A stretch of DNA of 64,000 nucleotides. Source: an uncultured delta proteobacterium. Lineage in GTDB: Bacteria; Desulfobacterota; Syntrophobacteria; Syntrophobacterales; Syntrophobacteraceae. Below the pieces are notes generated by a model. It searched no databases. It worked only from the letters and a program-made list of their open reading frames with translations, and was not told the origin of the DNA. Position 1 is the first letter of the stretch. Every line of letters starts with the position of its first letter. The DNA lies in assembly GCA_963808625.1 (NCBI GenBank), contig CAWEHK010000054.1, positions 30,051-94,050 of the forward strand, given 5' to 3'. The translations under genes and the position numbers were made by a program. This document shows positions 1 through 64,000 of this stretch, in pieces.

Positions 1-764
1 GGGTTCCTTCCTGCCAGCAGGCGAATGGCCTCAAAGGCCTGGAGACTCGCGATGACCGAAGGCGCCGGCCCCAGCACACCCATGGCGATTTCGGTTGGAT
101 CGCGAGACTTTCTCGTGCCGTAAATGGCTGACAAGTCGTGACGTGACCCCGGCATGAAGGTGCTGATCTGCCCCCACCAGCCGGTGGCGGCGGCATGAAT
201 GAAGGGAATTTCAAGACGGCGGGAAACTGCTGCGAGCAGAAATCGTGTGGGGAGATTATCCAGGGCGTCCAGGACCAAATCCATTCCGCGGAGCAAGTCG
301 TCAGCGTTGCTCTCGACGAGGATTTCGGGGAAGGCCTCAACCTCGAGCAAAGGATTGATGGCACGGACCTGCTCCTCGGCGACGCGGGCTTTCGGCTGTG
401 AGAGGTGCCGGGTATCACAGAGCCACTGCCGGTTCAAATTTGAGGGAGCGAAGGCATCGCCATCCACCAGCCGCAGCAGCCCGACGCCGACCCGGGCCAG
501 CAGATTGACCAGGACCCCACCCAGGCCGCCGCAGCCGCAGATCAGGACGCTGCTTCGGCAAATGCGGGTTTGCTCGGCGAGGGTTAAGGCATCGAAATTC
601 TTTACATACCGTAAGGGGACAATGCCGGCCTCCAAGGCGTCGATCTGTGCAGCTCGGGGATTGATGCCGTTTTCAAGAGACCATTCCAGGAGCTCCCGGT
701 CCTCTATCACCAGCCGGGACAGGCCGTCTTCTTCCGTGCGATAAGCCCTGTCGATAAGCTTCAA
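1..764 (-). CDS. HesA/MoeB/ThiF-family adenylyltransferase (3' end runs off the window)
   Basis: Not in the ORF track. Manual translation of the minus strand gives ...RYVKNFDALTLAEQTRICRSSVLICGCGGLGG...LVDGDAFAPSNLNRQ...DLVLDALDN, the classic E1-like motifs. The start (TTG at 764) is approximate. Confidence 0.88.
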   Translation of the reverse strand, partial: MKLIDRAYRTEEDGLSRLVIEDRELLEWSLENGINPRAAQIDALEAGIVPLRYVKNFDALTLAEQTRICRSSVLICGCGGLGGVLVNLLARVGVGLLRLVDGDAFAPSNLNRQWLCDTRHLSQPKARVAEEQVRAINPLLEVEAFPEILVESNADDLLRGMDLVLDALDNLPTRFLLAAVSRRLEIPFIHAAATGWWGQISTFMPGSRHDLSAIYGTRKSRDPTEIAMGVLGPAPSVIASLQAFEAIRLLAGRN

Positions 765-971
765 TGTGCCCTCGTCAAACCTTGGATGTGTCTTGCAGCA
801 TGAGCAAACAACCCAACCATAATGGCCTGACGCCGTAAGCTTTGAATCATTGCGCAAGCCGGGATATCTTTCAGAGGGGAATGACCGGAAACAACCCCCG
901 TTTTTACTGTTATCATGGATTTAGATTTATTTTCAATAGCATCACGAAACCTCCGGCACTCAACACTCAAC

Positions 972-1034
972 ACTGAGTAAATTCGTCTCACTCAAACTCA
1001 GCCATTTCTGGATTGCTGTAACGTTTTGTTGCAG
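972..1034 (+). promoter_or_regulatory. Putative enhancer (upstream activator) boxes for a sigma-54 activator
   Basis: ACTGAGTAAATTCGT (972-986) and TTTGTTGCAG (1025-1034) both recur with identical spacing at 20728 and 20781. Confidence 0.55.
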
Positions 1035-1118
1035 TCGCAAGAAGCCCCTTTTCCCAAGCAACAGAGATTTAATAAGAATATCAACCCACTCATCAATCCA
1101 AAGGTTGGCACTTTGTCT

Positions 1119-1133
1119 TGGCACAACTATTGC
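1119..1133 (+). promoter_or_regulatory. Sigma-54 (-24/-12) promoter of the lipoprotein operon
   Basis: TGGCAC-AACTA-TTGC is an exact match to the TGGCAC-N5-TTGC consensus, about 75 nt upstream of the ATG at 1208. Confidence 0.75.
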
Positions 1134-1207
1134 CTTTATGGTCAAACCGGCCTTGTCCATTCCAGGTCAAGGCTTCCCTTCCCCATAACCCAAAAGGAGA
1201 TAGTGGT

Positions 1208-1861
1208 ATGAGATGCTTTCGCGTATGTGTTGCAATGGTTAATTTGGTTGCTTTCCTCGCAGGATGCACCGCTCAAAGGCTGCCTGATTATTCGCCTCGG
1301 TCTGCGCAACAGTATCCCCACAAGGAGACCCAAAATGACTTGACGGTGGCGATTCATCCGATGACGCAAGAGAGCGAGGTTGAGCAGTATTTTGGGACGA
1401 ACCTGTTAGCGGACGACATCCTTCCCGTTGTCATCGTGGTCGAGAATCGAAACCCGGAGCTGCACTTTGTCATTCGAAAGGAGGAGATCAAGCTGGTAAA
1501 CCAGAGTGCTCAGCGTTTTGACCGGTCGAGCAATCCTGAAACCGTCGGCTCCACGACTTCCGAGAAAACAGCTGGAGCTCTTGCTGGTGCGGGTCTCCTC
1601 ATATTTCCGGTCCTTGGGTTTGTGGCCGTTGGAATGACTGGAAAGGTCTCCAGCGACGCGGAAGTGAGAAGGAATTTTGCCATGAAAGAGTTCCAGCAGA
1701 CAACGATCTCGCCTGGGGACTCCAAGTCCGGTTTCGTCTATTTCCAACTGCCCAAACCGGCAGACAGTCCTGCACAATGGCGGTTTCAAATTCAGGCTAT
1801 AGACGTGAAGAATAAAAGTTCGCTTCCGTTTATCTACGATTTTGATTGGAAGAGGAGGTAA
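1208..1861 (+). CDS. Lipoprotein of unknown function
   Basis: AAGGAG RBS before ATG 1208, signal peptide with lipobox LAGC, and an internal hydrophobic segment. Confidence 0.75.
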   Translation: MRCFRVCVAMVNLVAFLAGCTAQRLPDYSPRSAQQYPHKETQNDLTVAIHPMTQESEVEQYFGTNLLADDILPVVIVVENRNPELHFVIRKEEIKLVNQSAQRFDRSSNPETVGSTTSEKTAGALAGAGLLIFPVLGFVAVGMTGKVSSDAEVRRNFAMKEFQQTTISPGDSKSGFVYFQLPKPADSPAQWRFQIQAIDVKNKSSLPFIYDFDWKRR

Positions 1862-1863
1862 TA

Positions 1864-2475
1864 ATGACAGCCCGACCGAAGGTATGGAATATTTCATTGA
1901 TGATGGTGGCCATTGGCCTTCTTGCTATGGGTTGTACTACTATTTATGACGTACCCAAGCAACCCGTCGTGTTTCCCGCAGCCGACAAGGTAAATATGAT
2001 CGTTGAGCTTCGCCTTACTGACGCACTCTGCAACGCGACATGGGTAAAACACCATTTGGGTGATACTTTTATTTTGCCAATTGGAGGGCCGTTATGCATG
2101 AACTCCGAGGCAGTCGCCCGTTCCGTCTTCACCGATGTAATCGTCACTAAAGATGCTACTACCTCCGGCACGACCGGTGCTGATGCCGTCCTCACACCAA
2201 GCCTCGCCGCAATCGAACGCGATCGGCCAGTTACGGGTTTTACAGATCAGACCACCTCCATTTTGTTCAATTGGTCACTCAACGACCCCAATGGCCTGCC
2301 GATCTGGGTGACGTCGATTTCCGGAGACGGGAAAGGCCCAATGCACAATCTCGGCTCTACGGATGCGGCATACGAGCAGACCGAGAAGGTGCTTCAGGAT
2401 GTATTCCGAAAATCATACCGTGAGATGACGAGTGCTCCCTCGATCCGTGAGTTTGCAGCCACTCTGCACAAATGA
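1864..2475 (+). CDS. Lipoprotein, tandem paralog 1
   Basis: GGAGG RBS, lipobox AMGC, 203 aa; highly similar to 2840-3451. Confidence 0.8.
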   Translation: MTARPKVWNISLMMVAIGLLAMGCTTIYDVPKQPVVFPAADKVNMIVELRLTDALCNATWVKHHLGDTFILPIGGPLCMNSEAVARSVFTDVIVTKDATTSGTTGADAVLTPSLAAIERDRPVTGFTDQTTSILFNWSLNDPNGLPIWVTSISGDGKGPMHNLGSTDAAYEQTEKVLQDVFRKSYREMTSAPSIREFAATLHK

Positions 2476-2657
2476 AAATCATGCGTAGTGGTCGGCTCTC
2501 GCTTTGACACGGGAATGACTTCCAAAGCATCTCCCATGCTCACGCGTGCGCCGCCTCAACGCGTGTCTCGGGGGGCGTCGTAGGGGGAGAGTATGGGATT
2601 CGTCGATCTCTTCAGGCGTGGTGCCAAAAGTGGCGCGAGTAGAGAAACTGAATAACA

Positions 2658-2835
2658 GTGAAAGAGTTCCAGCAGACAACGATCTTGCCTGGAGAATCCA
2701 AATCCTGGTTCGTGTATTTTCAACTCTCCACGATGGCAGACAGCCCTTCACAATGGCGGTTCGAGATTTAGGCTGTAGACCTGAAAAATAGAAACTCACT
2801 TACGTCTACCAACGTCTTTGATTGGAAAAGGAGCT
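2658..2835 (+). pseudogene. Degenerate duplicate of the 3' end of the 1208-1861 lipoprotein gene
   Basis: GAAAGAGTTCCAGCAGACAACGATCT...CACAATGGCGGTT...TTTGATTGGAA matches 1684-1851, with indels. Confidence 0.75.
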
Positions 2836-2839
2836 GATC

Positions 2840-3451
2840 ATGACAGTCCAACCAAAAGTATGGAATATTTCACTCATGATGGTGGCTATAGGCTTTCTTG
2901 CCATGGGTTGTACTCATATTTATGATGTACCCAAGCAACCCGTTGTGTTTCCCGCAGCCGACAAGGTTAATATGACCGTCGAGCTTCGCCTCACTGACGC
3001 CCTCTGCAACGCGACGTGGGAAAAACGGGGAATGAGTGACACCTTTATTTTGCCCATTGGAACCCCACTGTGCATGAATTCGGAGGCCGTCGCCCGTTCT
3101 GTGTTCACTGATGTCATAGTCACGAAAGATACGGCTGCCTCCCGCACGACCAATGCCGATGCTTTGCTCATACCAAGCTTCGTGGCCCTCGAACGCGACC
3201 GGCCGGCGACACTTGGCTCACTTCAGACTACTTCGATCCTATTCAATTGGTCGCTCAACGACCCCAATGGCCTGCCGATCTGGGTGACAACAATTTCTGG
3301 AGACGGGAAAGGCCCCATGCGCCATCCCATGTTTAAGGATGCGGCTTACGAACAAACTGAGAAAGCACTGCAGGATGTATTTCAAAAATCATTCCGTGAG
3401 ATGACGAGTTCTCCTTTAATCCGTGAGTTTGCAGCTAATCTGCACAAATGA
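2840..3451 (+). CDS. Lipoprotein, tandem paralog 2
   Basis: AAGGAG RBS, lipobox AMGC, and the same length (612 nt) as paralog 1. Confidence 0.8.
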   Translation: MTVQPKVWNISLMMVAIGFLAMGCTHIYDVPKQPVVFPAADKVNMTVELRLTDALCNATWEKRGMSDTFILPIGTPLCMNSEAVARSVFTDVIVTKDTAASRTTNADALLIPSFVALERDRPATLGSLQTTSILFNWSLNDPNGLPIWVTTISGDGKGPMRHPMFKDAAYEQTEKALQDVFQKSFREMTSSPLIREFAANLHK

Positions 3452-3564
3452 AAACTATCCTTAAATGGTAAGGGGTATGAGTGTGAGTGGAACCGATGGT
3501 GGCTGCGACTCTTTCGGAATGACGACGGAAAGGGGGGATGCTGTCGAGCATTTTTGTCATTAAC

Positions 3565-3698
3565 TAGACAGTGGTAAGTTCTCCAGAAATCCTAAGGTCT
3601 CATCTGCTAAGTGCTTGAAATTCCTCATTTGGACAATTTGAGATGTCATTCCATGGACCTAACAATTTCAGCAACTTACGAGAACTTACCACTGTCCA
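3565..3698. mobile_element. MITE (non-autonomous IS derivative), 134 bp
   Basis: 19-bp terminal inverted repeats TAGACAGTGGTAAGTTCTC / GAGAACTTACCACTGTCCA (1 mismatch), flanked by the 9-bp direct repeat GTCATTAAC (3556-3564 and 3699-3707). Confidence 0.8.
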
Positions 3699-4015
3699 GT
3701 CATTAACATCAATAGAATGAACTTTGGGCACAAGTCATGAGACTGTATGGGAAGAATCTCTGGGGATGTGACGGTCACACGCCGTCCACAGCGCGGCATA
3801 GCCGCAACCAAAATTGGGTCGGAATTTCAACGACACCAATAGGTTCCAAAGAAAATCTTGTCAAGAAAACAAGAAACTCAGGATTAGTATCACAGAGGGC
3901 AAGAATACTAATGGAATCAATCATCACCTACCGGTGTCGCTTGCGGGTGAGGGCGGCCTGAGAATAATTGGGCATCGTTCTAAACGAGGCACACCTTGTC
4001 GAAAAGGAGTTAGTC

Positions 4016-5208
4016 ATGAGAAGAAGTATCATTTTAGTCTTAGTCTTTGTTGCCGTTATCTTCGGGTGGAACTCGTCCGCCAAAGCAGATAGTACACTTA
4101 CTATTAGCTTCGACGAACTTCCTGTTGGCGGTCTTAGATTTGTGCCAGCTGATTCCTATATGTCTCTCGGCGTCGTCTTCAGCCGAGATATTCCAATTTA
4201 CAGTGTCGCAGCCGTAGAACCGGATTGGTGGGTCCAGAAATTCCAGGCCGGTGGAGGTACACTGCCGAACGTGATGGGCTTAAGCCCAAATGTTGATACA
4301 GGAGGGCGTACAATTGACATGGTCTTTGTAGTACCGGGAACAAACATACCGACGACTACCGATTTCATCAGTGCTTTGTTTGCCGATACAGAGGTTGGAT
4401 CGACCATTGGTCTTTTTGAAGCTTTCGATATCAATGGAAACCTGATTGGCTGGCCGGTCCCACCACGCCGGATTCTTCTACTTTAACCCTCCAATTCAAT
4501 ATGCCTGGAATAGCATGGGTGCGCTTTTCCGATATTGACGACGGGTTCGAAGTTGATAATATCTCTTTCAAAAAACCAAACAAGCCCCCCGTCATCAAGT
4601 CCTTCAAAGCAGTTCCAAAATCTGGCGCACCACCCTTGGCTGTAACTTTAGTGCGTTGCCAAAGATCAGGACGGGACGATAGCGGAATACCGATGGGATT
4701 TTGGAGATAATCAGGACCGCTACCACGACAGCGGGCACCACGTCGCACACTTACAGGGAGAGGGCACATTCATAGCGAAAGTCACGGTGGTTGACAACGA
4801 TGGTGGTAAAACCACCTCAAGGATATTCCCATAAGAGTCGTTCTACGGCGCCGGACCTGACAGGGAAGATCGAGCTGTTTAACTTTGACGAAGTGAACCA
4901 CAAAGTGAAAATTAAGTTGCGGGTCTCCAATAGTGGAGACTTGCCGGCGAAACCTTTCGATGTTTCCTTTCCATCTGTCCGATGATGGCACAACGCCATT
5001 GGACCCTGTATTCAAGGTGATCAGAGCCAAAAATGGATTGAAGGCAGGAGCAAGTATTGCTCCCCAAGTTGATGTGAAGTTCCATGATTCGATTTACGGG
5101 AAATATATTTTGATCTTCATTGACTCAGAGAAACCCGAGAAGTCTACAGAGATCGACGAAACAAACAACGGGATAAGGCTGGTTATTCAACCCATGGTGA
5201 CACACTGA
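4016..5208 (+). CDS. Secreted protein with PKD and CARDB-like C-terminal domains (frameshifted)
   Basis: Signal peptide MRRSIILVLVFVAVIFGWNSSAKA. The pieces PPVIKSFKAVPKSGAPPLAV, WDFGD, VTVVDNDGG and SIYGKYILIFID..EIDETNNG lie across several frames. Paralogous to the C-terminus of 21100-22830. Confidence 0.7.
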
Positions 5209-5525
5209 TCGCGATGGGCAGCGTATTGTGCCCAAGTTGAATTAGCATCTCTTATCGAATATCAGCAACTTAGAGGGCGGGGTCATGCAGGGGGGCTCTG
5301 CCTTCTTTCTTCCTAAGATTCCACAATCTAATTTTTCAAATTGCTTAAGCACTTAACTCAGCTGACCAGAACAGATGAGCACGACCACCGAAAGGTAGGA
5401 GAAGACATTCTTGACGTTGTGTGCTATCCTTAAATCATTATGAAAAACGGGTTGAGGGTGCAACGGCCATATCCCGGAACGATTTCTCAGTTATGAGGCC
5501 AAGAACCAACCAGGGAGCAGAGACA

Positions 5526-5828
5526 ATGCTGGGTGTCGAGTTTCACAAGAGCACAAAGAAAATGCTGGAAGAGCCATTCCTGGAAGGCGTCACTCTCGAT
5601 GAGAAGATCCGGCTGCTCCTTAAATCGGAATATTTGCGACGAATGGCCCGTTACCGCCACGTAGAACACCTGATGGTGAGCAAGTACGGTATGTCATTCG
5701 ACCAGTTTGTGGCCCGTCGCATGGTTAGGGAGAAAGGGTTTTCCTGGGATGTGGAATCCGATGCAATGGACTGGGAGACCGCCATCAGCGGGATGAAGAC
5801 CATGGAACGGAAACTCTCGGAACTGTAA
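5526..5828 (+). CDS. Small hypothetical protein, antitoxin-like
   Basis: GGGAG RBS; 100 aa with a KYGMSFDQF...DAMDWE pattern typical of small TA-associated proteins. Confidence 0.55.
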   Translation: MLGVEFHKSTKKMLEEPFLEGVTLDEKIRLLLKSEYLRRMARYRHVEHLMVSKYGMSFDQFVARRMVREKGFSWDVESDAMDWETAISGMKTMERKLSEL

Positions 5829-6169
5829 CAGGTCCAGGACGTATACGACATGCGACCTCCGTGCTGAGGCTCAGGAAGCCACGGTGCAGAGCTGGTTCGT
5901 ACATGATGTGCCTAGAGCGAATCGTCCCGAGGTCCAGGCACTATTTTACCGGAAGCTTCACGACAAACGCTGTGCCCTTCCCCGCTTCGCTCTCGCAGGT
6001 GATGGTCACATGAAGAGTATCCCCAATGGGCTTTCAACCCAGAATTTGATTCCCTCCTTCATGAATGGATTCATTTTTCGATCAATGTCTTCAGCAATGA
6101 TATGATAAGATAAATGGCAGTGGCGGAAGGTATTCCTGGAACCATTGCAGCTCAAGGATCAACAGCCGA

Positions 6170-6460
6170 ATGACAATCGCGGAGATTTTGAAGACCAAGC
6201 GGGAAGAAATTCTGCGACTGGCAGCGAAATATGGGGCGCGCAATGTGCGCCTGTTCGGGTCGGTTGCGCGGGGAGAAGCCGGTCCTGGGAGTGATGTGGA
6301 TTTTCTGGTGGAGATCGATCCAGGACGCAGTCTTATGGACCATGTCAGCCTCCTTCAGGATCTCGAGGATGTCCTTGGCTGCACGGTGGACGTAGTGAAT
6401 GAGAAGGCCCTGCACCAACATATCCGCGACCGCGTTCGACAGGAGGCGGTTCCACTGTGA
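6170..6460 (+). CDS. Minimal nucleotidyltransferase (MNT) antitoxin
   Basis: LFGSVARGEAGPGSDVDFLV motif. Confidence 0.9.
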   Translation: MTIAEILKTKREEILRLAAKYGARNVRLFGSVARGEAGPGSDVDFLVEIDPGRSLMDHVSLLQDLEDVLGCTVDVVNEKALHQHIRDRVRQEAVPL

Positions 6461-6793
6461 AAGACCCCCTACTTTACATTATCCACATTCATCAGTCTTT
6501 GGAGAAAATCCTGGATTACACTCGTGGCGGACGTGAAGCTTTCTTGGCCGACCCCAAGACCCAGGATGCGGTTATCCGCAATTTTGAGGTGATTGGCGAG
6601 GCAGCCAAACGCCTCCCCGAGTTCATCGTCCTCTACCCCCAAATTCCATGGCGGAGGATGGCCGGGTTTCGAGATATTTTGATTCACGCAGACCGATCGT
6701 GTGGACATGGACGAAATCTGGAACATCGTTGAACAGCATGTCGCACATCTTTTCGCGGAGATCAATGGCATCCGCAAAGCAATGCAGAGATGA
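6457..6793 (+). CDS. HEPN (DUF86) toxin, frameshifted near 6690
   Basis: DAVIRNFEVIGEA...IPWRRMAGFRDILIH (RX4H), continuing in another frame as DRVDMDEIWNIVEQH...AMQR*. Overlaps the MNT stop codon. Confidence 0.85.
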
Positions 6794-6903
6794 GAAGCTG
6801 AGGTTCCGGCCGACCAGTTGCGCACTGTGTTAGTCCCCGACCCGAACTTGCGCAGTCGTTCCTATCCTGATGCACCTACCGGGACAGATCCCCTGAGCAA
6901 CAG

Positions 6904-8707
6904 CTATCTTGCTGGCAGCTTCATGATGAATACCGTCCCCTTCCCCGGTTCGCTCTCGCAGGCGATGGTCCCCCGGTGGGCCTCGATGATGGTTTTGCAG
7001 ATGGCGAGGCCGAGGCCGGTGCCTTGTTTTCCCTTGGTGGTGAAGAAGGGGTCGAAAATCTTCTCCCTGATGTCGGGGCTGATCCCCGGCCCGGTGTCGG
7101 CGATGGTCACCTGAAGCGCATCCCCGGTGACCTTCCCGGTGATTTCAATGCGGCCCCCGGCGCCCACGGCTTCGAGACTGTTTTTCACGAGATTGGTGAA
7201 CACCTGGTGCATGAGGCGCTGATCGATGGTGACTGGAGGGAGCTCGGGCGGCCAGTCGAGGTGAATCGCAATCCCTTTGCTTTCGGCCTGGGCCTCGAAC
7301 ACATAGAGGAGCTCCCGGAGCGTCCCCTCCAGTGACGCCCGCTGCAGCTTGAGCTCCGGTTTCTTGGCAAACTGCAGGAAATTCTGGATAAAGGTCCTGA
7401 CCCGCGCGGCATCCTTTTCCATGATGGCGATGGCCCTTTCGCTGGCGGGACTGAGCGTTTCCTTTTTCAACACATTCAGGGTGAGGCCCATGTTGTTGAG
7501 AAGGTTCCCCACCTCATGCGTGACCTTGCTCGAGGTGGCCCCAAGGGTCGCCAGGTTTCTCGCATGAACGAGCTCCCGTGCGCGTCTCCACCTCCCGCTC
7601 GATGAACTGCTTCAGGGAATCGGCCATTTCGTTAAAAGCCGTCCCCAGTTCCCCGATTTCATCCTCGGACGCAATGTCAATTCGCTGATCGAGCTCGCCC
7701 CGGCCATACTTCTCAACCTGGTGGTGCAGGGTCCCGCACCGGCAGGAGAAAATGCCTGACTCGAGACCAGGTCAGGGCCACCGCCGCCAGGCAGACGAAA
7801 AGGGTGATCGCCAGCGCCAACCAGAAATTCTGATAGAGATACGCATAGATCTCGCGCTCTCTCTGGCTGAGCACAATGAACCAATCGGAGCCTGGAATGC
7901 TGCCGCCCAGGCAGTAGTAGGTTCCGTCATCACGCTTTTCCGACCACGCAACCGGGGCGTCCGGAGACTCACGGAGCTTCTCCAGGACGCCGGGCGGCAC
8001 TCCCGGAAGTTCCTTGATAACGCGGTCGATTTCCCGGTGGCCGATGAGCTTTCCCGTGGCATCCAGAATAGTAGACCATGCCGCTTTCGCCGATCTGGAT
8101 GCCTTCCAGGACATCCCAGATCGCCTTGAGGTTCAGTTCCGCCAGCAGCACCTGGCTCACCTGGCCCAGTCGAAATACCGGCGCGGCGATAAAGAGGTAG
8201 GGGATGTGCTCCTTGGTGACCATTGACTCCCGAGGCGGCCATTCGCCCGGCCAACGCTTCACGGTAAACTTCGAGCTGATCCGGCGCCGTTTCACTCAGG
8301 CGTTGACCCACTGCTACCGGGTCTTCTCCATCCGGCGAGACGAGGGAAAGCCAGACGAACTCGGCGGCAATATGATGGAATGCCGTCAGCGCCATCTCCT
8401 GCTGCCACCGGTCCACCTTTGTCGCCGCCAGCACCCAGGCGAGGCTCTCCAACCCGTTTCTGGCATCGCCCAGGAACGCCCGGATTTCGCCTGCCGAGCT
8501 CTTGATGATATTGGTGTAATCCTGTCGGACCGTTTCTCTGAAGCTCAGGTAGCTGGTCCAGGAGAGGACAAGACCGGTCACAGCGATGGCAAAGACCAGC
8601 AGGGGCAGGAGAAAGCGAAGAACTCGAGCGAGCAGTCTGCTCTTTCTGAACTCTTTGACCGCCTGGTGCAGTCCCAAAATCCTCGGCATAGGTCTGGCAA
8701 CTTTCAA
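6904..8707 (-). CDS. Membrane sensor histidine kinase (Cache-like, HAMP, HisKA/HATPase), frameshifted
   Basis: N-terminal TM helix, periplasmic domain with LDATGKLIGH, second TM helix, DEIGEL HAMP, HEVGNLLN H-box, and DTGPGI...FDPFFTTK..GTGLGL, distributed over several frames. Confidence 0.85.
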
Positions 8708-8918
8708 GAAAGAAGCTCACATCAACTCAAACTAAGTTTACCATAACCTTTTGCAGACCTGGCCCTTGCGAATCAGAGCAGTGTGCGCTCCATAACCTGC
8801 TGCCTACAAAAATTCAATGCTGATAGCCAGCTCCCATCGGCGTATCGGCATGTCCGGCTTGACCCGGAGGACGGAAAGAAGTATTTTGGGAATCGAAACT
8901 TCCACTTTGAGGCGCAAA

Positions 8919-10120
8919 ATGGAAATAATACCTCGATTTTTCCGGGTCCCTTCGCAGAGTTTCTTCCTTTTCGGCCCTCGTGGTACGGGAAAGTCGACCT
9001 GGCTGCGTCATGAACTGCCGGATGCGCTCTTCGTGGACCTGTCAGGCCCGAGGTGCACCGCGAACTGAGCGCTCACCCCGAGCACCTGAGGGAACTGGTT
9101 CTCGGATCTCCCGACCGCCATACCGTCGTCGTCGATGAAGTGCAGCGGGTGCCCGAGCTCCTCAACGTGGTGCACGACCTGATGTCAAAGCCCGTTTTCC
9201 CGCGTTTTGTCCTCACCGGTTCGAGTGCTCGCAAGCTGCGGCGTGGCGGCGTCGATTTGCTCGCCGGACGGGCGCTCTTGTGCACTCTCCACCCCTTCAT
9301 GGCTGGGGAATTGGGGGATTTTCATGTGGCCCGGGCGCTGCGCCAGGGACTCTTGCCTCTTGCGGTCGCTTCTCCTTACCCCGATGACGTTCTCAAGGCC
9401 TACGCTTCTCTCTATCTCGAACAAGAAGTCCAGGTCGAGGGATGGGCCAGGAACGTGCCCAATTTCGCCCGATTCCTCGAAGCAATCAGTTTTTCCCATG
9501 CCGCCGTTTTGAACATCAGCAATGTTGCTCGAGAATGTCATATCGAGCGCAAGACCGTGGCAACTTACGTCGAAGTCCTTGAAGATCTCCTGCTCGCCTT
9601 TCGTGTGCCGGTGTTCTCGCGTCGCGCAAATCGTGAAACAGCTGCCCACCCCAAATTTTATCTCTTTGACGCCGGCGTTTTTGGCTCAATCCGGCCGCGG
9701 GGGCCCCTGGATCGCCCCGAGGAAATCGCGAACGCTGCGCTGGAAGGTCTGGTAGCACAGCACTTGCGTGCCTGGATCGCCTACTCGGCCCATCAGGCCG
9801 GTCTTTTCTACTGGCGCACTCGTTCCGGGGTCGAAGTGGACTTCATCGTCTACGGTGAAGCGGGTTTCTGGGCCATCGAGGTAAAGAATACCGCCCGCGT
9901 GCGGCCGCAGGACTTGCGGCCGCTCAAGGCCTTCGTCTCAGACTATCCGGAATGCTGCCCATGCCTTCTCTATCGCGGGGATGAGCGACTGAAAATTGGG
10001 GGGATCTGGTGCCTGCCCGTAGGAGAGTTCTTACACCGGTTGCACCCTTCCCAAAGGCTTAATGACTGGCTTGGGCCCCGTGATGACAGCAATTCCACAA
10101 GTATCAGCCCTTCCTCCTGA
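8919..10120 (+). CDS. AAA_14 / DUF4143 ATPase, frameshifted near 9050
   Basis: GPRGTGKST Walker A, VDEVQ Walker B, TGSSA, and C-terminal YWRTRSGVEVDF..IEVK. Confidence 0.88.
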
Positions 10121-10627
10121 CTTCAACCGTGAAGGTCGCAACCTGGGCGTTGCTTTCTTCCGCTTGACGGATGATTTCCGCAAAGCGGTCCGGTCCGATT
10201 TCCACCTCGTTCTCACTGATCGCCAGCGGACCGGCAGAGTAAAAGAGGAAGAGCTGGTTAATCCCGACATCATCCTCGGAGAATACCGGTGTAATGTGCA
10301 GTGGCTGCAAAACCTCCCTGTTTTCGTACAGGACCACAATGTCCTTCCGATCTCGTCGAATCATCAGGAGCGGAGGATCATAAAGGCCTCCTGCGCCCCA
10401 TCCGCCTCCGTATGGACCGCGCGGAAGGCATCCGGCATCCGCCGGAATTCCCACCTTCCCCTGGCCAGAACAAAGTTGACCAGGGCGACCAGCCGAAATT
10501 TTTTGAACTCCTCTCCGGAGACATTCTTCGACTCACCTTTGCCTTCGGAGAACGTGAAATCTTTTGTCTTCTCCCACAGGAAAGCAAACAATTCCGGGTG
10601 ATTTTCATCATCGACATGAGACTGCAT
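10104..10627 (-). CDS. Hypothetical protein, probably one frameshifted gene
   Basis: Two overlapping protein-like ORFs (10364-10627 and 10104-10454) in the same orientation as the peptide/kinase block. Confidence 0.45.
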
Positions 10628-10754
10628 GGCGCCGATTTACCCTTCCCTTCATGTTGATCAGCCTGATCAGCGAGAACCTCGCAAACAAGTTCCCACCATT
10701 TAGAGCGTGTCAAAAAAGCTCTCACTGGATGAGCTCTCAAAACTGGCTTACTCT

Positions 10755-10823
10755 GTCAACCCGGCGGAAGCAGGGATCCAGAATCCCGCGGAAAACCTGG
10801 ATTCCGGCTTTCGCCGGAATGAC
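10755..10823. repeat. GTCAT(T/C)CC...GGAATGAC palindromic REP-like element
   Basis: GTCAACCCGGCGGAAGCAGGGATCCAG...CTGGATTCCGGCTTTCGCCGGAATGAC. Related copies at about 20298-20368, 23896-23992, 28519-28543, 39798-39867 and 54263-54339. Confidence 0.75.
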
Positions 10824-11374
10824 GGTCAAACGCATTTTGACGATTTTGAGGTAATTACTTAACAGCTTCCTCCATTCCGATCAACCACCATCGGAGTCCT
10901 GTCCATTTCTTCCACTCCCGACCGGTTCCCGGTCTCGCCATCGATACTGATGTCAAGAGGCCGGGCAGCAGTGACTGGGGAGTGGCCCCATTCATTGCCT
11001 GCTGCCGAATCCCAGTTGCTGCCAAGGCGATTTCCGGCAAAATGCCTCACCGCCTGCGCCCTCTTGCCCCGGTGCTGGGGAGGGTGCCGCCTGAATGCCC
11101 TGGCAAGTGGAGAAAATTTCAACGGTGTTGACTGCCAGGAAGAGGCCATTTGGCTTATCCTCGATGAGCACATAAGGCAGCAGGTACTAACCGCGCTTTC
11201 ATCGAAAAATGTGCCCATGGCAAGGGAAGCGGTTTGATGGGGGCTGGGTTGAAACAGTGACAATGATAGCGAATGGGCTACTCACACAGGTGGATCGCCC
11301 CACAAGCACCGAATGCCCTTGTGGGCGGACCCTGTCGTGAAGAGACGCATGCTCATGAAACGGGTCCACGGGGG

Positions 11375-11412
11375 CCAATCCCCCGGGCAAATCAGGTTGC
11401 CCGGGGGATTGG
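11375..11412 (-). terminator. Strong stem-loop immediately 3' of the small peptide gene
   Basis: Perfect 16-bp stem CCAATCCCCCGGGCAA / TTGCCCGGGGGATTGG with a 6-nt loop. There is no U-tract, so it may be an mRNA-stabilising hairpin rather than an intrinsic terminator. Confidence 0.6.
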
Positions 11413-11421
11413 GGTTAGAGG

Positions 11422-11511
11422 TTAGCCCACGGAGAACGGGCCGAGCTGGCAGCAATAAAACGCCGCGGCGTCGATGTCATAAGTACCTTTTTCAATCACG
11501 AACAGTGTCAT
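11422..11511 (-). CDS. 29-aa Cys-Cys peptide MTLFVIEKGTYDIDAAAFYCCQLGPFSVG (putative RiPP/signal precursor)
   Basis: Not in the ORF track. Preceded by a perfect Shine-Dalgarno (AAGGAGGTGATACC-ATG) and followed by a 16-bp hairpin; the upstream region is AT-rich. Confidence 0.75.
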   Translation of the reverse strand: MTLFVIEKGTYDIDAAAFYCCQLGPFSVG

Positions 11512-11854
11512 GGTATCACCTCCTTTCCTTGCATATACCCGCCTTTTGTGACACCAGCATTTAATCTACAGATCGCTGGGAAGGTGGTATTCAGGTCACT
11601 TTGATTGAAAAAAATTTATATAATGATTCAAATATGATACAACCGATCGCCAAGAGATTTTCAACGACGATCGACCTGCGTCACCTAATTCTCACGGAAT
11701 GACGAGAGGTTTGATGAGTAATTCAAGGTGTGGACGTGCATTGGGGGGATACGCATGGAACAGGCAATCTATGAACCGCTGCTTCGCAGTTCATTGACAG
11801 CGGTTGCGATTTCGAACTCTATCGAAGGGGAAAACTGGCATCCGCAGGAAGTGG

Positions 11855-13431
11855 TCAACGGGAGCCGAGTGAAGCCTGCCACAAACGGTGTGTTCCAGAA
11901 TGATCAAATGAGAAACGATGTGGCAAGCGGAACCGTTTTGACATTACATCAAATTTGACCTCATGAACGAGAAACACCCCCGGATGGAGCGAAGCAACCA
12001 AGGAATCCACTTCCTGATAGAGGCTTTTACGTTTGTCGGAGTCTTTAGCCTGAGCGATTCCATGCAGCACTGCAGCGATCTGCGGGTGATCGAACAAACC
12101 CACTCCTGTTTTTTGCCCATCGACGCCAGCCCATACCTGCACCACGATTTCAGGAGCTTTTGAAGAAGCCCACAATTGTGTGAGCACGGCCTGGAATTCC
12201 TTATTATGATCATATCTATGCAAAAGCTCATTTTGCGCCAATGAGTTCAGATACGTTTTTATACCGACATCATTCAGGAAAAGCTGTAAGCATTCCGCGA
12301 CCAGTTTGTCGATCAGGTGTCCCTCAGTGATTAGGATGCTGAATTCAAAGCGTTTCCCTTGCCGATGGAGGAACTGATCCTGCGAGTCGTACATCCAGCC
12401 TGCCTGCTTGAGCAGTTCCAGTGCTCTGCCTGGATTGTAGGGAACAGGCTTCAATTCCGGTTTGTGGTAAGGGGAGTTCACTCCGAAAGGTCCAGTTGCC
12501 GCCATCCCCGCACCATGGAAGATGCTGTCAATGAGGGCCTGTTTATCCACCGCATAGGCCAGCGCCAGACGCACATCCGGTTCGGTAAAGAGGGGATCGG
12601 TGGTGTTGAACAGGAGAATCGAATAGTACTCCGAGACTACCTCGTTGAAACAAAATCTGTCATGGTATTGCTTTAACATATGGTAGTCTTTGGGCGAGAG
12701 TCGTACACCGATATCTGTTTTTCCCGAAAGGAGTCTGGCCCAGGATTTTTCTCCATCCGGCTCGTAACACAAAAACAACCTCATCCAGGGACGGCCTGCC
12801 GCCATAGTAGCTTTCGTAGGCTGCGAGGCCAACTTCTTTCTCTCCTCTTCGATATTTGAAACGAAACGGCCCGGACCCAATCGGATGATCAGAGAAGTCG
12901 GGAAGGATCCCTTCCGGGATGGGGAATAATTTCCATATCCCATATCTTCATAGGGAAATCCGGATCGTTTCTCTTCAGCCTGATAAGCAGAGAGGTATCC
13001 GTGAGGAGAGTAATCCGATCGATCAAGCCAAATACTGAGGGCCGCCAGATTTCAAGGCTGTACCCCAGCGAATAATCGACATCCCTGGTTGTAAGGCGAC
13101 GGCCGTCATGGAACAGAGCGTTGTCTCTAAGATATATGGTCCAGGTGAAGCTGGCGGCATCATAGTCCCATCGAATCGCCAGATCCGGTTCAAGTTGCCC
13201 GTCTTCATCAGGGACAAAGAGATAACTGTAAAGCAGCGGGAAGACGCTCGAAGAACCGGATTCGGAGCCTTTCACGGGGTCTAATGAGCCGAAAGGAGCA
13301 GGAATATCGATCCTGAGAACATTCTCGTTTTGACTCCCGGTCTCGATGGAAGAGTGCTCGGCTTTGGTGCAGGACAACATGAGGAGGACTATTGGAACCG
13401 CCAGTAACAACGCCCATAGACTCCTCAGCAT
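11855..13431 (-). CDS. ABC-type solute-binding lipoprotein, family 5 (OppA/DppA/NikA-like), frameshifted near 12900
   Basis: Lipobox LMLSC, SLDP, LEPDLAIRW...LRDNALFHDGRRLTTRDV, VRLALAYAVDK and YNPGRALELLKQAGW. Confidence 0.88.
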
Positions 13432-13547
13432 GGTGTGATAACCTTTGCCTCAAGCCTCGCTGAAATCGGGCTGCGCCAATTTCTCGGCACCCCCTGGCCC
13501 ATCAGCTGAAATGTCAAATGTGTTCCACACAACCACGCCCTTCTCGC

Positions 13548-16065
13548 TCAAAACGTGCCACTGTATTTCAGGAAGGCCCAGTAATACGGGTGCGCGCCAG
13601 GACTCAGGAGCGAGGCCTCCTGTTTCGACATTCTCCCCCTGGTGCCGGAGCTGTCAGCCTCGACGAATCCTTCCTTAAGCACCTTCCGCTGCGCTTCATG
13701 GAGGGCTTTAACCGGCTGCAGACCGTCTCTTCGCCTTCGATGGAATTCCTTCATGACTTCCCAAGCACCCTGGTCATTGATCGGATAAAAACTGCTGACC
13801 ACTCCCCTGGCTCCCATCTGGAGGAACACGCCGTCGAGGGCCAGATATTCTTCGTACCGCAAATTCCACTCGTCACTTCTGCCCGTCTCGCAGGCGGCGA
13901 GGACCGCCAGGGGCAATCCGGCGAGATTCAACGCTCCTTATCATATCCGCATGAGACACGTCACCATCGGCGAGGTGGAGTGAAATACCCTCCGCAGTCC
14001 TTCTTCCATGACAGATGAGTTCCATGAGGGAAAGCTCTCCTCGCATAGCTTTTGAAGCATCGACCAGGCCTCGAACGTGGCCTTGCCGCCCTGGAGCGGG
14101 ACCACCTGCCCGGCGCCGTATGTATCGAACAGATATTGAAATTCCTGTTCTCCGTAAGGAAGAGGCCGGTCGGCTGGCGCATAAAAGAGCGCCATAGGCC
14201 TTCTTCCCATCGCACGCTTCGGAGCAAAACAGGCGATAGCTGAGCGTGAGGGAGGGAGTATAGCACACCTCGAAATCCTCGATGAAAAACCTCTTCGTGT
14301 CAGGGAGGAAGGCGGCATGGAGGGGAAGGCATGGAGAAAAGCATGAGGGGAAAGGTAGATTCGCCGGGTCCCGATCTGGCTCAGAAACGCCGCCACCGGC
14401 TGCATCAATTGTCCCGTCACCTCCAGCAGGGTATCGAGACTGGGAAGGATCGATGCCCCTCCCGTCCGAAAGGAGTCGACGAAGCCGCCAAGAGCCTCCT
14501 CCAGCAGAATCGGCTTGAGATCTTTGAGGATGTGCTCATAGGCGATTCCCGAGTCGGTGGGATAGGCGAGCAGGAAGTGAAGATCGGCAGACTCCCGGCG
14601 AAAGAAGCACTCCACCGCGGCGCTGCCCGTTTGCGACAAGAGCTCGAAAAGCTCCGCTTCCGTCAAGGGCTCGGGGTGGATGAGATTGATGTAATCCGGA
14701 TCGAGAACGGTTAACTCTTCGAGAAGCACCTTCTGTCGGTTCAGATGTTCCTTAAGCGACGCGTACAGCTCCTGTTGCCGGGGATTGCCGCTGGAACGGC
14801 CCGGCGTCGCGCTAACTTCTTTTTCCGTGGCTAATGCGGCTCGCAACCCCCGGAGATCATGGCAGAGCTCCCAATACTTCCGGACAGGCTCGGCGGCCTG
14901 ATCATTTCGTGGGCTCACCTGCTCCAGATTGACATCCTCCAGGAGGCTCCGGGAGCGCATCTGTTCGAGCCAGTACAGGGCCTCGGCATAGCGGCGCTCT
15001 TCCAGCATGAAATGGACCCCGACATCGAAGAGACTGACCGAGCGCCGGAGATAGTCCCTGCGGGCCTTGGGGTCCGCAATTTCGCTATGGATGGCAGAAA
15101 CGAGCTTCAGTGCTTCAGCCATTGCCTCGAGTGATTCGTCCAGCAACTCCCTGTTGTTTTCCAGCCGAGCCTGGTGCAGGAGTGAGAACCCGAGACCATA
15201 CCGGGCAAAGCAGTAGAGTTGCGGACGGGTGCCCGCATCCACAACGGAGAGGGCGGCCCGGTAATAGCGCGCCGCTTGAAGGAACTCGATGGCCTTTTCG
15301 ATATTCTCCGCCGGGTTCCCTTCGATACGCCGCCGGTAGGCATTCGCCAGGGCATAGCGGGTACATTGCCCAATCCCCTGGCACGAGCTCTTTGGTCCAG
15401 ACCGAAAGCGCTTCTCCAAAACAATCAATGGCCTTTTCCAGGTTGTCTGAAGGATTTTCCCTGATCCGTTTTGCGTATGCGTTTCCGAGTGCATAGAGGG
15501 TCGCCGCCCAGTCCAGGGGAGCGGCCTCCCTGGTCCTGACCGTAAGCGTCTGATTCAGGCAATTGATGGCTTCTTCCTGGTTCTCCGCCGGGTCTCCCTT
15601 GATACGAACGGTCAGGGCGCCGCCTAGGGCGGTCATGGCCAATGCCCAATAGCCCGGAGCGCCGGCCCTTGTCCATACGGTGAGGGCCTGCCGGTAATAG
15701 TGGATGCCCTTCTCCCCATTTTCGGCAGAGTTTACGTTGATGCGCACCATATAAGCGTTCCCCAGTGCGTACATGGTCAGCGCCCGCTCGTGCCCATGGG
15801 TATCGGGCCACAGAGACAGCGCTTCCTCCAGATACCTGGTGGCGTACTCGGCATTCAAAGCTGGACTGCCGAGGGAGACCTTGAGAAGTTCCATGCCAAG
15901 GTTTGTATGAAGGAGCGCTCTCTTTTCCGGTGATGACTGATCGTCGGCAAGAGTTTCGAGCCGGGATACCAATTGCGTCAACTGATGCTTTGTTTCGACG
16001 TTATCGGCTGCTGCCATGAGAGCCTTCAAGTGGGCTGATGTCTGCTCATGAAATCGTCTGTCCAC
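13548..16065 (-). CDS. TPR-repeat plus CHAT (caspase-like) domain protein, several frameshifts
   Basis: Repeats EN.EKAI..ALTV.T....P..WA, then E..RSRSLL, SPHAFLH, catalytic ICHG and LAACETG, and a HPYYWA C-terminus. Confidence 0.85.
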
Positions 16066-16220
16066 AGGGCTTTTGTTCCTTCAGAGCTCGACCCGAGCGG
16101 AGGGATTTGTGGCTGTTAGATGAGCGCTCTTTAGGGTTCCCTCCGAGATACCCATTCTTCAGGAGCGTTTACGAAAGCGGGAGCAGAACAGTTGCCAGGC
16201 CAAAGGTATTGTGTCTTCGG

Positions 16221-16575
16221 TTAGAGAAAGACTTTGTAACCAATATTTAAGGCCTTACTCAGTTTCTTCGCCGTCTCCTTTCCAATCGGTCGTTTTCCGT
16301 GCTCCATTTCAGAGATATGCCGCTGGGGGATGCCGGTCATTTGCGCAAGCTGCTGCTGTGTCAAACCCTCTTTACCCCTGGCGCCAGCCAGCATGGCGCC
16401 CGGAGTCAGCTCCTCTTCCTCGAAGCACTCACGCCATGGAAGAGAGTCTGAGATTTCTGTGAACCCCAAAGGCCTAAGGACTTCAATCGCCTCATTCTGT
16501 TTCTTCATCGGTCCAAGGAACCGCAGTTGCACCCGCTGCTCCTCAATAAGGCGCTTTTTCGTGAGAACCCCGCAT
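16221..16575 (-). CDS. XRE-family HTH antitoxin (HigA-like)
   Basis: GLTQQQLAQMTGIPQRHISEMEHGKRPIG. The true start is probably ATG 16575, with a 1-nt indel in a G run. Confidence 0.8.
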
Positions 16576-16690
16576 AGGTCACCTCAACCAATCGGATTTC
16601 TGGTTGTCGATCACTCTCCGAAATTCCAGCAACTAGGTATGTTCCGACCTTGAGTCTTGATGTGGGCAGATTATCCGTTGCTATGAGCCT
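16544..16690 (-). pseudogene. Truncated RelE-like toxin remnant
   Basis: Only the C-terminal EIRLVEVTYAG(S)HEKAPY* is recognisable, overlapping the antitoxin start. The 5' part is missing. Confidence 0.55.
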
Positions 16691-16719
16691 AAGTCAAGGT
16701 CGGTCATCGCCTCAGAGAG

Positions 16720-18897
16720 TCAAAACTGATAATTCACCCCGCCCTCGACCCACCGTCCGGGCTGGGGATAGGTGTAGCGGAGGAGATAACCGGTGTTGGT
16801 CAGGTTGTGGACGGTGAAAAAGATGCCCGGCTTTCCGGCGCAGGCGGGGACAAAGGGCAGGCTTGACCTTGAGCATGTAATCGAAGACGAAGACCTGGTC
16901 CCGGGTTTCGGGAACGCTCGAGTTGTTGTAGACATACCGGCCAATGAGGGAGTGGGTCATCCACTTGTAGGTGTAGGATGCCGATGCATCGTAGAGAATG
17001 CGCGGCACATCCTGGATGATTTCATCGGTCTCGTCGTTGCGGACATCGATGAAGCTCCCGCCGAAGGACAACCCCAACCCCCAGGGCAGGGTCGCCGCGA
17101 TTCTCCCCTCGACGCCCTGCCGGGTAGCCTCATCGAGGTTTTCATACCTGCGGAATTGCCCATTCTCGAAAAACGTGGGCACGAGGAGGTTGTTGACATC
17201 GGCCCGGAACAGGGTGAGTCCCAATTTCAGAAACTGGAACATTCTGAAGTCGCCGCCAACCTGGTAGTTGACTGCCGTTTCCGCCTCGAGGTCCTTGTTG
17301 CCGTGAAGCGGATCATTCACCCAGAGCGCCGGGGGCGCCGAAAAGCCGCGGGCGATCTGCGCCCGCAGCAGGGCGTCGTTATCGAGAAGGTGGTAGACGA
17401 TGCCGCCCGAGGGGCTGACTTCCGAACCGAAATCGAGGTTGTTGTCGTAGCGGAGACCGGCATTGAAGGCGAATTTTCCCAATTCATAGGTGTCGTTGGC
17501 ATAGAGCGCCCAGTTTCCCGAATCGTACCTGGTCAGGAGGGGACTGACCCAGGGAGCTCCAGTCGTAGTAGCCCCAATCGCCGTCAAACCCGACCAGAAA
17601 GCGATTGGCTTGCCGGTCGTAGCTCATCCGGGCCGAAGCCCCCAGGGTCTGCTGGAGGTAGTCGAAGTAGCTCAACTTCGAATCGGGGAAGATGAAGTCG
17701 TAGGTCGAGGTGTAATTCCTGATGACGGCCTTCAACGGTAAGATTGAGGCCATCCGCCAGCAAGGTCTCGAACTGCAGGCGCTGATAGCTGCGCTGCTGG
17801 GAGGTGTCGGCAAAGAAGCCTCGGGGCGGCCAAACCGGGATGGGCGTCTCGGTGTGACCGCGATCGAAGCTGTAGATGAAGTTGAGGCGGCTCGCCTCCC
17901 CGGTGAGGAAGTTCAGCTTGGTGTAGACCGCATCCTGCCGATAGTCATTGTTGGGCATGATGCCGTCACTGTTTTCATGGGTCGCCGAAACAAGGTAGCT
18001 GAAGCGCTCGACGAACCCGCTGACCGTGGCCCTCCCCCGCGCCGTGTTGAAATCGCCATAGGAGGCCGTGGCATCGACGGAGACGGGCTTGCTCAGGTCG
18101 GGCTCGCGGGTGATGATGTTGATCACCCCGCCCAGACCCGACCCCCAGGCCGACGAAGCCGCTCCCTGGTAGACTTCGATGCGCTCGATATTGGCAACGG
18201 GAAGAAAGGAGAGGTCCGTCAGCGGGTTGGCGAGCTGATTGAGCGGCACACCGTCCTGGAATACCGCCACATGCCGCACCTCCGAACCCTGAATCGAGGC
18301 CACTGACAAGCTGCCGGGGCTGCCGCCGTTGAATTCGACGTAAACCCCCGGCACGTACTGGAGCACTTCGCCGACGTTGTTGACCGGGATCTTTTCGATT
18401 TCCTCCCGGGTGATGACGGAGACGTTCGCCGCCACATCCGATTTGGGCGTGGCCTGGCGCGTGTAGGAAAAGACCAGCTCCTCCCGCTGGCCGGCGCCCG
18501 GTCCCGAACCCTGGGTTGGGGTCCCCGCCGACGAGGCGTCGGCAGATGAGTCTCCGCTCAATTCCTCAGCAAATCCCAGGTTTGCTCCGAAGGACATAAA
18601 GCACAGGAGACATAAAAAAAAGATCAGGCCGCTGCACCCTGGCGCGAGCCCACACAAATAACTGTCCGGATTCGTTTCGTCATACCGGCGAAAGCCGGTA
18701 TCCAGGTAGCGTTCTGGATTCCCGTTGTCACCGGAATGACGCGTCAGGTCTATGGTCACTTTGTTCTGTGGCGTTGTACTTTGTGCTGTGCTTGCTGGAG
18801 CATTCTCTTTCGGAGAACGCCAACAGAAGGCGATGCCGGGCATCGGGACGGGCGGCATCGCAGCAGCAGGAGCTTCAGGTCTCTTTCGCATCATCAA
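16720..18897 (-). CDS. TonB-dependent receptor (plug plus beta-barrel), frameshifted; the start is uncertain and probably downstream of 18897
   Basis: VSVITREEIEK, VFQDGVPLN, IERIEVYQGAASSAWGSGLGGVINIIT, GLRYD, and a C-terminal GRWVEGGVNYQF with terminal Phe. Confidence 0.88.
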
Positions 18898-20242
18898 TGC
18901 CGTATCCCTTCATTTTTTCGATCAAGGTCTTGCGGTTTATGCCTAGCAGATCCGCGGCCCGGGACCGGATGCCCTGCGTCCGTTTCAGGGCCAGCGTGAC
19001 GAAACACCGCTCGGCGTCTTTCAGGTTCAGGTCCGGTATGGCGCCAAACTCCTCCTGGTCTTCTTTGAACGGCAGGTGGCTGGTGGTGATGATGGTGGAA
19101 TTGCGGCAGGTGATCACCGCCCTTTCGATGACATTCATCAGCTCGCGGACGTTTCCCGGCCAGTCGTAATTCTGGAGGGCCAGCATGGCGCCGCCGGAAA
19201 TCTCGGTAATCGGACGACGGTAGGTCTGAGTCAATTTCTTGAGGTAAAACTCGGCAAGGTCCGGAATGTCGTCCCGTCGGCTGCGAAGCGGTGGAATGTC
19301 AATGACGTAGAGGTTGAGACGGTACAGAAGGTCTTTCCGAAAGCGCCCGGCGGCCACCCGCTCTTCGAGGTCCCGGTTGGTGGCGGCAAGGACGCGAAAA
19401 TCCGAACTTATCCTGGAAGTTCCCCCGACCCGCATGAAGCTCTTGGTCTCGATCACCCGGAGGAGCTTCGCTTGAAAGGCGGCTGAGGCCTCGCCGATCT
19501 CATCGAGGAGGATCGAACCCTCGTTGGCCAGTTCGAGGAAGCCTTTCCGGAGACCGACGGCCCCCGTAAAAGCACCCCGCTCATGCCCGAAGAGCTCGCT
19601 TTCGAGCACCCCTGGCGCGAACTTGGCGCAGTTGATCTCGAAGAAAGGTTTGTCCCGCCGCTCACTGCGGTTGTGGATATCCTGAGCCACCAGTTCCTTG
19701 CCGGTTCCGGTCTCGCCACTGATCAGGACCGGCACGGGAAGCTCCGCCACCTCCTCGATCTGCTCCCGTACTCGCTGCATGGCCGCAGAGCGCCCGATGA
19801 TCGCGACCGGCCCCTTCGCTTGAAGCGACCGCTCCCGGCTGAGATGATCGAGCTGTTTCAGCAGCTTGCGCTTCTCGAGCGCCTCGCGAAGGGTCGTCCA
19901 GAAGAGGTCCAGTTTATCGGTGAGCGGCTTCTCGAAGTAGTGAAAGGCCCCCTGCTTCACGGCCCGAATGGCCTCTTCCGTGGAACCGAACGCGGTGATC
20001 ATGATCACCGGGATGTCCGGGCGGCTGTCCTGGACCCTGGTGAAAAGCTCCGTTCCCGTCATCCCCGGCATCTGCACGTCCGAGATGATCACGTCGACGG
20101 AGGTCTCTTCCAGGACTTCGAGGGCATGGGAAGCAGAGGCCGCAGGAATGACCTCCAGCTCATGAGCCGCAAACTCCGGAGCGAACAGCTCCAGAAAAGC
20201 CGCATCATCATCTACCAGCAACACCTTGGGCCGGGTTGTCAT
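18875..20242 (-). CDS. Sigma-54-dependent response regulator (REC-AAA-Fis HTH, NtrC family)
   Basis: LLVDDD...DVQMPG, GETGTGKE, GAFTGA, WPGNVREL, and an HTH. Confidence 0.95.
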   Translation of the reverse strand: MTTRPKVLLVDDDAAFLELFAPEFAAHELEVIPAASASHALEVLEETSVDVIISDVQMPGMTGTELFTRVQDSRPDIPVIMITAFGSTEEAIRAVKQGAFHYFEKPLTDKLDLFWTTLREALEKRKLLKQLDHLSRERSLQAKGPVAIIGRSAAMQRVREQIEEVAELPVPVLISGETGTGKELVAQDIHNRSERRDKPFFEINCAKFAPGVLESELFGHERGAFTGAVGLRKGFLELANEGSILLDEIGEASAAFQAKLLRVIETKSFMRVGGTSRISSDFRVLAATNRDLEERVAAGRFRKDLLYRLNLYVIDIPPLRSRRDDIPDLAEFYLKKLTQTYRRPITEISGGAMLALQNYDWPGNVRELMNVIERAVITCRNSTIITTSHLPFKEDQEEFGAIPDLNLKDAERCFVTLALKRTQGIRSRAADLLGINRKTLIEKMKGYGIDDAKET

Positions 20243-20409
20243 GTAACTTTTCCCCTATATTACAACACAGTAGAAGAAACTGTCCCTATCCCCCGCCGTC
20301 ATTCCCGCATGCTCCTGGCGGGAATCCAGCAACAAGGCCAGGATGCCCACCTTCACGGGCATAACGACCGGAATTGAGACAGTCCTGTGTGCGGACCTTC
20401 GCTCGTGCG

Positions 20410-20550
20410 CTCGTTCCCAAGCTCCAGCTTGGGAACGCAGGCCGGAAGCTCCGGCTTCCGCTGCCTCTTGGGTATCAGATGGCGTCCGCACATCCGGCGA
20501 AGCTGGAGCTTCCAAACCGGTGGGTTCCCAAGCCAGAGCTTGGGAACCAG
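20410..20550. repeat. REP-like palindrome cluster
   Basis: GTTCCCAAGCTCCAGCTTGGGAAC and GTTCCCAAGCCAGAGCTTGGGAAC hairpins. Other GC-rich REP-like hairpins lie at about 22958-22982, 27051-27082, 29406-29430, 33218-33243, 45620-45675, 54861-54938 and 56794-56815. Confidence 0.7.
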
Positions 20551-20727
20551 CTTCAAACCTGCCGTCCGAAAATATTCGCTCGCTTCTCTCCGGAAGCAAC
20601 GCTTCCTCCGAAAAATCGAAGATTTCACCATTTAAGAAGTGCTAAACGGCAGTTCAGGGGTGTTTTCTTCTAGCAGAGACATCCGGAAGTGTAAATTTGA
20701 AAAATACCTGTTCCTGGAACTTTTCTA

Positions 20728-20890
20728 ACTGAGTAAATTCGTAACAGATAATTCTCCCCAAATCGCCATGTGCGAGGTGATTTGTTGCAGCCGGATGAAC
20801 AAGGGCTGGCAACGCCGCAATTGCTTACTCAATCGATTCAAAGGCTTATCATGGAAATTACAGCCAACGCGAACCTGGCATGATTCTTGG
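20728..20890 (+). promoter_or_regulatory. Putative enhancer boxes plus variant sigma-54 promoter
   Basis: ACTGAGTAAATTCGT (20728), TTTGTTGCAG (20781) and TGGCAT-GATTC-TTGG (20876), the same architecture as 972-1133. Confidence 0.55.
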
Positions 20891-21099
20891 TTATAGGAGA
20901 CTTCAGTCATCCTACAACGCGGAGGTCTTCCTCCCTAATCGTTGCTGCGTTCCCGAGAGCGCATCAACCGGGGCCCGGCTTGATGCCGGGCCTCACCCAT
21001 CCTTTTAGGCATTGGAAATGAGCAGGAATTCAGCCAGGAGGTTTGAGCTCGAGGCAATCACCATCAATCACTCAACCAATCATGAAGAAGGAGTACGTT

Positions 21100-22830
21100 A
21101 TGAAAAAGGTGAACATGAAAACCACAATTCGAATGAGGAGGAGAGGAATGAAGAGGACAGGATTGCGTTGCGGGCTGTTCGTTGCATTTCTTTCACTTTT
21201 GCTGTTTGCCGGGGCCTTTCCAGTTGCTGCTACGGTCATCTTCAGTGATGACTTCGAGACGGGACAGGGAGATTGGAACATTGAGAATGGTATCTGGGAA
21301 ATCGGGACTCCCACTTCCGGGCCGAATGGGTGTCACGGCGGCGCAAACTGCGCAGGTACGGTTCTGAGTGGAAATTATCCAGATTGCACTGATAGTCGCC
21401 TCATCAGTCCGCCGATTACCCTCCCTGCCGTGACCGGCCATGAGGAGATTCAACTCCGGTTCTGGCACTGGTTCTACTACCAGCCGGGTGGGGCTGATTG
21501 GGGCGTCGTTCAGATCTCTGCGTATAATCCTGACACTCTCAAGTGGTCAGGATGGGCGGATATCAGCGGCGCTATTTGGGAGATCGGTGCTGTCTGGTCA
21601 TTGAGAAATGTTGATCTGACCGCTTATGCCGGGAAAAGGGTGAAAATCGCATTTGCCCATGTCGCCGACTGCGGTTCTACCTATCCAGGCTGGTACATCG
21701 ATGACGTCCAAGTGGATAAGTATGTCCCTGTCTTCAGTGGTGACTTCGAGGGCGGCTGGGGAGACTGGTCTGCTGACAACGGCGTCTGGGAAATCGGGAC
21801 TCCTACCGTTGGGCCGAAGGCGTGTTATGGGGGATCGAACTGTGCCGGCACAGTTCTAAATGGGAGTTATCCGGACTGCACCGATAGTCGCCTCATCATG
21901 CCTACAATGACACTCCCCACTGTCACCGGCGACAAAGAGGTTATCCTGAGGTTTTGGCACTGGTTCTATTATCAACCCGGGGGCGCCGATTACGGGGTCG
22001 TTCAGATCTCTGTCAACAATGGGAGTGGGGTGTGGTCGAAATGGGCAAATCTAAGCAATCCTATCGTGGAGATTAGTAGTAAATGGTCACGAAAGGATGT
22101 TGATCTGACCGCTTATGCCGGGAAAACGGTGAGGATCGCATTTGTCCATGTCCCCGATTGTGGATCCACGTATGCTGGCTGGTACATCGATGACGTCTAC
22201 ATCGCGCCTCCACCGTGTCCGCTCCCAATCATTACATCTTTTGCTGCAAAGCCAACCTTAGGACCGTCTCCGTTACACGTTAAGTTTACCTGCAAGGCAA
22301 CAGATTCAGATGGAACCATCGAGAAATACCAATGGGATTTTGGTGATGGTAACCAGAGCGAGACGGACAATGGAACAATTCAACACACCTACCCAAAGGA
22401 TGGTGTCTACAAGCCAAAGGTGACGGTGGTTGACAATTGTGGCGGCAGTACCTCGAAGTCCACTAAGATCATGGTGGGAATTAATCCAGAATTGACTGGA
22501 AAGGCTGAAGAATACCAGTTTTCTGACTTAACCAAGACCATCAACATAAAATTCAGGGTTACCAACTCTGGCAACCTTGCTGCAGGTCCTTTCAAAGTGA
22601 GCTTCCATCTTTCGACCAATGGTACTACGCCGCTTGCTGCGTTCAAGGAGCTTCAAGTTGATGCTCTCGGAGTCAAGCAGAGCACGCTCCTGGATGTTGA
22701 CCAGACCTTCACAAGTTCAATTTATGGCAAGTATATTCTTATCTACATCGACCCCAAGCATGAGCTTCCGGAGCTGGATGACACAACCAATGGGACACGA
22801 ATAGTCATCCAGAACATGACCACCAAATAG
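21100..22830 (+). CDS. Secreted protein: two tandem MAM/cleaved-adhesin-like beta-sandwich repeats, PKD and CARDB-like domains
   Basis: Signal peptide; the internal repeat FS.DFE.G.GDW...WEIGTP...LRFWHWFYYQPGGAD...GWYIDDV occurs twice; KYQWDFGDG PKD motif. Confidence 0.85.
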   Translation: MKKVNMKTTIRMRRRGMKRTGLRCGLFVAFLSLLLFAGAFPVAATVIFSDDFETGQGDWNIENGIWEIGTPTSGPNGCHGGANCAGTVLSGNYPDCTDSRLISPPITLPAVTGHEEIQLRFWHWFYYQPGGADWGVVQISAYNPDTLKWSGWADISGAIWEIGAVWSLRNVDLTAYAGKRVKIAFAHVADCGSTYPGWYIDDVQVDKYVPVFSGDFEGGWGDWSADNGVWEIGTPTVGPKACYGGSNCAGTVLNGSYPDCTDSRLIMPTMTLPTVTGDKEVILRFWHWFYYQPGGADYGVVQISVNNGSGVWSKWANLSNPIVEISSKWSRKDVDLTAYAGKTVRIAFVHVPDCGSTYAGWYIDDVYIAPPPCPLPIITSFAAKPTLGPSPLHVKFTCKATDSDGTIEKYQWDFGDGNQSETDNGTIQHTYPKDGVYKPKVTVVDNCGGSTSKSTKIMVGINPELTGKAEEYQFSDLTKTINIKFRVTNSGNLAAGPFKVSFHLSTNGTTPLAAFKELQVDALGVKQSTLLDVDQTFTSSIYGKYILIYIDPKHELPELDDTTNGTRIVIQNMTTK

Positions 22831-22836
22831 CAAAAT

Positions 22837-22888
22837 GGAGGGTCTTGGGAGCAGAGTCGGCAAGCCCACAAGCCTCCCAAGACCCTCC
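22837..22888 (+). terminator. Stem-loop after the secreted-protein gene
   Basis: 14-bp stem GGAGGGTCTTGGGA / TCCCAAGACCCTCC. Confidence 0.55.
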
Positions 22889-23254
22889 GGAAATTCCAGT
22901 ACGCGGTTAATATTGCTACCCAATTTGAGTGATTTTGAGGCTCCGGTCACCGATTCGGGCGGGCATAAACCCCGCCCCTACGAGAGGCTGGCTAACCCAC
23001 TCAGTACGCGATGCATCAATCGTCCAACGCTGCCGACAGGCACGCTCTCCTGGACAGATAACCGTCTTTATCAGGAAAAGGTTTTGCTGAGCTACCGAGC
23101 GGTTTTCTGCGGCAGCGAGGTGCTTGATCTCCATATCGAGCTCCTTTTGAATACCTGTCCCGCCCTCAGATCAAGAAAATAGTACTTGAAGTAGACAGCC
23201 ATGCACCCTTAAAATAAGATGAAGATGCCATAAAATCCTGGCAGGAGAGAAGCC

Positions 23255-23527
23255 ATGAAAAAAAGGACCCTTCGTAATTTCCATGTGCCCTTGTCTGAGG
23301 ACCTTTACCGGAGGTTGCGGGAAGAAGCGGACCGCTCCAGGCAACCCGCTACCGCCCTTGCCAGGCATGCCATTGATAACTGGCTGAAGCAAGAGCGGAA
23401 AGCCGCTCTTCACAGCGCCATCGCAACATACGCCGTACGCCATGCCGGAACCGCTCTTGACCTCGATGAGGACCTTGAAGCAGCGTCACTGGAACACCTG
23501 CTAACTCAAGAGGAAAGCGGACAATGA
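23255..23527 (+). CDS. Ribbon-helix-helix-type antitoxin
   Basis: 90 aa, overlaps the start of the PemK/MazF toxin (ATGA). Confidence 0.75.
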   Translation: MKKRTLRNFHVPLSEDLYRRLREEADRSRQPATALARHAIDNWLKQERKAALHSAIATYAVRHAGTALDLDEDLEAASLEHLLTQEESGQ

Positions 23528-23871
23528 AACGGGGAGACATCTGCTGGGCTGAAATTGCACCCCGTTCCGGTTCTGAGCAAAGCGGTCGCAGGCCTGTCAT
23601 CATTGTCTCCCACGACGGATTCAACCAGGCTCCCGGGTGGCGTTCCATTATCGTGGTGCCGCTTTCCACCTCAGCGACCCAGGCGATGCGCGGCCCGACG
23701 GCCGTCAATATTCCACAAGGAGTTGGCGGCCTCAGAAAAGCCAGCATCGCCCTGTGTCACCAGGTCACTACGCTGGACCGAGGGAAGCTCACCGAGCGCA
23801 TGGGAAGCCTGCCCAAAGATCTTCTAGAGCAGGTCGAAGAAAGTTTGAAAAGTGCGCTCGATCTTGAATAG
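23524..23871 (+). CDS. mazF: PemK/MazF toxin
   Basis: MKRGDI...GSEQSGRRPVIIVS..FN, VVPLST, HQVTTLDR. Confidence 0.9.
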   Translation: MKRGDICWAEIAPRSGSEQSGRRPVIIVSHDGFNQAPGWRSIIVVPLSTSATQAMRGPTAVNIPQGVGGLRKASIALCHQVTTLDRGKLTERMGSLPKDLLEQVEESLKSALDLE

Positions 23872-24209
23872 TGTGTCCAAAAAGTCCTTCTCAGCGTCTA
23901 TCCCGCATGCCCCCCGTCTAATGCCCGCACGGACATGCTCTGGCGGGGGGCTAAAAGCATCTGGATTCCCGCTAAAAGCCTGCGGGAATGACGCTCTGGG
24001 GCCCTTTCGGTTCTGTAGGCATTCAATACCCCATGGAGAATCCTTGTGTTGACGTAACTCTGCCCTTCACAGAATCTGTCGTTCAAGAAAATCTGTTTGA
24101 CAAAATCTGTTTGACAAAATCGAAGCCGAAAATTAGCGTGGCGCGGTTATCTTGGAAACGATCGCGGAGGTTTTCCGCGACCATCTCATTTCGTGAGGAG
24201 TGCCAACCT

Positions 24210-25348
24210 ATGGCAGAACGCATTCATAACTTCAACGCTGGCCCGGCGGCTTTGCCGCTCCCGGTGCTCGAGGAAATTCAACGGGACATGCTGAACTTCC
24301 GGGCACGGGCATGTCCATCCTGGAAATCAGCCACCGGTCGAAACCGTTCGAGAGCGTCTTGGATGATACCATCGCCCGCATCAAGCGCCTGCTCCATCTC
24401 GATGACCGCTACCAGGTGCTGTTCCTCCAGGGAGGAGCAAGCCTTCAGTTTTGCATGATTCCCATGAATCTGGCACTGCCCGGCAAACCCCTGGCCTATA
24501 TCGACACCGGCACCTGGGCCACCAACGCCATCAAGCAAGCCAGGATCCAGGGAAAACCCGTCACCGTCGTCGCCAGTTCGGAAGACCGGGAATACACGTA
24601 TATTCCCAAAGACTATGCCGTGCCCGCCGACGCGGCCTATCTCCACTTCACTTCCAACAACACCATCCGCGGGACCCAGTGGCGCGACTTTCCCGAGGCC
24701 GGCGACGTGCCTCTCATCAGTGACATGTCTTCCGACATCTTCAGCCGGACTTTCGATCCACAGCCGCTCGGGCTGATCTATGCCGGGGCCCAGAAGAATG
24801 CCGGGCCGGCTGGAGTCACGCTGGTAATCATTCGCGATGACATGCTGGCGCGCGTTCCCAAAGACCTTCCGACCATGCTGCAATACACGACTTTCGCGGA
24901 AAAGAAGTCGATGTTCAACACGCCGCCATGCTTTGCCGTCTACGTCGTCAACCTGGTGATGAAGTGGCTCGAAGAGACCATCGGCGGTCTGGCCAAAATG
25001 GAGGCAATCAATCAACAAAAAGCCCGGTTGATCTACGAATACCTCGATGGTCAGGATTTTTATCGCGGCACGGCGGTGCCGGATTCCCGGTCACACATGA
25101 ACATTACCTTTCGGCTGCCGACCCCGGAACTGGAGGAGACGTTTCTGAAACTAGCTACCGCCAACGGCCTCGGGGGCCTGAAGGGGCATCGTTCGGTGGG
25201 CGGGTGCCGGGCTTCTCTGTACAATGCCGTCCCTCTTGAATCAGTCCAGGCCCTCGTGGACTTCATGAAGGAATTCCTTAGAGAAGAACGGATAAGGCGC
25301 GCCAGAGATGACCTCGTGCCAGGATTACCACCGCCATACAAGCTATGA
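24210..25348 (+). CDS. serC: Phosphoserine aminotransferase, frameshifted near 24300; the true stop is possibly near 25294
   Basis: HNFNAGPAALP, SILEISHRS, LQGGASLQF, DMSSDI, GAQKNAGPAG, NTPP and KGHRSVGGCRASLYNA. Confidence 0.95.
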
Positions 25349-26828
25349 CCGGCACCAGATGGAAGGCCATTTTTTGGATTGGTCCAATCAGCCGAGCGTC
25401 TACAAGGAATATGACGACCTCAAGGCTGTTCCGTTGCCGGTTGCAGCACCCGCGCCGGAAGTCTCACTCTCCGAGATCGTGCTGAGCGACCGCGGGGAAG
25501 AACTGCCGGCATCTTTTTCCCTGGAACAATTGAGCCGGATTTTTTCCCTGGCGTATTGCCTCACCGCCAGGAGTGTCCATGCAAATGGTGAATTTTTCTA
25601 CCGGAGCGTCCCCTCAGCCGGAGCGCTCTACCCATATGAACTCTACGTGGCTGCCCGCTCCCTTTCAGGCCTGCCGGACGGGCTCTACCATTACGCCATC
25701 AGCCGGCGAGCTCTGGTACAGGTTCGTCCCGGCAATTACCTCGATGAGCTCTGTTCCCCCTTGCGACCAGGGGCGGCGGAAGAGGCCCCGCGGTTGATGT
25801 TTTTTGTGACGGCGATCTTTTTCCGCAGCGCCTGGAAGTATCGAGCACGCTCCTACCGGTACCATCTCATGGACTCCGGCCACCTTCTCGAAAGTCTCAT
25901 CCTGGCGCTGAAGGCGCTTGGTTTGCCGGGCGAACTAATTCTTGATTTCGACGATGAAGGAATCAACTCTTTTCTGGGCTGCGACACGGAGCGGGAAGTC
26001 TGCCTGGGCCTCGTTTCGGTCGGTTGCCAGGGGGAATTTGCGGGACTTGCAGCAAACCTCCCGGCCGGGCTGCCGGAGGCCCTTGCTGCGGCCAGCCGGG
26101 TCGCGCCGAAGGAGATCGTTTATCCGGCTTTGCAGGACATACACCTTGCCGGCTCCAGGGTGGGCGCGCCACCAGGCGTGATCCCGGCGATGATCGGGGA
26201 GGTGGGCGACCTTCCGACTTCCTGGCAGCCCATCCCCGAAGCTAAAGTCTGGCCGGAACAGATGCCGTACGGCGAAGCGGTGAGGCAGCGGCGCTCCCGT
26301 CGTAATTTTATTAACGAGGCACTACCCCAGGCTGTTTTTCAAGCTTTCACAACGTTGCTTTGCGCCGGCAGCGAGGCCCCCGGCAGCCGGTCTCGACACC
26401 AGCGGCAGACTCTTGCCTTGGGCTTCCTGGCCGGGAATGTGGAAGGGCTCGATCCCGGCTGTTATTGGCTGGACCCTTCGCCGCACCGGATTGGCATGAC
26501 TCGGCCGGGCGCGCTCCTGGCACGGATGGCGCATATTTGCCTCGACCAGGAGTGGCTGACGCAGGCAAGCGTGCATTTCTTCTTCGTGACGAACCTCGGG
26601 CTCCTCGACAAGGTCTGGGGTGCGCGCGGGTATCGCTACGCCATGATGACGGCAGGTCGCCTGGGCCAGATGGTCTATATGGCAGCGACCTCTTTGGGGC
26701 TGGGGTGTTGCGGAATCGGTGCGTTCTATGACAAGGAAGCGGCAGCCTTGCTGGGACTGAACGAGGCCTCGGCGATGCTTTATCTCCTGGGGGTGGGAGC
26801 GGTGAAGCGAGTAAGGAGTAGGGAGTAG
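25308..26828 (+). CDS. SagB/ThcOx-family (double nitroreductase domain) oxidoreductase
   Basis: RSVPSAGALYPYE, WKYRARSYRY, RRSRRNF and RGYRYAMMTAG..GQ..GCCGIGAFYD. Confidence 0.88.
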   Translation: MTSCQDYHRHTSYDRHQMEGHFLDWSNQPSVYKEYDDLKAVPLPVAAPAPEVSLSEIVLSDRGEELPASFSLEQLSRIFSLAYCLTARSVHANGEFFYRSVPSAGALYPYELYVAARSLSGLPDGLYHYAISRRALVQVRPGNYLDELCSPLRPGAAEEAPRLMFFVTAIFFRSAWKYRARSYRYHLMDSGHLLESLILALKALGLPGELILDFDDEGINSFLGCDTEREVCLGLVSVGCQGEFAGLAANLPAGLPEALAAASRVAPKEIVYPALQDIHLAGSRVGAPPGVIPAMIGEVGDLPTSWQPIPEAKVWPEQMPYGEAVRQRRSRRNFINEALPQAVFQAFTTLLCAGSEAPGSRSRHQRQTLALGFLAGNVEGLDPGCYWLDPSPHRIGMTRPGALLARMAHICLDQEWLTQASVHFFFVTNLGLLDKVWGARGYRYAMMTAGRLGQMVYMAATSLGLGCCGIGAFYDKEAAALLGLNEASAMLYLLGVGAVKRVRSRE

Positions 26829-26890
26829 GGAGTAGGGAGTAAGGAGTAGGGAGTAAGCAGTAAGGAGGAGGGAGCAGGGAGTGACGAGTG
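26809..26890 (+). repeat. Degenerate heptamer tandem array (GGAGTAG/GGAGTAA-like, about 11 units)
   Basis: GAGTAAG GAGTAGG GAGTAGG GAGTAGG GAGTAAG ..., spanning the oxidoreductase stop codon. Confidence 0.85.
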
Positions 26891-27200
26891 GGGGGGAGGG
26901 CATCATGAGTGGGTGCAAGCAAAACTGGGAGCTGGGAGTCGCATAAGGCTATGCCGATAGTAGAGCCGGGATAAGGAAGGGAAATCAGTGCGATGCTGAG
27001 AAAATACCCGTGTGTGTGCAGAGCAAGTCAGTCGAAATCCACAGTGGTTTTGGTGGGCACGGTAAAGCTGTGCCCACCCTACGCATAGATCGTGGCGCGG
27101 CGCATCTACCTGCGCCCACCGAAACCCTACAGGCCATTCGCAATCAGGTGCTGGCCACCGGGGGACGACCGCCGGCTCCTACTTCAAATTACACCCATCC

Positions 27201-27331
27201 TCACTTCCTACTTCTTACTTCCTACTCCCTGCTCCCTACTTCTTACTCCTTACTGCCTACTTCCTACTTCCTACTCCCTATCCCCTACTCCTTACTGCCT
27301 ACTTCCTACTTCTTACTCCTTACTGCCTACT
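27201..27331 (-). repeat. Inverse heptamer tandem array (CTACTTC/CTACTCC, about 18 units)
   Basis: Reverse complement of the 26809 array, immediately 3' of xth. Confidence 0.85.
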
Positions 27332-27335
27332 CTTT

Positions 27336-28124
27336 TCACAGTTTCTCCAGATCAAACTCCGCCCACACCGGGGTGTGGTCGCTCGGGGTCTCGCGGCCCC
27401 GCAGGTCGTTGTCCACCAGGCAATTCACGCACACGCCGGCGAGCGGACCGGTGGCCAGGATGTGGTCGAGACGCCATCCGAGGTTCCGCTCAAAGCTCTT
27501 GGGGAGCCGATAGTCCCAGAAGGTGAACTGTTTCTGATCGGGATGATGTTTTCGAAAACAATCGATGAAACCCCATGAAGACACATCGGAAAGCGCCTGG
27601 CGCTCGAGGGGATGACAACCGACGCTGCCCTCGAGACGTTTGGGATCGAAAACATCGAGGGCGGTGGGGGCGACATTCAGGTCCCCGGTCCAAAGGAGCG
27701 GCTGAGCAGGGTCAAAATGGGCTTGAAGCCAGCGTCTCAGCCGTGCAAAGTAGCCGAGCTTGTACTGAAATGCCGGGTGATCCGGGTCACGGCCCTGGGG
27801 CACATAAGTATTCACGGCCCAGATCCCGTCAACCTTTAGCGCAATGAGCCTCGCTTCCTCGTCCGGTTCACCGTCGGCAAACTCTCTGATCAGCTGTTCC
27901 GGTTTCCGCCTGGTGAAAACGGCAACACCATTGAAAGATTTCTGGCCACGGATGCTGACATGGTAACCCGCTTCTTCGAAGACCTCCGCGGGGAAATCTT
28001 TCTCCTGGCATTTTACTTCCTGTAAACAAAGGACGTCGGGTTGATGTGCCTTGATCCAGTCCACCACTACCGCCAAGCGGGCTCGGATGCCATTGACATT
28101 GAAGGTGGCAAACTTCCAGCTCAT
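27336..28124 (-). CDS. xth: Exodeoxyribonuclease III
   Basis: [40 protein letters not shown] and PSDHTPV. Confidence 0.95.
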
Positions 28125-28365
28125 CCATGGAGCTCCGTGGGTTTTGAAGTCGCTATGCAAAATAAAACACCCGGAAGAGGCCGCCACCCCTTTCCGGGCA
28201 CATTTCACTGCTCATGCCGGATCGGACATTCACCGGTTCACATGGATTTCGAAATGAAAACACCACAGCCACGAGCCCGAATCCAACATGATCGCATTCA
28301 GCTAATCATTGGAATGGGTATCGAGTCTCCCATCCCGTCTGTGCTCATGTTTCGTTTCGACCTTT

Positions 28366-28484
28366 GGGGGCCGTCCAAAAATAAAAGGCCTTCTCTTACC
28401 ACGAAGAGTACGAAGCGATTTCTTCGCGTTCTTCGTGGTTCGAAAAAGGGCTGAAATGAGTGCAGCTTGTTCTTGGACAGTCTC
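28366..28484. mobile_element. MITE-like element, copy 1
   Basis: Ends GGCCGTCCAAAAA / TCTTGGACAGTC with an internal ACCACGAAG...CTTCGTGGT palindrome. An inverted copy lies at 43995-44119. Confidence 0.65.
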
Positions 28485-28488
28485 TCAG

Positions 28489-28619
28489 CAGGGTGTTGAA
28501 AACACCCGCCCCCAGCCTCACCCCGGCGGAAGCCGGGGTCCAGAAAACCATGCGGAGCCCGGTTTCCGGTTTTCACCGGTTGACGGACAGGGCCTTGGCG
28601 ACGCTTTTTCAACAACCTG
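28489..28619. mobile_element. Second MITE-like element with IS-type terminal repeats
   Basis: CAGGGTGTTGAAAA / TTTTCAACAACCTG (14 bp, 1 mismatch) enclosing a CCCCGGCGGAAGCCGGGG hairpin. Confidence 0.6.
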
Positions 28620-28634
28620 TCAGGGTAAGGAGGG

Positions 28635-29021
28635 CTAGTAAGGACGTCTGCCTCCACCTGACCGATCACCCGAGCCGCCCCCGCCTCGACCTCTGCCCCC
28701 AAAGCCACCACCTCCGCCTGAGCGACCGCCGGAACCGTAGCCACCCCCGCTACGTCCACGGCTTTGGCCGCCGCGACTCTCACGGGGCTTTGCCTCATTT
28801 ACGGTGAGAACTTGACCGCCAAGCTCTTTGCCGCTGAGTCCGGCGATGGCGGCCAATGCCTGGTCGCGGTCCGGCATCTCAACAAAAGCAAAGCCTCGAG
28901 ACTTGTGAGTGTATTGGTCCATGATGATCTTAACCGAATCCACTTCACCAAATGCCTCAAATTCCTTCTGTAATTCACCTTCAGTGGTCTTAAACGATAG
29001 ATTTCCGACAAAGATGTTCAT
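28635..29021 (-). CDS. RRM RNA-binding protein with Gly-rich tail
   Basis: MNIFVGNL (RNP2), SRGFAFVEM (RNP1), LTVNEAKPR and an RGG-rich tail. Confidence 0.95.
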   Translation of the reverse strand: MNIFVGNLSFKTTEGELQKEFEAFGEVDSVKIIMDQYTHKSRGFAFVEMPDRDQALAAIAGLSGKELGGQVLTVNEAKPRESRGGQSRGRSGGGYGSGGRSGGGGGFGGRGRGGGGSGDRSGGGRRPY

Positions 29022-29667
29022 AAAGATCCTTCTCTTCTCCTTGAAAAACAAATGCCTGTAACCAAACCCGTTTAGACCTGCCTGACCTGAATGTGGACAA
29101 AAAGTCCGCTCGGGAAATAGTCACTTTGAGACATCGCTCGGTTAGGGGTGATGATTCAAGTTCGCGGAGCCAGATATGCGACAGAAGTGATCGTGAATTT
29201 GGCGCCCCAAAAAACACTCATTGGCCGTTGTCGCCAGTTGTAGAAATCAGCTTAATCCAAGAGGGTGATCGAAATCAAGCGATAAGCGCCAAGATTAGCA
29301 GAAGGACGATCCCGTTTTTTGTTTTCAACCGGTACAAACGTCTCTATTATTACCCCGCGCCGACCTGTCCGACCCTTGGAAATTTTGGAGCATGTGTGAA
29401 GATTTGGCAGGCTGGAAAGCCTGCCCCACACAGCTTTATGGTCGTCACCTCGATATTAGAGATCACTTTCATGGAGGCGGGCGGTTGGCCAGCGTCATTT
29501 CTCCGGCAAAACTGCAAAACGCTGCAGCGACGATCGATGCCCTGGGGATTGAAAGCCAGGTCATCAAAACGGCGTTCATGATCTCGGCCCTGATTGCCGT
29601 GGTTGCCTCTCTCATGGGATTGTTCCTGGCCTGAGCTCCCGGCATCGCCAGCACTGGATGACAAGAG

Positions 29668-30270
29668 ATGACGGATTCTTGTTCCCACACAATGGGCAAA
29701 GGTGACGATGTATCCCTTATCCTGAAAGCCTTCAAATTCGCCGCCGGCAAGCACCGCGATCAACGCCGAAAGGATGAGCGGGCATCTCCTTACATCAATC
29801 ACCTGATCACGGTGGCAGAGACGCTCCGGGCAATCGGCGGCATCCGCGAAGTCGCGACGTTGGCCGCCGGGATCCTGCACGACATTATTGAGGACACCGC
29901 CACTTCTTTCGAAGAACTGGAGCGGGAATTCGGCCCGATGATCACCAGCATCGTAAGAGAACTCACCGATGATAAACAACTGCCAAAGCTCGTTAGAAAA
30001 CGTCTTCAAATCGAACACAGTGCGCACCTCTCGACGCCCGCACGCCACGTCAAAATTGCTGACAAAATCAGTAATCTTGATGACATCATTCACTCCCCTC
30101 CCGCAAGGTGGCCTCTTGAAAGGCAGGAGGAATACGTTATCTGGGCGGGCGAAGTGATCGATGGTTTGCGGGGCAGCAACGAGGCCCTCGAGCAGTGTTT
30201 TGACCGACTCTTCGCCGAGGCGCTGAATAAGATCGAAAAGAAGAAGAAGGGCCGACCACTGACGACGTGA
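29668..30270 (+). CDS. HD-domain hydrolase, small alarmone hydrolase (SpoT-HD/Mesh1-like)
   Basis: FAAGKHRDQRRK..SPYINH, LHDIIEDT and VKIADKISNL. Confidence 0.88.
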   Translation: MTDSCSHTMGKGDDVSLILKAFKFAAGKHRDQRRKDERASPYINHLITVAETLRAIGGIREVATLAAGILHDIIEDTATSFEELEREFGPMITSIVRELTDDKQLPKLVRKRLQIEHSAHLSTPARHVKIADKISNLDDIIHSPPARWPLERQEEYVIWAGEVIDGLRGSNEALEQCFDRLFAEALNKIEKKKKGRPLTT

Positions 30271-30321
30271 CATAAACCTTGCCAAAACCCGGCAAGAATG
30301 GTGCAATTTTGAAAGGAGGGA

Positions 30322-30633
30322 ATGCCAATGGTTATCATGCACGTTTTTATCCAGGTAAAACCCGAGTGCCTTGAAGCCTTTAAAGCGGCAACGGTGGAAA
30401 ACGCCAGGAACAGCGTTCAGGAGCCGGGGATTGCCCGCTTCGATGTGATTCAGCAAGAGGATGATCCGACCCGATTTGCGCTCGTCGAGGTCTACCGCAC
30501 GGCAGAAGCCCCCGCCCGACACAAGGAAACGGCTCACTACAAAAAATGGCTCGAAACGGCGGAACCGATGATGGCGGCTCCCCGGACGAGGACCTTCTAC
30601 ACCAACGTTTTTCCGGACGATCCCGACTGGTGA
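30322..30633 (+). CDS. Antibiotic biosynthesis monooxygenase family protein (LsrG-like)
   Basis: [16 protein letters not shown]...LVEVY..HKETAHY. Confidence 0.88.
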
Positions 30634-30653
30634 GAGGGTCTGGTGAGGATTTG

Positions 30654-31808
30654 ATGCGCTTCGAATTTGCCACGTCCGGAAGGATCCTCTTTGGTGCGGG
30701 GACACTGCGCGAGGTCGCTCCTGTCGCAGCGGGCTTCGGAAAGCGCGCCCTGGTGGTGACGGGGCGCACCGTCGCGCGAGCGGAATGGCTGCTTGCGGAC
30801 CTGAAGTCAGCCGGCATGACCTGTACCACTTTTACCGTGAGCGGGGAACCAACTCTCGAGACGGTTCATTCCGGGGTCGAGCTCGCAAGGGGCGCAGGGT
30901 GTGAAGTGGTAATCGCGTTTGGGGGCGGCAGTGTCATCGATGCCGCCAAGGCCATTGCGGCGATGCTCACCAACCCTGGCGAGCTGCTCGATTACCTCGA
31001 GGTCATCGGCCGAGGACAGGCGCTTACGCAAGCCCCGGCGCCGTATCTGGCGGTTCCCACCACGGCGGGAACGGGAGCGGAAGTGACGCGCAACGCGGTC
31101 CTGGCTTCGCCCGACCACCGGGTCAAGGTCAGCTTGCGGAGCCCTTTGATGCTGCCCCGCCTGGCGGTGGTCGACCCGGAGTTGACCTACTCCCTGCCCC
31201 CGGATCTCACCGCCGGTACCGGCCTTGATGCCCTGACCCAGCTCATTGAACCCTACGTCTGCAAGAACCCGAACCCGATTACGGATGCGCTCTGCCGTGA
31301 GGGCATGCGAAACGCGGCCTGGGCGCTGCGGCGCGCGCATGCCGACGGGGGTGATGCCCTGGCCCGCGAAGCCATGGCCCTGGCAAGCCTTCTCGGGGGC
31401 ATGGCCCTGGCCAACGCCAAACTTGGGGCCGTGCACGGACTCTCCGGGACCCTGGGAGGGCTGTTCCCCGCACCCCACGGCATGATCTGTGCCCGCCTGC
31501 TGCCCCTGGTCATGGCGACGAATGCCCAGGCGCTGGAGGCCCGTACCGCGGCCTCTCCAACACGCGAACGTTTCGCCGAGGTCGCACAGATTCTAACCGG
31601 GTCCTCGACCGCAACCATCAGCGATGGCCTGGCCTGGCTCGAGGCTCTCTGCGCCGACCTGGCCGTGCCGCCTTTGTCCCGTTTTGGCGTGAACGAAAAC
31701 GCCTTCCCTGAAATCATCGCGCAAGCCCAAAAGGCCAGCAGCATGAAAGGCAATCCTGTTGAACTGACGGACGATGAATTGGCAGCTATTCTGCGACGAG
31801 CGCTTTAG
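30654..31808 (+). CDS. Iron-containing alcohol dehydrogenase
   Basis: GGGSVIDAAK, PTTAGTGAEVT, DALTQLIE, LGAVHG and PHG. Confidence 0.92.
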   Translation: MRFEFATSGRILFGAGTLREVAPVAAGFGKRALVVTGRTVARAEWLLADLKSAGMTCTTFTVSGEPTLETVHSGVELARGAGCEVVIAFGGGSVIDAAKAIAAMLTNPGELLDYLEVIGRGQALTQAPAPYLAVPTTAGTGAEVTRNAVLASPDHRVKVSLRSPLMLPRLAVVDPELTYSLPPDLTAGTGLDALTQLIEPYVCKNPNPITDALCREGMRNAAWALRRAHADGGDALAREAMALASLLGGMALANAKLGAVHGLSGTLGGLFPAPHGMICARLLPLVMATNAQALEARTAASPTRERFAEVAQILTGSSTATISDGLAWLEALCADLAVPPLSRFGVNENAFPEIIAQAQKASSMKGNPVELTDDELAAILRRAL

Positions 31809-32267
31809 ATTTCGGATGGCGGATTTCGGATTTCGGATGTTAAAATACATGGCTATGCAATCAATTCGGGTGGCTTCGTGGATCTTCGTGTGATTTCGTA
31901 GAAAGCTTCTGGTGGATGGCGGATTTAGAAGTATCGTCGTCCAACTGCAATGGCATATCGTATAGGCTGGACTTAAAACTCTGACCGCGAACTTTGATCA
32001 ACAACTCTTCTCAAAGAACATGAAGAGCACGACGGACCCAAGGGACCCGAAGGAATGCTTTCAGAATAATCTCTCTGCTCTTTTTCGTGATTTTTGTGTC
32101 TTCCGTGGTAAAGAAAAGACGAATCCCTGCACGATTACGATCAAGATAATCCGCGAATGAACACAAAGAAACACCAAGAAGAGATAAGACCATCAACTTC
32201 GTGCATCTTCGTGTCCCTTCGTGGAAAAGAAAATGCAAGTTTATTGACCGTCGGATGAAGGAACCCC

Positions 32268-33152
32268 ATGGATCGGTTCAAGCAACTCGAGACCGAGGTG
32301 GAGGCCCTCAAAGCCGCCGTCTCCACATTGCAGGACGAAGTTGCTGCTCTGCGTGAAGCGCAGCGGGCCAGCCGTCATCCGGTCGAGGCCCTGCTCTGGC
32401 AGCGCGGCCTGCCGGTCATTGCCCACGGGGACCACACGCACACGCTTCTCCCCCGCAGCCTTTCCGCCTCTGGAAAAGAGCGTTTCTACGAGCTCATGCG
32501 CCGCTATTCCTTCAGGCTTTTCCTGAGGGACCTCATCCAGTTTCCCGAGGGCGCGGAGCTCGCGGTCCTGACCCGCTACTGCTCGCTGCGAACGGTGCGA
32601 GCCTACCTCAGGGACCTTGCTGAATTGGGTATTGTCGCCTTTGGCAACGACCGAACCTACCGTCTCATCTCACAGCAGGTCAGCAGCTTTGGCCCGACCT
32701 TGGAATGGTACGTGAGCGAGATTTTCCAGCGCGAGTTCATGGCCCCGGTGCTGTTCAATGTTCGCCTGCAGCACACCCGTTATGGAGGGGATTATGACGT
32801 CATTGCCATGGTCAGCGGACACCTCGTCTATGTGGAGGTAAAATCCTCGCCGCCACGAGGCGTCGAGCTGCCAGCCGTTGCGGCCTTCCTCCACCGGCTT
32901 CGCGACCTCCAGCCGCACATGGCCGTCTTCTTTGTGGATACCGAACTGCGCATGAAGGACAAGATCGTCCCGCTTTTTGGCGAAGCGCTGGCCGCCGGTA
33001 ACGCGCCCCCGGAATCGTGCCCGGTGACGCGCCTGATCAATGAAATTTTTCATATCCAGCACACCATTTATCTGGTGAACAGCAGGAAAGGGATCACCAC
33101 CAACCTGCGCTATTGCTTCCGCGATTTTCTCCGGACGCGGAAGATCGGTTGA
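32268..33152 (+). CDS. Hypothetical protein with wHTH and PD-(D/E)xK nuclease-like domains
   Basis: FGPTLEWYV...GGDYDVIA...YVEVKS pattern. Confidence 0.65.
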   Translation: MDRFKQLETEVEALKAAVSTLQDEVAALREAQRASRHPVEALLWQRGLPVIAHGDHTHTLLPRSLSASGKERFYELMRRYSFRLFLRDLIQFPEGAELAVLTRYCSLRTVRAYLRDLAELGIVAFGNDRTYRLISQQVSSFGPTLEWYVSEIFQREFMAPVLFNVRLQHTRYGGDYDVIAMVSGHLVYVEVKSSPPRGVELPAVAAFLHRLRDLQPHMAVFFVDTELRMKDKIVPLFGEALAAGNAPPESCPVTRLINEIFHIQHTIYLVNSRKGITTNLRYCFRDFLRTRKIG

Positions 33153-33277
33153 TAGTTGATGGTTTGTGGTTCGTGGTCGGAGACTGGCCACCAGCCACTA
33201 ATGGCCGTGGCAAAAGGAGGGCGGGTTTTCCAACCCGCCTGCCCGGCGTTGCAGGAAAACGCGGAGGAGGTGCTGCT

Positions 33278-34834
33278 TTGACTGAGGAAAATGCCTGGAA
33301 AATTCTCTTGATTGATGACGACCCGGGGATTCGCAAAGTGATGGCCATCACCCTGGCAGATTCCGGCTATGAGGTGGTGACCGCTCCGGATGGGGAAACC
33401 GGCCTCCAATTGTTCCAGGCGGAAGCGCCTCAAATCGTCATCACCGACATCCGCATGCCGGGCATGGATGGCATTGAGGTTTTGAGGAGGATCAAAGGCC
33501 TGGACCCCGCCGGAGAAGTGATTGTAGCGACCGCCTTCAGTGATCTGAAATTGGCCATTGAAGCGCTGCAACTGGATGCTTCCGACTTCATCACCAAACC
33601 CATCGATGATGACGCGCTCACGGTAGCCCTCAAGCGCGCACGGGAACGCTACACCACCCGCAAGGAGCTGAATGACTACACCGCACTCATCGAAGAGAGA
33701 TGGATGAGCACGGCGGAAGAACTGGCGAAGACCTTTCATTTCCAGCAGATGCTTATCGAGAGCTCCATTGACGGCATCACCGCCTGCGATCGCGAAGGTA
33801 AGATCGTCATCTTCAACCGGACGATGGCGGAGATGCTGGGCTATACCAGGGAAGAAGCGGTGGGGAAGAAGTATCTCAACGACTTTTTCGCCCCGGGAGA
33901 GGCGGAAGAGTTCGCAGCCAAGATGGCTTCGGAGGAATTTGGCGGGACGGACCGGCTCTTCCTCTATGAAACCATCCTTGTGGACCGCAAAGGTGACAAG
34001 GTTCCGGCTCAGGTCTCGGCGGTGACGCTCGTTGAGGAAAGCCGGAATTTTGGCATTGTGGGGTTTTTTCGAGACCTGACGAGCATCAGAAAGCTGACCC
34101 AGCAGTTTGCCGACCAGGCCCGGATGCTGCACCAGGATAAAATGGTATCACTGGGCCGACTGGCGGCCAGCGTCGTTCACGAAATCAATAACCCCCTCTC
34201 CGGGCTGCTCAATTACGCCCGCCTCATGCTCAAGATCATCGGCAGGGGACCGTTGAACCAGGAATCCACGCAAAAGTTCCATGGCTACCTTTCCCTTATG
34301 GAAGGAGAACTGAGCCGATGTTCCTCCATCGTCTCGAACCTCCTTTCCTTTTCCCGCAAGTCCAAACTCGAGTTCAACGAAGTCAATGTCAACGATCTCC
34401 TGGCGAAATGCCTCATGCTGAGCGAGCACAAGCTCGGTCTTCAGCACATCAAGATCCAAACCCGATTGCCGGCCCAACCGCCAACGGTGCTGGGTGACTT
34501 CAATCAACTTCAGCAATGCATCATCAATCTCATCTTCAACGCGATCGATGCCATGCCTGAGGGCGGGGTCCTCACCATCGAGTGCCTCCTGGACTCTCCG
34601 CAGAAACTCGTTATCGTGCAAATCCACGACACCGGTCACGGGATTGACAAGAAGGACCTGCCGCATATTTTCGATCCCTTTTTCACCACCAAGACCGAAG
34701 GAAAGGGATTGGGACTCGGGCTCTCAACGGTTTATGGCATCATCGACCGGCACAAAGGCACGATCACCGTTGAAAGCCAGCCCGAGAAGGGAGCGACCTT
34801 CACGATCAAGCTGCCCATGGGCGGCAAAGGGTGA
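33278..34834 (+). CDS. Hybrid REC-PAS-histidine kinase
   Basis: GGAGG RBS with TTG start; ILLIDDD, PAS, HEINNPL and FDPFFTTK. Confidence 0.92.
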   Translation: MTEENAWKILLIDDDPGIRKVMAITLADSGYEVVTAPDGETGLQLFQAEAPQIVITDIRMPGMDGIEVLRRIKGLDPAGEVIVATAFSDLKLAIEALQLDASDFITKPIDDDALTVALKRARERYTTRKELNDYTALIEERWMSTAEELAKTFHFQQMLIESSIDGITACDREGKIVIFNRTMAEMLGYTREEAVGKKYLNDFFAPGEAEEFAAKMASEEFGGTDRLFLYETILVDRKGDKVPAQVSAVTLVEESRNFGIVGFFRDLTSIRKLTQQFADQARMLHQDKMVSLGRLAASVVHEINNPLSGLLNYARLMLKIIGRGPLNQESTQKFHGYLSLMEGELSRCSSIVSNLLSFSRKSKLEFNEVNVNDLLAKCLMLSEHKLGLQHIKIQTRLPAQPPTVLGDFNQLQQCIINLIFNAIDAMPEGGVLTIECLLDSPQKLVIVQIHDTGHGIDKKDLPHIFDPFFTTKTEGKGLGLGLSTVYGIIDRHKGTITVESQPEKGATFTIKLPMGGKG

Positions 34835-34946
34835 GGATACCGATAGACTTGCCCACAGCAGCTTGTTGGCTTCGTGCGCCTGCTCGCTGTCTATCTTCTC
34901 TTCAAATAGGACTTCAGATCACGATAGTAATTTTTATGGGGACCGA

Positions 34947-35180
34947 TCATGATGAGCTCGAGATCTTCTCCAATGATTCGGTATGATAACATGATAACAG
35001 ATACAAGCTGTTTTGGATCTTGAACTTATGCACAAAAATTCCCCTCAAATCACCTTTCTTCTCAGAACCGATCGCTGGGTTTTGGATAATTTTCTTGATT
35101 TCATTATCCAATTCCAGTTTTTGCTGCTTTTCGAATTTCTTAATTGTTCTCGCAAAGGAACCTGATTGAAAGACTCTCAT
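34947..35180 (-). CDS. RelE/ParE-family toxin (C-terminus possibly truncated)
   Basis: NPAIGSEKKGDLRGIFVHKFK; adjacent to a ParD-like antitoxin. Confidence 0.75.
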   Translation of the reverse strand: MRVFQSGSFARTIKKFEKQQKLELDNEIKKIIQNPAIGSEKKGDLRGIFVHKFKIQNSLYLLSCYHTESLEKISSSS

Positions 35181-35187
35181 GCTTCTC

Positions 35188-35406
35188 TCAATCGAATTCG
35201 TATGGTGTTTTCTCGCCCTGATCCAGCTCCACAATTCCTATTAGAATTTCTTTTATCAAATCATAGGTGAGATCAGGGTTTTCCTCTGCACACTTGCCAA
35301 CTCTCGCCCAATGCTCGATCTGTCCTGTCAGTGATCGGTGGTCAATCCTGCTGAATTTCTTGGCTTCATTAAGCAATTCGTCCGAAATCCTTACCGCAGT
35401 CGGCAT
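35188..35406 (-). CDS. ParD-like antitoxin
   Basis: AVRISDELL..AK....HRSLTGQIEHWARVGK..EENPDL. Confidence 0.85.
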   Translation of the reverse strand: MPTAVRISDELLNEAKKFSRIDHRSLTGQIEHWARVGKCAEENPDLTYDLIKEILIGIVELDQGEKTPYEFD

Positions 35407-35619
35407 CCTGATACCTCCGTGTTCGCTGTTATGCTTGTGTGCAGTCTAGAGCATTTCATAGCAAAATACAATGCTCTGAATTTACAATACTGAGTTGTCG
35501 GCCGGCTGTCGTTGCGCGTCCGGTTCATGCGCTTGCCTGGCCATCATCCTGGGAAGGGCTTGCAAATTCCTGGTACGAGAACTCTTGAAGCCGTGCGTTG
35601 GTGGGTGGATGCTCATGGT

Positions 35620-35832
35620 CATGCTCACCAGGATTCCCTCGGGCGCTTCGAACCGGTTGCCTGGTGGAACGCACTGTTCATCGAGCTTTATCAGCGTGTC
35701 GAGAAGATCGAGCCTTCGGGTGGCAATTCCCGATAACGGCTTTGGGCAGGCTTTGCGTGCCGCCTTCATGATCCTGCCGTTGAAAACGTCTTCCGTGCCC
35801 TCATTCTTTAACGCAACAATCATATCAATCAA
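35620..35832 (-). pseudogene. higB: HigB (plasmid-maintenance killer) toxin fragment
   Basis: KNEGTEDVFNG...RRLDLLD...VPPGNRFEA, after which similarity is lost; no higA partner. Confidence 0.65.
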
Positions 35833-36333
35833 ACAGCAGGGGTGTCATGACAACCTCGAAAGTGGCAGGGAAAGAAAGGTCGTCAACTCCCAGGGTGTGC
35901 TCAGCTCAGCCTTGCACATGCCCTGACTGAAACACGATTGTTCTTCAAGCTCCTGATTGCCACTGCTGCCGTGGAACTCTGGGCTTCCATCAGGGCAGCA
36001 TTTGTCCTCTGCCGTACTCGACATCGTGTGCCGTCTCAGCCTGGCCGCCAATTCCCCGGAGATCGGCAGGAATATCGCAGAAACGGCCGCGGCTTGGAAA
36101 AGCGCCGCCTGGGACGCCGACCCAAGAGCAAAGAACCAACCCCGCTACCACCAGGACCGGAACCCCGCACAGACAGCAAGGGCGCAACTCTTCTGTTAAG
36201 TTACCGGGATTAGGCCCGGCCCAGTCCGCCGTCCGCGAGCTCAATGAGTCCGAGTCCGGGCTAGTCGGATAGATCAGGCGCGATCCTGGCGACATCATTC
36301 TTACCTATCCTATAAGAAAATATGACCTTGAAT

Positions 36334-37659
36334 CAGTGATGTCCGGTTAAGAAATTGCATATGATAAGGTGTAAAAAATGTCAAAAAACAACAGGTTGAG
36401 TAACTTTTTTACTTGACATTTCAATTAAGGTGTGGGTCGCGGCCATTTTCGGAAAATCCTATATTTCTAAGGAGTTACGAAAATGCCGAAGACATTCCAC
36501 CCTTACGACCGTAAGTACGCTGCGCCGAGTTTTGATGAGCTCTTCAAACCAACTGAAATCACCCTTGCTACTGCTAATCCCCTGGTGGCAAGAGGGAACC
36601 GACCCTTGCAGATGAACTTCGAACAACAACTCAAAGCATTGGTTTACTTTCATCTCGAGGAACACACCTCTGGGCGGCATCTAATCCAGGCTCTTGAAGA
36701 GGATGACTTCGCCCGCAATCACATTGCGCCTCCCGATGGCATCCACAAGAGCAGTTTTTTCGAGGCCATTAACAATCGCGGTCTTGAACAGCTTGGTCAC
36801 GTGTACCAGCAACTTCAGAACCAAGCCTCTAATGTTTTACCCGCCCAGCACACCGAACTTGGTGAACTGGTGGGCATTGACGGCTCGCTCATCCAGGCTG
36901 TCCTCTCTATGTACTGGGCTGACTACCGGGACGGTTCAAAGAAAGCTAAAGTCCATGTTGGCTTTGACATCAATCGTGGTATTCCCTCCAAAATCTTTCT
37001 CACTGAAGGTAAGGAGGGTGAGCGCCCCTTTGTTGCCATGATCCTCTCACCTGGCCAGACTGGTGTCATGGACCGGGGCTATCAGTGCCACAAAAGCTTT
37101 GATCAATGGCAAACCGACGGCAAGCACTTTGTCTGCCGTATCAAGGCAAATACCAAGAAAACTTGCATTCAAATGAACTCGGTCCCAACCAACAGCATCG
37201 TCTTCTACGATGCTATCGTTCTGCTCGGGACTCCAGGTATTAACCAGACACAAAAGCAAGTTCGCCTTGTTGGATACCGTGTCGATAACGTAGACTACTG
37301 GGTGGCTACCGATCGCCATGATCTCTTTGCCGAGCAGATCGCTTTTATCTATAAACTGCGCTGGCAAATCGAGAAGTTTTTTGCCTGGTGGAAACGTCAC
37401 CTGAAGGTCTATCACCTTATTGCAAGGACAGAGTACGGGTTGATGGTGCAGATTCTCTCCGGACTTATTACCTACCTGCTGCTAGCCATCTATTGCCATA
37501 ATCACTACCAGGAAAAGGTCAGCATCAAGCGAGTAAGAGAGCTCCGCATAAGAATCCAGAACGAGCTTCGCGATTCCCAACAAAAACCTCCGATTCCTTC
37601 GGATTTCAAAGAGCAGCGAGGAGACAGCTTAATTGCAAAAACCTAACCGGACACCACTG
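36334..37659 (+). mobile_element. IS4-family insertion sequence, 1326 bp
   Basis: 16-bp TIRs CAGTGATGTCCGGTTA / TAACCGGACACCACTG (1 mismatch) and a 9-bp target duplication ACCTTGAAT (36325-36333 and 37660-37668). Confidence 0.92.
36483..37646 (+). CDS. IS4-family DDE transposase
   Basis: IDGS, MDRGY and YKLRWQIEKFF (YREK signature). Confidence 0.93.
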   Translation: MPKTFHPYDRKYAAPSFDELFKPTEITLATANPLVARGNRPLQMNFEQQLKALVYFHLEEHTSGRHLIQALEEDDFARNHIAPPDGIHKSSFFEAINNRGLEQLGHVYQQLQNQASNVLPAQHTELGELVGIDGSLIQAVLSMYWADYRDGSKKAKVHVGFDINRGIPSKIFLTEGKEGERPFVAMILSPGQTGVMDRGYQCHKSFDQWQTDGKHFVCRIKANTKKTCIQMNSVPTNSIVFYDAIVLLGTPGINQTQKQVRLVGYRVDNVDYWVATDRHDLFAEQIAFIYKLRWQIEKFFAWWKRHLKVYHLIARTEYGLMVQILSGLITYLLLAIYCHNHYQEKVSIKRVRELRIRIQNELRDSQQKPPIPSDFKEQRGDSLIAKT

Positions 37660-38870
37660 ACCTTGAATATTTCATCAGGTTTGTTTGCCGGTCTATAGTA
37701 CACGAAAAATCTCCAATTCAGTTTTTCTTTGCCTGCGTCTATGGCGCTAAGATAATCACTCAAAGTGATTGGGCTATCCTTCTTCATCCCGATACGCACC
37801 GTTTGAGTTCTCCAAGCGAAGGCACCGGGATCGACCGTTTCAATTATATCAAACCCATTTTCAGTTAGCATTGCACCTGAATCGCCCATATTTGCCGCTC
37901 TAACCAGTATTTTAACTTCCACGTAGTTCTCTATGGTATTCGCGTCGATATAATAGCCGGTTGCCTTCCATCGCCTAGGCGTTATCTCAAGAAAAGGATA
38001 CCCCACTTTTGGCACCCTCTGTATTTCCGGTGTTTGGTAAATTAACTTGCCACTCGGATCAATCATAGCAGCTACTGAACCATCAGTCTCGGCAAACCAT
38101 GTATGTTCATTTGATGCAGTTATTTTTAGATGGCTAGGTATTCTGGAGGTGTCAAAGGATATTACCTTATCAATTAAATCCTGATAGGCATGGTCCTTTT
38201 TCGATTGTTCCAGCGTTACAATCTCGTTCTGTTTGGTGAATATGTACTCCTCCCTGGAAAATTCTTCCATGTCGGACTGACGGTGATAAATTATTCTAAT
38301 ATGGTAAACGCCAATCAGGTGATCTCCATCTACGCCGATCCACGATTGCCTGTATTGACTAAAAGGGTCCAGTTCTTTTATCGAGATCAAGTGGTTAAAT
38401 CCACCATGACCGCTACCAATGGCTTGAACAATTTCCCTCTTTTCTTCATCATACATATATAGTCCAACGTCACATATTACTGAAACGGCCTTTATCGGAC
38501 CTTCGTTCTTTATTACAATGTCAGGATTCTTTTTGTCTCTAAATGTTTTGCCATCTTCAGTCTTAATAGGATATTCCACGTAGCATGAAATTCCTGGCGT
38601 GACATGTTGGTGATGAAGTTTCTTTGACTCCGTATCATTATACCAATTCCATATCCAGGTCGATGACAAAGCAAGAAAACTCACAAGTACGCCGATAGCT
38701 GCCACATTATAATCTGTCTTCTTGATGGCCAGAAATGCCAGAAATCCCCCCAAAACGGCTATGATGATTACCCACGGCGATACTGCCAGGAAATATTTAT
38801 CAGCCACAATGAATAAGACAAAGGAAAGAACTAATATGCTAAAAAATATACAGATTGTTTGCAAACTCAT
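37629..38870 (-). CDS. Low-GC membrane-anchored hypothetical protein, C-terminus cut by IS4
   Basis: Three N-terminal hydrophobic helices. The reading frame resumes on the other side of the IS and ends at stop 36261. Confidence 0.7.
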   Translation of the reverse strand: MSLQTICIFFSILVLSFVLFIVADKYFLAVSPWVIIIAVLGGFLAFLAIKKTDYNVAAIGVLVSFLALSSTWIWNWYNDTESKKLHHQHVTPGISCYVEYPIKTEDGKTFRDKKNPDIVIKNEGPIKAVSVICDVGLYMYDEEKREIVQAIGSGHGGFNHLISIKELDPFSQYRQSWIGVDGDHLIGVYHIRIIYHRQSDMEEFSREEYIFTKQNEIVTLEQSKKDHAYQDLIDKVISFDTSRIPSHLKITASNEHTWFAETDGSVAAMIDPSGKLIYQTPEIQRVPKVGYPFLEITPRRWKATGYYIDANTIENYVEVKILVRAANMGDSGAMLTENGFDIIETVDPGAFAWRTQTVRIGMKKDSPITLSDYLSAIDAGKEKLNWRFFVYYRPANKPDEIFKVSGVRLGFCN

Positions 38871-39343
38871 TACTATCTCCAGCGGGTTTCTGTTTCGATT
38901 TCTGAGGCAGGCCCGTTAATGAAAATCGCGTAGCTGGGACGGTAGAGGCAGGCCTGTCAGCCATTTCGAATTGACAGAGCAAAGAAAACAATCGAACAAT
39001 GCCTCCAAGAGCTGATCGACGACAAGAATAACTTTGTGGCTTCAATCAGTTGTCCGCCGGGAGATCCCAAGCATCCTGCCCAGCGGACATTGGAGTCAGT
39101 AGTTCGAAAGGTTGTGCGTTGCGAGTTCCGGGTTGCGGGTTAAATGAGTAGCGCCGTTTGTTCAGGTCGCAGTCCCTTCGGGTGTCATCAAGAGAAATGA
39201 GGCTGCGGAACACCTTTAAGGATTGTCCTCCGCCGCGGACAAACGTCTCTGCGCTTCAACACAACTGACAGGGGTACCGTGCAGTTTCAAACTGTCGCAT
39301 TGCCGAAAGAGCATCGGCGCCAACGCGTGAGAGTCCGTGCCTG

Positions 39344-39736
39344 CTAAGGCAAGATTCTTTTGATGACCTGCAGAAGTTCCTCAGCTTCGGGTGGTTTCTC
39401 GATGTAGGCCGCCGGCTCCTCGATCTGGCCCCCTTCGTACTCGTCGAGGACTTTCTGGGAGTGGAAGAAGGTCTTCTTGGCAAGAGCTGAAACCATGATT
39501 ACGGGGATGGCTTTCAGCTCAGGGTCCTTCTTTAATTCACGATACATGAAGATGCCGCTTTCTTTGGGCATCATGACGTCGAGGATGATCAAGGCAGGTT
39601 TTTTACTGCGGGCCATCTCCAGCCCCTGCTTGCCGTCTTCTGCTGCAATCGGCTTATAACCGCTGGTCTCCAGCAAGGTTGTCATGAACACTCTTATATC
39701 TTGCTCGTCATCCACCACAAGGACCTTCTTAGACAT
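39344..39736 (-). CDS. Single-domain response regulator
   Basis: VLVVDDE, LDVMMP and YIEKP. Confidence 0.92.
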   Translation of the reverse strand: MSKKVLVVDDEQDIRVFMTTLLETSGYKPIAAEDGKQGLEMARSKKPALIILDVMMPKESGIFMYRELKKDPELKAIPVIMVSALAKKTFFHSQKVLDEYEGGQIEEPAAYIEKPPEAEELLQVIKRILP

Positions 39737-39926
39737 CGTCTTATTCCTCCTGGGATTGCTTACATCTCTTAGCCGTCACCTTCGTGCAACGGTGCTTGTC
39801 ATAACGGCGGAAGCCAGTATCCAGCCCAGTGCTCTCTCTTCTGGATTCCGGCTTTCGCCGGAATGACGTTGATCTGCTGAGAAAATCGCTCAGATGAGGT
39901 CTCAGCAAGGGAATGGGCCGCTCTGC

Positions 39927-40427
39927 CTAATACATCTTATCCGGTAACGTGAACTGCTTGGCCGGGTTCCTTATGGCCATGACATGACAGTGGGCGTATT
40001 TGGAAACATTAGCCACCGTGCTCCCATGCTCGATCCTGTCCAATTCGGATTTGCCCAGGGCCCCCATCACGATCACATCGACGTCGTGCTGTCTGGCATA
40101 GCGCAGGATCTCGATGTCGGGCGCACCACAGCGGATGACAAAAAGATAATCCGTAAAATCCCCAAAGCGCTTCTCGTAAGTTTCCCGCAAATACTTTTCC
40201 GCTTGTTGTTCGATGTCCTTGTCGAAAAAGGCTTCCCCCTCCGGGGACTTCTCCTGAGAAACATGTTGATCGACCACATCCCGCCGATACCTGGAAGGAG
40301 AATGGGGTACATGCAGGATATGCAGCCTTGCTCCATACTTTTTGGCGAGACTGAAGGCATGCATGAACGCGATATTGGCATCCTCGGAAAAGTCCGTACA
40401 AAACAGGATGTTCTTGTAATCCAACAT
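39927..40427 (-). CDS. Universal stress protein
   Basis: YKNILFCTDFSE...DVIVMGA..GSTVANV. Confidence 0.9.
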   Translation of the reverse strand: MLDYKNILFCTDFSEDANIAFMHAFSLAKKYGARLHILHVPHSPSRYRRDVVDQHVSQEKSPEGEAFFDKDIEQQAEKYLRETYEKRFGDFTDYLFVIRCGAPDIEILRYARQHDVDVIVMGALGKSELDRIEHGSTVANVSKYAHCHVMAIRNPAKQFTLPDKMY

Positions 40428-40463
40428 ATCTTTCCCCTTCCTGCTTGAATAAAAGATAATGTT

Positions 40464-41624
40464 TTAGTGGACCTTGGAGGCGGCAAGGTCATATCTCTTG
40501 GGCAGCCTGATGAAAAAGGCCGTCCCTTTGCCCTTTTCCGATGCCAGCTCGATCTCACCGCCATGTTCGGTGATGAGCTTCCTGGTGATCATCAGACCCA
40601 GGCCCGTCCCCCGGCTCCCCTTCGTGCTGAAGAAATTGTTGAAGACCTTCTCCCTGGTCGCTTCATCCATCCCGCAGCCGTTGTCGACGACCTGGTATTC
40701 CACGGCCCACCCGTTAACCTTGAGAGAGCGCAGAACAATCTCCAGGGATTTGTTTACGCATTCGAGATCGAGGCACGCATCGAGAGCATTGGTCACGAGG
40801 TTTAGCAGGCACGAGCAGATACCATCCGGGTCCAATAGTGTATAATCCAAATCGGATGTCAGTTCCATCTTTAAAGTGACACCGCAGCCCTCGGCCCGAG
40901 AAAACATGAGGTGAAAAACTTCCTTCACCGGCTGATTGGGGTCAGCCAGCTGGAATTCCGGCTCCCTGTCTTTGGCGTAGTTCAGCAGGTCCAGGGCGAG
41001 GTTCTTGATCTTGGCGACATTGCCCTTGAGCATCTCCCAGCCTTGCTCGAAGTATTGCTCGTTGTGCAGTTCCCTCCCCTTCTCGAGGACAAACATGCCC
41101 CCGGTCAGCCCGCCAATAATGTTCTTGATGGCGTGAGCGAGCGTGGCCACGGTTTGACCGATGGCCGCCAGCCTCTCCGCTTGCAGCAGTTGCTGGGTCT
41201 TTTCCAGGACGAGGGCTTCGAGCCCTTCGGTATACTCGCAGAGCTTCTGCCGCATCCACATCCGGTCGTGGGCTCTTTTCAGCGCGATCTCGAGAGCTTC
41301 CTCACTGATCGGTTTGGTGATGAAATCGGCGGCTTCAAACTGCAGACTCCTGATGGCAAGGTCGAGATCGCCGTGCCCGGTGAGCATAATGACTTCGGTA
41401 TCGGCGCTTTCCCGTTTGATCCTCTGCAGCAGCTCGATGCCGTCCATTCCCGGCATCTTGATATCGGTCAGAACGATGTCCGGCTTTTTCGCCCGGAAGA
41501 TGCCGAGCGCTTCCTCGCCGTTCGCCGCCGTCAGCACCTCGTAGCCGACGTCCTGCAAAGATATCCCGAGGACCTTGCGGATGCCCTCTTCATCATCGAC
41601 GAGCAGAATCGTTTCCACCATCAT
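40464..41624 (-). CDS. Hybrid REC-histidine kinase
   Basis: ILLVDDE, AHAIKN, DNGCGMD and GTGLGL. Confidence 0.92.
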   Translation of the reverse strand: MMVETILLVDDEEGIRKVLGISLQDVGYEVLTAANGEEALGIFRAKKPDIVLTDIKMPGMDGIELLQRIKRESADTEVIMLTGHGDLDLAIRSLQFEAADFITKPISEEALEIALKRAHDRMWMRQKLCEYTEGLEALVLEKTQQLLQAERLAAIGQTVATLAHAIKNIIGGLTGGMFVLEKGRELHNEQYFEQGWEMLKGNVAKIKNLALDLLNYAKDREPEFQLADPNQPVKEVFHLMFSRAEGCGVTLKMELTSDLDYTLLDPDGICSCLLNLVTNALDACLDLECVNKSLEIVLRSLKVNGWAVEYQVVDNGCGMDEATREKVFNNFFSTKGSRGTGLGLMITRKLITEHGGEIELASEKGKGTAFFIRLPKRYDLAASKVH

Positions 41625-43898
41625 GCCTCACCCGCTATCGGAAATTGAATGATAAAGTTTGACCCCTCGCCTTCCACCGTTTCCACGCGGATGTCGCCAT
41701 CGTAATCCTGGACGATGCCGTAGCTGATGGCCAGGCCCAGGCCCGTGCCCCGGCCCACTTTCTTGGTGGTGAAGAAAGGATCGAAAATCTTGTCGAGCAC
41801 CGCTGCCGGGATGCCGGTTCCGGTGTCCCCGATTTCAATGATGACCGTGCCGCTCCGAGCGCTCGTCTTGAGCGTGATCTTCTTGGACAGGCTTCTTTCT
41901 CCTGTCTTTTCAATCTTCTCTTCGATGGCATCGCGGGCATTGATGAGCAGGTTGATGAACACCTGTTCGAGGCGGTTGGAGTTGGCCAAAACCGGTGGAA
42001 GGTTCGCCTGCAACTCTCTTATGACTTCAATTTCCCTGAGTTTCAACTGCTGGCTGAAAATGTCCACGGCTTTTTCCAGGGCTTCATTGACCTGGACGGC
42101 TTCTTTTTTGACTTCGGACTTGCGCCCGAATTCCCGCAGATGATTGATAATTTTGGACGCGCGATCGACATGGCTGTCGATTTCTTCCGCCATCGTGCGC
42201 AGGATCGCCTCCTTGATGGCCTCTTCCTTTTTCACTTTCTTGATCAGAAAGCCGCTCGCCGTCTTGATTACCGAAAGCGGCTGATTCAATTCGTGGGCGA
42301 TGCCCGTGGCCATCTCGCCGAGCGTGGCCATCTTGCTGGCCTGGATCAGCTGCTGCTCGGCCAGGAGCCTCTTGGTGATATCGCTCGAAGTAACCAGCAG
42401 CGCACTCTTACCAAGATACTCGGAGGGCGAGATACGCATGTCGGTATAGATGACTCGGCCGTCTTTGGTCACCTGCCGCACCTGGCTCAGCGCATCGCCG
42501 GTCTTGATCTCCCGCGCATAGCGCTGGCGCTCGCCGGCTTCAAACAGGTCCAGAAAAGGAGTCATCAGGACCTCCTCCTTCTTCAACCCATAGATGGCGG
42601 CAACGCCGTCATTGCAGTCGAGGACCGTCAGAGAGAGGCTATCGAGGACGAAAACGGCACTGGGTATGTTCTTGAAAATAACGCGATACTTTTCCTCCGA
42701 CTTCCGGATCTCTTCTTCCAGGCGCTTCATCTCAGTAATATCCAGGCTCGTCTCCATCACGGCGGCGATGTTCCCGTCCTCATCCCGGATGGGCGAGGTC
42801 CGGACAATCCAGTGCGACAGCGCGCCGTCTTTGGTGACTCCCATCTCCTCACTCGCATGAGGCTGGCCGTCTTCGAAGGTCCGGATTACCGGGCACTGTT
42901 CGCACCGCTCCGTCCGCCCTTTGTAGGCTTCGTAGCAGTACTCGCCGGGATGAGGGGCGAACTTCTCGATATATTCCCGGTTGTAGCGAAGGAGCCTCAG
43001 GTTCCGGTCCTGCACCGTAATATAGCATGGCACCAGTTCAAACAATTCCTGGTATTCCCGCCGCTGAAGGTCCAATTCCTCCTGTTTTTCGCTGATCTTC
43101 CGGCCCATTTGATCAATAGCCGAGGCCAGCTGGCCGATTTCATCCTCTCTTTCGGATGCCATTTCGCTGTGGAATTGGCCGCGGCCGATGAGGCGCGTCC
43201 AGGAGATCAGCTTCTTGATGGGGCGGTTGACGAAAATCATGAGAAAGACGCCGATCATGGCCGAAGTCGCCAGGAAACTGAATACCGCCAACAGGATGAT
43301 CCTCGTTTTGTAGGCGAGGATGCCGCGGTCCGTATTTTCGAGAGACATCACGACGTCGAGGGCGCCCAGAACTTTTTTGTCCGGAGGATGAACGTGGCAG
43401 GGACCGGGGGAACAAGCGGCCTCATTGTAGATGGGACTGATGATTCCGATCAGGCGATGGTCGCCGCGAAGTCTCGATAATGCGCGTGCGTGACTGGATA
43501 TCGACCGCTTCCAGGGGGGGATCGGTCCGGTGACAGATATCGCAGGCCTCTGCCTTGATGCTGGTCACCTGATCCACTTCTTCGGACTTGTTGGAAAATT
43601 TTATCTGCCCTTGCTTGTTATAAATGCGAACATTTTCAATCCCCTGTTGGCGACCGATATTTTTGATGATCTCGTTGATATCTTCCCGTGAATTGAGCAT
43701 CATGGCGTAGTGAGTGCCGAGTTTGATGGTATTACCCAGCCGGTCGACTTCTTCAACAATGCCGTCAATAGCATTTTTTTTCTGGTATTCGATATTGAAA
43801 TAGGCCCAGGTAGATATGCTTACAAATAGAATCAATCCAACCAGAAGTATAAGCCTCGAAATAAGGCTGTGATAGATATTGCTGAATCGGTTCGACAT
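41621..43898 (-). CDS. Membrane sensor kinase (periplasmic heme-c-like motifs, HAMP, two PAS), frameshifted near 43440
   Basis: TM helix, ACDICH and C..PCHVH, HAMP DEIGQL, HELNQPL and FDPFFTTK. Confidence 0.9.
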
Positions 43899-43994
43899 CG
43901 CCTGTCGCCTGTCTCTCGATCGTATTTGGGTGAAGATCTCTTGAAATTTTCATGGTAGGACATGGTTGCGTCCCCACCAGCAGCCTGCCCCAAA

Positions 43995-44119
43995 AAACTG
44001 TCCAAAAACAAGTTGCACTCATTTCAGCCCCTTTCGAACCACGAAGATCACGAAGAAATCACTTCGTGTCCTTCGTGATCTTCGTGGTAAGAGAAGGCTT
44101 TTTAATTTTGGACGCGCCC
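43995..44119. mobile_element. MITE-like element, copy 2 (inverted relative to 28366-28484)
   Basis: ACTGTCCAAAAACAAGTTGCACTCATTTCAGCCC...TTTTGGACGCGCCC. Confidence 0.65.
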
Positions 44120-45022
44120 TACCGGGATGGCTCACGTCATTCAAAAAAACCCGTCCCTGCTGTAATTTTTTCTGCAGCGGGCGGGTGAAGACAAAGTTCG
44201 ATTTCAGTTTCAGTTCCTCTTCGGAAAGCCCAAGCGCCAACCCGATGAACTGCGGCAGATAGAGAATCGATACGGTCAGGTCCTCACCGGCGATCTTGGA
44301 GGCCTTGGACTGGTAGCTATCGAGATTCATCTGGCACATGGGGCAGATGGTGACGATGCAGTCAGCCCCCTTCGCTGCCTTCAGGATGCGCCCCACCGCG
44401 TCCAGGGCGGCTTCCTTTTTCGTTGTCATCAGGCCGGCGCCGCAGCACCTGGGACCCATCGACCACCGGTGAACTTCGGCCCCAAGCGCCTCGATGAGCG
44501 GTTCCATGGATTTCGGCTCCTCGGGATCATCGAAGGTGGCATAAGGGCGAAGAGCCTGGCAGCCATAGTATGGGGCAACCGCAGTCCGGCAAGCGAGTGT
44601 TTTGCCCGCTCGCGGACCATTTCAGGGCCGATGTCGTTGGCCAGCACATCCAGGAGATGGCGGACCCTGATGCCGCCCTGATAGACCAGCTGTTCCTCCG
44701 CCAGAACTTGATTGATGTCCCTCAGCAATTTGTCATTCTGTTTGACCTGGTCTTCAACCTTTTGCAGATTCAAGTAGCAGGCACTGCAAGGGACCAGGAA
44801 GTCGGCCTTGAGCGCGGTTCGCTCAGCCAGGGCGAGGTTGCGCGCGGGAAGGACCATGGCCAGGAGGTAGCTGACCGCGTCGCCGGCGCTCGCCCCGCAG
44901 CAGGTCCAGTCTTCCAGCTCCAGCAGCTCCCCTCCCAGAGCGCGCATAACCGCTCGCGTCGAGGCATCGTATTCGATTGCGGTGCCTTCCAGCGAGCAGC
45001 CGGGGTAATAAAAGTATTTCAT
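44019..45022 (-). CDS. hdrB: Heterodisulfide reductase subunit B, frameshifted; the true stop is probably near 44141
   Basis: YYPGCSLE, DWTCCGA, PCSACY, CCGAG and ICPMCQMNLD (CCG domains). Confidence 0.92.
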
Positions 45023-45597
45023 GAACGTGCCTCCAGTTCCCGCACCTTTTGATAGATTGCCTCCAGTTTCCCCTTGCCGGAAAAGGTCGGCATTTGCGGT
45101 GCAATTTTCCCCTTAACCATCAGCTTTATCCCCAGACGAGTGAAGCCGATGGGGGTAATGGGATTCTTGAGGGAGAGAAAATACCGGGTCATCATCTCCA
45201 TTTCCCTCACTCGTCCATAGCGCCGAACGGTATCGAGGAAGGTTTGGTAGAACAGGGGACTTTTCTTGTCGATGGCCAGTCCTTCCGCAACGGCCAGGCG
45301 CTTCAGGGCGCCGATGGTCTCCGTCAGGGGCAGGCCCCGCGGGCAGCGCAGCGTGCAGTAGTAGCAGCTTGAGCAAAGCCAGAAGGTCTTGCTGTTAAAG
45401 ATGTCCTCCTTGAGACCCAGCAGCACCATTCGCCACAATTGCCGTGGGGTAACGTCCATGGCATGGGCATTGGGGCAGGAACCGGTGCAGGTGCCACATT
45501 GCATGCAGGCGCTCACGTTTTCCCAAATTGCCAGCATGGGATCGGCGCCGGCCGATGCCGGGGCCCCTGCCGGCGCGTCGGATTTATGGGAACTCAT
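45019..45597 (-). CDS. hdrC: Heterodisulfide reductase subunit C
   Basis: CMQCGTCTGSCP and WLCSSCYYCTLRCPRG. Confidence 0.92.
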   Translation of the reverse strand: MSSHKSDAPAGAPASAGADPMLAIWENVSACMQCGTCTGSCPNAHAMDVTPRQLWRMVLLGLKEDIFNSKTFWLCSSCYYCTLRCPRGLPLTETIGALKRLAVAEGLAIDKKSPLFYQTFLDTVRRYGRVREMEMMTRYFLSLKNPITPIGFTRLGIKLMVKGKIAPQMPTFSGKGKLEAIYQKVRELEARS

Positions 45598-45702
45598 GGT
45601 TGCAGTCTCCTCTCAGTCTGTGGGGCAGGCTTTCCAGCCTGCAAGCCTCCAGGCAGGCTGGAAAGCCTGCCCCACACTCAGGCATCAATCATGGTTTATC
45701 AA

Positions 45703-48700
45703 TCAAAAAATCTCCTCCAGAGCGGCATCGAGCACCGCATGGATCTGCTGGTCCTTGAACCCGCGCAGCACCGAAGCACTGTTGGGGCAAACGGCGGCAC
45801 ACGTTCCGCAGCCCTGGCACATGAGCTCGTTGACCAGGATGCGCTCCTCTTCTTCATCGCGATAGCGGGCCCCATAGGGACAGGCTGCCATACACCGTTC
45901 ACAGAGGGAACAAAGGCTATGGCGGACTTCGGCGGCGATACTGCCGCCGGCAACCATTCTCCGGCTGAGCAGCACCAGAGCGCGCTGCGCTGCCGCTTCC
46001 GCCGTGGCAATTGATTCGGTAAGGGAGCGGGGGGAGTGGGCAAGGCCACAGGTATAAATTCCTTCCTTGACAAAGTCCACCGGCCGCCACTTGGACTCGG
46101 CTTCCTGGAAGAAGCCATCCTGGTTCAGCGCGACGCCGAAGACCTCCGCGAGGTGTCCCTGCGCCTCCGGCACGATGCCGGTGCTGAGGACCAGGAGATC
46201 CGCCTCGAAGGTGATCTCACGGCCAAGGATGGGGTCCCGGGCGGTCACCGAAAGGCGGCCGTCTGCCACTGCTGCCCGGGGCTTTTCATCCACCTCATAC
46301 TGAACAAAGAGCACGCCCGATTTACGCGCCTGGGTGTAATAAGTCTCGAGGAAACCGTAGGTCATAATGTCCCGGTAGAAGATGGTGATGTCGACCTCCG
46401 GGTTCTTTTCCTTCAGATAGAGCGCATTTTTCAGCGCCGAGGCACAGCAGATCCGGCTGCAGTAGTTGCGGCCCTCGATTCTCGAGTCCACGCACTGGAT
46501 CATGACAACTGCTTGCAGACTCTGGGGATCCACTGCACCTTGATGAAGTCTCTCTTCGAGCTCATGCTGGGTGATGACGGCATCGCTTTGGCCGTAGCAA
46601 TAGGATTCCGTTCTGGCTTCACGGGCCCCCGTAGCCAAGACGGTTACGCCGTGATCCAGCAACTCGCCCGTGCCGTCCTCGCTTTCGATGGTCGTGAGGA
46701 AATGCCCCACCTGACCCTGCGAATGGATGATCCGGGTGTTCTTGTGGAGGTGGATGTGCGGATGCCCCGTGACCCTGGCAATGGTCTTTTGCAGCAGGTC
46801 CTGGGGCGAGGGGCCCTCGAGGGTGCGGTAAAGATTCCGCAAATTGCCCCCCAGTTCGCCACTCCGTTCCACGAGGTTCACCTCGAAACCATGGTCGGCA
46901 ATGGCCAGTGCCGCGCTCATACCCGCGAGACCGCCGCCCACCACGAGGGCCTTTTGAACCATTTCCGTGGTGGCGTGGAGGACGGCATCCATCCCCTGGA
47001 GTCTGGCCAGCCCCATATGCAAAGCGGTCTGGATTTCCCGCCTGAGTTGCACCGGCTCGAGGTTGTGCCCGGGAAAGGCCGGGGTCCGAATGTCAATGAC
47101 CTCCATGAGGCTCGGCTGGAGTCCGATCGCTTCCCCCAGTTCCCGCAGTTTTCTCGCATAGAGATAGGGCAGACAGGCCCCGATCAGGACGCGGTTCGAC
47201 CGCCCGCCCTGGAGCGCTTCCTGCAGCTCAGCCCAGCCTTCCCGAGTGCAGAGCCGCTCGATGGGGAAGACCTGGCTCCCTGGAACGGAACGCTCCATTT
47301 CTGCCGCCAAAGCAGTGAGGCCGGCCGCGTCCATGATGGTGCCGCCGCAATTGCAGAGCGCGATCGCCACTCGCGGAAGCTCCCGGGAGACATCACGAAA
47401 GAGGTCTTGAGGGCTCTTTACCTCGGCCAGGCCGCCCCCTTTTGCGTGGATCAGCGTCGATGCCGCAAGCGAGGATGAACTTGCCTGAATGACCGATTCG
47501 GAAATGTCTTTCAGACCGGAGAATGAGCCGCTGACCAGCACACCCTCGGAGCCCGTGAGGCTGGTCGAAAAGTCTTTGACTTTGCAGAACCCCCACTGAT
47601 TGAGCTCCATTCCGGTCAGCTCGGCGAGGGCTTCCATCCCCGCTGAGGGCCTTTGACCGGTGGCGAGCACCACGAGATCGAAAATTTCATCGTGCATGAC
47701 GCCGGCCAGGTCGGTGTAGGACAGTCTCAGGTCCCCTGCGGGACCCAATGGTTCAACCGTATGCACCCGGCTTCTCACAAACCGGACCCCGAATTCATTC
47801 TCGGCGCGGTCGCGGTAGCGCTGGAAATCCTTTCCGAAAGTCCGCATATCCATGTAAAAGATCGCGGCATCAACGGCGCTCGCGCCGCGTTCTTTGAGCA
47901 GGAGCGCTTCTTTGATGGAAAACATGCAGCAGATGGAAGAACAGTAATCGGCATCATCATTGAGGCTTCGCGATCCCACGCACTGCAGCCAGGCCACCTT
48001 GCGCACCTCCTTGCCGTCGCTCGGTCGCAGGACTTGCCCTCCGGTCGGGCCCGTGCCGCTGATCAGCCGCTCAAATTCGATGCTCGTCAGGACATTGGGC
48101 AATTCACCGTAGCCATAAGTGTTTTTCCCGGTTTTTGGATCAAAGGAACCGAACCCGGCAGCCAGGATCACCGCCCCCACTTCGATCTCGCGCTCGGTAA
48201 CGCGTTGAATGCTCCGGAAGCGCTGCACGACCATCGACACCAGGGCTTCGATGTCGAAGGGCTTCAGCAAATAATCGATAGCCCCAAGCTTCATTGCTTC
48301 CACGGCGTTTTCCACGGTCGCGTAAGCGGTCATCATCGCCACCGGGAGGTCCGGGCGCATCTCCTTTGCCCGCCTGAAGACCTCGACGCCATCCATGCCC
48401 GGCATCTTGACGTCCAGCAGCATCAGGTTGAATTCCTGGCGGGCGATCTTCTCGAGCGCTTCGGCCCCGGACCCGGCCATTTCCACACTGAAGCCCTCAT
48501 CTTCGAGCCACTCCTTGACCGAGTCGCGGACCACCAGTTCATCGTCCACAACCAGCACGTGGAAGGTCTTGCGAAGATCCAGCTGGAGATCGATGGCCCC
48601 GGTCGGGCACACCTTTTCGCACTCTCCGCACCGTTTGCAGGCTGCCAAATCAAGCACATAGTGATTGGGGAGGTTGTGCGGTACCGGGAGGTAGATGGCC

Positions 48701-49132
48701 TTCCGCATGCTGAGGCCGGCGTTGAACTCGTCCGGGACCTCGGCCGGGCAGACGCGGGAACACTCACCGCAGCCGATGCAGCGCGCGGGGTCGACCTTGT
48801 TGAGCTGGTAGCGCAGGCGTGGCCCGGAATTTTCCCGGTTCTCCCTCGAGGCCGATGAGCTCCGTCTCCAGCATGATATCGATGTTCTCGTGGAAGAGCC
48901 CCCTCCGCAAACAGTACTGGGAAGCAGCGTCGCGCTCCACCAGCGGCAGCATTTTGCACATGCCGCAGTGGTCATTCGGGAACTGGTAGTCGAGCTGCCT
49001 CAGGGTGCCACCAAGATTGGGCGCCTTATCGACAAGCGTCACCCGGTAACCCAGCTCTGCCAAATCCAGAGCGGACCGGATCCCGCTGATCCCGGCTCCC
49101 ACGATCAAAGCTGAGCCAATTTTCTTATCCAT
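45703..49132 (-). CDS. hdrA: HdrA-like flavoprotein (two FAD modules) with an inserted response-regulator receiver domain; frameshifted near 48830
   Basis: GAGISG, ferredoxin insert, REC domain, QCVGSR..YCSSICC, IFYMDMRTFGK, second GGGLAG module, and a C-terminal ferredoxin. Confidence 0.9.
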
Positions 49133-49146
49133 AGCTGCAACCCTTC

Positions 49147-50292
49147 CTAATCCTTCCCGCCCGTGACTTCGGAGAATTCCTTCTCACGGAATGCCGACAA
49201 CGGAGGCTCATCTTCAAGGCTGCGGCCAGCCTCGTAGTCAAAAGCTCGCTGGGTATAATTGGCGATGGTGCGGAAGAGTTCCATGACGGGAATATTGTTG
49301 GGACATGCGTTGGAACACTGGCCACAGCCAATGCACGCCGTGCTCATGTGAGCCAGCCTGGTCAGATGGTAAAATACGGTGTCCGTCGGCATCTTGAGGA
49401 TGCCTTTGCGCCTAGCCCAGCGCAGATACTGTGACGGTTCGTGATCGAAGACATCGGTGACAAAAACGCATTCCTTGCAGTAACACACCGGACAGGCCAC
49501 CCGGCAGTTGTAGCAATTGACGCAGCCGCTGAGGTAGCTCATGAGCCTGTCCAGGTCCTTAGTCGCTTCACTGGTCTCGAGAAACATCTCATCCCGATAG
49601 GCGGCGCGTTCCGCCAGCAGTTCCGCGATGGCGGCTTTTCGGCCTGCGGGTGGCTGCCCTTCGGGTAATCCCAACTTGTCCAGGAGCGCCTCCCCGGCCG
49701 GAGATCCGGCTTCGACACTCAGACTGCTGTTGATATCACCTCCCAGCAGGCCGATGAGCACATCCGCGTTTTCCGGGATAGGGTGGTCACAGGCCTTGCA
49801 TGCCGGGGATAGATCGAAATCCTCGAAGGCCGTGCCTTTGCCCTGAGCAATGTTCTGATAGAACCTGAGGGTGGATGCCGCGCCGTTGGCCCCGGCAAAC
49901 CCTGCATAGTTGACATTGCTGTAAGCGCCAAGGCAGTCCACCCCAATCAGCAGAATCTCCTCGACGCTCCCCTGTTTCAGCTTCACCAGTTCGATGAAGG
50001 CCCTGATTTCGCAGGGTCGAAGAACTACGGCAAGACGGCTGCCGATAGGCTTGCGCGACAGTTTCGACACCACTTTCGCGGCGTTGATCGGGAATGCGGG
50101 CGCCAGGGGATCGATGCCGTCAAGCCTTTCCGGGTCGGTCACCAGCATCGGCATGACCGTGTTTCTCCCCGGAAGATGCTGGGCCGCCAGCAGGCCGGCA
50201 AATTCTCCCGACTCGAGCAGCGCCTTGAAAAAGGTCCTCAGGGAGGCAACCGGATCCTGGTCTTTTACCTCAATTTTCATTACCTTGCTCAT
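49147..50292 (-). CDS. FrhB/FdhB-like Fe-S subunit
   Basis: LRPCEIRA, CKACDHP, CVNCYNCRVACPVCYCKEC and CIGCGQCSNACP. Confidence 0.85.
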   Translation of the reverse strand: MSKVMKIEVKDQDPVASLRTFFKALLESGEFAGLLAAQHLPGRNTVMPMLVTDPERLDGIDPLAPAFPINAAKVVSKLSRKPIGSRLAVVLRPCEIRAFIELVKLKQGSVEEILLIGVDCLGAYSNVNYAGFAGANGAASTLRFYQNIAQGKGTAFEDFDLSPACKACDHPIPENADVLIGLLGGDINSSLSVEAGSPAGEALLDKLGLPEGQPPAGRKAAIAELLAERAAYRDEMFLETSEATKDLDRLMSYLSGCVNCYNCRVACPVCYCKECVFVTDVFDHEPSQYLRWARRKGILKMPTDTVFYHLTRLAHMSTACIGCGQCSNACPNNIPVMELFRTIANYTQRAFDYEAGRSLEDEPPLSAFREKEFSEVTGGKD

Positions 50293-50330
50293 GGCTTTTC
50301 TCCAACCTGTTCCAGAATTCCGGAGGGCAA

Positions 50331-50753
50331 TCAAATTACCATCTGCTTACGCGTTGCATTGGGGCCGAGCGCTTTGACCTCAGCCACCAGCTCCCTGATC
50401 GTCCTGGCAAAATCGATCCCCTCACTGGCGCCAATCCAGGTCATCTTCAGCCGGCCCTCATCAAAACCAAACCTCGGCAGGATTTCCTTCAGGAGTTTTA
50501 TCCGCCGCCGCGCCTTGAGATTGCCGTTGATGTAGTGGCAGTCTCCCGGGTGGCAGCCGCTGATGAGCACCGCGTCCGCCCCTTCCAGCAAGGCTTTGAT
50601 TACGTACTTGGGGTCCACCATCCCCGTGCACATCATCCGGATCATGCGCACGTTGAACGGCTGAATCAGCCGTGAGGTCCCCGCCAGATCGGCTGCGGTA
50701 TAGGTGCACCAGTTGCACACGAACGCGATGATCGTGGGTTCATAGCCTTCCAT
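50331..50753 (-). CDS. mvhD: MvhD-type [2Fe-2S] subunit
   Basis: FVCNWCTYTAADLAG, MCTGMVDP and GCHPGDCHY. Confidence 0.95.
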   Translation of the reverse strand: MEGYEPTIIAFVCNWCTYTAADLAGTSRLIQPFNVRMIRMMCTGMVDPKYVIKALLEGADAVLISGCHPGDCHYINGNLKARRRIKLLKEILPRFGFDEGRLKMTWIGASEGIDFARTIRELVAEVKALGPNATRKQMVI

Positions 50754-50766
50754 AGGTTCCTCCATC

Positions 50767-53700
50767 TCAGATAGCATCCAGCATGCCTTCGATTTCTGCG
50801 AAGACCTGCCTGGCCGTGAAATGTTTGATGCGCGCCGCGCCGCTGGGGCAAAAACCCGAACAGCTTCCGCAACCCTTGCACACCGCCTCGTTTACCACCG
50901 AGACCCCCCGGCGCTCATCAAACTCGATGGCCGAGTAGGCGCACAGTTTGATGCAGGTCTGACAACCCGCGCACACATCGGGGTCGATCCAGGAAGTGGT
51001 GGGAGAGATTTCAACCTTCCCGAAGGTAGCCAGAGCGAGCGCCTGTGCTGCGGCGCCCGAAGCATGGGAGACCGTATCGGGAATGTCTTTCGGTCCCTGG
51101 CAGGCGCCGGCCAGAAAGATGCCGTCGGTAGCCGTGGTCATCGGCCCAAGCTTGGGGTGTTCTTCCAGGAAAAAGCCGTCCCCTCCCTGGTTGATGCCGA
51201 AGACCCTGGCCACATCCGAGGCGTCCTCCCGCTGTTGCATGGCCGTGCACAGCACCACCATGTCCACCGGAACGCGCAGGCGTCTCCCCAGCAGGGTATC
51301 TTCCGCAACCACAACGAGCTTGCCCTGCTCGGCCGGGGCTTCCGGCTGATCGGTGATTTCTGCCGGCCTTCCCCGAATGAAGGTAACTCCCTCTTCCTGC
51401 AGCCTTCGGTAAAACTCCTCGTAGCCTTTTCCGAAGCAGCGCATATCGATGTAGAAATTGTAAACGCGGGTATCGTGCCCGACCTTCTCCTTGATCAGGT
51501 GGCCGTACTTCAGCGCATACATACAGCAGACGCGGGAGCAGTATTCGTGAAAGTTGACATCGCGGCTGCCCACGCAGTGAACGATGGCAACGCTGCCCGG
51601 GCTTCCTGCCGTCCTTCATCAGGATTTGCCCGCCGGTTGGTCCCACGGCGTTGTTCAAGCGTTCGAATTCGAGGCCGGTATAGACCTCCTCAAAGCGCCC
51701 ATAGCCATATTGCTTGAGCGGCGTGGGGTCCATGATGTCGAAGCCGGTGGCAAGAACGATGGTGCCCACCTTCACCTCCAGGTCCTGGGCGCTCATGCTG
51801 TGGTCTACGGCATTGCGCTCACAGGCCTTGACGCATTCCAGGCATTCCGAGCAAACCATGCAGTTGAGACACTTGTGAGCCTCCGCCTGGGCTTGTTCCT
51901 CGGTGAGACCCAGCTCGACTTCCTCAAAACCGGTTCGTCTTTGATCCATGGAAATGGTCGCCATCTGGGCCCGGGGTTGTATTGGAAGAGCTTCCGGCAA
52001 CGGCGAGAAATCCTCCTGCGGCACGGTAACGGGTTCGCGACCGGCTCGCAGGTCTTCTCCTTTGAGGAACCTGGAAATCGAGATGGCGGCTTCTTTCCCC
52101 TGGGCCACGGCGCTGATCGCAATCCAGGGCCCGGATTGGGCGTCACCGCCGGCAAAGACCCCTTCCCGGCTGGTGGCAAAGGTGACGGGATCGGTCTCGA
52201 TGGTTCCCTTGCGGCTGAGGGTCAAGCCTTCGCCATTCGCCAGGAAAAGCGAATCCGGCGCTTGCCCGATGGCCGGGATGATCCAGTCCGCCTCGACCTC
52301 GAACTCACTCCCGGCTACCGGTACCGGACGCCTCCTTCCCGAAGCATCCGGCTCGCCCAGTTCCATCCGAAGACACTGCATGCCGGTTGCCCTGCCATCC
52401 CTGGTGAGCACCTGCGACGGCGCGGTCAGATACTGGATTTCGACGCCCTCGGCCAGGGCGTCTTCAACTTCGTTTTCGCGAGCCGGCATTTCCCGGCGGG
52501 TACGACGATAGAATATGCTCACCTTCGAGGCGCCCAGTCGCGTAGCCACCCGTGCCGCATCGATGGCCACATCACCACCGCCGACAATGATCACTTTGCC
52601 TTGTATCCCGGGGAAGTTCACCAAGGTTGGCCCGGCGCAGGAACTCAACACCATGCATCACCCCGTCGGCATCCTCACCGGGAACATTCAGCTTGTGGCT
52701 GCGGTGGGCGCCGATCCCCACGTAGACCGCCCGGTACCCCTGAGCAAACAGATCATCGATGGTGAAGTCTTTGCCGAGAGCGGTGTTGAACCTGGTATCC
52801 ACGCCGAGCCGGGTGATCGCCCGAATCTCTTTGTCCAGGACCGCCGGCGGCAGCCGGTAGTCGGGGATGCCCACCCGCAGCATGCCGCCCGCGACGGGAA
52901 GGGCCTCGAAGATGGTGGTCTGGTAACCATCAAGCGCGAGGAAATAAGCGGCGCTAAGACCGGCGGGACCGGAGCCGATAATCGCCACCTTCTCGTCTCG
53001 CTTTTCAATCTCCGGAATCGGCAACTCTTCAAGATCCACCTGGTCGGCCACGAAGCGTTTCAGAGCGCAGATGGATAAGGGGCTGTCCACCTCGCCTCGG
53101 CGGCAGGCACTCTCGCAGGGATGCGGGCAGATCCGGCCGATAACGCCGGGCAGCGGCAGGTTGCGCATGATGACCTGGAGGGCCTCGACGTATTTTCCCT
53201 GGGCGATCAGGGCCACATAACCATGGGCATTGACCTGGTTGGGACAGGCATTGGTGCAGGGAGAGCGGTCCCGTTTATCGATGCAGAAGGTAATCGGGAC
53301 CGCCTGCGGAAAGTGCCGGTAAATGGCCCGGCGACTGCTGAGGTGCTCATCAAAGCGGTTGGGTGCTGAGACCGGACAAACTTCAACACATAGCCCACAC
53401 CCGGTGCAGCGGTCTTCAATGACATAACGGGGCTTGCGGTGCACCTTGACGCTGAAATTCCCCACAAAACCCTTCACCTCCGTCACTTCACTATACGACA
53501 GCATGTGGATATTCGGACTTTGACTGACGGCCACGGTCTTTGGCGTCGAGATGCAGGCAGCACAGTCCAGAGTCGGAAAGGTCTTATCGAACTGGACCAT
53601 GTGGCCGCCGATGGAAGGTTCCTTTTCGACCAGATAGACCTGGTGACCGGACTTGGCAATATCCAGCGCGGCTTGAATCCCGGCGATCCCGGCGCCGACC

Positions 53701-54137
53701 ACCATGACGTCGGGGTGAACGCTCACTTCACGCCGGATGAGACTCTGGTGAAAATTGACGCGGTTGATTGCTCCGGCCGCAAGGGTCTTGGCCTTGAAGG
53801 TGGCCTCCTCGGCATCTTCCGTCACCCAGGAGCAGTGTTCACGAACACACGCCATCTGAAAGTAGTAGGGGTTGAGCCCAGCCCGTTGACAGGCACCCTG
53901 GAAGGTCTTTTCGTGGAGCCTCGGGGAACAGGAAGCGACGACCACACGGTTCAGCCCCAATTCCCGGATATCCTTCTGGATCATTTCCTGCCCGGGATCG
54001 GAGCACATGAACTTGTAGTCCCGTGCCACCACCACATTCCGCAGGGTGCGAGCAAACACAACCACCTCGTCAGTGCGGACCTTACCGGCGATATTGGTGC
54101 CGCAATGACAGATGTAAAAACCGATTCTCTTTGACAT
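50767..54137 (-). CDS. hdrA: HdrA/HdrL-like protein with an inserted GltD/SudA-type NAD(P)H oxidoreductase module; frameshifted
   Basis: IGFYICHCGTNI, DKTFPTLDC, GRICPHPCE..CRRG, GSGPAG, GGGDVAID and YCSRVCCMYALK. Confidence 0.9.
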
Positions 54138-54379
54138 GATCGAACCTCTTCAGTGCCTAATTCATTTCGATCCTGCTGCTATTTTGAGTCCCTAACAGGG
54201 TGTCTAAACCCCCAACAAGTGCCTTGGTGATGATTGCTATGACGCACATAATCTCCAAGATCGTCATTCCCGCATGCTTTAGCGGGAATCAGGACCGCTG
54301 TTGATCCCTGGCCCCCCGCCAAAAGCATGCGGGGGTGACGACCGGTGAGCAGAACCTTTCTAGACGTGATCTAAGATCG

Positions 54380-54586
54380 TCAGGTGCTCCCAAGGTCCTG
54401 CGCTTGGGCCCATGCCTCACTCAAGGCCTTGTCGAAAGCGCAATTGCCACAGTCGTATGCGTTGTTGCAGAGCTTAAAGTTCACCACCTTTGCCTTCATC
54501 CACACGCATTGGTCTTCGCTGACAGTGAAAGCCCGCGCATATTTCGGGTCGGTTCTTTGCGGTCGATTCTTCTTCCGAGTAGTCAT
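54380..54586 (-). CDS. Small Cys-rich protein heading the hdr cluster
   Basis: CVWMKAKVVNFKLCNNAYDCGNCAFDKAL; first ORF after the sigma-54 promoter. Confidence 0.7.
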   Translation of the reverse strand: MTTRKKNRPQRTDPKYARAFTVSEDQCVWMKAKVVNFKLCNNAYDCGNCAFDKALSEAWAQAQDLGST

Positions 54587-54665
54587 AGTGGCTGACTAAG
54601 TTGGTTTCCGGCTTCAGGGTTCAGTGCTCATAAAGGCAGATTGGGATCATTCCCGGAGCTTATAG

Positions 54666-54681
54666 AGCAAAGGACATGCCA
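54666..54681 (-). promoter_or_regulatory. Sigma-54 promoter of the hdr cluster
   Basis: Minus-strand TGGCAT-GTCCT-TTGCT. Confidence 0.75.
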
Positions 54682-55123
54682 CAACGAACCATCTGCCGGG
54701 AGAGCCCTCGATCCTCAGGAGGACAGCCATTCTTCGGACCGCCCCAAGATGCGGCGACAGAGAATTACCGCACTCCCTGTCCAATATTTAAACATCCCTT
54801 GCCACAGACGGGTCGTTCAAGGCAGAGTAACCGGAAACTCCGCAGATCCGAGTTGAGACCGTAGGGGAGGGGTTCATCCCCTCCCGAAATGCGCCGAAAT
54901 GATTGCCCGTTGCGGGCGGACATAAAGTCCGCCCCTACGACCTGACCAGGTAACCAGGGACTTTCCGGATGGAAACTAATTAAGAAAGTGTATTGGTGTG
55001 GAAATTTTGGTCAGAATGTTTAAAAATTAGGCAGTAGTAGTGAATCGGCCTTGAGGAGTTGTACCAGAGATGTGCAATTGCTGAAGGATTCTGTTGAGGA
55101 GACCTCAAGTGCGGCAAACGGCC

Positions 55124-56692
55124 ATGGAACGCCCGATGAAGATTGCCATCATAGGTGGTGGGACACGCTGCAAAGCCTTCCTGGAGATGCTCGATGCGAG
55201 AAGGTTCCCGCGCCTTCGCGCGGAGATCGTTGCCGTGGCAGATCCCAATGATCGGGCGGTGGGAATCCGGCTGGCACAACAGCGAGGGATCTACACCACG
55301 GGAGACTACCGGGATTTCTATCAGATACAGGACCTGGACCTGGTTATTGAACTCACCGGACAGGAGGAACTCCTCGAAGAGTTCCTCAAGCGTCACCCGG
55401 CCAAAGTGAGAGTCCTCGAAGCCACCATTTCCCGCTTGTTCGGAGACCTCCTGCGGGATCGCGAGGAACACCTCTGTCGAGAACGGCATGTTGAACTCAT
55501 CGAGAGCATCATCGACAGTCTCTTTTTGAGCATTCGGGATTGGGTCCTGATCATCCAGCCGGACTTCAAAATCGTCGATGCCAATGAGGCTTTTCTCCGC
55601 TCGATAGGCATGACCAGGGACGATGTCATCGGCAAGTTCTGTCATCATATTCTTCATGGATCTTCCCATCCCTGCGGTGGGGAAGGCTTTCAATGCCCGG
55701 TGAAAGAGAGCCTGGAGAAAGGCGCGGCAGCCCATGCCATTCATGAGCACCTGGACCACACCCAGCAAATTCGCTACTGTGAAGTCGCCGCCGTTCCTTT
55801 GCGAGACTGGGAAGGCAACATTGAGCTCATCCTGGAAATCCACCACGATATCACGGATGAGCTTGGCAAAAGGGTTGAGGAAAAGACGCTCGCCCTTAAG
55901 AGGAACCTGGCACGCCTGGTCCATGAGGATAAGATGATCGCGCTGGGCCGGTTGGTGGCAAGCGCGGTCCATGAGATCAACAATCCCCTGGCCGGCATCA
56001 ATTCCCTGGCGCGCCTGATGCGTGAAGAACTGGAAACGGGCCATCTGAACCGCGAAAGAAAGGAGCAGTTCAAGTACTACCTGAATCTGATAAGTACCGA
56101 AGCGGGTCGCTGCAGTTCCATTGTGAGCAACCTGCTCTCCTTTTCGCGCCAGCGGAAGGTCGAGCACCATGCTTTCCAGCTTAACGAGCTGATCGAAAAC
56201 GGCTTTCACCTCTGCAAACACAAGATGGAATTGCAGCAGATCCGTTGGCACCTGGACCTTGCTGACGAACTGCCGCCTTTGGTGGGAGACCCGGGCCAGA
56301 TCCAGCAATGTCTCTTGAATCTTATCTTCAATGCCATAGAAGCGATGCCGGCCGGGGGGAACCTCACGGTCACAACCCATTGGGATACGGAGAAGAACCA
56401 GGTGCGGCTGGAAGTGAGGGACGAAGGAGTGGGCATCCCCGCCGAGATGCTGTCGCAGATTTTTGAACCGTTTTTCTCCACCAAGAGCCAGGACAAAGGC
56501 GTCGGGCTTGGCCTTTCCGTCGTCTACGGCATCGTCAAGGAGCACGGAGGCTCCATCTATGTGCACAGCGAGGTCGACAAAGGAGCCCGCTTTATTGTAC
56601 GCTTTCCCGTGCCGGCGAAGAAACCTGGTTCTCAGGAAGCATTGAAGATGCCAACCACGAAACACTCGAAAAACACGAAAGAACCTTTCTAA
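55124..56692 (+). CDS. Cytoplasmic histidine kinase with an N-terminal Rossmann (Gfo/Idh/MocA-like) domain and PAS
   Basis: MKIAIIGGGTRC...IVAVAD...DLDLVIELTG, PAS with Cys/His residues, HEINNPL and FEPFFSTK. Confidence 0.9.
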   Translation: MERPMKIAIIGGGTRCKAFLEMLDARRFPRLRAEIVAVADPNDRAVGIRLAQQRGIYTTGDYRDFYQIQDLDLVIELTGQEELLEEFLKRHPAKVRVLEATISRLFGDLLRDREEHLCRERHVELIESIIDSLFLSIRDWVLIIQPDFKIVDANEAFLRSIGMTRDDVIGKFCHHILHGSSHPCGGEGFQCPVKESLEKGAAAHAIHEHLDHTQQIRYCEVAAVPLRDWEGNIELILEIHHDITDELGKRVEEKTLALKRNLARLVHEDKMIALGRLVASAVHEINNPLAGINSLARLMREELETGHLNRERKEQFKYYLNLISTEAGRCSSIVSNLLSFSRQRKVEHHAFQLNELIENGFHLCKHKMELQQIRWHLDLADELPPLVGDPGQIQQCLLNLIFNAIEAMPAGGNLTVTTHWDTEKNQVRLEVRDEGVGIPAEMLSQIFEPFFSTKSQDKGVGLGLSVVYGIVKEHGGSIYVHSEVDKGARFIVRFPVPAKKPGSQEALKMPTTKHSKNTKEPF

Positions 56693-56858
56693 TTTTTCGG
56701 GTGTTTCGTGTATTTCGTGGTGGAAAATGATGATTTATTCCTCGGTTTTATTCTTGGACAACTCCCAACCGGGGGAAAAAACCACCCAACGGAGGGCGGG
56801 TTTTCCAACCCGCCCCCTATATCAGCAATGCGCAAAACGCTAAGCAAGGGCTAAAACC

Positions 56859-58208
56859 ATGGCGAGTCAGATCAGGATTTTGGTGGTGGACGATGAGCTC
56901 ATCATTCGCGAATCGCTCGTTGGCTGGCTCAGGAAGGCCGGCCATGAAGTCGATGCCGCGGAGGGCGGCCATCGCGCGCTCGAGATGATAGGGGGAGACC
57001 ACTATGATTTGATCTTCCTCGACATCAAAATGCCCGACCTCGCAGGATTGGAGGTGCTTAAGAATATCAAGGCCCGTCATCCCCAGAGCATGGTGGTGAT
57101 GATCACCGCCTACGGTTCGGTCGAAACGGCGGTGGAGGCCATGAAGTGCGGGGCCAGCGATTACCTCATGAAACCGTTTGAACCCGAACAGTTGACGCTG
57201 ATCGTAGAGAGAATGCTCCACCAGAAGCGGCTGATCGATGAAAATATCCTGTTGCGCGACCAGATTGACAGTCGGCAGAGCTACCAGGACCTGGTTGGCT
57301 CCTCTCCTCCCATGCAGCGACTGTTCACCATGATCGAGGAAGTGAGTACGGTGGATTCGCCCGTCCTGCTTCAAGGAGAAACGGGCACCGGCAAGGAACT
57401 GGTGGCGAAGGCCATCCATGCCAAGAGCGGTCGCCGCTATGGGCCGTTCATTCCCATCAATTGCGGAAGCTTTGCCGAGACGCTGCTCGAGAGTGAACTT
57501 TTCGGTCACGAAATCGGGTCTTTTACCGGGGCGACGCGCGCCCGGAAAGGGCGCCTGGAAATGGCCCGGGGAGGCACGCTGTTTCTTGACGAAATCGCCG
57601 AGATCCCGCCCAAGATGCAGGTCGATCTGTTGCGGGTCCTGGAAGAAAAGAAATTGCAGAAAGTCGGCGGAAGCCGGGAAATATCCCTGGACTTTCGCCT
57701 GGTTTCAGCCACTCACCGACAGCTTACCCAGGAAATGGAACGGGGACGCTTTCGGCAGGATTTATATTTTCGCCTCAACGTGATTGAGATCAAAGTGCCG
57801 CCTTTGCGGGAACGGCGGGAAGATATTCCCCTGTTGGCGCACCATTTCCTCCAGCGGTTTCGAAACGAGACCAACAAACCGGTTACGGGGATTCGCGAAG
57901 ACGCCCTCGTTCTGCTTCAGACATACGACTGGCCGGGCAATGTAAGGGAACTCCAAAATGCCATGGAGCGGGCCGTGGTATTGGCAAAAAATGAAGTCAT
58001 AACCCCGCACGATTTCGGCTTCCTCTGCCGCTTGACCGGCCAGGAAATTCCTCTTTCTTTGCAGGAAATGGAGAAGCAACACGTCGACCAGATCTTGCGC
58101 TGGTGCCAATGGAATATTTCCAGGGCCGCCAAGATCCTGGAAGTCAACCGCACGACCCTCCACAACAAAATCAGGAAATACGGCCTCAGCAAACCCGACC
58201 ATTCCTGA
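56859..58208 (+). CDS. Sigma-54-dependent response regulator
   Basis: REC, GETGTGKE, GSFTGA, WPGNVREL and an HTH. Confidence 0.95.
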   Translation: MASQIRILVVDDELIIRESLVGWLRKAGHEVDAAEGGHRALEMIGGDHYDLIFLDIKMPDLAGLEVLKNIKARHPQSMVVMITAYGSVETAVEAMKCGASDYLMKPFEPEQLTLIVERMLHQKRLIDENILLRDQIDSRQSYQDLVGSSPPMQRLFTMIEEVSTVDSPVLLQGETGTGKELVAKAIHAKSGRRYGPFIPINCGSFAETLLESELFGHEIGSFTGATRARKGRLEMARGGTLFLDEIAEIPPKMQVDLLRVLEEKKLQKVGGSREISLDFRLVSATHRQLTQEMERGRFRQDLYFRLNVIEIKVPPLRERREDIPLLAHHFLQRFRNETNKPVTGIREDALVLLQTYDWPGNVRELQNAMERAVVLAKNEVITPHDFGFLCRLTGQEIPLSLQEMEKQHVDQILRWCQWNISRAAKILEVNRTTLHNKIRKYGLSKPDHS

Positions 58209-58270
58209 TCCGAGAGCGAATCACCATCATACACTCGGTAAATCCGCCACATCAGTCAATACAGCTTTCT

Positions 58271-58757
58271 TCATAGGGTCCCAAGATCGTCAGTGAAATC
58301 CGCAAAGGCCGAGAGCTCCGCACGCAGTTTTGTCCAAAGATCCGGCAGAACAGAAACGGTCCTGCTCATCTTGGAGGGCACGATGTTGATTGTGTAGACG
58401 TTGCGCACAAGGTGTCGAAAACGCCGGAATTCATCCAGGACCACAGCGTTATCCTGAGAAATCACAGCCGGTCTGATTTCCGGAAGGTCCCGCGCCATCT
58501 GAAGCAGCAAATCCCGGTGCCAGGTTTCGCCCGCTGGGACTGCTTGATCGAGTTGTCGGGCAACGATCTCAAACAGACGCTTCCAGCCCTGAGTAGAAAC
58601 CGTGAAGATTGAGCGCCACTGAATCGAGATAGGCATCTTGATCGTCCGATATCGTCTGCGCTCGCGCCCATGCACGCATGACACGCTCGACAATACGGTC
58701 CAGGTCCAATACTGTTCCCCGGATGCGATCGGTCAGTTCACCATACACGACGTTCAT
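58271..58757 (-). CDS. HEPN-family toxin, frameshifted
   Basis: SVALNLHGFYSGLE...WHRDLL..M...FRRFRHLVRNVY. Confidence 0.82.
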
Positions 58758-59139
58758 AGCTCAATCCCATAACGCTGAATGACGTCAAGCACTGAGCGGC
58801 TGGCATTCTCGACGTCAACAAGATCGACCGGTCGGTCTGCAATGATTTCTTCCACTGCGCGCCAGGCATCCCAGTAATCATTCCCGTCAATCCTTCAACA
58901 GCCAGGTCCACATCGGATCGTGGGTGAAACGATTCGATCCTCGCCAGAGAACCGAAAAGGATCACTCGTCGCGCTCTAAACCGGATCTTCAGCACATCCG
59001 CCGCCTTACGCACAAGACCGAGAATCCGTTCCCGTTCATGTTGCACCAAGGCGGAGGGCGGAGGCGAGGGTGATCGCCGTAGTGCCCCCTTCAAATATGG
59101 CTGCCAACCCTCACGGGTTAACTCCAGCGCCGTAGCCAT
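58754..59139 (-). CDS. MNT nucleotidyltransferase antitoxin, frameshifted
   Basis: VILFGSLAR...SDVDLAVEG; overlaps the HEPN start. Confidence 0.85.
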
Positions 59140-59339
59140 GAAAAATCTTCCTTTGCAGGTGACACGTTGATTGTATGTCAGCAGGTTGAAGGTTCGCAAG
59201 CAATCGACTGAACAATTTGGAAAGCAAAGTTCCTTGAAGCCCGCGACCGAAAATTCTGATGGCTTCTCGCAGGAGCGCTGTTCTTTGTCGCCGGGATCAT
59301 TTCTGCCATTTATCCTTTTGCCCGTTGGCAACTACAGGT

Positions 59340-59733
59340 ACATCCCTTATCAAGGCGCCCAAGCTCTACTGGAGCAATACGGGGCTTGCTCTCTTCTGGC
59401 CGGGGAGAGTGAACCGCGAGGGGTGCATTTGGAAAACCTGGTGCTCACTGACCTCTTGGCCTGGCTGCACCTGCAGGCACGCCGCCCGAGGTGCTCTATT
59501 GCCGGACGGCTACCGGGATCGAAGTGGATTTCGTGATCGAGACCCCGGACCGGCTTTTGCCCATCGAGATCAAGGCCACCGCCCGCATCGCGACCGCCGA
59601 TGCCAAGGGGTTGGAAGCGTTCCTTGATGAGTACCCCGACCTTGTTGACGGGGCCTTGCTCATTCACAGTGGAAACGAGACCTTCCCCCTTACTCACCGC
59701 GTGCTGGCGACACCCTGGTGGAGGGTGATCTGA
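59340..59733 (+). pseudogene. DUF4143 (AAA ATPase C-terminal) remnant
   Basis: LIKAPKLYWSNTGL, LENLV and YCRTATGIEVDFVIE..LLPIEIKA, without the ATPase domain. Confidence 0.7.
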
Positions 59734-60272
59734 ACGGATCGAAGGCGCCTGAGCTGCGAGAACAATCTATGGAAACCTTGAATGTCGTTAGGGATACCGT
59801 TCACCGGGATCTGGTAGACTTGTTCAATCGGGGTATCTTTATACGCCAAGGCTCAGGACGCGGTGCAGTCTACGTATTGAGGGAAGGGACGGCTGATGAC
59901 GGAATCATCCGATGTTTCACCGAATCATCCGAACCCGAGTCGACAGATAATCAAGCGATTACGCGGTCCAATCTACCGAGCCGAAAGGCATTTCCTCATG
60001 GGGCGACATCTCAATCCTCCTACGGCACATTGCATTGGTCAGTCAATCGTCAACCGGTTCACCGTAATCGTAAGTTCCGTTGTGATTCATTATGAATGAT
60101 TACTGTGCATTTTTGTCATTTGTCTTGCGATTGGTGAACAGTCATCGCAAAAATCTGAAGGCGATCATTGACTGGTGCCTGGATTGGCGGTCTGAAAGTT
60201 CCCTTTGTACTTACCGTTGAGTGCATGGACCAATCAACAAGCGGATGATATGGTAAGCACCCTTTTAGGGGT

Positions 60273-60288
60273 TGGCGTCACTATTGCA
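60273..60288 (+). promoter_or_regulatory. Possible sigma-54 promoter upstream of the RT gene
   Basis: TGGCGT-CACTA-TTGCA, one mismatch to the consensus. Confidence 0.4.
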
Positions 60289-60475
60289 ACCTTAAACGAG
60301 GAACCCGACTTCGTGCTGTTTGAAAGCATCCGCGTCGTACGCGCTGGAAATGAAAGCATTACGAAGTGCCGGCGCAAGGAGTCTGTAAAGTCCGGAAACT
60401 TGATCACCCCGCCATGACATGCATTGGGTCAATCCCGCCTGTACCAAGCGGGAATAAGGATTCTTGAGGTGAACC

Positions 60476-63400
60476 ATGAGTATCGTTCACGAAAAATATA
60501 AACAGCTAAAACCGGAACTGCGCTACCTCGCGGATGAAGTAGTCCTCGCCCAGGCATGGAAGAAATCCCATGCCCATATCCGCTCGCACAATTGGTACGC
60601 CGATACCCTGGAGCTTGACTGTTCCGCGGTTAATCTTGAATCGCGCCTAAAGACTTGGGCTGAAAAGCTACGCGATGGCTCTTATCGTTCGGCAGACATG
60701 CGGCTCGTGCCGGCGCCCAAGACAGACAGTTGGACATATTTTGAAGACCCTCTCGGCTCCAAAGAGTGGAAGTGGGGACCAAAACCAAAGTCCGACAGGT
60801 GTACCCCGAATGGATCTCCTATCGAGCAAGGAGTTACGACCCCTTGCTCACCTGAATATCCAGGATCAGACAGTCGCCACTGCTATCATGTTGTGCCTGG
60901 CAGATGCCGTGGAATCTCATCAGGGCAGTACCGATCCAGAAGATCATCACGACGTGTGCAGTTACGGGAACCACCTCTTCTGCGACTGGAAAGGAAATCA
61001 GGCACGATTCCGATGGGGCAATGGCAGCACCTACAGCAAGTACTTTGAAGACTACCAGCGTTTTCTGGAACGTCAGATCCGAAAGGCCGAGGAGAGGCAA
61101 CGCTCACTGTCGCCAGGGGATGGTATATATGAGATTCATTTGGATCTGTCAGCGTTCTATGACTGCATCGACCGGGCGCGCTTGATTCAAGTGCTCAAAG
61201 GGCTTGCTAACGAATTTTACGATACCGAACCTGAGCAGAGCAAAGACTTCTGGAAAATGGTTCGGAAAACCATCCATGGCTGGCGATGGGCTCAGGAGGA
61301 CGGAAGACTTTCCGGCTGCCTCAAAGATGGCCTACCCAAACGTAAGGGAATTCCACAGGGGCTGGTCGCCAGTGGATTTTTCGCCAATGCCTATCTGCTG
61401 GACTTGGATCGGCAGTTGAGCTTACTGGTCGGCAAAAAATTCGGCGAAGTGACGCTATCAGACTACTGCCGCTATGTGGACGATTTGCGTTTGCTTGTGG
61501 TCGTACATGACGGCCAAGAACTCAACTGGAATGAATGGGTTGAGAAAACCATCCAGCCGGTGGTTCATGAGACGAAAGGACTGAAGCTCAACTCAGACAA
61601 GACCAAAGTTGAGCGTTACACCGCAAAACGATCAGGTGTATCGGTGCGCATGAAAGCGATACAACAGTCGGTTAGCGGTCCGCTGGATAGCGGCGCACTA
61701 AACATGGTGCTCGGCTCCCTCGAAGGGCTCTTCACTCTGGCTGAACAGTTTCGAGATCAAACCGAGCTCACCTATCGAGGGTGCGACCTGCCGCTGGCAT
61801 GGGTGGATCATCCGCAGATCGATTGCGCGAGGACACCGTGCTGCGTTTTGCCGCCAATCGCATGACCAAGGCATTGGCGGAAAAACGTCTGCTGTCCTCC
61901 AGGGGAAGATGAGAGCGATACTCTCAGCGGACTCGACCATGAATATGAATCCATCGCCCGTCGATTTGTGGCTGCTTGGGGACGGAATCCTTCCCTGGTC
62001 ACACTGCTAAAAAAGGGCTTCAGTCTGTTCCTCGTCCCGATCTCTTGCGTCCGGTCTGTGATGCCCTAATTGATAAGCTGAAGCAGTCAGAGCCTGATGG
62101 CAAGCGCGAACGAGAGCGACGCATTGCACTCTACTGTATGTCCGAGATTTTCGCTTCGCCGCACTTGACCTGCATCGACAAGCCCCGGATGAGATGCCAC
62201 AACATGCCGATTGGGAAGGGTTCTGCGATCTACTGTCCCATCATGGGCGCCATCTGCTGGAGGAGTGATATCTCAATCCGGAAGAGAAAGTCCTGCCATG
62301 GTATCTGAGGCAGCAGATCTGTCTCTTTTTGGCCATCTTGGGGAGCCTGTTCCTCTGTCTTCAAAGGATCAGCAGGATCATTACTATCGCCTCCATCATA
62401 TCTTACCGGGGTTATAGTAGGGTTTAGAGTTAGTGATGCATGGACAAGCTGGTACCTCTATTCATCGTGGCTTACCAGATCAGCGATAGCAAGGAACGGG
62501 TCGCGACAGGCCTGGGTGACTGGTTAGTCCAAATAAAAGGCAAAGCACACAAAGAACTAATAGGTCAAGCCTTGAGGGCAGTGGCCCTAAACCATAGGCC
62601 ATTGTTCGAGAGACTGCTGGCTCACGGCAACCGTATACAGGCTGACTGGCAATTTAAGGCCATTGCGGTGGCGGCGCAGTTTCGCTTCGACCATACTGCA
62701 CTTCCTGAGGAATTAACGGACTACAATCCGAAACGATTGTTCCTCTGGCAAGGGTAGTGATGAGGGCTGACAATCCATTCGCCCATGAAAATGCGCTACT
62801 TGCATGGCCAAGGCAATGCTTGACCGTAAAGACGCCCTGACAGATGAAGCATACCTGCCACCCCATCGAGTAGGGATTAAATGCAGAGACTGGAAGCAGG
62901 TTCAACATCCGGGTGACACCAGAAAACCACTAGAGTTGGATTGGTCAGGGAAGCCGATGGCCGATGATCGTTATGAGCTGCCCACCTGGCTCGACGATGG
63001 GGAAGACGGCGAGCAACTCTATCGGTTGGGCTGCTTTTTAAGAGCATGCGTCACCGGTGATATGGATTTCACGACAGGTCAATACCTGGTGCGTGAAGAC
63101 ACCGGCAACGCTTATTTGGGACTCAAGTCAAGCTGGATCAAACGGCGCATGGGCATGGCGCATCAACCGGAAGGTCTCATGGGCGAGGCTGCACCCATGT
63201 CTTCGTGGGTATCCGGATTATTGTACCGGTTGCTCCAGTGGCCAGGTCTTGAGGTGCAGCCTGACGACGCAAATGGCCAGAGAAGCTGACTGTTCAAACC
63301 GTAAAGAAGATCATAAGAGATCGGCTGAAATCCCAGGGCAAACTCTACGGCAAATCATCGGACTTGCCGGTATATGTTGAGCGCATCCGTCATGACCTGA

Positions 63401-64000
63401 AAGACAGCCAACATCTCCGGGTCGTGATGGTACAGTCGCTATTGCCCCGAAAGAAAGATTTCTGCTCTCACGGGATTAAACTCGATACGGCAGAGTTTCG
63501 CCACAAACATCGTGCACACGTGGCCAGCATGTGCCGGTTAACATGGACAAACTGTACGTTGCGGAGCAAGCTTCAGGCAAGAAGGCGACCATTCCGGTAG
63601 CGGATTTGATCGTCTTTCCAGACTTGCCGTTCATCCGGCAGACGTCGGCTGCTGAAGCAGCTGGCCGACAAGACTGGGGCCATGATTTTTACCGGTTTGG
63701 TCTTCCAGGAACTAAAGGGAGCACTTACGATGCCGCCTTGTGGTTGATCCCATATAAGAATGGACAAGGGCGACAATGGATCACTCGCTTTCAGGGCAAG
63801 TGGCATATGACCAAGAGTGAAGAAGAATTGGGCATCAAGCAATGGCGTCCGTATCAATTGGTTATCGAGCTGATGAATAGCCTGGAAGGACAACCGCATG
63901 GGTTTAGGTTGAGCGGATCGGTCTGTTACGACGCAACAGACATCAGCCTGGCAGCGGATCTGAAGAAATGTTGAGACCAATGCGTTCATTGTCTCAGCCT
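60476..64000 (+). CDS. Reverse transcriptase fused to a C-terminal nitrilase (C-N hydrolase) domain, DRT1/UG-type defence RT; frameshifted and running off the window
   Basis: GAGGT RBS. RT motifs IHLDLSAFYDCIDR, GIPQGLVASGFFANAYL and YCRYVDDLRL. Nitrilase motifs DLIVFP(E)LAVH, QGKWH and VCYDATD. Confidence 0.88.

Follow-up and report, generated by a model that had tools for sequence, protein, structure and literature searches.

A 29-codon open reading frame (ORF) in the 64,000-nucleotide stretch of Syntrophobacteraceae DNA analyzed here (the window) almost certainly encodes the precursor of a RiPP. Comparative sequence analysis indicates that the precursor gene is real, conserved, and co-inherited with a radical SAM/SPASM enzyme that carries an RRE. 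The locus also holds the remains of that enzyme's gene, regulatory genes, and genes for uptake and sensing (Table 1).

Table 1. Features of the precursor locus, in window coordinates
Feature	Position	Strand	Basis or remark
Precursor gene, 29 aa	11422..11511	-	Translation and alignment of homologues
Shine-Dalgarno site, full 11-nt match	11515..11525	-	Motif search
Hairpin, arms 11412-11397 and 11390-11375	11375..11412	-	Folding
RACC-N18-CGATM motif, 86 nt before precursor start	11571..11597	-	Motif scan
Second RACC-N18-CGATM copy, in retained 5' region of deleted maturase gene	10920..10946	+	Motif scan
Radical SAM/SPASM maturase 3' remnant, 77 codons	11004..11237	+	Profile match, comparison with G007
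Maturase deletion junction, 7-bp repeat	11004..11010	+	Alignment to G007
FliA/WhiG-like sigma factor 5' third, residues 15-110 of 318	10367..10654	-	
zf-HC2 anti-sigma gene, distal remnant	10104..10377	-	
REP-like repeat, between divergent sigma and maturase genes	10735..10863	.	Dozens of genome copies
SBP_bac_5 lipoprotein, frameshifted in assembly	11855..13431	-	
TonB-dependent receptor, plug and barrel, frameshifted	16712..18897	-	
Receiver-domain sigma54 activator, intact	18875..20242	-	
dCache-HAMP histidine kinase, frameshifted	6904..8707	-	
TPR/CHAT (caspase-like protease) gene in pieces	13548..16065	-	Absent from other clade loci compared

A conserved two-cysteine precursor and its maturase

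Translation of the ORF agrees with the peptide claimed in an earlier sequence-only reading of this DNA, and the full Shine-Dalgarno (SD) match that it had placed upstream occurs once in the window, both strands searched. SD-like sites also lie 5' of the listed precursor homologues. The peptide is laid out as a hydrophobic stretch, G9, an aromatic residue at position 11, an acidic linker, C20-C21, and P25. The gene had been called unannotated, which holds insofar as no name is shown for it; the exact peptide exists as a singleton in the protein collection, so some gene caller has already predicted the ORF. Pfam and NCBIfam scans gave no family match for the peptide, and no paralogue was found in this assembly.

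The earlier reading had staked the gene on homologues that keep the CC motif and on codon-level conservation, and both were found. After removal of seven duplicates or near-duplicates, 26 peptides (this one counted) were aligned. C20 and C21 are the only invariant positions, G9 and P25 occur in at least 90% of the peptides, and the spacing from G to CC is fixed. The CC of the proposed CC..GP core is thereby confirmed throughout, whereas its GP is not invariant. Nonsynonymous divergence is lower than synonymous divergence (pN < pS) in 316 of 325 pairs, a figure that overstates the signal because the pairs are related and not independent, and identity is 0.33 at third codon positions versus 0.55 and 0.59 at the other two. 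No selenocysteine variant was found upstream of 15 related maturases that lack a CC peptide.

Co-inheritance with the maturase was followed using the NCBIfam model TIGR04280. In the genomes of 61 relatives, this model gave 12 matches in 11 genomes, at 131 to 219 bits. A CC peptide adjoins eight of these matches, and the four without one are a maturase on a contig of genome G008 (G008-C7) and three weaker matches. A metagenome scan yielded 31 maturase loci, 24 of which have a CC peptide next to the maturase. Among the seven misses, five have a maturase match that starts at most 58 nt from the contig end, and two are weak matches.

The intact maturases of relatives carry CxxxCxxC, the SPASM cysteines (seven conserved), and an N-terminal RRE, as expected of radical SAM/SPASM maturases of this kind; this genome keeps the last five of these cysteines only. 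The RRE was recognized in a structural model of the maturase of one intact relative, G006 (42-row alignment; pLDDT, 92), which begins with a three-strand, three-helix unit, a pattern that we take to be that of an RRE. The top PDB match of this model is 5wgg (TM score, 0.64; identity, 16%), a thioether-forming peptide maturase, presumably CteB. Going by this model, the modification would most likely consist of thioether cross-links on the two cysteines, and no invariant acceptor residue is visible in the peptides besides the near-invariant G9 and P25. By analogy with SbtM, the product may alternatively be a thiooxazole.

Two candidate promoter types and a putative signaling circuit

The homologues fall into two subtypes. 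Type I (19 peptides) has a mostly neutral or basic linker and lies directly upstream of the maturase; type II (seven peptides, this one among them) has an acidic linker and is transcribed apart from the maturase. In a quick tree, the type II maturases cluster together (support, 94), nested within type I, with G008-C7, which has no adjoining peptide, standing as the seventh row in place of the remnant in the window.

A sigma54-type site lies at -82 to -102 in 18 of the 19 type I precursors versus one of the seven of type II, as judged with a pattern that was loosened after a stricter pass, in which 7 of 26, compared with an expected 0.1, had reached a 9-of-10 match to the consensus. No such site was found before the precursor in the window, the strict pattern was absent before its SBP, receptor, regulator, or kinase gene, and no sigma70 consensus promoter was found at 10500-12600. 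Elsewhere in the window, a near-perfect sigma54 -24/-12 site precedes an unnamed ORF (1119-1133, plus strand).

Type II has a different motif, RACC-N18-CGATM, which stands 80 to 147 nt upstream in six of the seven type II precursors versus none of the 19 type I precursors, and before five of the seven type II maturases (background, 0.44 per 10 kb). Because six upstream regions of precursors and three of maturases had already been viewed when the pattern was settled, only the matches at the G008 and G010 maturases are blind. The motif is absent from all four peptides found later, among them that of G466, which has the sigma cassette described below. We regard the motif as a candidate -35/-10 promoter of a sigma factor encoded in the locus.

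This sigma factor is FliA/WhiG-like and is encoded with a zf-HC2 anti-sigma factor in the loci of this assembly (G000) and of G006, G007, G008, and G010; a homologue search with the G007 sigma factor returned that protein alone. In G006, G008, G010, and G466 the locus further encodes a 660-aa membrane protein in which HExxH and a downstream ExxAD are both present (4/4), which we take to be the motif definition of peptidase M48. Of 96 genomes of the order, only the four from which the query was built encode this protein, and in each it lies at this locus. PF01435 matched one of three scanned proteins at 18.8 bits (cut-off, 20.3), and the Atlas search, with M48 clusters as its first matches at 0.85, gives no more than a lead. 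A hybrid arrangement was seen at locus L151 (G466:C303), where the sigma, anti-sigma, and M48-like genes stand together with a sigma54 activator, an SBP, a type I peptide, a maturase, and a kinase.

Intact relatives encode, with the peptide and the RRE-radical SAM/SPASM enzyme, a TonB receptor, an orphan SBP5 lipoprotein, a dCache kinase, and a sigma54 activator. Across 17 loci of at least 12 kb, SBP5 was found in 15, the dCache-HAMP kinase in 14, the sigma54 activator in 13, and the TonB receptor in 12. No exporter or peptidase is conserved across the clade loci. The window holds counterparts of all four: its SBP retains the lipoprotein cysteine, the three main pieces of its receptor are 68-76% identical to the intact G006 protein, and its kinase is 60-74% identical to the G006 counterpart. 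A complex of the G006 SBP and kinase was predicted with a score of 0.44, compared to 0.00 for the best control; between-run agreement in contacts is 94% or higher, and partner pLDDT is at least 84. The mark applied was reached by 116 of 157 solved pairs and 2 of 215 mismatched pairs, and, at scores of at most 0.60, by 18 solved pairs and both mismatches. The prediction weakly suggests that the SBP and the kinase interact.

Other genes lie among these in the window. The TPR/CHAT gene sits between the TonB receptor and the SBP and may encode a stand-in protease for this locus or be cargo with no relation to it. An HTH_3 (Xre-type) gene and a small upstream ORF, toxin-antitoxin-like, occupy 16221-16653 (minus strand) between the receptor and the TPR gene. 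Small ORFs at 5421-6732 (plus strand) are presumably nucleotidyltransferase/HEPN-type toxin-antitoxin genes.

In intact relatives, we propose, the RRE would bind the hydrophobic-G-aromatic leader, and the enzyme would modify the two cysteines, with thioether cross-links the most likely outcome. The core would then be cut off, the M48-like membrane protease being the candidate cutter in the type II subtype, leave the cell, return via the TonB receptor, and bind the transporter-less SBP5 lipoprotein, which, once loaded, would act on the dCache kinase. For most members, feedback from this kinase and the sigma54 activator onto the sigma54 promoter of the precursor would close an autoinduction loop, while in type II the dedicated sigma/anti-sigma pair would drive precursor and maturase from separate promoters. 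At the sequence level, the loci show the layout expected for autoinduction, with sensor and regulator genes present and a promoter of the corresponding type upstream of the precursor. We hold the chances to be evenly balanced that the product is a re-imported peptide signal, that is, one that is made, exported, re-imported, and sensed, with feedback on its promoter. The exporter is missing from the recurrent genes, a gap for this proposal and for a metal carrier alike.

The same precursor and enzyme could instead make such a metal carrier or buffer, a metallophore, which we think somewhat unlikely. The two cysteines would become thiooxazole-like or other ligands, the receptor and SBP would recover the metal complex, and the kinase or sigma factor would report metal status. 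Published systems offer parallels: methanobactin is imported by the TonB receptor MbnT and bound by the OppA-like MbnE (PMC7558416), SbtM converts Cys to thiooxazole (PMC9204691), and a neighboring sigma/anti-sigma pair controls bufferin metallophore clusters (PMC11626156). In addition, the best NCBIfam matches of the SBP are NikA-type nickel binders, at scores far below cut-off, and CC alone is invariant in the peptides. However, the loci scanned for domains show no ABC permease next to the SBP and hence no encoded path into the cytoplasm; none turned up either when the 15 SBP loci were searched with a crude ATPase motif, a search that overlooked a known ABC gene in L031. Linker charge and the residues after CC differ by subtype, which suits signal specificity, and among solved structures the nearest fold, despite low identity, belongs to a thioether-forming enzyme.

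Taken to its full extent, the peptide-signal proposal describes a RiPP pheromone circuit in outer-membrane anaerobes with two wirings. The sigma54 wiring would achieve autoinduction via receptor, SBP, and kinase; the wiring by FliA-like sigma factor, anti-sigma factor, and M48-like protease would be derived and use the RACC-N18-CGATM promoter; and the genome studied here would have lost synthesis and kept sensing, as a signal-negative listener. That all these parts hold jointly is unlikely in our estimation. Should the product prove to be a signal, this would represent peptide-based cell-to-cell signaling in Syntrophobacteraceae-type anaerobes, of which, to our knowledge, there is no known case.

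Two probable deletions and a putative orphan precursor

Contrary to the sequence-only reading, which saw no radical SAM gene in the window, the 3' end of a maturase gene is present, convergent with the precursor. Its best family is TIGR04280 (profile positions 378-425 of 428; E value, 3e-8), its frame is open, and the five last SPASM cysteines are retained. Relative to G007, an intact reference locus from the same genus, the remnant has a pN of 0.13 and a pS of 0.50; with the open frame, these values indicate that the loss was recent.

Alignment to G007 locates the break. Window positions 10386-11010 match the region upstream of the G007 maturase, and positions 11004-11278 match it from codon 366 onward, so that the maturase 5' untranslated region (UTR) runs, through a 7-bp repeat, straight into codon 366 of 441. 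Compared to G007, the locus lacks about 1.13 kb, and with it the SD site, the start codon, the RRE, the radical SAM domain, and the first two SPASM cysteines. A second gap, of about 1.19 kb, fuses the 5' third of the sigma gene to the tail of the anti-sigma gene, and the M48-like gene of relatives is missing in this genome as well. At the position that this gene takes after the anti-sigma gene in relatives, the window has an AAA_14/DUF4143 ATPase gene in two pieces (8817-10120, plus strand). No second copy of the maturase or the sigma gene was found in the assembly, which is 84.6% complete. The two deletions (about 1.1-1.2 kb) are, as aligned, recent in this genome, and they are likely to be real.

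Another explanation for the break, in which the REP-like repeat or a toxin-antitoxin insertion had cut the maturase, was rejected. The 5' UTR downstream of this repeat is still in place and continues into codon 366, and the neighboring ORFs are the sigma and anti-sigma remnants.

It is rather improbable that the living organism has an intact system and that the two deletions are assembly artifacts or a minority allele, although the assembly does contain many indel errors. Frameshifts occur in 31 of 94 control genes (orthologue-like genes obtained from 200 G006 queries), and rpoC is in five pieces (G000:C22:89339-93327), so gene breaks in this assembly are to be read with care. The remnant without a stop, its low pN relative to pS, and the two intact promoter motifs fit an undamaged locus too, and they imply that any loss was very recent. 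Against this explanation, two separate kilobase-size deletions hit functionally linked genes, one of them at a clean 7-bp repeat; an internal gap of more than 300 nt occurs in only one of the 94 control genes, and there it measures 380 nt; and the M48-like gene has gone too. Public reads were also searched. Placed at 80% likeness, four public DNA runs (shares, 0.04-0.06) leave the peptide gene uncovered and the junction unbridged, and no RNA run is listed for this genome. Short matches to the REP-like repeat dominate the public runs placed here. A 151-letter contig (X1) matches 11003-11151 without difference, with two letters unplaced at the junction end, and is too short to decide the matter.

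On the preferred reading, that of real deletions, the precursor is an orphan, since they took the maturase and the sigma/anti-sigma pair, and it is probably neither induced nor matured in this genome. Read-through from the same-strand SBP gene is possible. Maturation in trans by an unassembled maturase copy is possible too, because G008 has precursors and a maturase on separate contigs. That genome carries three precursors and two maturases on four contigs (L150, G008:C141; L152, G008:C60; L031, G008:C7), two of the precursors having no maturase within the 14 kb fetched and one maturase, G008-C7, having no peptide. This layout suggests action in trans or several signal types.

The sensing genes may be decaying too. 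The four together have 9 frameshifts versus 2.3 expected (Poisson P = 6e-4), a comparison to be read with the fact that error rates differ between contigs. Since rpoC is broken as well, frameshifts in the SBP, receptor, and kinase genes do not by themselves establish decay.

The hairpin described by the sequence-only reading, a perfect 16-bp stem with a 6-nt loop starting 9 nt past the precursor stop codon, is as described. Its energy of -37.6 kcal/mol (z score, -5.63) was equalled by none of 200 shuffles, and hairpins with z scores of -2 or less lie 3' of the precursor in 18 of 26 homologues, in a conserved position. RNAalifold on 10 hairpins gave five consensus pairs only, from a poor alignment. 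With no U-tract following it and no report from the terminator scan, the hairpin does not class as an intrinsic terminator. It probably protects the mRNA or causes partial termination rather than acting as a terminator, because it is also present where the maturase follows on the same strand.

This strong, positionally conserved hairpin would also suit an unmodified peptide, either a leader/attenuator or a small metal-binding peptide with the hairpin as a regulatory element. Such a role is very improbable: in G000, G006, and G007 the peptide and maturase genes are convergent, so that nothing lies downstream of the peptide gene to be attenuated, the partner enzyme has an RRE-like domain, and precursor and maturase have a common promoter motif. 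A chance ORF in an intergenic region can be dismissed. Short ORFs that contain CC and follow a loose SD number about 80 in this genome, so that homology carries the case for the gene, and the peptide has no family match, but the 26 homologues, their fixed spacing, and their codon-level conservation refute a chance origin.

Relation to known peptide systems

No paper on the chemistry or role of the geopeptide family was found in a search that was thin on subscription journals and supplementary RiPP-mining tables. New here is a subtype with an acidic linker, its own transcript, the RACC-N18-CGATM motif, a FliA-like sigma factor, an anti-sigma factor, and an M48-like protease. The locus offers several testable handles, namely two exact promoter types, candidates for the sigma factor and the protease, and small, intact precursor-maturase pairs in relatives. 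The copy in the window is itself damaged, and its chief value lies in offering a natural example of lost synthesis.

The geopeptide system is defined in the database only, as NCBIfam TIGR04229 together with TIGR04280 (a hypothetical equivalog). The sequence-only reading had likened the peptide to geopeptides and RiPP precursors, which is borne out by homology and by the adjoining RRE-radical SAM/SPASM gene but not by a TIGR04229 match, and the maturases form a separate clade. In hhalign, the profile of the 26 peptides matched that of 21 peptides found beside TIGR04280 maturases at 92% (E value, 6e-7; 29 columns), and the two sets of precursors are very probably homologous on this evidence. Both have a short precursor of about 25-45 aa with a hydrophobic stretch, Gly, and then CC, encoded beside a radical SAM/SPASM gene (a remnant here, intact in relatives), and both have an adjacent TonB receptor. 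TIGR04280 is also the best full-length family for the intact maturases (179-189 bits versus <96 for the next).

The maturases of the clade score 179-219 bits against a TIGR04280 cut-off of 400, whereas true members reach 611-679, and they are about 23-29% identical to those members. In a quick tree (midpoint root, SH-aLRT only), 26 clade rows and 21 over-cut-off rows form separate groups, each with a support of 100, divided by a branch of 1.35. The clade has the fixed G-to-CC spacing and P25, has sigma54 or candidate dedicated-sigma promoters, and regularly has SBP5, which is absent from the nine wide over-cut-off loci compared. By sequence, the precursor-maturase system is thus a sister clade of the geopeptide system and not a member of it by score or tree.

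TIGR04229 (cut-off, 30 bits) did not match the peptide in the window, and two of 24 homologues scanned scored 17.9 and 15.0 bits. This means little because the model also misses peptides beside geopeptide maturases: none of 22 further peptides, 20 of them beside over-cut-off maturases, reached 30 bits, two additional peptides scored 29.6 and 18.9 bits, and none of 401 genomes gave a score above the cut-off. True TIGR04280 maturases occur in 27 of the 401 genomes of the phylum. Variants were encountered along the way: L129 (G210:C1:372000-392000) carries a pair of geopeptide maturases separated by about 6.6 kb, and the CC peptides that accompany them differ from each other; L099 (G083:C105) has a geopeptide variant with CxC replacing CC before an over-cut-off maturase; and in L122 (G195:C405) a distant maturase is preceded by an unrelated 48-aa peptide rich in Trp, Cys, and Pro.

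The SCIFF/ranthipeptide system (CteA/CteB), listed as quorum sensing in Clostridia in a review table (PMC8326336), likewise combines an RRE, radical SAM, and SPASM in an enzyme acting on a Cys peptide, and 5wgg is the top structural match. It differs in that identity is 16%, the peptides here have two cysteines and not six, and TIGR03974 gives 33-34 bits only. Here, moreover, the host is Gram negative, with an outer-membrane receptor and a periplasmic binding protein.

Methanobactin is modified by MbnBC, whereas modification in the present system would fall to a radical SAM/SPASM protein, and MbnBC-type genes were not recurrent in the clade loci scanned. The two are alike in that a TonB receptor and an OppA-like binding protein accompany a Cys RiPP (MbnT, MbnE, and MbnA, respectively, for methanobactin); methanobactin is a copper carrier with this same receptor and binding-protein layout (PMC7558416).

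SbtM is a radical SAM/SPASM enzyme of Geobacter and relatives that converts Cys to thiooxazole, and it resembles the present system as an enzyme of the same phylum that oxidizes the Cys of a short peptide (PMC9204691). The substrates differ: SbtA has the motif GGUG with Sec, whereas all 26 peptides described here use ordinary Cys codons.
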